A DNA stretch of 32,000 nucleotides from Nanoarchaeum equitans Kin4-M (lineage in GTDB: Archaea; Nanobdellota; Nanobdellia; Nanobdellales; Nanoarchaeaceae): NCBI GenBank assembly GCA_000008085.1, contig AE017199.1, positions 30,001 to 62,000 of the forward strand, given 5' to 3'. How positions within the stretch are numbered: the first letter of the stretch is position 1; the number at the start of each line of letters is the position of its first letter. The translations under genes and the position numbers were made by a program. Below, piece after piece: positions 1 to 32,000 of the stretch. Under the pieces are notes generated by a model. That model saw only the letters and a program-made list of their open reading frames with translations, was not told the origin of the DNA and made no database searches.

Positions 1-7
1 TCATAAG

Positions 8-583
8 GTGGAAATCCAGTTAGATGGTGTAAATAATGCGAAATTAAATATAAAATTCAAAGTATTACCCATAGTAATAGATGAAAAGGGTCTTAAATTC
101 AATGATAGTGAGTCCTTATCTAATTACTATTTTGACAAAAATAAACTTATAGATTACTTAACCAACATAGCAAGCAAGATGAAGGATACAAATGGCCATC
201 TAATAGTAAAAGATGGGGCTGTATTTGTAGATTACGATAAAGACAATATCTGGGATGCTGGAATAGAACCTGGCACATATATTGATGATACCGATTTGGG
301 AAAAATTCTAACAGGTAGAGCAATATATGCTATTGGTAACATTTCTATGGACAGTTTACCACAATATATAAAGGTAGATGGGAGGAATGTGGATTCGTCG
401 AATCCCATCTATACAAATATAAGTAGGGCATTACAGAATGGCATATCATTCGAAAAACTGCTGTATCTTGTAGATGTTAGCGAAGTGGATGCTGATTACT
501 CTAAAAAATTCGCTATTCCTGCACCAGTGCTTGGAGTAATGGGATTGGTACCATTATTTAAAAGAAAAAGGAAAAATGCTTAG
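8..583 (+). CDS. hypothetical surface protein (possibly 5'-partial), C-terminal hydrophobic anchor plus basic tail
   Basis: ORF track. The frame has no stop between nt 2 and 7, so the GTG-8 start is uncertain and the gene may enter from upstream. The C-terminus PAPVLGVMGLVPLFKRKRKNA is a short hydrophobic stretch followed by a KRKRK tail. The stop overlaps the next gene's ATG (576-583). Confidence 0.45.
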   Translation: MEIQLDGVNNAKLNIKFKVLPIVIDEKGLKFNDSESLSNYYFDKNKLIDYLTNIASKMKDTNGHLIVKDGAVFVDYDKDNIWDAGIEPGTYIDDTDLGKILTGRAIYAIGNISMDSLPQYIKVDGRNVDSSNPIYTNISRALQNGISFEKLLYLVDVSEVDADYSKKFAIPAPVLGVMGLVPLFKRKRKNA

Positions 584-2363
584 ACTTATAATATTATTTT
601 TAACTATTATTGGAGCATTAGCTATCAATGTAAATGTATATAGTGGCACTTTAGTAAAGAGTGAGGATAATTATTTAATTCTATTAAAAATAGGAGAAGG
701 TTCTTTTGATGCAAATAAAGTGACAATTACTTCGTTAAATAGCACATTTTATTTAGATTATTTTAACAATATAAATTCGTCTATTGATAATTATGTATAC
801 TTTGACTGCCCCAGTGGTATAAAACATACAATTACCTTTCATGATGTAATAAATGTTGGGACGGATAGAGGAAGAATACCACAACCTACAATAATTCTTG
901 ATATACCTAACGAAACAGGGTGTAAACTAATAATGAAAGATTATAATAATGCTTTGGAAAGATCTGAATTTAATGTTTCTGTTTGTAAGGACTTAACTTG
1001 TAACAAAAACCATGTACAAAAAGTCCTATCTGTACAACCTACCGCAACACTAAGCGTTTCTCCCAGTACTATTAATGTTGGAGAAAGCGTAACAATTACT
1101 CTAACCGCCAATAATTGTTACAAAGATCCTGTTAATTTAGGAGGAAGCTACGAAATTACCGATGATAAAAGTGAAATATCTTACAGTGGTACATTTAATG
1201 GGAATTTAAGTATTAGCAAATCGTTTACACTCACACAAACAGGTACACACACTATAACAGCGAAGCTCTATTGTTATAATGGAATTATAACAAAAACTGC
1301 TACTGTTAGAGTAAATAAACCATCTCCTACTCCATCTCCATCCCCGAAACCATCCCCATCTGTTTCTTTGAGCGTTACACCTACTAGCATAAACCAGTAT
1401 GAAAGTATAGAGATAACAGCAACAATAAATAATTGTAATGGGGGAACATTCCATATATGGGATAGCCAAGGTGAATATGACAAAACCGGTAATGTAACAG
1501 GTAATACATATACTTTTACTGATACTATACAACTAACTATACCGGGTACTCATACTATATCTCTTAGTGCAACATGTAATAGCAATAATTACACAGATAG
1601 CAAAACAGTAATTGTTAACGAAGTACCATTACAAATTAATTCCGTAACACCAATAAACTTTACAGCTATTAAAATTGTAACGAACAAATATGTTAATACT
1701 ATAAATGCTACTTTAAATGAAAAATATTTGCATTGGACGCCTTCTCAAAGAAAAATCGAGAATTATAACGAGAAAGTTGATTGTTCACAACAAGGCATAA
1801 AATATGAATATATATGTGTATTTAACAATTTTATAGCCAATGGATCAAAAATAACAATAGAAGCGGATAGTAAACAATTTAACTTTGCTATGAATAATGA
1901 AACATTGCCAGACATTTTATATTATATAGAGCCCAACAAACCCATTTTCATAGCTTTTGAAGGATATGTTGATATTAGTTATAAACCATTTAATGATGCT
2001 ATCTCCAATTTAACAGGAACTTTCATGGCTTATGTTAATGAAACCCCCATATTGTATAGCGATTTCAGTGATTATTTACCCCCATACCTAGCATATTTCT
2101 TAAATATATCAAATGCGGTATACTTACCTATAAAATATAAAAATGTAACAAATCCCAAGAAATATAATCTCGAAAAGGGCAAATATTCATTATTAGCACT
2201 TGCTGGTAATATAGATGGAATGGCAAACAAAGTTTCTATAGATTTATCCAATTTTGAAGTGTTCGATTTAGTGTGGGATTTCAGAGAGGGAAAACAAACC
2301 AAAGTATTTGATTTAACTCCATATTGGGCAAAGCCTTTAACAAATATAACATGGCCTAACTAA
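576..2363 (+). CDS. secreted/surface protein with two tandem Ig-like repeats joined by a Pro/Ser linker
   Basis: N-terminal signal-like segment MLRLIILFLTIIGALAINV. Two ~90-aa homologous modules flank KPSPTPSPSPKPSPS. I count about 15 N-x-S/T sequons by eye. TAATG overlap with the next ORF at 2361-2365. Confidence 0.6.
   Translation: MLRLIILFLTIIGALAINVNVYSGTLVKSEDNYLILLKIGEGSFDANKVTITSLNSTFYLDYFNNINSSIDNYVYFDCPSGIKHTITFHDVINVGTDRGRIPQPTIILDIPNETGCKLIMKDYNNALERSEFNVSVCKDLTCNKNHVQKVLSVQPTATLSVSPSTINVGESVTITLTANNCYKDPVNLGGSYEITDDKSEISYSGTFNGNLSISKSFTLTQTGTHTITAKLYCYNGIITKTATVRVNKPSPTPSPSPKPSPSVSLSVTPTSINQYESIEITATINNCNGGTFHIWDSQGEYDKTGNVTGNTYTFTDTIQLTIPGTHTISLSATCNSNNYTDSKTVIVNEVPLQINSVTPINFTAIKIVTNKYVNTINATLNEKYLHWTPSQRKIENYNEKVDCSQQGIKYEYICVFNNFIANGSKITIEADSKQFNFAMNNETLPDILYYIEPNKPIFIAFEGYVDISYKPFNDAISNLTGTFMAYVNETPILYSDFSDYLPPYLAYFLNISNAVYLPIKYKNVTNPKKYNLEKGKYSLLALAGNIDGMANKVSIDLSNFEVFDLVWDFREGKQTKVFDLTPYWAKPLTNITWPN
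1044..1619 (+). repeat. intragenic tandem domain duplication (repeat 1 1044-1316, PS-rich linker 1317-1361, repeat 2 1362-1619)
   Basis: Protein-level alignment by eye. Both copies share LSV(S/T)P(S/T)xIN..ES(V/I).IT...NNC ... GTHTI ... C ... T(A/K)TV.VN. Confidence 0.7.
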
Positions 2364-2998
2364 TGCCTGCAATACCAAATTGTTATTATGGCAATATAAC
2401 TAACCTATGTGGAATAGATATAAATAATTCTTTGCTAATTGCAGAGCCATCAAATAGCTCTATAGAAGTTGTTTGTGATCCAAACTGCCATTATGGAGGG
2501 CCAAAAGTTAAGGACAAAAAGCTATGCCTAAATTCCGGTAATTATAGTTTGTATATTTTGAAAAATGATAAAAAATGGTTTGTTGAAACATTAGAAGTAA
2601 ATGCGAATGGCTCTGTAGTAAAAAAAGATTTAACATTTAGATGTAACAAAACAACCAATAATACCAATAATACGAATAGTACAGAAAATAGAGAAGTTAG
2701 TACTGACAATAAAAATAGAAGCATTAATAATAAAAAGTTAAGCACATACAATAAAATTAGTAATATTGTAGTTCCAGTAACAAACAATAACCAAAACCAA
2801 TATTATATCCCAGCATTGTATTCTATACAAGCTAATCCAACCAATTCTATGTCTTTTAGCGAAACATATGAGAGTAAACAAGAAATGCAAAAACAAAGCA
2901 CACAAAATATAGTAACAATAGAGGAAAACAACAATTGGATATGGATACTGCCCATTATAATATTTTTGGTTAGCTTTATTCTTGCTAAAAACCTTTAA
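2363..2998 (+). CDS. Asn-rich, Cys-containing protein with C-terminal transmembrane anchor
   Basis: ORF track. Low-complexity NNTNNTNSTENRE region. C-terminal WIWILPIIIFLVSFILAKNL. Start overlaps the upstream stop. Confidence 0.5.
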   Translation: MPAIPNCYYGNITNLCGIDINNSLLIAEPSNSSIEVVCDPNCHYGGPKVKDKKLCLNSGNYSLYILKNDKKWFVETLEVNANGSVVKKDLTFRCNKTTNNTNNTNSTENREVSTDNKNRSINNKKLSTYNKISNIVVPVTNNNQNQYYIPALYSIQANPTNSMSFSETYESKQEMQKQSTQNIVTIEENNNWIWILPIIIFLVSFILAKNL

Positions 2999-3019
2999 AT
3001 GATAAATTATATTTTTTGA

Positions 3020-4420
3020 ATGAAACGTTTTCTCCCAGCAGTAGTAGTTTTGGGTTTAGCCCTAGCAGCACCAACAGCGCAATTGGAAGTAATAGATTAC
3101 CCTAATACAGTATATACTAAAGGAGTAATGGCGAAGAGCACAATTCCAATTACTATAAAATATAATACTACTGATGCAACAAACTCCAAGCTTATAGTAT
3201 ATTTGATAAACCAAAATGAGAAAAACTTAGCATTGATGGAAGAATACAAAATCGATGCGGGAAAAACTAAAATAGAAACTATCGAAATTCCATTATATAA
3301 TTTGCCTGATTACCCAAATGTTGATGATGGTATATACACAATAAAGTTTAGGTTAATCTCTTTTGATAACAATGGAAATACTGCGGCTGATGAAAAAGAG
3401 ATAAACGTTTCTATTAATGAACCATTTGATGTCGCACAATATGATTTAGATGTTCTAGATTTACCTTTACCAGAAGACAAAATAGTATTTACCAACACAA
3501 AAACGAAATTCCAAATCCCTATAATTTATGATGGGATAGCAAATAGCGATTATGTTACTGTAACATTATGCGCTATAGCTAATGGAATAAAATTGGCTTG
3601 CAACGATACCAGCAAAACATTAACAACAAGGGAAAACTTAGTAGAATTAGTAATGAATATTCCATCCTTTACAGGGGATGGCAAATTAATATTATCGGTA
3701 AAAGACAACAATGGGCAAAACATAGTAAAAGAATATGCTGTTAAATTTGTTGATGGCACATTAGATGTAAATGTAATGCCTGTAAGCGAAAAGGTAATGC
3801 AAGGCGAATCCACATCTATTATAGTTAGAGTAAACAACCCAATAGAAAAAAGCAGAACTGTATACTTAACAATAAAAACCCCAACAGATACAATAACCAA
3901 AACTATTTATTTAGAAGGCTATAGTAGTGCCCAATTAGTTATTCCTATAAAGGTTAAAACCAATTCAAACAAATTTAATGTATATGTATACGCAAGCGAT
4001 GGAGTATATACATACAGCAAACAATTAACATTAGATGTTGTCTCTAAACAAGATATAATAAACAACATCGATGTTAGTTATGAAAAAGACAAAATAGAGC
4101 TAATATTATATCCAAAGCAACCAGGGGTTGTGACAATAAAAGTGTTGGCCGATGGCGCTATAGTAGATCCTTCCATAAAAACCATATCTTTAGACTACAA
4201 AGCTAAAACCGTTAGTTTTAATTACAAACCATTAAAAGACACAGCAACAATAAAATTTGAAGTATATGATCTAAACAATAATAAGATAGCTGAAAAGCAA
4301 ATAAAAATAGTGCAAAAGAAAGCCCAACAATTCAATTGGTTATTACCCATAGCAATAATAATAGCCCTAGGATTGGGCCTATATTTAGGTAGAAAAAAGA
4401 AAGAAGAAATTGTTGAATAG
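3020..4420 (+). CDS. secreted multi-domain (beta-sandwich-like) surface protein with C-terminal TM anchor
   Basis: Sec-type signal MKRFLPAVVVLGLALAAPTAQ. Beta-rich repetitive composition. C-terminus WLLPIAIIIALGLGLYLGRKKKEE (TM segment plus basic tail). Confidence 0.6.
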   Translation: MKRFLPAVVVLGLALAAPTAQLEVIDYPNTVYTKGVMAKSTIPITIKYNTTDATNSKLIVYLINQNEKNLALMEEYKIDAGKTKIETIEIPLYNLPDYPNVDDGIYTIKFRLISFDNNGNTAADEKEINVSINEPFDVAQYDLDVLDLPLPEDKIVFTNTKTKFQIPIIYDGIANSDYVTVTLCAIANGIKLACNDTSKTLTTRENLVELVMNIPSFTGDGKLILSVKDNNGQNIVKEYAVKFVDGTLDVNVMPVSEKVMQGESTSIIVRVNNPIEKSRTVYLTIKTPTDTITKTIYLEGYSSAQLVIPIKVKTNSNKFNVYVYASDGVYTYSKQLTLDVVSKQDIINNIDVSYEKDKIELILYPKQPGVVTIKVLADGAIVDPSIKTISLDYKAKTVSFNYKPLKDTATIKFEVYDLNNNKIAEKQIKIVQKKAQQFNWLLPIAIIIALGLGLYLGRKKKEEIVE

Positions 4421-4448
4421 ACTTTAAATTATTTCATTTTCTCTATAA

Positions 4449-4733
4449 GTGAAACTTAATAAGATAGTAGCTTTGTTAGATATAATTGGTGATTTATTAC
4501 TATGTAAGATGCGCGACAACTATTATATCGATATCTATTCTGATGAAAATTCTATTGTTGTAGAAAGTGAGGACTTAGTTGTAACATTGAAAAAATCCAA
4601 AAATGATAAGGTTTTCATAAAAATAGAACACCCTTTGGGGGAATGGCGCTTTTATGCTAACAAAAAAGAGCTAGAAGAAAATTTAAAAAATACAAAATTC
4701 GCCAAATTGTTTGTCAAACTAATAAACCTTTAA
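4449..4733 (+). CDS. small hypothetical protein
   Basis: GTG-start ORF. TTTAAATTAT (4423-4432) lies about 22-25 nt upstream of the GTG, consistent with a leaderless start. No recognisable motif. Confidence 0.35.
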   Translation: MKLNKIVALLDIIGDLLLCKMRDNYYIDIYSDENSIVVESEDLVVTLKKSKNDKVFIKIEHPLGEWRFYANKKELEENLKNTKFAKLFVKLINL

Positions 4734-4754
4734 ACTATTATATAGATATTGCTA

Positions 4755-5015
4755 ATGGCCTTTAGCCATACTAAAAAGGTAGGTCCTACTGGTAGGTTTG
4801 GTCCTAGGTATGGTTTAGGTATAAGAAAAAGAGTACTAACTGTTGAAATAAAACAAAGGAAAAAACATGTTTGTCCCTTCTGTAGGTCTAAAGCAGTAAT
4901 TAGAGAGGCATATGGAATTTACAGATGTAAAAAATGCGGAAAACAATTTACAGGTTTAGCCTATTACCCATACGAGCATTTGCACGAATATTACAAAATT
5001 AGAGGGGGGCAATAA
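4755..5015 (+). CDS. rpl37ae: ribosomal protein L37Ae (eL43)
   Basis: MAFSHTKKVGPTGRFGPRYG start typical of the family and a CPFC...CKKC zinc ribbon. I prefer ATG 4755 to the TTG 4749 of the ORF track. Confidence 0.9.
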   Translation: MAFSHTKKVGPTGRFGPRYGLGIRKRVLTVEIKQRKKHVCPFCRSKAVIREAYGIYRCKKCGKQFTGLAYYPYEHLHEYYKIRGGQ

Positions 5016-5199
5016 ATAAAACCATATCTCCCCTAACAAATAGTTCTTTCAAATTCTCTTCATCAATTTTTACCTCTTTCATATATAAATTAACATGTAT
5101 ATCCGAGCTTTCCAATAAACCTTCAATGGTTTTGCCATTTTTTAAATAAACCTTTACTCTTTTGCCTTTCAAAGAAGCTAAAAACTCCAATGGTCTCAT
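4999..5199 (-). CDS. Sm-like (LSm/SmAP) RNA-binding protein
   Basis: 66 aa. Sm1-like VKVYLKNGKTIEGLLESSDIHVNLYM and Sm2-like VRGDMVLFI. Convergent 17-nt overlap with rpl37ae. Confidence 0.8.
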   Translation of the reverse strand: MRPLEFLASLKGKRVKVYLKNGKTIEGLLESSDIHVNLYMKEVKIDEENLKELFVRGDMVLFIAPL

Positions 5200-5218
5200 C
5201 GTTAATTCTTACAGTAAC

Positions 5219-5228
5219 ATTTATAAAT
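5219..5228. promoter_or_regulatory. palindromic TATA box ATTTATAAAT shared by divergent Sm gene and tRNA 5' half
   Basis: Perfect 10-nt palindrome. Its centre (5223.5) is 24.5 nt from the Sm ATG (5199) and 24.5 nt from A5248. Confidence 0.6.
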
Positions 5229-5247
5229 GGTTTTGTTATAACTTACT

Positions 5248-5301
5248 ACGCGGGGTGGGGCAGCCTGGAGTGCCCGGGGGGCTCATATCCCCCTGGCCGC
5301 C
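5248..5301 (+). tRNA. tRNA 5' half, anticodon CAU (Met, initiator-like), with 14-nt GC-rich 3' extension
   Basis: A(-1), acceptor strand CGCGGGG, U8, D arm GGGC/AGCCUGGAGU/GCCC, G26, anticodon-stem strand GGGGG, loop CUCAUA. This is followed by UCCCCCUGGCCGCC and a T7 run. No T arm or acceptor 3' strand follows. Confidence 0.75.
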
Positions 5302-5308
5302 TTTTTTT
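5302..5308 (+). terminator. oligo-T terminator after tRNA half
   Basis: TTTTTTT immediately after the GC-rich tail. Oligo-T is the usual archaeal termination signal. Confidence 0.55.
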
Positions 5309-5317
5309 CATATTTAA

Positions 5318-5389
5318 TGGACCCGCCGGGATTCGAACCCGGGGCCTCCGCCTTGCGAGGGCGGCGTCCTACCGCTGGACTACGGGCCC
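5318..5389 (-). tRNA. tRNA-Ala (CGC)
   Basis: Reverse complement: GGGCCCG UA GUCC AGCGGUA GGAC G CCGCC CUCGCAA GGCGG AGGCC CCGGG UUCGAAU CCCGG CGGGUCC A. Perfect cloverleaf with the G3:U70 Ala identity pair. No encoded CCA. TATA-like TATTTATT (5410-5417) is centred 24.5 nt upstream of G1. Confidence 0.95.
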
Positions 5390-5477
5390 GGTTTCGATTT
5401 TAGATACAAAATAAATACATTTTTTGTAACTTAAAAGTAGTAATAGCTATATTTAAAGATGAGCTTTAAAGCGAGGG

Positions 5478-6131
5478 ATGGATAGGAAAATTATTGAAGA
5501 AAAAGCAAAAATTGTTGATGAAATTCCAAAAGTAATAAAGGGCAAAGACTATCAATTAAAGCTAACAAATATGGTATTCCATGTTAGGTTAACTTCCTCA
5601 AAACCATTAGATTTAAGTAAAGTTGCAGAGGAAATGGTTAATGCCATATATGAAAAAGACCGATTCCCTGGGGTTAGGCTAAAACTAAATGTGCCAGACG
5701 AAAATGGGGGGATGCACACAATTTCTATTCTATTATTTAGAAAAGGCCCAATAATCGTTTCTGGTGTGACTAAAAAAGAGCATTTGATAGCTGCAATAGA
5801 ATACGCTTGTGACATAATAAGAAAATATGGCGGAGAATGTATAGAAGAACCAGAAATAAAATTAGAAAACATGGTATGGACAGGCTATCTAGATTATGAA
5901 GTAAACCTAGCTTTGTTAGCAGAAAAAGACCCAGATGCTGAGTATAACCCCGAACAATTCCCAGGTTTAACGTATAGGCTAGGCACAGACAAAAAAGGTA
6001 GACTACATTTATTCAAAAACGGTAAAATTGTAGTTCCAGGAACCAGAAGTGTGGAAGAAACCAAAAAAATCGTTGAAGAGGTAATAGAAAGAATTAAAAA
6101 ATATGGAGTAGCGAATAAGAAAAGTGCATGA
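5478..6131 (+). CDS. tbp: TATA-box binding protein
   Basis: Two TBP repeats (NMVFHV...FPGVRLKL...LLFRKGPIIVSG and NMVWTG...FPGLTYRL...HLFKNGKIVVPG). TTTAAA (5452-5457) is centred 23.5 nt upstream of the ATG. Confidence 0.85.
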   Translation: MDRKIIEEKAKIVDEIPKVIKGKDYQLKLTNMVFHVRLTSSKPLDLSKVAEEMVNAIYEKDRFPGVRLKLNVPDENGGMHTISILLFRKGPIIVSGVTKKEHLIAAIEYACDIIRKYGGECIEEPEIKLENMVWTGYLDYEVNLALLAEKDPDAEYNPEQFPGLTYRLGTDKKGRLHLFKNGKIVVPGTRSVEETKKIVEEVIERIKKYGVANKKSA

Positions 6132-6771
6132 ACTAGTTTTTGCTTTGATTTCTATTTTATTTTTATCATTAATTGCTTTTAAATTTTCTTATTTAGAGCA
6201 AAATGCTTATACTACGGGTTGTAAAATAGAGGATTTGTTAACAAAAAACCCCTTTTCAGGAATTGTTAAGTCTATTCACTATCAAATTGAAGAAACAAAA
6301 GCTAATTTAGATTTTTTAAATTGGATTATTGGGATTAAAAACCCTTTGTCTAGTATTAGCTATAGAATAACAGTTGGTGGTTGCCATATCTTGTATAGAG
6401 AAGTATCAATGAACGAGTTTTACAAAATTTATAAAGCCTTTCTAGAGTACAAAGGGACTGGCGTATATTTTTATGGTAAAGTAATTGGCAATTATAAATT
6501 TCCTATAGAGATTCCAATTTATATAGCTGAAATAAAAGATTTGGGCGACAAATATAATATCACTATAACAAGGAAAAATGTTAATAGCGATTATCTCAAT
6601 AATAAAAATGTTAGCTTAGTTTCGAGCGACAAAATGTTAGACATATTAATAATGGGATACGAAGAGAACAAAATTCCCTTATATGCTTTAGAATTAAAAA
6701 TAGCCGCAAAAATTGGAGCGTGGGCTGGGGAAAAAGTTTTAGTGGTATATGAAGAAAATAACCCCCATTAG
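6124..6771 (+). CDS. hypothetical protein with N-terminal TM segment
   Basis: GTG-start ORF overlapping the tbp stop. N-terminal LVFALISILFLSLIAF. No recognised motif. Confidence 0.4.
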   Translation: MHELVFALISILFLSLIAFKFSYLEQNAYTTGCKIEDLLTKNPFSGIVKSIHYQIEETKANLDFLNWIIGIKNPLSSISYRITVGGCHILYREVSMNEFYKIYKAFLEYKGTGVYFYGKVIGNYKFPIEIPIYIAEIKDLGDKYNITITRKNVNSDYLNNKNVSLVSSDKMLDILIMGYEENKIPLYALELKIAAKIGAWAGEKVLVVYEENNPH

Positions 6772-7566
6772 TATAGGCAATAAAATATTATCATAAGGGG
6801 TTAACGCTTCAGCTATTGGGAACAAAAATCCTATAGGCATTTTAGTTACTAAAAATCCAATAATAGAACCTATGTAACCATATAATAGAACAAAACAAAT
6901 GTTTTTGCTTAAACTAGCTAAACCATCAACCCATGCTTGGTAAACCATTAATTTGGGTTCTATAAAATAATATATTATACTGCCTAAAACTAAAGTAAAT
7001 GCACCAATTCCTTTTCCGTCTCTATCGTAATAATCCAAAAACCTTTTTACTATTGGGTTATTCCTATGCTTGTATAGTATTAGCCCTATAATCAATAAAG
7101 CAAACAAAACATACAAAGCTATAGAATTAAAAACATCGAACATAAAAGCTATCGCCATAGCGCTCGCTATATGGAAAATCTTTCTATTGCCTTCTTTTCC
7201 CTTACTCTCCAAAAAGCTAACAAACCAATAAATTATTGGTATAAATAAGAAAGACAAAATTATTTGTTCTATTGTATGCCTTCCAAGTATAACTCTTAAT
7301 AAACCTACTAACAATGGAAATACTACTAGTTTTACATCTTTGTAAAACATTAAAAGAACAGAAGCGATTAATGTGTGCCCACTAGGGAAAGCATATGGGT
7401 CTATATGGGATACCCTATAAACATGGAACATCATTTTAGCAGTAATTGTTATCGCTATTGTACCTAACAATAAATTAAAATAATGGAAAAATTTTTCTGA
7501 ATCCCAATGTCTATAAATATCGTATAAAACTAGCAATAAGGGTATATAGCTTATAAAAGAGATCAT
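6739..7566 (-). CDS. polytopic membrane protein, PAP2-like phosphatase motifs with extra C-terminal membrane domain
   Basis: PSGHT and GRHTIEQ resemble PAP2 motifs 2 and 3. The C-terminal half has NRKIFH and WVDGLASL, which are reminiscent of the dolichol-kinase/CTP-transferase family (tentative). Confidence 0.45.
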   Translation of the reverse strand: MISFISYIPLLLVLYDIYRHWDSEKFFHYFNLLLGTIAITITAKMMFHVYRVSHIDPYAFPSGHTLIASVLLMFYKDVKLVVFPLLVGLLRVILGRHTIEQIILSFLFIPIIYWFVSFLESKGKEGNRKIFHIASAMAIAFMFDVFNSIALYVLFALLIIGLILYKHRNNPIVKRFLDYYDRDGKGIGAFTLVLGSIIYYFIEPKLMVYQAWVDGLASLSKNICFVLLYGYIGSIIGFLVTKMPIGFLFPIAEALTPYDNILLPILMGVIFFIYH

Positions 7567-9014
7567 CTGTAGCGCTCTCTTAACAATTTAATAAAATATT
7601 TTTCATTAACAGGCTCTCCAAAGGATTTTTCTAACAAAACTTTTGGTTCATACATAGAGCCGTATTTATGAATTTTTTCTCTTAAGTATTCTCTAATCGT
7701 AGCAAAGTTTTTGTTTTCTATATGTGTTTCTAAGTCTGGGAAATTGTATTTTATTTGTGCTGCAATTAGATTACCTAAAGTATATGTTGGGAAATACCCT
7801 ATTGCTCCTAAAGACCAATGTATGTCTTGCAAAGCCCCTTCACTATCGTTTTTAGGTTTTATTCCCAAATATTGTTCCATTTTTTCATTCCATATTTCAG
7901 GAATATCCCTAACATCGATTTTGCCTTCTATTAAATCACGCTCTATTTCGTACCTTAATATTATATGAAAATTATAAGTTACATCATCAGACTCAACTCT
8001 TATTGGGATAGGCCTTACTATTGTGAAATACTTAAATAGATCTTCGCTATCAGCATCTATTTTTAGTATATTCTTTACTAAAGGCTCTAAGAATTGGGTA
8101 AACTCTTTTGTTTTAGCAACAACTATTTCCCAAAACCTAGATTGTGATTCATGTATTCCTAGGGATACACCCCCTTGCAATGGGGTTTTCCATAGCTTTT
8201 CATCTATTTGTCTTTCATACAAAGCATGGCCAAACTCATGTATTACCGCTAAAAGAGACCTTCTGAAATCTTTTTTATGATACCAAGTGGTAATTCTTAT
8301 ATCATATAGGCCTAATTCTATAGTAAAAGGATGTGCGCTAACATCTAATCTCATATGGTTAAAATCAAAACCAATCATAGACAATACTGTTTTATTCAAT
8401 AATTCCATTCTTTCTCTATTATATGGTTCATTTTCCAACCAATGATAGTCATGCCAAATCTCTTTTATTCTTTCGTATTCTTTTTTCAAATCCCTCTTTA
8501 ATCTATTAAATAAGGGATCTATGTCTTTAACTGTATAGCCCTCTTCGTATCTATCTAACAAAGCATCGTATGGTGAATATTTATAGCCCAAATATTCAGC
8601 AAACTTTCTTTTAAATTCGACTATTTTTTCTAAATATGGAGCAAATCTGTTAAAATCAGATTTTTTCTTTGCATCTTCCCATACCCTTACAGCTTCTACT
8701 ATAAGCTTATTGTATTCTTCTAACTCTTTTTTAGGAATTTTTGTATAATAGTATATACTTCTTTTTAACACTCTTGCTATTCCTTTTTCAAAATCGTTCT
8801 CTGCTTTTTCTTCTAATTGTTCAACCCATTTAATAAATTCTTTGTCTGTCATTAAATCTTGTATCATTGATTCTATTTTCGATGTTATAAATCCTCTCTC
8901 CTTTGTTTCGCCCTTAGGCATATAAGTTTCAGAATCCCATTCCAATACAGCATTGGCTTTCGCTAGTACCCATATTTTTTCATAATGGTCTAAAATCTTT
9001 TTTACCAAATCCAT
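7563..9014 (-). CDS. M32 (Taq-type) metallocarboxypeptidase
   Basis: HEFGHALY zinc motif, HPF, IHESQSRFWE and DIHWS..GYFPTYTLG, all typical of family M32. Confidence 0.85.
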   Translation of the reverse strand: MDLVKKILDHYEKIWVLAKANAVLEWDSETYMPKGETKERGFITSKIESMIQDLMTDKEFIKWVEQLEEKAENDFEKGIARVLKRSIYYYTKIPKKELEEYNKLIVEAVRVWEDAKKKSDFNRFAPYLEKIVEFKRKFAEYLGYKYSPYDALLDRYEEGYTVKDIDPLFNRLKRDLKKEYERIKEIWHDYHWLENEPYNRERMELLNKTVLSMIGFDFNHMRLDVSAHPFTIELGLYDIRITTWYHKKDFRRSLLAVIHEFGHALYERQIDEKLWKTPLQGGVSLGIHESQSRFWEIVVAKTKEFTQFLEPLVKNILKIDADSEDLFKYFTIVRPIPIRVESDDVTYNFHIILRYEIERDLIEGKIDVRDIPEIWNEKMEQYLGIKPKNDSEGALQDIHWSLGAIGYFPTYTLGNLIAAQIKYNFPDLETHIENKNFATIREYLREKIHKYGSMYEPKVLLEKSFGEPVNEKYFIKLLRERYR

Positions 9015-9039
9015 ATATAATATGGAAAGTTATAATTTA

Positions 9040-9294
9040 TTAAAATACCAGTTTGTATAATTTGTTCACATTGACCTCTTTCCTATGGTCTTTTATACCT
9101 CTATGCCTTGCACAGCTTGGACATACATATATTTTTCTTTTTTGGCTAAATACTGCAATAACTTCATTTTCTGAAAGCTCTCCAGCAACGTTTGGTTTTG
9201 TGTATATTACATAAGCTTTCTCTTTTGGCAATATCCTTCCACAATAGTAGCATCTTACTGTTTTGGTAGACCTTACTCTCTCGAACAGTACCAC
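9040..9294 (-). CDS. rps26e: ribosomal protein S26e (eS26)
   Basis: VRCYYCGRILPKEKA ... YVCPSCARH matches the eS26 pattern (RCxxCxxxVPKDKA ... YCVSCAIH). Confidence 0.75.
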   Translation of the reverse strand: MVLFERVRSTKTVRCYYCGRILPKEKAYVIYTKPNVAGELSENEVIAVFSQKRKIYVCPSCARHRGIKDHRKEVNVNKLYKLVF

Positions 9295-9322
9295 TCGGTT
9301 TAGTTAGAGTATCCTTTATAAA

Positions 9323-9940
9323 TTATATTTGCATCTTATATCTGCCTCTCCTTTCTATGTCTTCTACCCTTTTCAAAACTTCATCATTTTTATAATATTG
9401 GGCAAATTCTTCCCATCTATCTTTTAGCAATTTTCTTAATTCATACAAATCTACAGCTTTGTCTTCTACTCTATTAGAAATAAAGGACAGACCAAAATCT
9501 ATTATATATAGTTTATCTCCCAATATAAAGTTTTTTGGATGCAAATCGCCATGTATAATATTATTTTCATGCAAAGTATTAATAATTAAGGCCATAGGTT
9601 TTAGATAATGGACAAAATTGCTCACATTTAAGGGTTGGCCTTCAATATATTGCATAGCAATTATAAATTTGTTTTCATCCATAAGATAGGGCTCTGGAGT
9701 ATTAGTTATTTTGTAAGCTTTTTGCAATATTTTGTATTCTCTTCTTAGTCTAAACTTTCTAAGAGAAATATCTATTTTTTCATGTCTATATTTTTTAGGA
9801 GGCCTATATTTTATTATGTAAGGTTTTTTGCCTATTCCTAAAGAATCGTTATAGTCTAAATATATTATTCCTTCACTTCCCCGAGCTATTTCCATAGGAT
9901 TGTCCTTCGTATACAAATAAATATTTATCGCATCTCCCAT
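9323..9940 (-). CDS. bud32: Bud32/PRPK-type small protein kinase (KEOPS subunit)
   Basis: RGSEGIIY glycine-loop equivalent, HGDLHPKNF catalytic loop and IDFGLS. At ~200 aa it is typical of Bud32. The real start is probably MEIARGSEG at 9895. Confidence 0.8.
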   Translation of the reverse strand: MGDAINIYLYTKDNPMEIARGSEGIIYLDYNDSLGIGKKPYIIKYRPPKKYRHEKIDISLRKFRLRREYKILQKAYKITNTPEPYLMDENKFIIAMQYIEGQPLNVSNFVHYLKPMALIINTLHENNIIHGDLHPKNFILGDKLYIIDFGLSFISNRVEDKAVDLYELRKLLKDRWEEFAQYYKNDEVLKRVEDIERRGRYKMQI

Positions 9941-11099
9941 AGACTTTAAATTTTATTATTAAAGCTTTGTCCATAAAAGTGGCAATAAAGTTTCTAACTA
10001 TTAAATCATAAATAAGGCTTTCTTTTTTTGATAACCCTTTAGGGATTATACCAGTAGGATAAATAGCGGGATGGGCATCCTCTATATTACCATTGTTCGG
10101 CTTTAGGATGGGTTTTTTAAGCAAATAACTTATGTAATAACTATAACCCCACAATTTTAGTTTTTCTAGTATATATCTATAGTCTAAGCTCTCTGGCAAT
10201 ATATTTGAACTAGTCCTAGGATAGCTTATATAGCCATTTGTATATAGTTTTTGCAATATTAACAAAGTATCCTTGGGCGATATTTTATAGAATTTGTATG
10301 CATCCTGTTGTATAGCGCTTAAATTGTATGGATGTGGAGGAGGCAAATAAACTTTTTCCTCTTTTACTCTTACTATTTTTAATTCTTTGCATTTGGCTAT
10401 CTCTTTGGCCCTTTCTAAATTTTTAAGCTTCTCTATATAGTAAAATTTGTAGTTTTTGTGTATAAATACTACTCTATAATACTCTTCTGGTATGAAATTA
10501 GATATCTCTTTTTCTCTCTCATATACTAATCTTAAAGTTGGCCCCTGCACACGGCCAATGCTTAAGGTTACATCTTTAACATAATGCCTTAAAGCATAAG
10601 TTAATGCTCTAGACAAATTAATCCCATAAAGCCAATCTATTATATGTCTAGTCTCTCCTGCTATTGCTAAGTTTTTGTCTATAGATTCTCTTAGATTAAA
10701 AAATGCTTCCCTAAGATCTTTTGGAGTTAATGCAGAGAAAACCATTCTTTTCGCATTGGTTTTGTTTAGAGCAAACCTCAATATATTATAACCAATTAGC
10801 TCTCCTTCCAAATCATAGTCTGTTGCAACTATTACTTCTTTTTCGTTTTTATATTTTGAAAATGCTTTAGCAAATTTTGTTTTACCTTTTTCTACATTCC
10901 AAAAATAATCAAATACTGGATAACCTCTTTGGTTTGTATCTAAATTATATATATGGCCTGCTGCAGGTATAACAATAACGGGTTTGCTATCTATTTTAAA
11001 ATAATATTGGGGGGGATTTTTTGATATTAGCTTATAATTTGTAGTAAGGGAAAAAGTTATTCTTTTTGCTACCGAGGGTTTTTCCGCTATAATAATCAT
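9873..11099 (-). CDS. topA: DNA topoisomerase IA, N-terminal fragment only (split gene)
   Basis: MIIIAEKPSVA and TDYDLEGE (Toprim), the active-site Tyr context GYISYPRTSS, and AHPAIYPT. The ORF stops at 408 aa without the remainder of the core. The downstream DNA is fully occupied by bud32. Confidence 0.85.
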   Translation of the reverse strand: MIIIAEKPSVAKRITFSLTTNYKLISKNPPQYYFKIDSKPVIVIPAAGHIYNLDTNQRGYPVFDYFWNVEKGKTKFAKAFSKYKNEKEVIVATDYDLEGELIGYNILRFALNKTNAKRMVFSALTPKDLREAFFNLRESIDKNLAIAGETRHIIDWLYGINLSRALTYALRHYVKDVTLSIGRVQGPTLRLVYEREKEISNFIPEEYYRVVFIHKNYKFYYIEKLKNLERAKEIAKCKELKIVRVKEEKVYLPPPHPYNLSAIQQDAYKFYKISPKDTLLILQKLYTNGYISYPRTSSNILPESLDYRYILEKLKLWGYSYYISYLLKKPILKPNNGNIEDAHPAIYPTGIIPKGLSKKESLIYDLIVRNFIATFMDKALIIKFKVYGRCDKYLFVYEGQSYGNSSGK

Positions 11100-11406
11100 C
11101 TATACCTTGAGAGTGTATGATTAATATACTTTTACCATTATAAACAGCGCTCCCACTAAACCTTTTTTCATCGGCAATTCTAGATAATGTATACAAGTTC
11201 CTATAAAAAGGAATATTAAGCTTTTCCTCCACATCTTCCATAGTAAGTTTCTTTATTTTTCCGTTTTTTCTGTACAATTCTATTAATTCGCTCTCAATAA
11301 TTGTTACTTTGTTAATATTTTTCATAGAGTTTAATAGGTTTACTAACAACATTAGGGTTGGAATATCTATTTTTTTCGTAAATGCTAACTCTATGTGGTA
11401 TTCCAT
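11032..11406 (-). CDS. hypothetical protein
   Basis: 124-aa ORF with no recognisable motif. Its 3' end overlaps the topA start by 68 nt. Confidence 0.35.
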   Translation of the reverse strand: MEYHIELAFTKKIDIPTLMLLVNLLNSMKNINKVTIIESELIELYRKNGKIKKLTMEDVEEKLNIPFYRNLYTLSRIADEKRFSGSAVYNGKSILIIHSQGIDDYYSGKTLGSKKNNFFPYYKL

Positions 11407-11482
11407 AGCAATATTTATTATCTATCATTTAATAATTTTTCACTTATATAAGGTATTTTATTATTACAACATAAAGCCTTGT

Positions 11483-12061
11483 ATGATGCTACTTGTTGGT
11501 TTAGGTGGTTTAGGCTCTTTGCTAGCATACTATTTAAGAGTTCTGTATAAAAAATGGTTTGTTGTTTTGGACAAAGATATTGTTGATGAGAGCAATATAA
11601 AATACCACCCCTTTTATAATAAAAAAGATTTGGGCGAGTACAAAGCTAAAATAGTGGGTAATAGATTGGGTTTGCCTTACATAATATCTGACATAAAAGA
11701 TATAGATCTTTCTCCTTACAAAATTGTAATAGAAGCTTTAGATAATTGGAGGGATAGAAAATATTTAATAAAAAAGTCTAAAGAGTTAGGTTTTATTCTA
11801 ATACATACTGCGGTTAGCGAAGACAAGGGAGAATTGGCCATAATTAAAGAAAGCCACGATTATTTTCTAAAATTCGAAGGAGAAGGGCATGCCAGAAATT
11901 ATATGCCTTTAATATTTTCTCCTATTGCGGCATGGTTTATCGATAATTATTACCAATATTTTGACAAATTTGTAATTTTTAAGGATTGGGAAATAACTAT
12001 ATTAAATGCGAAGCGTGTCCCTAACTTTAAACACAATAGTAATGATAGCTTTGGCGATTAG
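11483..12061 (+). CDS. ThiF/MoeB-family E1-like adenylyltransferase (short form)
   Basis: VGLGGLGS Rossmann loop and LDKDIVDESNI. The ORF-track N-terminal extension (11309-11482) is antisense to the previous gene. TTATATAA (11444-11451) lies about 30-35 nt upstream of ATG 11483. Confidence 0.6.
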   Translation: MMLLVGLGGLGSLLAYYLRVLYKKWFVVLDKDIVDESNIKYHPFYNKKDLGEYKAKIVGNRLGLPYIISDIKDIDLSPYKIVIEALDNWRDRKYLIKKSKELGFILIHTAVSEDKGELAIIKESHDYFLKFEGEGHARNYMPLIFSPIAAWFIDNYYQYFDKFVIFKDWEITILNAKRVPNFKHNSNDSFGD

Positions 12062-12803
12062 CGTTTTTTCCATATTATTTATTGTTCTATCCAAAACACA
12101 GAAATCAACAAACTATATTTTGGGTTCTCAAAAAATTGTTGTAACAGATGTAGCTAAATTAGAGGAAACCCGTAATATATGTAAATCTTTATGCGAAAGG
12201 GCGAAACTATTAGATTTTCTTAGCTCCACATATTGCAATAAGAAATTCGAATTAAAAATAATTGAAAATAACGAAACTGTTAATAAATTGTTCTATTGCT
12301 GGCAACCCCCAATAAATGTGAAATGTGAATTCTCCAAAAGCATTCCTGGAGAAGGAATCTATTTTTATTATGAAAGCGATAAATGCGAATACTTCTTTAT
12401 AAGCGATACCGAATTAAATAGGCTAAAAAGCCAATATTTATATAAAATGAAAGAGCTAACAGTCAATGATTTGTATAATGATAATAACTACGAAAACAAA
12501 ATAACTATCGATAAGCCCTTACCAACTCTAAAAATAAAGGAATTGGATGATTACAATTTTAATATAGAATGCCAGTTAATTTCTGAATTCGACAACAAAA
12601 ATATTGATAGTCAAACTAAATATGTGTTATTCTCGGCAAAACTAAAAATTAATGGCAATTACAATGGGAATGACATAAACATAGAAGGCTATTACCCAAT
12701 AACATGGAAGGTTTTGCCTAATAATCCAAACATAAAACAATATATTATAGATTATTTTTCCAATTTTTGCTCTTTGTTGATACAATATATAAAATATGAA
12801 TAA
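12006..12803 (+). CDS. Cys-rich hypothetical protein with pilin-like hydrophobic N-terminus
   Basis: N-terminus MRSVS/LTLNTIVMIALAISVFSILFIVL, followed by a soluble Cys-rich domain. 56-nt overlap with the previous gene. Confidence 0.45.
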   Translation: MRSVSLTLNTIVMIALAISVFSILFIVLSKTQKSTNYILGSQKIVVTDVAKLEETRNICKSLCERAKLLDFLSSTYCNKKFELKIIENNETVNKLFYCWQPPINVKCEFSKSIPGEGIYFYYESDKCEYFFISDTELNRLKSQYLYKMKELTVNDLYNDNNYENKITIDKPLPTLKIKELDDYNFNIECQLISEFDNKNIDSQTKYVLFSAKLKINGNYNGNDINIEGYYPITWKVLPNNPNIKQYIIDYFSNFCSLLIQYIKYE

Positions 12804-12813
12804 TTTTTAACCG

Positions 12814-14436
12814 ATGGATAGAGAAAAAGCATTACAAATAGTGGAAAAATTTAAAAAAGAATTACCAGTTGTAGGCGCAGCTATAATACCTAATAATTTA
12901 CCAACTTTCGAGAGATATATTAAATCTCTAGTAGAAGAGGGTTATTTATTAGAAAAATTCGTTGACGAAGCGAAGAGTAAGCCCCATTTAATTATATTAA
13001 TAAAAGATTTTGAGAAACCAAATGAAATAAAAAAGAAAACTGCTGAAGTATTATACGAAGTAGCCAAAGAGAGGCCCCCATTTTGGGTTTTGCCTTTGTT
13101 AGTTAAAGAAAATTTCTTTAATTTATTGTCTAGAACAGGTTTCCTAGAAATAATGCCTTACATAGATGTTTTGTTCGATGAAATATATTTGCAAGCAGCA
13201 AAATTTGGGGGGCTATATTTATATGCATTAGCCAGAAGGTTAGGCGATGGATTAGTTGCATTTGTTTTAGCCGGCTCCGCAGCGAGAGGAGAATACAAAG
13301 AGAATAGCGATATAGACTTTTTCGTAATATATGATGATACTATAATACATAAACCAGTAAGGCATGAATTATTGTTGTTGGTAGAACCTTTTAGGATTAC
13401 CGCAGGAATAGAAAGACGTGTTAATATACAGGTTTATTCTTTGTCTTCTTTTTGGGATAGCCTTAGACAAACGAACCCAGTAATAATAACATTCTTAAGA
13501 GACGGGGTTCCATTGTATGATAGGAGAGAATTCACTATATGGAAAACCTTATTAAAAGAAGGCCACATAGTACCAACAAAAGAAGCTGCAGAACAACAAT
13601 TAGTATTAGCTAAAGCCAAATTAGAGGAGATGAAAAAGAAAATGGTTGATTTTGTTATTGAAGATAGTTTTTGGGCATCAATTGCTGCAGCACAATCATT
13701 ATTATTAGCAATAGGTGTTATAACCGTTACTCCAAAAGAAACCATAGGAGAGTTAAGAAAACTGGGTTATAATGAATTAGCAGACATAATAGAACAAATC
13801 TATAATAGAAGGAAAGAGATAGAGCATAGCGATCAAGAGGTTAAAATTGATGGCAAAGAAATAGAAGAAAAATATTTGTTAGCCAAAAAAGTTGTCGAAA
13901 ATGCAGAAAAGGAAATGCCCAAACTAGAGATTGTTGGTATGAAAAGAGAAGTAGAAGCATTAAAAACAGAAATAGAAGCTTTGTTAATAGAAATAGAAAA
14001 AACAGTTCCAAAATTATTCAATGAATTGATTGAGAAGGGCCATATAAGTAAGGAACAATTAGAATTATTGAAAAAGCCATTACCCAACAGTTTATCCGAA
14101 TTGGAAAAAATAAAGAATTCTCTATGGGATTTGTATAGAAAGTTAAGCGTTATTAGGGAAATTAGGGATACTCAATATTTGTTCCATGGCATATTAGTTA
14201 GATATAAGGGGAAAGAGTATATTTTGCTAAAAGCGGACAAATATTATTTGTATGACTCTAACGAAGATAAAGTCTATGTTGTAACTGACGAAGGCCTAAA
14301 AGAAGGGAACAGAGACGAATTAGATGAAAAACTAGAAGAAATAACTGAAGAGAGAGTGCCTATCCCAATAGAGGATCTAATAAAAATAAAACAAATACTT
14401 GGAGATGTAGAGATATTAATTAGTACCCCATATTAG
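12814..14436 (+). CDS. Pol-beta-superfamily nucleotidyltransferase domain protein with helical and coiled-coil extension
   Basis: LAGSAARGEYKENSDIDFFVIYDD (GS..RG...SDiD motif) at about residue 150. This is followed by a helical region and an E/K-rich coiled coil. Confidence 0.55.
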   Translation: MDREKALQIVEKFKKELPVVGAAIIPNNLPTFERYIKSLVEEGYLLEKFVDEAKSKPHLIILIKDFEKPNEIKKKTAEVLYEVAKERPPFWVLPLLVKENFFNLLSRTGFLEIMPYIDVLFDEIYLQAAKFGGLYLYALARRLGDGLVAFVLAGSAARGEYKENSDIDFFVIYDDTIIHKPVRHELLLLVEPFRITAGIERRVNIQVYSLSSFWDSLRQTNPVIITFLRDGVPLYDRREFTIWKTLLKEGHIVPTKEAAEQQLVLAKAKLEEMKKKMVDFVIEDSFWASIAAAQSLLLAIGVITVTPKETIGELRKLGYNELADIIEQIYNRRKEIEHSDQEVKIDGKEIEEKYLLAKKVVENAEKEMPKLEIVGMKREVEALKTEIEALLIEIEKTVPKLFNELIEKGHISKEQLELLKKPLPNSLSELEKIKNSLWDLYRKLSVIREIRDTQYLFHGILVRYKGKEYILLKADKYYLYDSNEDKVYVVTDEGLKEGNRDELDEKLEEITEERVPIPIEDLIKIKQILGDVEILISTPY

Positions 14437-15112
14437 CTTCGTAATAGCTGGCAAATTTTGATAGCAATTCTCTATTGTCCTTTATATAATCGTAAAGCCT
14501 GTTCCTAAAGCATTGCAACCATAAATATATCATAGCGCTGTCCTTATGGGGATATAAATTTATTAAAACTATCTCGTCTGCTTTATCTTTTAGATAATCT
14601 ACACTTTTCTCTAAATAGTCATAATTGGCGGGAATATTAACTAACAAATAAACCCTTAATTTTAAGTTATGCTTTTTAGCCCTATTAACGAATTCTTCAA
14701 AATCTTTTAACCTAAATGGTTTATTTAGTTTTTTTAGCAATTCATCATCTGCCGCCTCTAGGCCTATAGCTAAATATGTAGTAATGTTATATTGCTTCGA
14801 TAGATTTTCTAACTCTTTTGCTTTCTCCTCACTTAGAAATTGGGGTAAAGTTTCTAAAACCAATTCTTTTATATTTCTCTCGCTTGCAAATTTGTATAAC
14901 CATTTAATATACTCAAATGGTATTTGGTTTTCATCCAACACACTACCAGAAACATAAATTTTCAATCTTTTTATGCCATCTTTTACATGTTTTTCTGTAA
15001 ATTCCTTTAGCTCTTCAAAAGTTTTTTTAGGGTATTCCTTTTTTCCCCACCCACAAAATATGCATTTGCCCCAGGCACATTTGCCAGATTTTATAATTAA
15101 TGTTTGCTCCAT
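14420..15112 (-). CDS. radical-SAM-like (Elp3/TIGR01210-like) protein
   Basis: N-terminal GKCAWGKCIFCGWG (Cx4Cx2C) followed by a TIM-barrel-like alternating pattern. The ATG overlaps the upstream stop (TAATG at 15110-15114). Confidence 0.45.
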   Translation of the reverse strand: MEQTLIIKSGKCAWGKCIFCGWGKKEYPKKTFEELKEFTEKHVKDGIKRLKIYVSGSVLDENQIPFEYIKWLYKFASERNIKELVLETLPQFLSEEKAKELENLSKQYNITTYLAIGLEAADDELLKKLNKPFRLKDFEEFVNRAKKHNLKLRVYLLVNIPANYDYLEKSVDYLKDKADEIVLINLYPHKDSAMIYLWLQCFRNRLYDYIKDNRELLSKFASYYEANMGY

Positions 15113-15753
15113 TAGAAAGCTTCAATTACTATTTTATTTATGCCTTTGCTTTTTAATAGGTTAGCAATTTCTATTACGAATTGTCTCGACCCACATATAT
15201 AATAGGTTGCATCATTATATATTAGGCGATCTATGTAATCTTGTACATGCCCATGGTATTCGGATTGTTCTTTAGATAATATAGGAATATATATTATAGG
15301 CAATTGTTCAAACAAATCTCTAAAAACTAACAAATGCTTATACCTTTCTTGGTGTACAACAATAACTTTTTTATTTTGTTTCACCGCTTCAATAGTTAAT
15401 GGCCTTATTGGGGCTATACCTGTGCCAGCCCCTATAAAAATAACTCTATCCGTATCTGCCCTATCTAAAGTGAAATGTCCCATGGGGTTACCTATTTCTA
15501 TTGTTGAACCTAATGGTATTTCAGCTAAATAATTGGACATCAAACCATTGGGTACTCTTTTAATGTAAAACAATAGGTTTTCTTCTTCTGGGTGGGAAGC
15601 GAAAGAATAAAACCTTCTTACCTTGTTATTGTTTATTGTACTTTCAATATATGTAAATTGCCCCGGTTTGTAATTATAATCTTTGGGCCTTTCTACCCAT
15701 AGCAAATAATGGTCTTTATCTATAAATTCCCTTTTTAATATTTTAACCTTCAT
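15112..15753 (-). CDS. ferredoxin-NADP reductase family flavoprotein (FAD/NAD(P)-binding oxidoreductase)
   Basis: RRFYSFAS (RxYS FAD motif), GAGTGIAPIRPL (NAD(P) motif) and a C-terminal YYICGS. Confidence 0.7.
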   Translation of the reverse strand: MKVKILKREFIDKDHYLLWVERPKDYNYKPGQFTYIESTINNNKVRRFYSFASHPEEENLLFYIKRVPNGLMSNYLAEIPLGSTIEIGNPMGHFTLDRADTDRVIFIGAGTGIAPIRPLTIEAVKQNKKVIVVHQERYKHLLVFRDLFEQLPIIYIPILSKEQSEYHGHVQDYIDRLIYNDATYYICGSRQFVIEIANLLKSKGINKIVIEAF

Positions 15754-15780
15754 ATTGCGAAATATGAATAAAATTTAATA

Positions 15781-15829
15781 ATGATGATGGACCAAATTAC
15801 AGAATAATGAAGACGACCACGGGCACTGA
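15781..15829 (+). ncRNA. C/D box sRNA (2'-O-methylation guide)
   Basis: AUGAUGA(C)-UGGACCAAAUUA(12)-CAGA(D')-AUA-AUGAAGA(C')-CGACCACGGGCA(12)-CUGA(D). Intergenic, with a GC-rich second guide in AT-rich surroundings. Confidence 0.75.
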
Positions 15830-15830
15830 G

Positions 15831-15840
15831 TTTTAAATAT
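15831..15840 (+). promoter_or_regulatory. TATA box of aRF1 gene (leaderless)
   Basis: TTTTAAATAT starts 1 nt after the sRNA D box. Its centre is about 23 nt upstream of ATG 15858. Confidence 0.55.
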
Positions 15841-15857
15841 TTTATCATTTACATCCC

Positions 15858-16934
15858 ATGGATGAAAAAGAGAAATACAAACTAAAATCCCTCTTAAGAC
15901 AATTAAAAAGCATAGAAGGGCGGGGTACAGAATTGGTTTCCCTATATATACCATCTAACTATCCTATAGGAAAAATATTAGACCAATTGAATTACGAATA
16001 CGCTACTGCTGCAAACATAAAAGATGATACTACTAGAAAAAATGTACAAGCAGCATTAGCTAAAATAATAAACTATTTGAAAGATTTTAAGAAAATCCCT
16101 GAAAATGGGTTAGTAATTTTTGCTGGCAACATAGCAGGGAGGGGCGACCAAGATGTTAGACTATGGGCTATTGTACCTCCAGAAAAAAGTAACCTAAAAC
16201 TATATAGATGTGATTCTAAATTTTATGTAGAGCCATTAGAAGAAATGTTAGAAGAGAAAAAACTATATGGGATAGTAACTATAGATAAAGGAGAAGCAGC
16301 AATAGGTTTAATTAAAGGGCGAAAACTTATAGTTTTAGACGAATTCGAAAGCTGGGTTCCAAGGAAACACCATAAAGGAGGGCAATCCGCCCGAAGGTTT
16401 GAAAGGCTAATAGACCAAGCCACACAGGAATGGTTGCAATATGTTGCGGAAAAAGCGAGACAATATTTCGATAAATACAAAGACAAAATACAAGGTATTA
16501 TTATTGGAGGATCTGGTTTCGCTAAACACGATTTTATCGAATATTTGCCTTATTATTATAAAGACAAAATAATTGCTATTGTAGATACCGGTTATAGCGA
16601 TGCCTATGGGTTAAGAGAAGCTTTATATAGAGCAGAAGATAAATTAAAAGAATTGGAAATAGAAAAAGAGAGAAAAATTTTATCAGATTTGTTTAAAGCT
16701 ATAGCATTGGGTAGAAAAGACATCGCTTTAGGATATGAAGAAGTTAAAAAATATTTGGAACAAGGACTAGTTCAAAAAATAATTGTTATGGAGGATTTTC
16801 CCAAATTGGATGAAATATTGGAATTGGCAGAAAAACATAATGTAGATGTAGAAATAATTGAAGGAGGAACAACAGAAGCAGAACAATTTAGACCAATTGG
16901 TATAGCAGCTTTTCTATATTACGCATCAGAGTAG
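15858..16934 (+). CDS. prf1: peptide chain release factor aRF1
   Basis: GGQSARRFERL (GGQ motif), NIKD (NIKS-like), and size and architecture typical of aRF1. Confidence 0.9.
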   Translation: MDEKEKYKLKSLLRQLKSIEGRGTELVSLYIPSNYPIGKILDQLNYEYATAANIKDDTTRKNVQAALAKIINYLKDFKKIPENGLVIFAGNIAGRGDQDVRLWAIVPPEKSNLKLYRCDSKFYVEPLEEMLEEKKLYGIVTIDKGEAAIGLIKGRKLIVLDEFESWVPRKHHKGGQSARRFERLIDQATQEWLQYVAEKARQYFDKYKDKIQGIIIGGSGFAKHDFIEYLPYYYKDKIIAIVDTGYSDAYGLREALYRAEDKLKELEIEKERKILSDLFKAIALGRKDIALGYEEVKKYLEQGLVQKIIVMEDFPKLDEILELAEKHNVDVEIIEGGTTEAEQFRPIGIAAFLYYASE

Positions 16935-16974
16935 AGAAGACTCATCATTAATCAGTTGTCCTCGACTTCTTCAT
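16926..16974 (-). ncRNA. C/D box sRNA candidate spanning the 3' ends of two convergent CDSs
   Basis: Minus strand: AUGAAGA-AGUCGAGGACAA(12)-CUGA-UUA-AUGAUGA-GUCUUCUCUACU(12)-CUGA. This is the same 7-12-4-3-7-12-4 layout as the other two. Confidence 0.6.
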
Positions 16975-18219
16975 TAATATTACATTCTCTATATGGGGAG
17001 TATTAGGAAACATATCTAAAGGTTGCATGTCAATTATTTTATAACCTTTCAATTTATTTATATCTCTTTTTTGAGTATAAGGATTGCATGAAACATAAAC
17101 TATAGTATCGGGGTTTATTTTTTCGATATACTCTATAGCCTTATTTGTTAAACCTGCTCTTGGTGGGTCTACAATTATTTTGTTAGCCTTTATTATTGGA
17201 GCTTTTTCGACAGGCGAAGCAATAAATTCTGCATCTATATTGTTTATAGAGGCATTTAGTTTGGCCATCTCTACAGCTTCTTCCACAATTTCTATACCAA
17301 TTACTTTCTTAACTTCATTAGCTATTTGCAATGAAAACAATCCAACCCCGCTATACAAATCTAAAACAACATCATTTTCAGAGGGTTCTAAAAATTCCTT
17401 TACTATTTTTACTAAGTTTACAGCTTGGTAGGAATTAGTTTGAAAAAAGCTATTAGGCGATATGTAATATTCTATATCCAATATTCGTTCTCTCAAAAAT
17501 TTGCTTCCATAATAATGGTAAAGTTTTTCGCTTATTGATACATCTCCTAAATCCTCTCTAATTCCCCAATATACTGAAGTAACCAAATCTTTTATGTTTT
17601 CGATAAAATCCCACAATTCCTCAAATTTCTTTCTTTTATATGTTATTATATGGATCATCCTTTCTTTAGTAAATTTGCCCTCCCTTATCACTAAATATCT
17701 AAGAAAACCTGTGTGCTTAACTGTGTCCCAACTAGGTATTTTGTATTTTTCTATGAATTTGTTAAACTCATTTATTATTATTTCTGCTTCTTTTGAAAGC
17801 ATTTTGCATTCTTTTATTGGAATATAACCATACCATTTGCCAGGCTCTTTTAAGGAAACCTTATTATATATAGGGTAATCCATCCTATTTCGATAATAGA
17901 TAGTTTTTGGCGAAGGAATAATATCTTTATCATAGCCAAACAAATTTTCTATAACTTTTTTCTTAAATTCCAATTGGTATTGGTAATCCATTAATCCCCA
18001 TAGACAACCACCACATTTTCCTAAATGGGCACAATATTTATTGGATGTCCTATAAGGGCTTTCCTCAATTATTTTTACTATTTCCCCAATTTTCTTTTTC
18101 CCTTTCCTTCTAACTTTTACCTCTACTATATCTCCAGGGTAAGCAAATGGAACATGTATATTATTGCCCACTCCATAGCCTTTCTCGTCAAACCCCTCTA
18201 TATATATTTTCATAGCCAT
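16948..18219 (-). CDS. RumA/TrmA-type RNA (uracil-5)-methyltransferase with TRAM domain
   Basis: TRAM-like N-terminus, Cys cluster CAHLGKCGGC, FFQTN and DPPRAGL. The ORF track extends to 18291, but TTTAAATA about 24 nt upstream favours the MAMKIY start at 18219. Confidence 0.8.
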   Translation of the reverse strand: MAMKIYIEGFDEKGYGVGNNIHVPFAYPGDIVEVKVRRKGKKKIGEIVKIIEESPYRTSNKYCAHLGKCGGCLWGLMDYQYQLEFKKKVIENLFGYDKDIIPSPKTIYYRNRMDYPIYNKVSLKEPGKWYGYIPIKECKMLSKEAEIIINEFNKFIEKYKIPSWDTVKHTGFLRYLVIREGKFTKERMIHIITYKRKKFEELWDFIENIKDLVTSVYWGIREDLGDVSISEKLYHYYGSKFLRERILDIEYYISPNSFFQTNSYQAVNLVKIVKEFLEPSENDVVLDLYSGVGLFSLQIANEVKKVIGIEIVEEAVEMAKLNASINNIDAEFIASPVEKAPIIKANKIIVDPPRAGLTNKAIEYIEKINPDTIVYVSCNPYTQKRDINKLKGYKIIDMQPLDMFPNTPHIENVILMKKSRTTD

Positions 18220-18403
18220 AGGAATAACATACCAATATTTAAAGAAAGTACTATCAAATAGGAAATACAAAAATTTATATTTTGTGAACATCTAGATATC
18301 TATGACAGTATACATAAAACCAGAGATTAATTACAAAAAACCTATTGTATTGGATGATTTCTATTTTTTCGATAGACCTTATTCTGCTTTAGAAAAGAAA
18401 AAG

Positions 18404-18814
18404 CTATTCTTTGTTCCCACTGTCTATAGAATAGACCTTGTAAAACCAATGTCTATATATTATAGCACTACTAACAAAGAGAGCAGTAATGGCAAAGATA
18501 TACCATGGATTTGGATTCTCAACTTCTATCAATATTATTTTTCTAAGCACAGCGATAAAAGCGGCTTCAACTAAGGCATCTAAATACAAATCTTGATTTT
18601 TTATGTATATCAAAACCGTTCTCAAAAGCTCTATTAAAACTAAAACTAATAGAATGTCTCCAAGCATGTTTTTTATGTTTACTGCTTCGTATCTTGAAAA
18701 CGGGTTAGTATACAACAAAAATGCTATATAATAAAGCAGTTTAAATATTATTAGGATTATTAGAATAGACAATATCGCGGCGAGCAAAAGCTTGAAATAT
18801 TTTAATATGTCCAT
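18404..18814 (-). CDS. small polytopic membrane protein
   Basis: 136 aa with 4 predicted hydrophobic helices. Preferred over the overlapping + strand ORF 18302-18574. Confidence 0.45.
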   Translation of the reverse strand: MDILKYFKLLLAAILSILIILIIFKLLYYIAFLLYTNPFSRYEAVNIKNMLGDILLVLVLIELLRTVLIYIKNQDLYLDALVEAAFIAVLRKIILIEVENPNPWYIFAITALFVSSAIIYRHWFYKVYSIDSGNKE

Positions 18815-18852
18815 TAATATAAAATCTTTAAACTATTAAAAATTGCTAAAGA

Positions 18853-20226
18853 GTGCTATACTTATACAACACATTAACTTCGAGAAAAGAGGCATTTATT
18901 CCATTGGAAGAGCCATTCGTAAAAATGTATACCTGTGGGGTTACTCCTTATGATAAAGCACATGTGGGACATTTAAGAACTTATTTAGTTACGGATTTGT
19001 TAAGAAGAATACTAAGATTTTTGGGCTATTATGATATAGCAGTAACCAATTTTACAGATATAGATGATAAAATAATAAAAAAATCGCAAGAATTAAATAA
19101 AGATTGGAAGGAAATTGTTGAAGAAAACATTAAATATGTGTTCGATGTTCTAAAAGAACTAAAAGTTTTGCCCTTCTACGTTTATCCAAGGGTTACTTAC
19201 CATATAGATGATATAGCTAATGCGGTTAAATCTTTATTAGATAGGGGTTATGCATACAAAGGAAAGTATAGCATTTATTTTGATGTAGATAAATATCCAT
19301 ATTATGGTCAATTATCCGGAATAAAAAGCAAAAAAGAATGGGAACAAGAAAAGCATTTATTAGAAGATAAGAAAAACCCATATGATTTTGCTTTATGGAA
19401 ATTTAAACAACCAGGCGAACCATATTGGAATACTATTGTAGGGGAAGGTAGACCTGGTTGGCATATAGAATGTTCTGTTATGTCTTCCAAATATTTAGGA
19501 GAAAGATTTGATATCCATTTGGGGGGAAGTGATTTGATATTTCCACATCATGAAAATGAAATAGCGCAAAGCGAAACCTTATATAATGTGCATCCATGGG
19601 TTAGATATTGGGTCCATATTGGGATGGTTCAAATAAATGGAGAAAAAATGTCTAAAAGTTTAGGAAATATAATTGAGGCTAAAGAATTTATCAAAAAGTA
19701 CAAACCCGAATTTGTAAGGTTTTTCCTATTGTCTACCCATTATAGGAAACCATTGGATATTAGCGAAGAAAATATAGAGCAAGCTCAAACTATTTACAAA
19801 AAATTGACCGATGCTTACAATACCGCTAAAAGTATTGTTGAAAACGAAGTTTCCTATAGGTTTGACAAAGATGTAAGAATTATATTAGATTATTATAGAG
19901 AGATGATTAAAGCGTTTTTAGATGATATGAATACGCCAACAGCAATAGCGAGCCTAAACAAAATAGTTTCCATTTTTAATCAAAATCCAGAATACCCTAT
20001 AGCTTATTTAACATTGAGGGCATTCGAAGATTTCAATAGAATAATGAATGTGTGGTTTGAAAAACCAATAGATTTAGATATAATTAACGAAATAATAGAG
20101 ATTAGAAACATGTTAAGAAGAGAAAAGCAATATGAATTGGCAGACAAAATAAGAGATATATTACAAAAGAAAGGTATAAAAATTAAAGATTACAAAGATA
20201 AAACCGTCTGGTATGCCGATATTTAA
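18853..20226 (+). CDS. cysS: cysteinyl-tRNA synthetase
   Basis: [15 protein letters not shown] (HIGH), WHIECS and KMSKS. Confidence 0.9.
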
Positions 20227-21247
20227 AAATAGATTCGTCTTTAGCGAAGCGTATGTACCATCTAAAATATTACATAGAGATGACGAAATATCTTTGATAT
20301 ATACTGCAATTTCCCCAATAAAACAAGGAGAAAAACCATTAAACATATTTATTTATGGGCAAACCGGCACAGGAAAAACATTAGTTACCAAATATGTTTT
20401 ATCAAAAATAGGAGATTACATATATATTAATTGCAAGTTTGCTGGCATAACAAAAAGGATAGAAAGCTTTATTAGGGAATTCTCTTTACAATTAGGCCAA
20501 GATTTTTATGATTTGACCGATGTTATACAATATATAAGAGATAAAAAATTAATAATTGTGTTTGATGAGGTTGACCAACTATCAAAAGATTTGGGAGACG
20601 AAATATTATATACTTTTACGAGAGCCCCAGGAAATATTGGAATTATAGGTATTTCAAACAATATATTTTTTGTTGATAGGCTCGATCCAAGGGTTAGATC
20701 TTCTTTAAGCGAATTAGAGATATTATTCAAACCATACAATGCTTTGCAATTAAGAGATATATTATTGGAAAGAGCCAAAGAGGGATTATACGAAAATAGT
20801 TATGATTTGGCAGCGATATCATACATAGCAGCAGTCACTGCCAGGGAATACGGCGATGCTAGGAGAGCAATTAATTTATTAAGATTGGCCGGAGAAATTG
20901 CGGAGCGTAAAGGTAAAAATAAAATAGAATTGGAAGATGCAAAAGAAGCTATAGAATTGGAAGAGAAAGATAAAGTAAAATTCGTTATTGAATCTTTGCC
21001 TTTGCAATCCAAATTAGTATTAAAATCTATTGCTGAACTAAAAGACACAACATTGGGAAAAGCTTATGAACTATATTATAGAAAAAGCTTAGAAAAAAGT
21101 GTTACTCCCATTACATTTAGAAGGTTTGTAGAAATAGTAAACGATTTAGAAACTTTAGGATTAGTATCAATTGATTTTGCTTTATTAAATGGGAAAAGAG
21201 TTAGAAAGGTAAAAACCTTTATTAGTCCGAAAATTATTGATCTATAA
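20213..21247 (+). CDS. cdc6: Orc1/Cdc6 replication initiator
   Basis: [14 protein letters not shown]-terminus, GQTGTGKT (Walker A), VFDEVD (Walker B), [10 protein letters not shown] (sensor 2) and a C-terminal winged-helix-like region. 14-nt overlap with cysS. Confidence 0.9.
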
Positions 21248-21779
21248 GGCAGGCCTTTTTGTAATAATGGATTGTCGCATTTGATAAATTATAAACAAAA
21301 CATTTTTCTTTTGTAATAATAGTGCCATTCATTATGCCTTCAAATTGGTTTTCTGTTACTTTTATATCGTTTTTGGATAGCAATTTGTTTACATAGAATA
21401 TCATTTCATACAAATTCCAACCGAATTGCAGTTTTTTAGAAGTGTTTTTTTCTAAATTGGTTATTTTCGCTTCCGCTTTATTGGAAATTTGCCCTTTTAT
21501 ATGGAAGGAGCCTTTTTTTGTATATAAATAGCCATCGTAAACTATAGAGCCCAAAACATAGGAATAATTTAGTTTTAATGTATAATTTTCTTTTGTATCT
21601 TTATATTCTATATAACCTTTTTGATTTGTAATGGGATCGAAATATAACATATTAGTTTCTACATTGTTTTCCAATATTGTAGGAGCTTTCCCTTTTTTGT
21701 TAAATAATCTTAATCCAGCATAGAATGAAAGAACGAAAACTGAAATATAAAATAGAATTTTACCTCCTAGCCTTTTCAA
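21234..21779 (-). CDS. hypothetical membrane-anchored protein
   Basis: N-terminal [18 protein letters not shown]. No recognised motif. Overlaps the rps12 3' end by 20 nt. Confidence 0.4.
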
Positions 21780-22191
21780 TTTTACCTTTTCTTAGCAATT
21801 CTAATGGTTGTCCATTAACTAGGTATACTTTATATCTTACTCCCGGTATGTCTCCCATAGATCTGCCTTGCCTACCTCTTATACCGACTATTAATACTTC
21901 GTCGTGCTCGTCAATAACTTTTATAGCCCCATCTCCAGGAGTAAACGCTGTTACTACTTTGCCATTCTTCTTTAGTTGTACTCTAACTACTTTAATTCTA
22001 CCGGAATTAGGCTGCCTTCTCTCTACATCGGTTTTCTCTAATACTATACCAGATGCCATTGGGGCCCCTTCTAATGGGTCATACTTCTCTTTTATTCTAA
22101 GCATCCTTCTTACATACCTATAGTCATTCCATCTAAATTTTTTCCTTATTTTTTTCAATTTCCTACCAGCGAATAACCCATTTGGTACCAC
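21760..22191 (-). CDS. rps12: ribosomal protein S12 (uS12)
   Basis: [30 protein letters not shown]...[10 protein letters not shown] is typical of uS12. GTG start. Confidence 0.9.
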
Positions 22192-22207
22192 TCATAAAGC
22201 ACATGAA

Positions 22208-22220
22208 ATATTTTAAAAAT
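22208..22220. promoter_or_regulatory. shared TATA element (ATATTTTAAAAAT) between divergent rps12 and PIN-ATPase genes
   Basis: The TTTTAAAA centre (22214.5) is 23.5 nt from GTG 22191 and 23.5 nt from ATG 22238. Confidence 0.55.
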
Positions 22221-22237
22221 CTATAATTGTCATCTTA

Positions 22238-24031
22238 ATGACTATAGTAGTACCTGATACCTCTGCGCTTATAGAAAAGGCTATATCTAAAATGATAAAA
22301 GAAAACAAAATCAAACCTTCAAAAATAGTTATACATAACGCTACTATCGCAGAATTGGAACATCAAGCCAATGAAAATAGAGAAATAGGTTATTTAGGAT
22401 TAGAAGAAATCGAAACTCTAAAAGAGATGGCCGACCAATATGGGTTTACTGTAGAGTTCCAAGGGGAAAGACCAAAAGCTGAAGAAATAATACTGGCAAA
22501 AAAAGGAGAGATAGATAATAAAATTAGAGAGTTGGCTAAACAATTGAATGCTATATTAATTACTGCAGATAGAACCCAATATTATGTAGCAAAGGTTTTA
22601 GGAATCCAGGCAATATTTTTAGAAAAGCCAAAAAGAGAAAAATTGTTGTTTGAGCAATATTTTGATGAAAATACTATGAGTGTACATTTAAAAGAGGGCT
22701 TGCCCCCATTGGCCAAAAAAGGAACTCCTGGTAAATGGGAGTTAGTTAGAATAACGGACAAACCTTTAACAAAAAACGATTTAGAAGAAATAATAAAAGA
22801 GATCGCTGAAGAAGCTGTTAGCAGAGAAGATTCTTATATAGATATTGAGGGCGAAAACATTTTAGTAGCACAAATAGGCAAATACAGAATTGTAGCGGTT
22901 AAACCTCCATTGAGTGATGCAATAGAAGTAACTATAGTAAGACCCGTTAAGAAACTATCCTTAGAAGATTATAAAATTAGAGAAGAATTATTAGAAAGGC
23001 TAAAAGAAAAAGCTCATGGTATTTTAATAGCTGGTGCCCCAGGTATGGGTAAAACCACATTCGCCCAGGCATTGGCTATGTTCTATGTAAAATTAAACAA
23101 AGTGGTAAAAACTATAGAATCCCCAAGAGATATGGATTTGGGAAAAGAAGTAACCCAATATTCTTTAACTCAAGGCAAAACCCGAGAAATATATGCTTTA
23201 CTATTATTAGCTAGACCTGATTATGTTTTGTTTGATGAAGTTAGAACAGAAAGAGATATCAAATTGTTTGCAGATTTAAGATTAGCAGGAATAGGAATGA
23301 TAGGAGTAATACATGCAAATAGAGCGATAGATGCTATACAAAGATTTATAGGAAAAATAGAATTGGGTGTAATCCCTCAAGTAGTTGACACTGTTATTTT
23401 TATAGATAAGGGCCAAATAGCCAAAGTATATACATTAGATATGGTTGTTAAAGTCCCTACTGGAATGAAGGAAGAAGATTTGGCGAGACCCGTAATAGAA
23501 GTTAGAGATCTATATACAGGCAAATTGGAATATGAAATTTATGTTTTTGGAGAGGAAACTGTTGTAATGCCCATACATGGCGAGCAAATGCCAAATGCTT
23601 TAGCGAGATTGGCAAAAATCGCTATAGAGAATGAAATAAAGAGATTTCTAAAAACAGATGTAAAAGTAGAAATAGAGTCCCCAAATAGAGTTACAGTTTA
23701 TGTTCCAAAAGGGTATAGAAAGAGACTAGTAGGAAAAAGGGGAAAAACAATTGAAAGCTTTGAAAAAATGTTGGGTGTAAGAATAACTGTAAAAGAGATA
23801 GGCGAAGAAGAGCCAGAGTTTAACATAAAGGAAACAAACAAATATCTAATAATAGAGTTACCCCCAGAATATTATAGAAGGGTTGTAACTATTCTAATCA
23901 ATGGAAGACCCTTTGTAGACGCTATAGTAGGGAAAGATGGAAAAATAAAAATCGCTAAAAATAGTGATTTAGGTAAAGTACTATACAATGCTCTAAAAGG
24001 TGGAGCAAAAATTGATATAGAGCTTAAATAA
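22238..24031 (+). CDS. PIN domain - PilT-like ATPase - KH domain protein
   Basis: N-terminal PIN-like VVPDTSALIE...ITADR, Walker A AGAPGMGKTT, LFDEVR, and a C-terminal KH motif VGKRGKTIESFEKMLGV. Confidence 0.75.
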   Translation: MTIVVPDTSALIEKAISKMIKENKIKPSKIVIHNATIAELEHQANENREIGYLGLEEIETLKEMADQYGFTVEFQGERPKAEEIILAKKGEIDNKIRELAKQLNAILITADRTQYYVAKVLGIQAIFLEKPKREKLLFEQYFDENTMSVHLKEGLPPLAKKGTPGKWELVRITDKPLTKNDLEEIIKEIAEEAVSREDSYIDIEGENILVAQIGKYRIVAVKPPLSDAIEVTIVRPVKKLSLEDYKIREELLERLKEKAHGILIAGAPGMGKTTFAQALAMFYVKLNKVVKTIESPRDMDLGKEVTQYSLTQGKTREIYALLLLARPDYVLFDEVRTERDIKLFADLRLAGIGMIGVIHANRAIDAIQRFIGKIELGVIPQVVDTVIFIDKGQIAKVYTLDMVVKVPTGMKEEDLARPVIEVRDLYTGKLEYEIYVFGEETVVMPIHGEQMPNALARLAKIAIENEIKRFLKTDVKVEIESPNRVTVYVPKGYRKRLVGKRGKTIESFEKMLGVRITVKEIGEEEPEFNIKETNKYLIIELPPEYYRRVVTILINGRPFVDAIVGKDGKIKIAKNSDLGKVLYNALKGGAKIDIELK

Positions 24032-24080
24032 TCAGCCGGTTTGAGAATCTTCATCTCTCGGGCGGGGATAATTTCATCAT
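24032..24080 (-). ncRNA. C/D box sRNA fused to the 3' end of tRNA-Gly
   Basis: Minus strand: AUGAUGA(C; its first A is the tRNA discriminator)-AAUUAUCCCCGC(12)-CCGA(D')-GAG-AUGAAGA(C')-UUCUCAAACCGG(12)-CUGA(D). Confidence 0.7.
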
Positions 24081-24150
24081 GCGCCCGCCGGGATTCGAAC
24101 CCGGGTCACGGGCTTGGAAGGCCCGCATCCTACCACTAGACTACGGGCGC
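24080..24150 (-). tRNA. tRNA-Gly (UCC)
   Basis: Reverse complement: GCGCCCG UA GUCU AGUGGUA GGAU G CGGGC CUUCCAA GCCCG UGAC CCGGG UUCGAAU CCCGG CGGGCGC A. No encoded CCA. Confidence 0.95.
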
Positions 24151-24168
24151 AGAGATAGAAATGAAAAC

Positions 24169-24180
24169 TATTTAAAAATA
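24169..24180. promoter_or_regulatory. shared TATA element (TATTTAAAAATA) between tRNA-Gly and divergent ORF
   Basis: The TTTAAA centre (24173.5) is 23.5 nt from the tRNA 5' end (24150) and 23.5 nt from ATG 24197. Confidence 0.55.
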
Positions 24181-24196
24181 TTTGAAATTTATCTTA

Positions 24197-24736
24197 ATGG
24201 TTTGGCTGTATAAAATTTTAACAACCCTTGAAAAAAAGCTGTATAATAATATAAATAAATTGGAATATGCAGGCGCAAACGATATAAATAATATGGTTGC
24301 ATTGCAATACCAAACATCGGATATGGATTTAGAAGTTTATTTGAAAAAAGACAATTTTTATGCCGTTACTAAAAAGGGCTTAGATAAATCCACAATACTC
24401 AAAAAAATAGAATATACAAAACTATTTCCATTTTTTGACAATAGAACGCCATTAGAAAGAGAAATAGAATTGGCCGATTGGGTAAAAGAAATGATAGTAA
24501 ACAGGTTTTTATATAACATTAGAACCGATACAATGGGGATTAGAAATGAAGACGATTTAATAATAGCGTACAAAGCCGGCAAATTCGTTTTACCAATCTA
24601 TTTTCAATTATATATAAGACCAACGGATGAAGGTTATAAAGAGATTAGAGAACTTTTAGAAAAAAACGGATTGAAAAGGGGAAAATATAGGGTAATACCC
24701 ATGCCATTATTAAAATTTTTAAAAGAGAGAGAATAA
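24197..24736 (+). CDS. hypothetical protein
   Basis: The ORF track starts at TTG 24182. The promoter spacing favours ATG 24197 (MVWLYKIL). No recognised motif. Confidence 0.45.
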   Translation: MVWLYKILTTLEKKLYNNINKLEYAGANDINNMVALQYQTSDMDLEVYLKKDNFYAVTKKGLDKSTILKKIEYTKLFPFFDNRTPLEREIELADWVKEMIVNRFLYNIRTDTMGIRNEDDLIIAYKAGKFVLPIYFQLYIRPTDEGYKEIRELLEKNGLKRGKYRVIPMPLLKFLKERE

Positions 24737-25813
24737 CTATTTTGCCGCCGTGCCCGAGCGGCCAAAGGGGTCGGGCTGCAGACCCGATGGTCGGGGGTTC
24801 GAATCCCCCCGGCGGCTTAGCATTAGTATAATAACAGTTAGCCCAATAAGAAAGCTTAGAAAAGCGCCTTCCAATTGGAACACTTTAATAAAATATAGAG
24901 AGCTTAACAAAGTTGCTATAATCCCTATTAATAAAGTTTTTATCTTTAGCTTTAGGAATTCTATGGCATATATATAGCCAAAATACGCTCTTACAATAAC
25001 TAAAAATACTACATAAATTAAGTAGGGCAATACTATTTTGTATTTGGGATTAATCAAAGAAAAAGCTATATCTATTATTGGAGGTGCAAAGAGATAAAAT
25101 AGTATAGATACTATTAGGGGTAAAAGCAACAAATCAACTATTGGGTTTTTGTTTTTCACTCTATGCAAAAATATATCGGTACTTGAAGACACATGTAACA
25201 CTACTGAAGAAAACCCCAAAACTAAACTGTATATCGCCGCTTCTTTTTTTAGGTTATTCAATAATAAAACTGCTTGTGGTATCAAAGGTAAAACCATCAT
25301 TAACAAAACTATTATATGGGTTTTTTCTAAAAAACAAACTTTTGGTTTTCCAACAATTAAATAATAAAAGGGGGCTAAACTAACAAAATAGGCTAAAAAA
25401 ATATTTATATCCTTGGTTAGCAAAAAAATTAGCAAACTTATAATAGAGAATAGTAAAAGCTTATGGAATTGCGATTTTTTAATTAATAGGGTTCTCCCGA
25501 TTGTTAAGGAGATTTGGGCTATAAAGAATACCAAACCAACTGTGGCCCATTTCTCTATAAAGGACAAAATTAGAAATATTATAGTTCCAGCAATTAAATA
25601 AAATCTAATGCATTCCAATTTATTATTTTGATGCCAAAGATTTATGCTTCCTTCGTAAGAAAATATTAATCCCGCTTTAGCACCAAGAGCTTTGAAAAAA
25701 GAGATTACTCCATATATATTAGGAGGAAATTCCTTAATTAATAATAAAGTGACGAAAGCGTTTAATAAATAACTAATCATAAAAGATAGTCTATCATAAA
25801 TAAAGTCTTTCAT
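24737..25813 (-). CDS. polytopic membrane protein, Wzx/MOP-flippase-like
   Basis: About 10 hydrophobic helices, divergent from a GT4/GPT gene. The last 27 codons (RRGDSNPRPSGLQPDPFGRSGTAAK) are the antisense of tRNA-Cys. Confidence 0.5.
   Translation of the reverse strand: MKDFIYDRLSFMISYLLNAFVTLLLIKEFPPNIYGVISFFKALGAKAGLIFSYEGSINLWHQNNKLECIRFYLIAGTIIFLILSFIEKWATVGLVFFIAQISLTIGRTLLIKKSQFHKLLLFSIISLLIFLLTKDINIFLAYFVSLAPFYYLIVGKPKVCFLEKTHIIVLLMMVLPLIPQAVLLLNNLKKEAAIYSLVLGFSSVVLHVSSSTDIFLHRVKNKNPIVDLLLLPLIVSILFYLFAPPIIDIAFSLINPKYKIVLPYLIYVVFLVIVRAYFGYIYAIEFLKLKIKTLLIGIIATLLSSLYFIKVFQLEGAFLSFLIGLTVIILMLSRRGDSNPRPSGLQPDPFGRSGTAAK
24744..24817 (+). tRNA. tRNA-Cys (GCA)
   Basis: GCCGCCG U G CCCG AGCGGCCAA AGGG G UCGGG CUGCAGA CCCGA UGGUC GGGGG UUCGAAU CCCCC CGGCGGC U. 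Has the U73 discriminator typical of tRNA-Cys. TTTTTAAAA (24716-24724) is centred 24 nt upstream. No CCA. Confidence 0.93.
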
Positions 25814-25824
25814 TAGATTTTTGA

Positions 25825-26691
25825 ATGTGGATATTTATTGTTTATGCGATAGCCCTTTATGTATTGTTAAAAAAGTGGGTTAACTATAGTATAGAAAAAA
25901 ATTTGTATGGAATAGACAAACATAAAAACATAAAGGTTGGGGAAAGCGCTGGTACAGTTATTGGCATTCTATTTTCTTTGGTTTTGGCATGGTTAGGTTA
26001 TTATAAAATGGCCTTTGCTTCTCTATTGGCAACATTTTTAGGGTATTTAGATGATACATTGGTTTTTTCGCAAAAAACCAAACTAGTATTGCCTGTCCTA
26101 ATTTTAATACCTTTCCATTTCTTTGATTTTAATATTCTCTACATTTTATTTATGATATTTTCTTTCAATATATTTAACATATTCGCTGGATATAACGGTT
26201 TAGAGAGTGGGACCGCATTATTGTATGGGCTAACATTAACATTATATTTTTATGGATCTGATCTGTTTACAATAGCACTATTGTTTAGTTTATCCTCCCT
26301 TATTTTGTATTTATTTAACAGATATCCCGCTAAGCTATTTGTTGGGGATAGCTTTACATATTTCGCGGGCACAGTTATAGGGCTATTAACTATAAATACG
26401 CACAATTTTGTAATGTATTTAACTTATTTACCTTTAGTAATACATTTCTTATTGTATATTAAATCCTATATCGACAAAGGAAAGAGCACAAGCGCTTTTG
26501 CGAAAGTGAAAGATAATTGTTTATATTATGATGAAAAACCCTATCATCTTACCCAATTAATAATAAAGCTTTTACAAAAAAGAATAAAATGCATTAGAGA
26601 AGATTATGTTGTGGCGGTTGCTTTAACTATTATAGCAATCAATAATATAGTTTGGTTGTTGTTAGCAAAATTTTTAAATATACCATTCTAG
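25825..26691 (+). CDS. GPT-family (MraY/WecA/AglH-like) polyprenyl-phosphate HexNAc-1-phosphate transferase
   Basis: GYLDDT, NIFNIFAGYNGLESG and VGDSFTYFAGTVIG are family motifs. Polytopic. Confidence 0.75.
   Translation: MWIFIVYAIALYVLLKKWVNYSIEKNLYGIDKHKNIKVGESAGTVIGILFSLVLAWLGYYKMAFASLLATFLGYLDDTLVFSQKTKLVLPVLILIPFHFFDFNILYILFMIFSFNIFNIFAGYNGLESGTALLYGLTLTLYFYGSDLFTIALLFSLSSLILYLFNRYPAKLFVGDSFTYFAGTVIGLLTINTHNFVMYLTYLPLVIHFLLYIKSYIDKGKSTSAFAKVKDNCLYYDEKPYHLTQLIIKLLQKRIKCIREDYVVAVALTIIAINNIVWLLLAKFLNIPF
26671..26680 (+). promoter_or_regulatory. TATA box of 5S rRNA gene, inside the 3' end of the GPT-family CDS
   Basis: TTTTTAAATA lies about 21-24 nt upstream of the 5S 5' end. Confidence 0.5.
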
Positions 26692-26696
26692 GTTTC

Positions 26697-26818
26697 GTGG
26701 GAGGGCCATAGCGGCCCGGGAACCACCCGTACCCATCTCGAACACGGAAGTTAAGCCGGGCCGCGTCCCGAGTGGTACTGCCCCGCGAAGGGGTGGGAAG
26801 CTCGGGATGCCCTCCCGC
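26697..26818 (+). rRNA. rrf: 5S ribosomal RNA (not linked to 16S/23S in this window)
   Basis: GC-rich 122 nt. The terminal helix GUGGGAGGGC pairs with GCCCUCCCGC. Conserved CCCAUCUCGAACACGGAAGUUAAGC block. The exact ends are uncertain by about 2-3 nt. Confidence 0.9.
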
Positions 26819-28431
26819 TATCTATATTTTACAAAATAAGATAAAACGCTCGCTAAAAATAGAACAGAAGTTTTAATGTTGATATAAATTCCCACACTAA
26901 GCAATGCGCCAATAATTATTAACAACAAATCTAATCCTCCTCCTTGTCCTACCAATAAACTTAACTTAAACATTAAAACATAAGGAATAATGTTTAGCAA
27001 TATTATTGGGATATACCAGCTTTCCTCTAAATAAGGAATTAAATATATGAAATGGCTCGCCATTAACAAATAATGCCCCGCTATTGCATACAAATATTGA
27101 GTAGATAATTCTAAATTAGTTAAAGAAACTAACCCAACTAACAATAAAGAGCTAACAAAAAATCTATTTTTATCGCCAAATGATTCATAATATAGAATAA
27201 ACAAAACCGAAATCAAAAATGCGGTTGCTATCAAAATAATAAAAGAGCTGGCAGAAAAGTATAATAGAACCAAACTTAAAACTAAATAGAATACTAAAGC
27301 AGCATTGCTTTTTGATAATTCTTCAAAAAGCTGGCCCATTGTTATAGAAAATATAAATAATAAAGCGGTTTTTTGAGACCACACTGGGGAAAGCAATTGC
27401 AATATATTGGCTATTTCATTATAATTAAAATTGTCCATTTTTGGCATTGTGAAAAATCCTAAAACTATGGATAGAACTAATAACAAAGCAGAAATAACCA
27501 AGGAATTTTCATGTTTGGATTTTGCTATAGTGATTATAGATGTAATAACATTAGCGATCCATAGTATAAATAAAGAAGAGCTATCTATTATTGTATAGCT
27601 TGTATCTCCCATTCTAATTAGAATAGGCAATAAAGTATCTACCAACAAAAAAGCTGGCAACAATATTGAAGAAGCTCTTGTAAAACCTAGCAAAAATATG
27701 GTAAAAAACAAATATAAGGATAATGCTTGTATTATTGGGAAAGGTAAATGCAAAGCATTTAGTAGTATAAACAATATAGTAAACAAACCAAACCCTATGA
27801 AATAACCAATAGCGTTTCCTATTCTTTTCCCTACATAATATATGAAAGAGCCCATAAGTAATGCAAATAGTATAGACCTTACTATTGGGACTGGAGCTAG
27901 TTTTATATAAAAATCCCCGTAAAGGGTTTTGAATGCATTATCTAACACACAAAAAGGAGGAGTTTGTATAACTTGTTCTAAGGGTGTTTTTATTTTATAT
28001 AATTTATGATAACAATAACCGTTTTCGACTTTTTCACAATAATTATATATAGAAGGATAACCGCTTTTTATATAATAGTATGTTTTACAATCCAAGTTAG
28101 CTAAATTAAATAAAGTATTCTCAAAGCTATGCTTAGCATACAATAGTTTAGCATAATTGCATTCATCTAGTAATAAAATTTTATATGACGCATTTTCTAA
28201 TGAGGGTTTTAACCCATTGTATGGCACTAACAAATATATACTATCCTTATTTTGATAGAAAGCGAAATAATCATAAGGTATTTTGAATGTTACTTTAAAG
28301 GTTTTATCTTTTTTGTTGTATTCGCATCCAATTACAGGGCCTTTAAGTTTATTGCAATCAAAATATTCATTTTTTTCTAATTTTATTGTAATATTAAGGG
28401 TTTTTTCTTTTACATCGAAATTACAAATCAT
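26818..28431 (-). CDS. large polytopic membrane protein with Cys-rich N-terminal ectodomain
   Basis: About 180-aa N-terminal soluble region with ~10 Cys, then ~12 hydrophobic helices. No WWDYG or other motif recognised. ATGA overlap with rnhB. Confidence 0.5.
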   Translation of the reverse strand: MICNFDVKEKTLNITIKLEKNEYFDCNKLKGPVIGCEYNKKDKTFKVTFKIPYDYFAFYQNKDSIYLLVPYNGLKPSLENASYKILLLDECNYAKLLYAKHSFENTLFNLANLDCKTYYYIKSGYPSIYNYCEKVENGYCYHKLYKIKTPLEQVIQTPPFCVLDNAFKTLYGDFYIKLAPVPIVRSILFALLMGSFIYYVGKRIGNAIGYFIGFGLFTILFILLNALHLPFPIIQALSLYLFFTIFLLGFTRASSILLPAFLLVDTLLPILIRMGDTSYTIIDSSSLFILWIANVITSIITIAKSKHENSLVISALLLVLSIVLGFFTMPKMDNFNYNEIANILQLLSPVWSQKTALLFIFSITMGQLFEELSKSNAALVFYLVLSLVLLYFSASSFIILIATAFLISVLFILYYESFGDKNRFFVSSLLLVGLVSLTNLELSTQYLYAIAGHYLLMASHFIYLIPYLEESWYIPIILLNIIPYVLMFKLSLLVGQGGGLDLLLIIIGALLSVGIYINIKTSVLFLASVLSYFVKYR

Positions 28432-29030
28432 ATGAAATCTGTTAGTTTTTTGTTTATTTCAAAGGGCCATTTCTTTCTTATATAAGGTTTTAATATTCTA
28501 TAATATTGTTCCAAAGCTTTTCTAGTTCTTTTATCTGAAGGATAACCAGAACCAAAATCTATACCAGTTTGTTCTTTTATTTTTTCTATTTCTCTATCTC
28601 TTATAACTTTTGCTACAATAGATGCTGCTGCAACTAATGGGTCTTCTTCTCCTTTATTTTTGGTAATAATTTTTACCCTCTTTTTCAAATATTTCAAAAT
28701 CCTTAGTTTATAATTTTCAGGTCTTTCTGGAGAATCAATAACTATATGGGATATTTCGTCCTCAATACTATTAATTAAGTTCGCTGTTACCTTCGCTTCA
28801 AGTTCATTTAAGTTATATCTATCTATTAAAGAAGGGCTAACTATTTCGTATTTTACTAAGCTATTTTTGACTATCTCATTAAATAGTTCTTCTCTTTGTT
28901 CTTTTGTTAATAGTTTAGAATCTTTTACTCCCAATTCTTTTAAGTATCCAGAATCTCCAATAACTAAAGCAATAACCATTGGCCCAATAATTGGACCCCT
29001 CCCTGCTTCGTCAACTCCTCCATATCGCAT
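28428..29030 (-). CDS. rnhB: ribonuclease HII
   Basis: GVDEAGRGPIIGPMV, DSKLL, AASIVAKV and GSGYPSD. Confidence 0.9.
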   Translation of the reverse strand: MRYGGVDEAGRGPIIGPMVIALVIGDSGYLKELGVKDSKLLTKEQREELFNEIVKNSLVKYEIVSPSLIDRYNLNELEAKVTANLINSIEDEISHIVIDSPERPENYKLRILKYLKKRVKIITKNKGEEDPLVAAASIVAKVIRDREIEKIKEQTGIDFGSGYPSDKRTRKALEQYYRILKPYIRKKWPFEINKKLTDFI

Positions 29031-29961
29031 ATTCGTATAAAACTATATCATTCCTTTTATATATTATAGTGCCTTTTTTGTATTCAATATAATCCAAATC
29101 CTCGGCAATTATCCAATCCTTCTTATTATATAAGTATTGGTATATTTCAAACAAAGAGCCCTGGTACCTTGGACTAACATGTATAAAAACTAACAATTTA
29201 GAGTTGCTTTCATCCCTTATTCTAAAAGCGTCGCTAATTGTGGAATGGTAATGCTCGATAGCTTTATCTTTGTCTTTATCTAAAAAAGCCAATTCGTGAA
29301 ATATTATATCGCTATCTCTAGCAAAATCTATGAATTGCTCTCTAAAAAGGGTATCTGTTATTAAAGTAAACTTTAAGCCTTTTTGTATATAAGTAAACTC
29401 TTTAGGGTCTAATGTTATACCATTTATTGTTACGGATTTGCCTTCTTTTAGTTTGGCCAATTTAGGGTTAGATCTTATATTGTATTTAGCTAATTTCTCT
29501 TTATTTATTTTTATTTTGTCCTTTTCTTTGAAAGAATAGGCCAAAACTGGTACTTGGTGTATGCCATAGATAGATTCTATATAAAAAGGCCCAAAATCTA
29601 TTTTGGTTTCGCCAATCTCTTTTATTTTTAACGGGAAATTTATATTTATAGCGAAGCTATCTATAATTTTTTCTATAACTTCTTTAATGCCTTTAGGTCC
29701 AAAAATTGTTAACTCTCTATTATAATCTTGGTTTGACAAACTTAATAGAATTCCTGGTAAGCCCAAAATGTGGTCTCCATGTATATGGGTTAGAAATATA
29801 TAATCTATTTGGGTAGGAGATAAATTTAACAAACGCATTTGCCTTTGTGTATTTTCTCCAGCATCAAATAAAATGCCCTTTCCCATATAGTTAACAAAAA
29901 TAGAAAGGGTTTGTCTATATTTTGTAGGCATGTTCCCCCCAGTTCCCAATATATAAATCAT
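29011..29961 (-). CDS. rnz: ribonuclease Z (tRNA 3' endonuclease)
   Basis: LGTGGNMPT...LFDAGENTQRQ...FLTHIHGDHILGLPGIL (metallo-beta-lactamase HxHxDH motif in the RNase Z context). Confidence 0.8.
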   Translation of the reverse strand: MIYILGTGGNMPTKYRQTLSIFVNYMGKGILFDAGENTQRQMRLLNLSPTQIDYIFLTHIHGDHILGLPGILLSLSNQDYNRELTIFGPKGIKEVIEKIIDSFAININFPLKIKEIGETKIDFGPFYIESIYGIHQVPVLAYSFKEKDKIKINKEKLAKYNIRSNPKLAKLKEGKSVTINGITLDPKEFTYIQKGLKFTLITDTLFREQFIDFARDSDIIFHELAFLDKDKDKAIEHYHSTISDAFRIRDESNSKLLVFIHVSPRYQGSLFEIYQYLYNKKDWIIAEDLDYIEYKKGTIIYKRNDIVLYEYAIWRS

Positions 29962-29996
29962 AGAAACCTTTATAAATTAAGTTTAAATTCTATCAG

Positions 29997-30233
29997 ATGA
30001 TGCTATTACAAACAGAGAAGGCCCTTAGACTATTGGAACAATATAATACCATAACTATCTTAGTTCCTAGGGAATACACTAAATCCAAAATAAAAGAATT
30101 CTTTGAGAAAAAAGGCTACAAAGTTAAAAAAGTTAACACTTTAATAACAAAGAAAGGGCTAAAAAAGGCATATGTCAGATTTAAAGAGGAAGGTGTAGCT
30201 AGAAAAGTAGCCGAAGAGTTGGGAGGTTTATAA
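29997..30233 (+). CDS. rpl23: ribosomal protein L23 (uL23)
   Basis: TEKALRLLEQYNTITILVPREYTKSKIKEFFEKKGYKVKKVNTL...KKAYVRF is a typical uL23 pattern. Confidence 0.85.
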   Translation: MMLLQTEKALRLLEQYNTITILVPREYTKSKIKEFFEKKGYKVKKVNTLITKKGLKKAYVRFKEEGVARKVAEELGGL

Positions 30234-30254
30234 ATTTTTAGTTTTCAATATTTA

Positions 30255-30470
30255 ATGGATTGGAAAGACCTATTAAAAGAAAAAGATCCAAATTTGTTTT
30301 TGGCCTTGCAATCTCTATTAGAAGAAGTAAAGGAATATAAAGATATTTATTTAAAAGCAAAAAACCCCTCAATAGCACAATTATGGATAGCTTTAGCTAT
30401 TTTATATAAAAAGCATTCTAAAAAGAAGAAAAAAGAAACAATCCCTAAGGATTTGGAGGAAAAATTTTAG
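30255..30470 (+). CDS. small Lys-rich hypothetical protein
   Basis: ORF only. No motif. Confidence 0.3.
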   Translation: MDWKDLLKEKDPNLFLALQSLLEEVKEYKDIYLKAKNPSIAQLWIALAILYKKHSKKKKKETIPKDLEEKF

Positions 30471-31049
30471 CTATAATTGAGAACAAAAAGTAAGGCGCAA
30501 AAGGATAACCATCTCTTATTGGAATACTAATATTTGTTTGTTTTAGTTTATTCAAGAGCTTTTTATTTAAAATAGGTTTTTTGTATACTTTATCCCAAAC
30601 TATTGTGCCTTCTACTATATCGCCCTCTTCCAAATAATCAGGTTTTACCATTATTATTTTGTTTTTTAGTGTGCCTTTGAAATAATAGAATAATGCTAAC
30701 ATAGTAATTAAAATTCGAAACAAAATGCTTTTGTAAAATAGTATTAGGAATAACCATATTTTATTTATGTTAACTAATACATACCACATATACAAATACA
30801 AACCGTAAATATTGTTTATTCCTATTGGAGAATAAAACGAATAGGCAATTGCTAAATAATAATCCCCTATGGCGAATAGTTTAGCCTTTGTTGCTATGTA
30901 AAATAAAATTGCTGTAACTATTGCTAAACCGATTCTAAACCAATTGTTAGTAACTATATTATATAATAGCATTGTCACTATATATAAATCTACTGACTCG
31001 CTAATTGTTACTTTTTTCTTTATATCTGTTATTGTATAAAGAAGAAAAG

Positions 31050-31065
<16 letters not shown>
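30445..31065 (-). CDS. A24-family prepilin/preflagellin peptidase-like membrane protein
   Basis: TITDIKKKVTIS (first Asp motif) and FAIGDYYL (GxGD-like) about 60 residues apart in a polytopic N-terminal half. Confidence 0.5.

Positions 31066-32000
<935 letters not shown>

Follow-up and report, generated by a model that had tools for sequence, protein, structure and literature searches.

An orphan tRNA 5' half with anticodon CAU, read as the published initiator tRNA-Met half gene of Nanoarchaeum equitans

Introduction

Is a tRNA gene that breaks off directly behind its anticodon a dead remnant, or is it one of two pieces from which a working tRNA is made? The split tRNA genes of N. equitans are the classic case of a functional tRNA assembled from two transcripts, and they have fed the debate on the origin of tRNA from half-sized genes. 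Their first publication, with the 5' half of the initiator tRNA-Met (iMet) among them, is reportedly that of Randau and colleagues in 2005.

The question is raised here by positions 5248-5308 of a 32,000-nt stretch of DNA (hereafter the window), which covers positions 30,001 to 62,000 of the forward strand of the N. equitans Kin4-M contig AE017199.1. We conclude with near certainty that this locus (genome 35248-35308) encodes the 5' half of the initiator tRNA-Met(CAU), which is trans-spliced. It is already known and not new, and the analysis confirms it as real; being the published iMet 5' half, it makes no addition to the split-tRNA story. The point is rather methodological: a tool-free reading of the raw sequence found the gene and set its boundaries correctly, although it is missed by ARAGORN as well as by the Rfam tRNA model.

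Results

Reading of the locus and its published counterpart

On the plus strand the locus reads directly as the 5' part of a tRNA. The acceptor 5' strand CGCGGGG (5249-5255) is preceded by an A at position -1 (5248), the putative transcription start and extra base of the acceptor stem, and is followed by U8 (T5256) and position 9 (G5257). The D arm consists of GGGC (5258-5261), AGCCTGGAGT (5262-5271) and GCCC (5272-5275). Position 26 is G5276, the 5' strand of the anticodon stem is GGGGG (5277-5281), and the loop CTCATA (5282-5287) holds the anticodon CAT at 5284-5286 and ends with A37 at 5287. The mature-tRNA part, positions 1-37, takes 39 nt (5249-5287). It is followed by the 14-nt GC-rich tail TCCCCCTGGCCGCC (5288-5301), which starts directly after the split position and has G or C at 12 of its 14 nt, and by a run of seven T (T7, 5302-5308), an oligo-T transcription terminator. 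An earlier note, made from the sequence alone, had described an orphan 5' half with anticodon CAU at this place; our reading agrees with its layout base for base, G9 being the only position omitted there.

The identity of the locus is settled by published coordinates. In Table 1 of Chan, Cozen and Lowe (2011, PMC3218864) the N. equitans iMet CAU has its 5' half at 35249(+), with precursor and mature lengths of ~53 and 39 nt, and its 3' half at 3254(+), with ~52 and 36 nt, ligated at 37/38. In window terms (offset 30000) the 5' half starts at 5249, the precursor spans 5249-5301 and the mature part 5249-5287, in exact agreement with the direct reading. The 39 nt counted from 5249 end at A5287, that is A37; the 53 nt end at C5301, immediately 5' of the T7 run, and the difference of 14 nt is the tail. 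This exact agreement is the decisive support for the identity of the locus. The earlier proposals of a split-tRNA 5' half, a candidate for iMet, and of a break after A37 with a 14-nt tail are the same as what had been published. By the same coordinates the partner 3' half lies outside the window, about 32 kb upstream on the same strand. In N. equitans iMet, His, Lys, Gln and two Glu tRNAs are trans-joined, and Ile, Met, Trp and Tyr are cis-spliced (Podar et al. 2013). The 11 tRNA halves and their ends have all been detected by RNA-seq (Randau 2012, PMC3491384).

A break further downstream, after position 43-44, had been offered as an alternative, with a tail of 7 nt. In that case the 5' piece would itself hold the real anticodon arm, closed by GGGGG/CCCCC, and the tail would shrink to the 7-8 nt of UGGCCGCC. 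The centroid fold of 5248-5301 is indeed a GGGGG/CCCCC hairpin with the 7-nt loop CUCAUAU. However, the published ligation is at 37/38 and the mature 5' part has 39 nt with A5287 as its last base (Chan et al. 2011, PMC3218864), and a split after 43-44 would make position 38 a U. A clamp of 7-8 nt would also be shorter than the 12-14 nt of N. equitans halves, a range which the earlier note took from Randau 2005, and than the perfect 13-nt trans-pairing of the Staphylothermus split tRNA-Lys (Chan et al. 2011, PMC3218864). We consider a split after 43-44 extremely improbable. Given the published ligation site, the local hairpin between the G run and the C run, which the free half can form, would be at most a transient structure.

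Transcription signals and the possibility of a relic

A TATA-like box A, TATAAA (5222-5227, plus strand), lies within TTTATAAA (5220-5227), at -26 to -21 from A5248. TTTAAA is found at equal register upstream of the tRNA-Gly and tRNA-Cys genes of the window. In N. equitans box A lies 26 nt upstream of the start of leaderless tRNA and tRNA-half genes (Randau 2012, PMC3491384). From this register we take A5248 as the start site; transcription probably starts at the A of position -1 and stops at the T7 run. With TATAAA in register and T7 directly 3' of the tail, the half has a promoter and a terminator of its own and, judged from these sequence signals, is an independent transcription unit.

The same signals bear on the suspicion that the locus is a dead relic, i.e. 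the 3'-truncated and now unused remnant of a once complete tRNA-Met gene. Such a relic would account for the layout of the tail, in which U, CCCCC, UGGCC and GCC follow each other as tRNA positions 38-51 do: the anticodon-stem 3' strand, the variable region and the start of the T stem. The three full tRNAs of the window have variable regions similar to UGGCC, namely AGGCC, TGACC and TGGTC, and a local anticodon hairpin can close in the free half. Against disuse stand the promoter in exact tRNA register and the T7 terminator directly after the tail, as well as the RNA-seq ends at 35248 and about 35301 and the RT-PCR of the joined tRNA, both in the literature. Moreover, an origin by truncation would not imply loss of function. 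We give practically no credence to a dead relic and keep to the functional iMet 5' half.

For this functional half, the tail, rather than being an arbitrary GC clamp, could be what is retained of positions 38-51 (U38, CCCCC 39-43, UGGCC, GCC) of a formerly contiguous tRNA-iMet. The 5' half would then be a 3'-truncated full gene and the split would be derived, which we regard as rather unlikely. If true, positions 44-51 of the 3' half should be close to UGGCCGCC, and its leader should copy its own 38-51 in inverted form. A second likeness concerns the intron of the elongator tRNA-Met, whose sequence was taken from supplement 2 of Randau 2012 (genome 327399-327461, beyond the window). The stretch GGGGGCTCATAT-CCCCCT of the half (5276-5294) matches GGGGGCTCTTATGCCCCCT, the GC hairpin of this intron, at 17 of 19 positions, a score reached in none of 2000 shuffles. 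This would instead fit a split within an intron hairpin, as in the suggestion that the complementary clamps descend from an intron hairpin (Randau 2012, PMC3491384). Either observation could bear on the origin of the clamp, the layout of the tail pointing to truncation and the hairpin likeness to a split within the intron hairpin.

Assignment to the initiator

The anticodon CAU, read in the loop context CTCATA, is common to initiator tRNA-Met, elongator tRNA-Met and tRNA-Ile2. Initiator tRNAs are marked by three consecutive G:C pairs at 29-31:39-41, and archaeal initiators have an A1:U72 terminal pair. In the half, G29-G31 are present (5277-5281 are all G), with the partner strand belonging to the 3' half. 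Position 1 is C, and an A stands at -1. The combination of C1 with a purine at -1 had been remarked on before, and it matches the report that the 5' halves of iMet and His already carry an extra -1 base, which extends the acceptor stem (Randau 2012, PMC3491384). A-1 may pair with a U on the 3' half.

Could the half then belong to an elongator tRNA-Met or to tRNA-Ile2(CAU) instead? The shared anticodon would allow it, and C at position 1 departs from the A1 typical of archaeal initiators. However, G29-G31 are in place, and A-1 can supply the terminal A:U pair of the extended acceptor stem (Randau 2012, PMC3491384). In Podar et al. (2013) Met and Ile each have a cis-spliced gene of their own, while iMet counts among the trans-joined tRNAs, and Fujishima (2008) groups the half with archaeal iMet tRNAs. 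There is a contiguous, intron-containing tRNA-Met gene at about 327.4 kb, which is the kind of gene that the earlier note had named as speaking against a split. Since 'Met' is listed apart from the trans-joined 'iMet' (Podar et al. 2013) and we read the 327.4-kb gene as the elongator, the split is not refuted. We see next to no chance that the half belongs to the elongator or to Ile2, and hold to the initiator.

Searches and specificity tests in the window

The window has three complete tRNA genes, each found by both ARAGORN and Rfam: tRNA-Ala(CGC) at 5318-5389(-), tRNA-Gly(UCC) at 24079-24151(-) and tRNA-Cys(GCA) at 24744-24817(+). The remark that the other tRNAs of the window are complete is borne out by them. 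On the plus strand at 5249 neither program calls a tRNA, and neither permissive thresholds nor excision of the segment changes this. With the excised 5249-5301 Rfam gives no RF00005 match; all it returns is a weak gabT match and a tRNA-Sec alignment of 16 bits that is out of register. With the excised 5249-5287 it gives zero matches. A T loop followed by the acceptor strand CCCCGCG is absent from the whole window at up to 2 mismatches. These results uphold the observation that a variable loop, a T arm and an acceptor 3' strand are missing near the half. There is also no second copy of the tail complement in the window, where the sole other match has 3 mismatches and lies inside tRNA-Cys.

The window has a G+C content of about 30%, and five GC islands (at least 65% G+C over 40 nt) stand out from it: the 5' half, the three tRNAs and the 5S rRNA. 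The 5S rRNA gene (26698-26818, plus strand) has no 16S or 23S rRNA gene nearby in the window.

When 5249-5287 was joined to a designed 3' half, ARAGORN called tRNA-Met(cat); 17 of 200 shuffled 5' halves were also called, and the joining test is only moderately specific. A loose 5'-half descriptor gave 20 matches in the window against a mean of 9.8 in shuffles, and it was rejected as evidence for being unspecific. Folding of the isolated half is no better than that of shuffled sequence (z = +0.93).

Three protein genes of the window encode proteins identical to those of N. equitans Kin4-M, which has a genome of one contig of 490,885 bp: NEQ037 at 4999-5199(-), NEQ039 (TBP) at 5478-6131(+) and NEQ042 at 7563-9014(-). 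The tRNA-Ala gene converges on the iMet half, and 9 nt separate its 3' end from the T7 run. Past the tRNA-Ala gene the minus strand continues with TTAAATATGAAAAAAAGGCGGCCAGGGGGA, which has no oligo-T. Read-through from tRNA-Ala would, for lack of this signal, yield an RNA with GGCGGCCAGGGGGA. The 3'-half leader is predicted to have this sequence, and such an RNA could compete for the tail.

Other small RNA genes of the window were located as well. The published 58-nt C/D box sRNA3 (genome 54028-54085) maps to 24028-24085(-), its first 37 nt matching 24049-24085; this fixes the offset of 30000 and places the window at NC_005213 30001-62000. The sRNA adjoins tRNA-Gly and has a slight overlap with its 3' end, and the two make up the dicistronic tRNA-sRNA unit already published. 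In Rfam this region has only weak sR10- and sR1-like matches. The published C/D box sRNA1 (15779-15831, plus strand) and sRNA2 (16922-16979, minus strand) flank the eRF1 gene (15858-16934). In Rfam sRNA2 is above the sR45 threshold and sRNA1 has only a weak sR2-like match.

The gene at 9873-11099(-) encodes an N-terminal fragment of topoisomerase I, with a Toprim domain and positions 2-274 of the 411 of the Topoisom_bac profile. We take it to be the split gene NEQ045, the other part being NEQ324.

Searches for the partner and for relatives

The 3' half was also sought in other sequence collections. A pattern scan of genome contigs with GGCGGCCAGGGGGN{25,45}CCCCGCG, designed for both halves, gave, among the matches listed, chance ones in GC-rich bacteria. 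The metagenome scan for the 3' half returned 106 loci, all with at least 49% G+C, none of them AT-rich or nanoarchaeal. The scan of viral contigs for the 14-mer of the tail gave chance matches only, and its single AT-rich locus (L308) is unrelated.

Copies of the locus in culture and metagenome assemblies are 100% identical, and three of these contigs (L232, L233 and L234), from independent short-read assemblies, end inside the T arm of tRNA-Ala. That all three end there suggests that such assemblies break where T-arm sequence is shared, and that a complete 3' half is seldom present in them. One likely cause of the negative metagenome scan is the breaking of short-read contigs in tRNA T arms; a wrong assumption on the sequence of the T loop or the acceptor could be another. 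Contig breaks of this kind can hide tRNA halves from metagenome pattern scans.

Walking upstream along the contigs reached genome position about 20.6 kb (L232). We suspect that a CRISPR array near the contig start, at about 14.7 kb, blocks the upstream walk; by size estimate, the start lies about where the cas operon is expected to begin. Among homologues of the TBP neighbour NEQ039, at most 35-37% identical, no syntenic relative was found. The two of them that were looked up (P0004 and P0007) have a different gene order, IleRS-TBP-MCM.

Discussion

The half would work in the published pathway, which starts with two separate transcripts. For the 5' half the analysis covered sequence layout, coordinates and the signals for promoter and terminator; the other steps are published or suggested by us. 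From the box A promoter of the half gene, transcription would start at A(-1), so that the transcript is leaderless. To our knowledge, N. equitans has no RNase P. The T7 run would end transcription and yield an RNA of about 54 nt, made up of position -1, positions 1-37 and the 14-nt GC-rich tail.

In the next step the tail would pair with the complementary leader of the 3' half, which has its own gene at genome 3254(+), at a distance of about 32 kb. Every half contains a GC-rich stretch whose complement occurs in its partner half only (Randau 2012, PMC3491384). The tail UCCCCCUGGCCGCC is reported to anneal to the 3'-half leader and to be spliced out, both the complementarity and the structure of the junction being taken from the literature. 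The transcript of the 'tRNA-Met' 3' half, which we take as that of iMet, has 2 nt (GC) ahead of its GC-rich stretch (Randau 2012, PMC3491384), and this agrees with the 16-nt leader implied by the precursor and mature lengths (52 - 36).

With the two halves clamped, the tRNA body would fold and a relaxed bulge-helix-bulge would form at the junction. The heteromeric splicing endonuclease NEQ205/NEQ261 would then cleave after A37 and before position 38, and the exons would be joined by an RNA ligase. In vitro, NEQ205-NEQ261 cuts the relaxed bulge-helix-bulge of N. equitans pre-tRNA-Glu, the substrate in that assay being pre-tRNA-Glu and not iMet.

Compared with known systems, the locus belongs directly to the trans-spliced halves of N. 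equitans (iMet, His, Lys, Gln and two Glu). Organism, coordinates, strand, lengths and ligation site are identical to those of the published iMet 5' half, and no difference was found. Within this family the split lies at 30/31 in Lys and at 32/33 in Gln, whereas iMet, His and Glu are all split at 37/38 (Chan et al. 2011, PMC3218864).

The split tRNAs of Crenarchaeota, namely tRNA-Asp of Aeropyrum pernix and Thermosphaera aggregans and tRNA-Lys(CUU) of Staphylothermus, together with the cases of Caldivirga maquilingensis (Chan et al. 2011; Fujishima et al. 2009), resemble the iMet half in having separate half genes, complementary flanks, a bulge-helix-bulge junction and a heterotetrameric endonuclease. 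However, the organisms and the tRNA species are different ones. In Aeropyrum and Thermosphaera, moreover, the halves are only about 160 nt apart, in contrast to about 32 kb for the N. equitans iMet.

With a cis-spliced archaeal tRNA that carries a canonical 37/38 intron, the iMet half shares the splice position and the endonuclease and ligase machinery. The difference is that the iMet 'intron' is discontinuous: one of its two arms is a tail, the other a leader, and they come from different transcripts. Permuted tRNA genes (iMet and Tyr of Thermofilum pendens; Cyanidioschyzon merolae) are likewise disrupted and are resolved via a bulge-helix-bulge-like motif. In them, however, both parts stand at one locus, with the 3' part upstream and the joint at 59/60, and they are not, unlike the iMet halves, two independent transcripts.

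Follow-up and report, generated by a model that had tools for sequence, protein, structure and literature searches.

The analysed window, a stretch of 32,000 nt from Nanoarchaeum equitans Kin4-M with a G+C content of 31%, maps to the genome with an exact offset (genome coordinate = window position + 30000). It contains two convergent genes: NEQ052, encoding aRF1 (15858-16934, plus strand), and NEQ053, encoding a RumA/TrmU54-type m5U RNA methyltransferase (16948-18219, minus strand, 423 aa as called). A start is also possible 24 codons further upstream (18220-18291), by which the NEQ053 open reading frame would span 16948-18291 on the minus strand and encode 447 instead of 423 aa; the shorter form was favoured on account of orthologue lengths of 405-427 aa. 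The stop codons of the two genes are separated by 13 nt only (16935-16947), and a C/D box sRNA on the minus strand overlaps both gene ends.

From 16974 to 16926 the minus strand reads AUGAAGA-AGUCGAGGACAA-CUGA-UUA-AUGAUGA-GUCUUCUCUACU-CUGA (49 nt), base for base the layout given in a preliminary description of the locus, which was made from the sequence alone. The terminal boxes are a variant box C, AUGAAGA (16968-16974), and a box D, CUGA (16926-16929). This box C keeps both GA dinucleotides and the G pairing with the C of box D; its U-to-A change falls on the position normally forming a U.U pair. Internally, a box D' CUGA (16952-16955) and a canonical box C' AUGAUGA (16942-16948), both delimited by parsing the sequence, are joined by a UUA linker (16949-16951), giving the short-linked CUGA-UUA-AUGAUGA element (16955-16942) of a k-loop. 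Both spacers, the D' guide AGUCGAGGACAA (16956-16967) and the D guide GUCUUCUCUACU (16930-16941), are exactly 12 nt long, as in most N. equitans sRNAs.

The 5' half of the sRNA is at the same time the 3' end of NEQ053, ATG AAG AAG TCG AGG ACA ACT GAT TAA (MKKSRTTD*), as the preliminary description had read it. Box C encodes Met-Lys of the methyltransferase tail, the last five residues (SRTTD) are read from the D' guide and box D', and the UAA stop (16948-16950) lies in the D'-C' linker, consisting of the last two linker nucleotides and the first A of AUGAUGA. The 3' half is antisense to the end of aRF1, again as described, where the protein ends in ...ASE* (TCA GAG TAG at 16926-16934). The last two codons and the stop of aRF1 lie opposite box D, which is antisense to TCA-G, and the 3' end of the D guide, of which nucleotides 8-10 are antisense to TAG.

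The 49-nt motif is the gene for the N. equitans C/D box sRNA2 (NeqsR02), which has already been published. All 59 nt of the published sRNA2 correspond to 16979-16921 of the window on the minus strand, and both 40-nt flanks match too, so that locus and sequence are the same, with no difference. The RNA was recorded at 46922-46979 with 59,100 RNA-seq reads and the sequence TATTAATGAAGAAGTCGAGGACAACTGATTAATGATGAGTCTTCTCTACTCTGATGCGT (Randau, 2012, suppl. 2), and as NeqsR02 with its start at 46979 on the negative strand (Dennis, 2015, suppl. 1, PMC4644070). The mature RNA (59 nt, UAUUA...UGCGU, 16921-16979, minus strand) has RNA-seq-mapped ends; the literature data thus describe a discrete, stable RNA (Randau, 2012), and by the published read counts it ranks 4th in abundance among 26 N. 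equitans sRNAs. The gene context NEQ052->sRNA2<-NEQ053 is likewise published, with sRNA2 recorded as overlapping NEQ053 (Randau, 2012; Dennis, 2015). The original proposal of a C/D box sRNA at this locus is therefore borne out by identity to an RNA-seq-verified RNA.

A regular expression for the archaeal C/D box and spacer arrangement matched three times in the 32 kb, at 15781-15829 (plus), 16926-16974 (minus) and 24032-24080 (minus), which are the same three loci that had been singled out in the preliminary description; the other two are sRNA1 and sRNA3. In 300 dinucleotide-preserving shuffles of the window the mean number of such patterns was 0.003, compared with the 3 observed, which upholds the earlier judgement that a chance match is unlikely. 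sRNA3 (24032-24080, minus strand) abuts tRNA-Gly(UCC) (24079-24151, minus strand), its box C starting at the tRNA end, an instance of the dicistronic tRNA-sRNA arrangement known from N. equitans.

Box usage was surveyed in the 25 non-permuted N. equitans sRNAs (Randau, 2012, suppl. 2). UGAAGA serves as box C in 10 of the 25, nine of which carry UGAUGA at C', and the opposite layout, with UGAUGA as box C and UGAAGA as box C', is found in seven. The layout of sRNA2 is thus one of two common classes in N. equitans. The preliminary description had regarded its canonical and degenerate boxes as swapped; AUGAAGA does come first and AUGAUGA is internal, but with UGAAGA as box C in 10 of 25 sRNAs this is not peculiar. 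Snoscan tended to miss sRNAs of the UGAAGA-first class; for sRNA2 it is listed with 'no prediction', and PLEXY gave a D' target at 23S-2086, CTGTCmCTCGGCC (Randau, 2012, suppl. 2).

Across the N. equitans sRNAs, a UGAUGA box C is accompanied by a CUGA box D in 14 of 14 cases and a UGAAGA box C by CAGA in 8 of 10, which suggests covariation, visible at the sequence level, at the k-turn position normally occupied by U.U, with U.U and A.A as the alternatives; sRNA2 and sRNA25 are the A/U exceptions. Coding constraint was considered for both terminal boxes. That AUGAAGA is forced by the Met-Lys codons was rejected, as AUGAUGA would also be in frame and free of stops (Met-Met) and UGAAGA is box C in the same 10 of 25 sRNAs whatever their context. 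Coding was likewise rejected as the reason for CUGA as box D, CAGA being synonymous in aRF1 (TCT, Ser).

The preliminary description had further offered a permuted or circularised form, for which sRNA24 provides the precedent, an N. equitans C/D sRNA like sRNA2, whose boxes are, however, in permuted order and which is circular. On this account the functional box order of sRNA2 would be restored after circularisation. The 'weaker' variant at box C and the canonical sequence at C' would fit, as would the existence of one permuted sRNA in N. equitans and the circular forms, which were tested for and detected in sRNA23 and sRNA24 only (Randau, 2012). In sRNA2, however, the linear genomic order is already the canonical C-D'-C'-D; its guides of 12 nt and D'-C' linker of 3-4 nt resemble those of other sRNAs, the frequency of UGAAGA as box C removes the anomaly, the ends mapped by RNA-seq are 5 nt beyond boxes C and D, and the same box order is found in the Thermococcales sR45 described below. 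Permutation is thus an unnecessary assumption and extremely improbable; circularisation of sRNA2 as such is plausible.

A scan of the whole window with Rfam models at their gathering thresholds returned one C/D family only, RF01274 (sR45), at 16924-16978 on the minus strand, with 42.8 bits against a gathering score of 40, an E-value of 3.8e-7 and a full-length alignment (model positions 1-55). The base-paired 'structure' of the Rfam sR45 model was set aside, since C/D sRNAs act through k-turns. Genome contigs (596 Gb) were scanned with the pattern CGAGGACANCNGAN{2,8}TGATGA, which proved too unspecific for this volume; among the matches listed there were chance bacterial ones, and the one useful match listed was a Thermococcaceae locus, L018. 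sR45 is present in three Thermococcales loci, L018 (3129-3183, minus), L131 (806-860, minus) and L132 (2836-2890, plus), with 73-78 bits as compared to 42.8 in N. equitans. Their D' guide is GGCCGAGGACAC (beginning with AGCC in L132); the D guide reads GUCUUCGCUUCG in L018 and starts with A or U in L131 and L132. The N. equitans guides agree with those of the three loci at 9/12 (D') and 9/12 (D) positions; the core CGAGGACA is common to the D' guides of N. equitans and Thermococcales, and GUCUUC.CU.C is the D core they share. Judged by these alignments, N. equitans sRNA2 is a member of the Thermococcales sR45 family, with both guides conserved.

In the three Thermococcales loci, sR45 has the same architecture and length as sRNA2 and, like it, extends over the 3' end of the ORF upstream. 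This ORF, however, encodes a conserved protein of ~260 aa (...LEKYLEK(K/A)G) that is unrelated to the methyltransferase; box C is canonical there, its first UGA being the stop codon of the ORF, and the guides would pair without the mismatches seen in N. equitans. An ORF of 126-129 aa begins a few nucleotides beyond box D in L018 and L131, so that ORF, sRNA and ORF are packed very tightly there; in L132 the ORF downstream of sR45 encodes a different protein of 237 aa. L132 also carries sR14 and sR22, at 3807-3861 (minus) and 3898-3955 (plus), ~1 kb from sR45, as a small cluster.

For Neq sR2, the published target predictions are G2322 of 23S rRNA for the D guide and C2260 for the D' guide, in pan-archaeal alignment numbering, and the G2322 block of the published 23S alignment carries the label 'N2' (Dennis, 2015, PMC4644070). 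Both duplexes were re-derived from the N. equitans 23S rows of the supplementary alignment of that study. The D' guide forms 10 base pairs, including one G.U, with CUGUCCUCGGCC, and the N+5 rule leads to column 2260; the D guide is paired at 11 of 12 positions with GGAAGAGAAGAC (nine Watson-Crick pairs, A×A, C-G, U.G), and the N+5 rule leads to column 2322. Both columns agree with the published predictions. sRNA2 would accordingly guide 2'-O-methylation at both 23S sites, the C in CUGUCmCUCGGCC and the G in GGAAGmAGAAGAC being the predicted targets of the D' and the D guide, respectively. A search of the rRNA for targets of the two guides, as initially proposed, did locate them, but not as perfect complements: UUGUCCUCGACU and AGUAGAGAAGAC do not occur in those rows of the 23S and 16S alignments that were searched, the true sites being CUGUCCUCGGCC and GGAAGAGAAGAC. 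The A×A mismatch three nucleotides from box D, together with the terminal G.U, accounts for the missing PLEXY call at the D site. A 36-mer of N. equitans 23S rRNA, joined from overlapping PLEXY target strings, gave no match in the metagenome scan.

The E. coli equivalents of the two columns rest on the landmarks A2058 and U1939 and on the ruler of the published alignment. Column 2322 equals E. coli G2056 by the landmark A2058 in GACGG-AAAGACC, and column 2260 equals approximately C1994 by the landmark U1939 in GAAAU-UCC, which places the D' target C ~55 nt 3' of the U1939 equivalent. Direct numbering from the 23S copy of E. coli O157 was dropped, as it ran 6 nt below the standard; this copy (O157:H7, NZ_AP018488.1, 230304-233201) is 2898 nt long, versus the standard 2904, with the shortfall upstream of ~1930. 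The position at about C1994 lies in domain IV, and G2056 two nucleotides 5' of 2058, at the peptidyl-transferase centre.

By their sequences, the guides of Thermococcales sR45 and of sRNA2 point to the same two 23S columns. At guide nucleotide 7, N. equitans has a U opposite an A in its rRNA (2057-equivalent position) and Thermococcales a G, opposite a C in the Mka and Mma rows; guide and rRNA thus appear to have changed in a compensatory pattern, as inferred for Thermococcales from these euryarchaeal rows. The D guides of two crenarchaeal sRNAs of other lengths, Thermoproteus tenax sR11 and Pyrobaculum calidifontis sR58, are also predicted to act on G2322; their D' guides, however, are directed at U2301, and not at C2260 as that of sRNA2.

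The family match and the shared targets bear on the notion that the locus holds a chance set of box-like motifs in two gene tails and yields no discrete RNA. The dual coding constraint and the absent snoscan prediction could be cited for it. The Rfam score above gathering, the shuffle expectation and the conservation of the guides across phyla, at the same rRNA positions, argue against it, and the 59,100 reads with defined ends have already refuted it, so that we assign it practically no probability.

Sharing of sequence has left traces in both duplex and proteins. In aligned tails, NEQ053 extends 4-5 residues beyond all orthologues that were compared; its LMKK aligns with LLEK or LLER, so that box C falls within the last homologous residues. 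The tail of aRF1 is of normal length. The sole mismatch between D guide and rRNA, A10 (window position 16932), is the complement of the T in the TAG stop of aRF1, a consequence of the same antisense geometry, and with the pair restored TAG would become AAG and aRF1 would gain 24 residues. We infer from these alignments that the stop codon of aRF1 is kept at the cost of one base pair of the D guide. Six metagenome and Logan contigs with the same aRF1 were all 100% identical to the window, showing no variation in boxes or at synonymous sites.

The closest aRF1 outside these (82% identity) was found in L133, from the nearest uncultured relative, which belongs to the hydrothermal-vent Nanoarchaeota and is represented by contigs Ga0081592_1000301 and ERR1679394; GatD comes next there, after an 89-nt spacer that contains no boxes. 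About 2.8 kb further on, in the spacer beside CysRS, lies an intergenic C/D sRNA (13892-13939, plus strand), GUGAUGA-UGUCGAGGACAA-CUGA-UUUA-UGAUGA-UUUUGCCGAUUG-CUGA. It has the same 48-49-nt layout and the same aRF1-CysRS neighbourhood as sRNA2, but is intergenic, has a canonical GUGAUGA box C and has its own TATA-like box, TTTATAAA (13862-13869), ~26 nt upstream. Its D' guide UGUCGAGGACAA shares 11 of 12 positions with that of sRNA2, whereas its D guide UUUUGCCGAUUG has 10 of 12 in common with sRNA21 of N. equitans, namely with the D' guide; the sR45 model scores 29.9 bits only. By guide comparison, the D' site is conserved, and the guide modules look reshuffled between sRNA genes.

NEQ053 has a PabTrmU54 TRAM domain, and its best named relatives are TrmU54/RlmD-type enzymes of Pyrococcus and Thermococcus together with Nanoarchaeota proteins. 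The closest solved structure is that of P. abyssi PAB0719 (2JJQ, E = 8e-99), and scores are 334 bits against PAB0719, a tRNA-U54 enzyme, 263 against the U747 enzyme and 113 against RumA. Two NEQ053 orthologues, in L007 (70% identity, ...LLEKR*) and L008 (62%, ...LLERK*), have no sRNA after the gene end, and there is no sR45 within 6 kb of the TrmU54 gene in P. abyssi; a link of sR45 to the orthologous TrmU54 in Pyrococcus was therefore rejected. Among the genomes sampled, placement of the sRNA on the NEQ053 tail is, by locus comparison, specific to N. equitans.

A functional association between sRNA and methyltransferase has been suggested (Randau, 2012), and sRNA2 could be coupled to NEQ053 in this sense, for instance by co-expression for joint modification of one rRNA region. 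The gene overlap as such speaks for it, overlaps with putative rRNA methyltransferase genes are on record for three further N. equitans sRNAs (Randau, 2012), and the D' target is ~55 nt from the equivalent of U1939, a position modified by RumA-type enzymes. The comparative loci argue against it: no such linkage is seen in the nearest relative, in the two further orthologous loci, in Pyrococcus and in Thermococcales, and NEQ053 is closest to the tRNA-U54 enzyme. We consider such coupling quite improbable and conclude that sRNA2 is probably not functionally linked to the methyltransferase; for the overlap, genome compaction and the usual placement of archaeal sRNAs at ORF ends offer the best explanation.

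The overlap also fits the archaeal pattern of stop codons and processing. About 25% of archaeal C/D sRNA genes contain the upstream ORF's stop codon, and reviews hold that the majority of archaeal C/D sRNAs arise by processing of longer transcripts, needing only their box motifs. Mature sRNA2 starts with U, a pyrimidine, and upstream of it there is no canonical box A at -26, only CTAATA, which matches TTTAWA at 4 of 6 positions. The preliminary description had supposed excision from the 3' end of an mRNA; this agrees with the published view, with the pyrimidine 5' end and with the lack of a canonical box A. That sRNA2 instead forms a transcription unit by itself, driven by a promoter within the coding sequence of NEQ053, is unlikely, even though the weak TATA-like CTAATA lies ~26 nt upstream and the L133 homologue is preceded by a TATA box of its own: the five N. 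equitans sRNAs whose promoters were recognised have TTTAWA upstream (Randau, 2012), a box that CTAATA resembles poorly, and the initial U was taken as a sign of processing in the original study (Randau, 2012).

Under the preferred reading, sRNA2 would arise as the 3' end of the transcript of the methyltransferase gene NEQ053. On the basis of established C/D RNP biology, the subsequent steps of assembly, trimming and methylation may be proposed as follows. L7Ae would bind the terminal k-turn formed by box C (AUGAAGA) and box D (CUGA) and the internal k-loop of C' and D'; Nop5 and fibrillarin would assemble on the L7Ae-bound RNA; and nucleases would trim the flanks, leaving ~5 nt on each side of the boxes. 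The D' and D guides would then, according to the N+5 rule, direct 2'-O-methylation to their respective 23S nucleotides. Fibrillarin (NEQ125) and Nop56 (NEQ342) have been reported in N. equitans (Randau, 2012).

Being antisense to the 3' end of aRF1, sRNA2 has a D guide that is complementary at 12/12 positions to the aRF1 mRNA (AGUAGAGAAGAC), a better match than its rRNA site. On this mRNA the N+5 rule would lead to G16934, the third base of the UAG stop of aRF1. One may speculate that the sRNA2 RNP 2'-O-methylates or masks the stop codon and so modulates termination or stability, which the complementarity would permit but which we deem very improbable; nothing indicates that the pairing is used. 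aRF1 is bracketed by two C/D sRNAs, sRNA1 being sense and upstream, sRNA2 antisense and downstream. sRNA1 (15781-15829, plus strand) ends ~28 nt before the aRF1 start codon (15858) on the same strand; both of its guides are 'NP' (no target predicted) in Dennis (2015, PMC4644070), while PLEXY gave 23S-504.

Taken as a whole, the locus is almost certainly the gene of the sR45-family sRNA2, which would be processed from the NEQ053 transcript and is predicted to guide two 23S methylations. This explanation draws on the arrangement of boxes and spacers, the match to the family, the complementarity of guides and targets, and the identity to an abundant published RNA. Publications of 2012 and 2015 already cover sRNA2, how abundant it is, that it overlaps NEQ053 and which two rRNA sites it is predicted to target; what goes beyond that record is the assignment to the sR45 family, the comparison with relatives and the base-level account of dual coding. 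The feature is real and the preliminary reading of it essentially right, yet it carries little weight as a discovery. A genuine C/D sRNA missed by snoscan was nevertheless recovered from sequence alone, and the comparative loci weigh against the published functional association between sRNA and methyltransferase. For N. equitans, the locus illustrates base by base how sequence in a compacted genome serves two converging ORFs and a guide RNA at once: the tail SRTTD of the methyltransferase is encoded in guide and box sequence, and the aRF1 stop codon apparently costs the D guide one base pair.

Follow-up and report, generated by a model that had tools for sequence, protein, structure and literature searches.

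A Shared Nucleotide Joins tRNA-Gly(UCC) to a C/D Box sRNA Gene in Nanoarchaeum equitans

Anatomy of the tRNA-Gly–sRNA3 Locus

The window analyzed here is a 32,000-nucleotide stretch of the Nanoarchaeum equitans Kin4-M genome corresponding to NC_005213 30001-62000. On its minus strand, between positions 24150 and 24032, a tRNA gene runs head to tail into a C/D box sRNA gene. The features of the locus, together with the RNase Z gene of the same window, are as follows.

24171..24176 (-): TTTAAA, box A (TATA-like) promoter element of tRNA-Gly, at -26 to -21 from the tRNA 5′ end
24080..24150 (-): tRNA-Gly(UCC), 71 nt and leaderless, with the discriminator A73 at 24080; Rfam RF00005, 73.3 bits
24074..24080 (-): C box AUGAUGA, whose first base is the tRNA discriminator A73; from the sequence and pattern scans
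24062..24073 (-): D′ guide, 12 nt, AATTATCCCCGC (as RNA, AAUUAUCCCCGC); published target 23S rRNA 541 (Gm)
24058..24061 (-): D′ box CCGA, degenerate with the GA retained; from the sequence
24055..24057 (-): GAG, 3-nt spacer between D′ and C′
24048..24054 (-): C′ box AUGAAGA; from the sequence
24036..24047 (-): D guide, 12 nt, TTCTCAAACCGG (as RNA, UUCUCAAACCGG); published target 23S rRNA 2569 (Um)
24032..24035 (-): D box CUGA, touching the stop codon of the convergent gene; from the sequence
24028..24085 (-): published extent of sRNA3/NeqsR03, which begins in the tRNA, takes in its final 6 nt and continues as UUAU past the D box
24007..24031 (-): T-rich stretch, TTATTT at 24031-24026 directly after the D box and TTTTT at 24011-24007 (21 nt further)
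22238..24031 (+): convergent gene NEQ059, a PIN-domain/ATPase/KH protein, with its stop TAA adjoining the D box
29011..29961 (-): RNase Z gene (NEQ064 in Randau, 2012); NCBIfam TIGR02651 at 332.4 bits (cut-off 292.95); Pfam Lactamase_B_2

The tRNA is placed at 24079-24151 by ARAGORN, one base longer at each end, but the limits 24150-24080 are preferred because of the positions of U8 and A9, the G1-C72 pair and the promoter spacing. Downstream of it are a box C of the form RUGAUGA near the 5′ end and a box D (CUGA) near the 3′ end, along with D′ and C′ boxes, two 12-nt guides and a D′-C′ spacer of 3 nt in a 12/3/12 layout, all characteristic of a C/D box sRNA. An initial annotation had described this tRNA–sRNA fusion, and each of its elements was recovered base for base when the minus strand was read. 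This includes the double use of A73 at 24080 as the first base of the C box and the contact between the D box and the TAA of the PIN-ATPase reading frame (22238-24031). The protein encoded by that frame matches Pfam PIN, T2SSE and KH_1 and NCBIfam PRK13764 (785.9 bits).

A chance match or pseudo-sRNA is ruled out by shuffle controls together with published expression. Two matches to TGATGA-N15-22-TGANGA-N10-13-CTGA are present in the window against 0.00 in 100 dinucleotide shuffles, and a looser regular expression matched three window sites but nothing in 200 Markov shuffles. The three sites correspond to N. equitans RNAs already in print, namely sRNA1, sRNA2 and sRNA3; sRNA1 and sRNA2 lie at 15781-15829 (+) and 16926-16974 (-), and of the C/D sRNAs here sRNA2 alone attains an Rfam gathering threshold (sR45, 42.8 bits).

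Identity With a Published sRNA

The sRNA gene is that of N. equitans sRNA3, known since 2012 and listed at NC_005213 54028-54085 as a 58-nt RNA of sequence GGCGCATGATGAAATTATCCCCGCCCGAGAGATGAAGATTCTCAAACCGGCTGATTAT (Randau, 2012, Genome Biol 13:R63, PMC3491384, Additional file 2). Its 58 nt and two 40-nt flanks (138 nt in all) are found verbatim in the window at 23988-24125. It is documented as a stable RNA with a published coverage of 3,800 reads, and had been predicted earlier by snoscan in the genome annotation (Randau, 2012). The same table gives its context as “NEQ059->sRNA3<-tRNAGly<-” with the remark “tRNA-sRNA”, and tRNAGly(TCC) is named in the text as adjacent to an sRNA (Randau, 2012). 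In a later supplement the same RNA appears as NeqsR03 (Dennis et al., 2015, PMC4644070). The initial annotation had left open whether this locus had been described, and it had. Nor is the wider class new, since tRNA–C/D sRNA dicistrons cut by RNase Z have been published and reviewed, and are summarized by Lui (2018, PMC6009581) and Breuer (2021, PMC7994747).

Guides and Predicted Targets

PLEXY predictions assign the D guide of sRNA3 to 23S-2569 and the D′ guide to 23S-541 (Randau, 2012). When the duplexes were recomputed from the target strings quoted in that paper, the D guide paired over 10 bp with -16.2 kcal/mol; the D′ guide paired over 11 bp, one of them G-U, with -18.6 kcal/mol. In both quoted duplexes the methylated base stands opposite the fifth guide nucleotide, in keeping with the N+5 rule. 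The sRNA3 guides are predicted to direct 2′-O-methylation at 23S 541 and 2569. Fibrillarin (NEQ125) and Nop56 (NEQ342) are both present in the N. equitans genome (Randau, 2012). The target of the D guide, GCGGU*UUGAGAC, was aligned as a 12-mer with UGGGU*UUAGAAC of an E. coli 23S copy, numbered by anchoring at Um2552 and counting on 32 nt. By this numbering the predicted site at 2569 corresponds to E. coli U2584, the neighbor of U2585 in the peptidyl transferase center.

The 12/3/12 arrangement of guides and spacer is the mode among the 25 N. equitans sRNAs parsed from the published table, and a 3-nt D′-C′ spacer is present in 22 of them (Randau, 2012). As a D′ box, CCGA occurs in sRNA3 only; the others have CTGA (18 sRNAs), CAGA (four), ATGA or AGGA (one each). 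Although found nowhere else in this set, CCGA is acceptable as a variant of the D′ box. No Rfam C/D family matches the sRNA at its gathering threshold, the best scores being 21.8 bits for sR10 and 20.0 bits for sR1 (threshold 45 in each case). About a dozen archaeal C/D models nevertheless align in register below threshold, the best with E = 0.0015 (sR10) and E = 0.0037 (sR1). Rfam thus recognizes a generic C/D likeness and holds no family for this guide pair.

Signals for Transcription and tRNA 3′ Processing

Transcription of N. equitans tRNAs starts 26 nt downstream of a box A with the sequence TTTAAA, and in this organism, which is without RNase P, the transcripts begin at +1 with no 5′ leader (Randau, 2012). 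Judged by its TTTAAA motif, the tRNA-Gly gene follows this published geometry. Within the window, tRNA-Cys has TTTAAA at the identical distance and 5S rRNA within 1 nt of it. The C box is preceded by GC-rich tRNA sequence, in which no TTTAAA-like box is present over 50 nt, and there is no T-run between tRNA-Gly and sRNA3. The sRNA therefore lies directly 3′ of a tRNA on the same strand, overlapping it by one base, with neither promoter nor terminator in between, as expected for a dicistronic gene. Co-transcription from the tRNA promoter is the best reading because box A is found only at the tRNA and no T-run separates the genes; tRNA-Gly and sRNA3 are thus probably made as one transcript. The initial annotation had given a promoter to the tRNA only, and this was borne out. 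Such tRNA–sRNA precursors have been termed “potential” dicistronic transcripts (Randau, 2012). The T-rich stretches at 24007..24031 are candidate archaeal terminators, placed antisense within the 3′ end of NEQ059.

RNase Z is encoded by the organism, and its gene is found about 5 kb from the locus. One of the two presumed tRNA–sRNA substrates of the enzyme is thus only 5 kb from the gene that encodes it. A gene for RNase HII (28428-29030) adjoins that of RNase Z.

Search for Orthologous Loci

A metagenome scan for the D guide with its boxes (TGANGANTCTCAAACCGNCTGA) gave seven matches, none with upstream C/D′ boxes or a tRNA, where about seven were expected by chance. This negative result is weak, since a JGI contig with the identical locus (L032) was missed and the collection scanned is therefore short of some relevant contigs. 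Neither the guide scan nor synteny of the two neighbors led to an orthologous locus, and comparative support is accordingly absent. Eleven further N. equitans contigs are identical over whichever part of the locus each spans, and so carry no information on covariation or selection. Five independent N. equitans assemblies among the Logan contigs (L039-L043) end at one and the same base, ~24088, in the T-arm/acceptor region of tRNA-Gly; this shared end most likely reflects a break of the de Bruijn graph where the tRNA-Gly isoacceptors have sequence in common, and not a biological boundary.

A relative is represented by JGI contig Ga0081592_1000037 (L031), which encodes a NEQ059 homolog with 80% identity. 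There the PIN-ATPase gene is followed by a Cdc6 gene, and neither tRNA-Gly nor sRNA3 is present within the 20.6 kb examined, so that synteny downstream of the PIN-ATPase gene is lost. The same contig carries, at 20385-20621 (+), tRNA-Pro(UGG), 35 nt, tRNA-Ala(CGC), a 4-nt spacer (TAAA) and a canonical C/D sRNA of the form GTGAAGA-GTTTCACCGCAT-CTGA-CCA-GTGATGA-TCTTCGCCAGGC-CTGA. The tRNA-Ala(CGC) of N. equitans (window 5318-5389) has no sRNA behind it, and tRNA–sRNA linkages therefore vary between close relatives.

Other Features of the Window

Convergent with tRNA-Ala(CGC) is a GC-rich 52-nt element, GCGGGGTGGGGCAGCCTGGAGTGCCCGGGGGGCTCATATCCCCCTGGCCGCC, within 5250-5308 (+), with a TATA-like box ~26 nt upstream and a run of seven T residues after it. 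It has an anticodon loop CUCAUA followed by a GC-rich pairing tail and so resembles the 5′ half of a split tRNA. Neither ARAGORN nor Rfam makes a call on this element, which we take to be, probably, the known 5′ half of the N. equitans initiator tRNA-Met.

An open reading frame of 179 aa (24197-24736 (+)) lies by the tRNA-Gly promoter. It is a strict ORFan, for a search of 5.8 billion clustered proteins gave no homolog from outside N. equitans. A mechanically called 358-aa membrane-protein frame (24737-25813 (-)) runs antisense through the whole of tRNA-Cys (24744-24817 (+)) before its stop codon, and has no Pfam match.

A Scan for Archaeal tRNA–sRNA Fusions

Fusions of this kind were sought in 185,579 species genomes with a pattern that combined a T-arm, a C box at 0-9 nt past the discriminator, a C′ box and a D box. 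There were 23 matching loci, 20 archaeal and three bacterial; the three agree with a rough prior estimate of ~5 matches by chance. The archaeal fusions come from Micrarchaeota, Aenigmatarchaeota, Njordarchaeota, Nitrososphaerota, Archaeoglobaceae, Acidianus, Thermoproteota and others, and all have canonical TGATGA/CTGA boxes with an in-register D′ box (CTGA in 19, TTGA in L017). Since a pattern alone retrieves 20 independent cases, the arrangement of a tRNA followed by a C/D sRNA is widespread in archaea. The spacer between discriminator and C box ranges from 1 to 8 nt in these loci; 5 nt is the commonest length, and no spacer is shorter than 1 nt. Although the pattern would also catch an overlap, every other archaeal fusion has at least 1 nt here, which makes the N. 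equitans locus an outlier: set against the 20, tRNAGly-sRNA3 stands alone in having one nucleotide common to tRNA and sRNA.

Some of these pairs recur. A tRNA-Ser is fused to an sRNA with guides TTGGAGGGGTCT and AAGCCGCCAAT in Archaeoglobaceae and uncultured archaea (L004, L019, L020), and a tRNA is fused to an sRNA with guides GGTTCAACC.. and GCATGTCTTG in Crenarchaeota, Nitrososphaerota and Njordarchaeota (L003, L011, L012, L022). A third recurring pair is found in Micrarchaeota (L007, L023). As the same fusions recur across lineages, some tRNA–sRNA linkages may be old and conserved.

Maturation of the Precursor and the 5′ End of sRNA3

With the gene anatomy, the promoter position and the presence of RNase Z established directly from the DNA, a pathway for expression can be proposed. 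Driven by the box A promoter at -26, transcription would begin with tRNA nucleotide G1 and would run unbroken through tRNA-Gly and sRNA3, probably ending in the T-rich stretch past the D box. Endonucleolytic processing would part the two RNAs, with RNase Z cleavage after A73 yielding the tRNA. sRNA3 would assemble with L7Ae, Nop5 and fibrillarin, and its two 12-nt guides would direct 2′-O-methylation of 23S rRNA at 541 (D′) and 2569 (D). We consider it highly probable that sRNA3 is fused to the 3′ end of tRNA-Gly(UCC), transcribed from the tRNA promoter, a guide for 23S 541 and 2569, and separated from the tRNA endonucleolytically. This interpretation is essentially the published one, except in the detail of the 5′ end. 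The initial annotation had read the locus as a dicistronic precursor for a methylation guide; its core, a C/D guide expressed without a promoter of its own, stands and matches the published view, but the 5′ end that it derived from a cut after A73 finds no support in that form.

What then forms the 5′ end of the stable RNA? That cut was expected to give a mature species of ~49 nt beginning UGAUGA, which conflicts with the only published termini, those of a 58-nt RNA starting GGCGCAUGAUGA. Published sRNA3 begins GGCGC-AUGAUGA, 5 nt within the 3′ strand of the acceptor stem (Randau, 2012). Its 5′ end is thus at 24085, whereas the RNase Z product would start 6 nt downstream at 24079, and because of this difference RNase Z is not obviously the source of stable sRNA3. 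The published termini were set by manual inspection of coverage plots (Randau, 2012). Among the 25 parsed N. equitans sRNAs, 14 have an overhang of exactly 5 nt ahead of the C box, the modal length, and four start directly at the C box. sRNA3, with its 3,800 reads, is the second rarest of the 25, and sRNA8 is the most abundant at 207,100 reads.

In the simplest scheme RNase Z would cut after A73 and thereby form the sRNA 5′ end, so that each transcript would yield both a tRNA and an sRNA of ~49-52 nt, and we rate the chances of this scheme at slightly below even. The enzyme is encoded (TIGR02651), and exactly this route has been proposed in print for tRNAVal-sRNA8, in which the RNase Z site and the start of the sRNA fall together (Randau, 2012). 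Against it, published sRNA3 reaches 6 nt upstream of the site, the product would miss the R of RUGAUGA, and a spacer of less than 1 nt is found in none of the 20 other archaeal fusions. The scheme stands if the published terminus is imprecise. A different origin for that terminus, transcription of sRNA3 by itself from a promoter within the tRNA gene, with a start at the purine G at 24085, is very improbable. The published 5′ end is indeed a G, and self-promoted N. equitans sRNAs begin with a purine (Randau, 2012), but the -26 region of either 24085 or 24080 is GC-rich tRNA body with no TTTAAA-like box, and the only AT-rich stretch, TTCGAAT of the T-loop, is at -14 to -8, the wrong distance. 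An internal promoter in tRNA-Gly was rejected for want of a box A at the right distance.

A third reading takes the published terminus at face value. Because the C box starts on the discriminator, one primary transcript might give either tRNA-Gly or full sRNA3 but not both, through an either/or processing switch. RNase Z cleavage after A73 would give a functional tRNA-Gly and leave an sRNA without the first C-box base or a 5′ overhang; alternatively, the sRNP would form first and the upstream tRNA be trimmed to the usual 5-nt overhang, giving full sRNA3 at the cost of the tRNA. We hold this only tentatively and think it rather unlikely, even though several observations agree with it. Published sRNA3 is GGCGC joined to AUGAUGA, exactly the modal 5-nt overhang (14/25). 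The discriminator–C box spacer of the 20 other archaeal fusions is 1-8 nt and never shorter, and as its mode is 5, the RNase Z site there coincides with the usual sRNA 5′ end. sRNA3 is scarce (3,800 reads) relative to sRNA8 with its 4-nt spacer (207,100 reads), and alternate processing pathways of plant tRNA–snoRNA precursors are reported in the title of Barbezier et al. (2009). However, the manually set terminus might stem from precursor reads or from a convention of display, the alternative cut has no nuclease assigned to it, and the overhang is inessential, since four of the 25 N. equitans sRNAs start at the C box.

Folding of the dicistron was also considered. In the minimum free energy structure the acceptor 3′ strand (CGGGCG) pairs with CGCCCG of the D′ guide and D′ box, with a z-score of only -1.84, but a fold with the cloverleaf enforced is only 3.2 kcal/mol worse at 37°C and the sRNA is unstructured at 90°C. 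On these grounds the alternative pairing was judged not meaningful.

Significance

In a genome of 490 kb, attachment to a tRNA gene would allow a methylation guide to be expressed without a promoter of its own. Finding this again adds nothing new, because it was already recognized in 2012 and later reviews have covered it (Randau, 2012; Breuer, 2021; see also Lui, 2018). The residual value of the locus is narrow and lies in the nucleotide shared by both RNAs and in a published 5′ end that misfits RNase Z cleavage as the sole source of the sRNA terminus. Read-level data for N. equitans small RNAs are deposited as GEO GSE38821, and the locus offers a cheap test case, with existing reads, for how the 5′ ends of archaeal C/D sRNAs are set. 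If maturation of the two RNAs were in fact exclusive, tRNA-Gly and sRNA3 would compete for the transcript, with stable sRNA3 arising only where the tRNA is sacrificed. The overlap would then represent an extreme of genome compaction among archaeal tRNA–sRNA fusions, given that none of the 20 others has a spacer below 1 nt.

Comparison With Known tRNA–sRNA Systems

With respect to published sRNA3, the RNA described here is the same, with no difference in sequence or context. The 2012 text is silent on the one-base overlap between discriminator and C box, and on the position of the listed 5′ end inside the tRNA (Randau, 2012). The nearest counterpart is tRNAVal-sRNA8 of the same organism, in which a leaderless tRNA is likewise followed by a promoterless C/D sRNA and for which RNase Z (NEQ064) has been proposed as the processing enzyme (Randau, 2012, Figure 5). 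The two differ in that tRNAVal-sRNA8 has a 4-nt spacer (UUUU), and because of this spacer its RNase Z site falls at the expected sRNA 5′ end, which is also the published one. sRNA3 has no spacer, and its published 5′ end is inside the tRNA.

Dicistrons of this design also occur in plants. The plant tRNA–snoRNA genes belong to eukaryotic Pol III systems and have a spacer between tRNA and snoRNA, and the dicistronic genes of Arabidopsis are also tRNA-Gly fusions (tRNAGly-snoR43). In these genes, which are processed by RNase Z (Kruszka et al., 2003, EMBO J; Barbezier et al., 2009, Plant Physiol), a C/D guide is placed on a tRNA promoter and freed by tRNA 3′ processing. They were cited as a precedent for tRNAVal-sRNA8 (Randau, 2012) and are cited again in Breuer (2021). 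Other archaeal fusions, known through the account of Tripp et al. (2017) given in Breuer (2021) and through tRNAMet-sR44 of Pyrobaculum (Lui, 2018), have the like gene order and canonical boxes. In these archaeal fusions at least 1 nt separates the discriminator from the C box, and in Pyrobaculum the distance is from 8 nt or less up to 100 nt, whereas in tRNAGly-sRNA3 a single base serves both RNAs.
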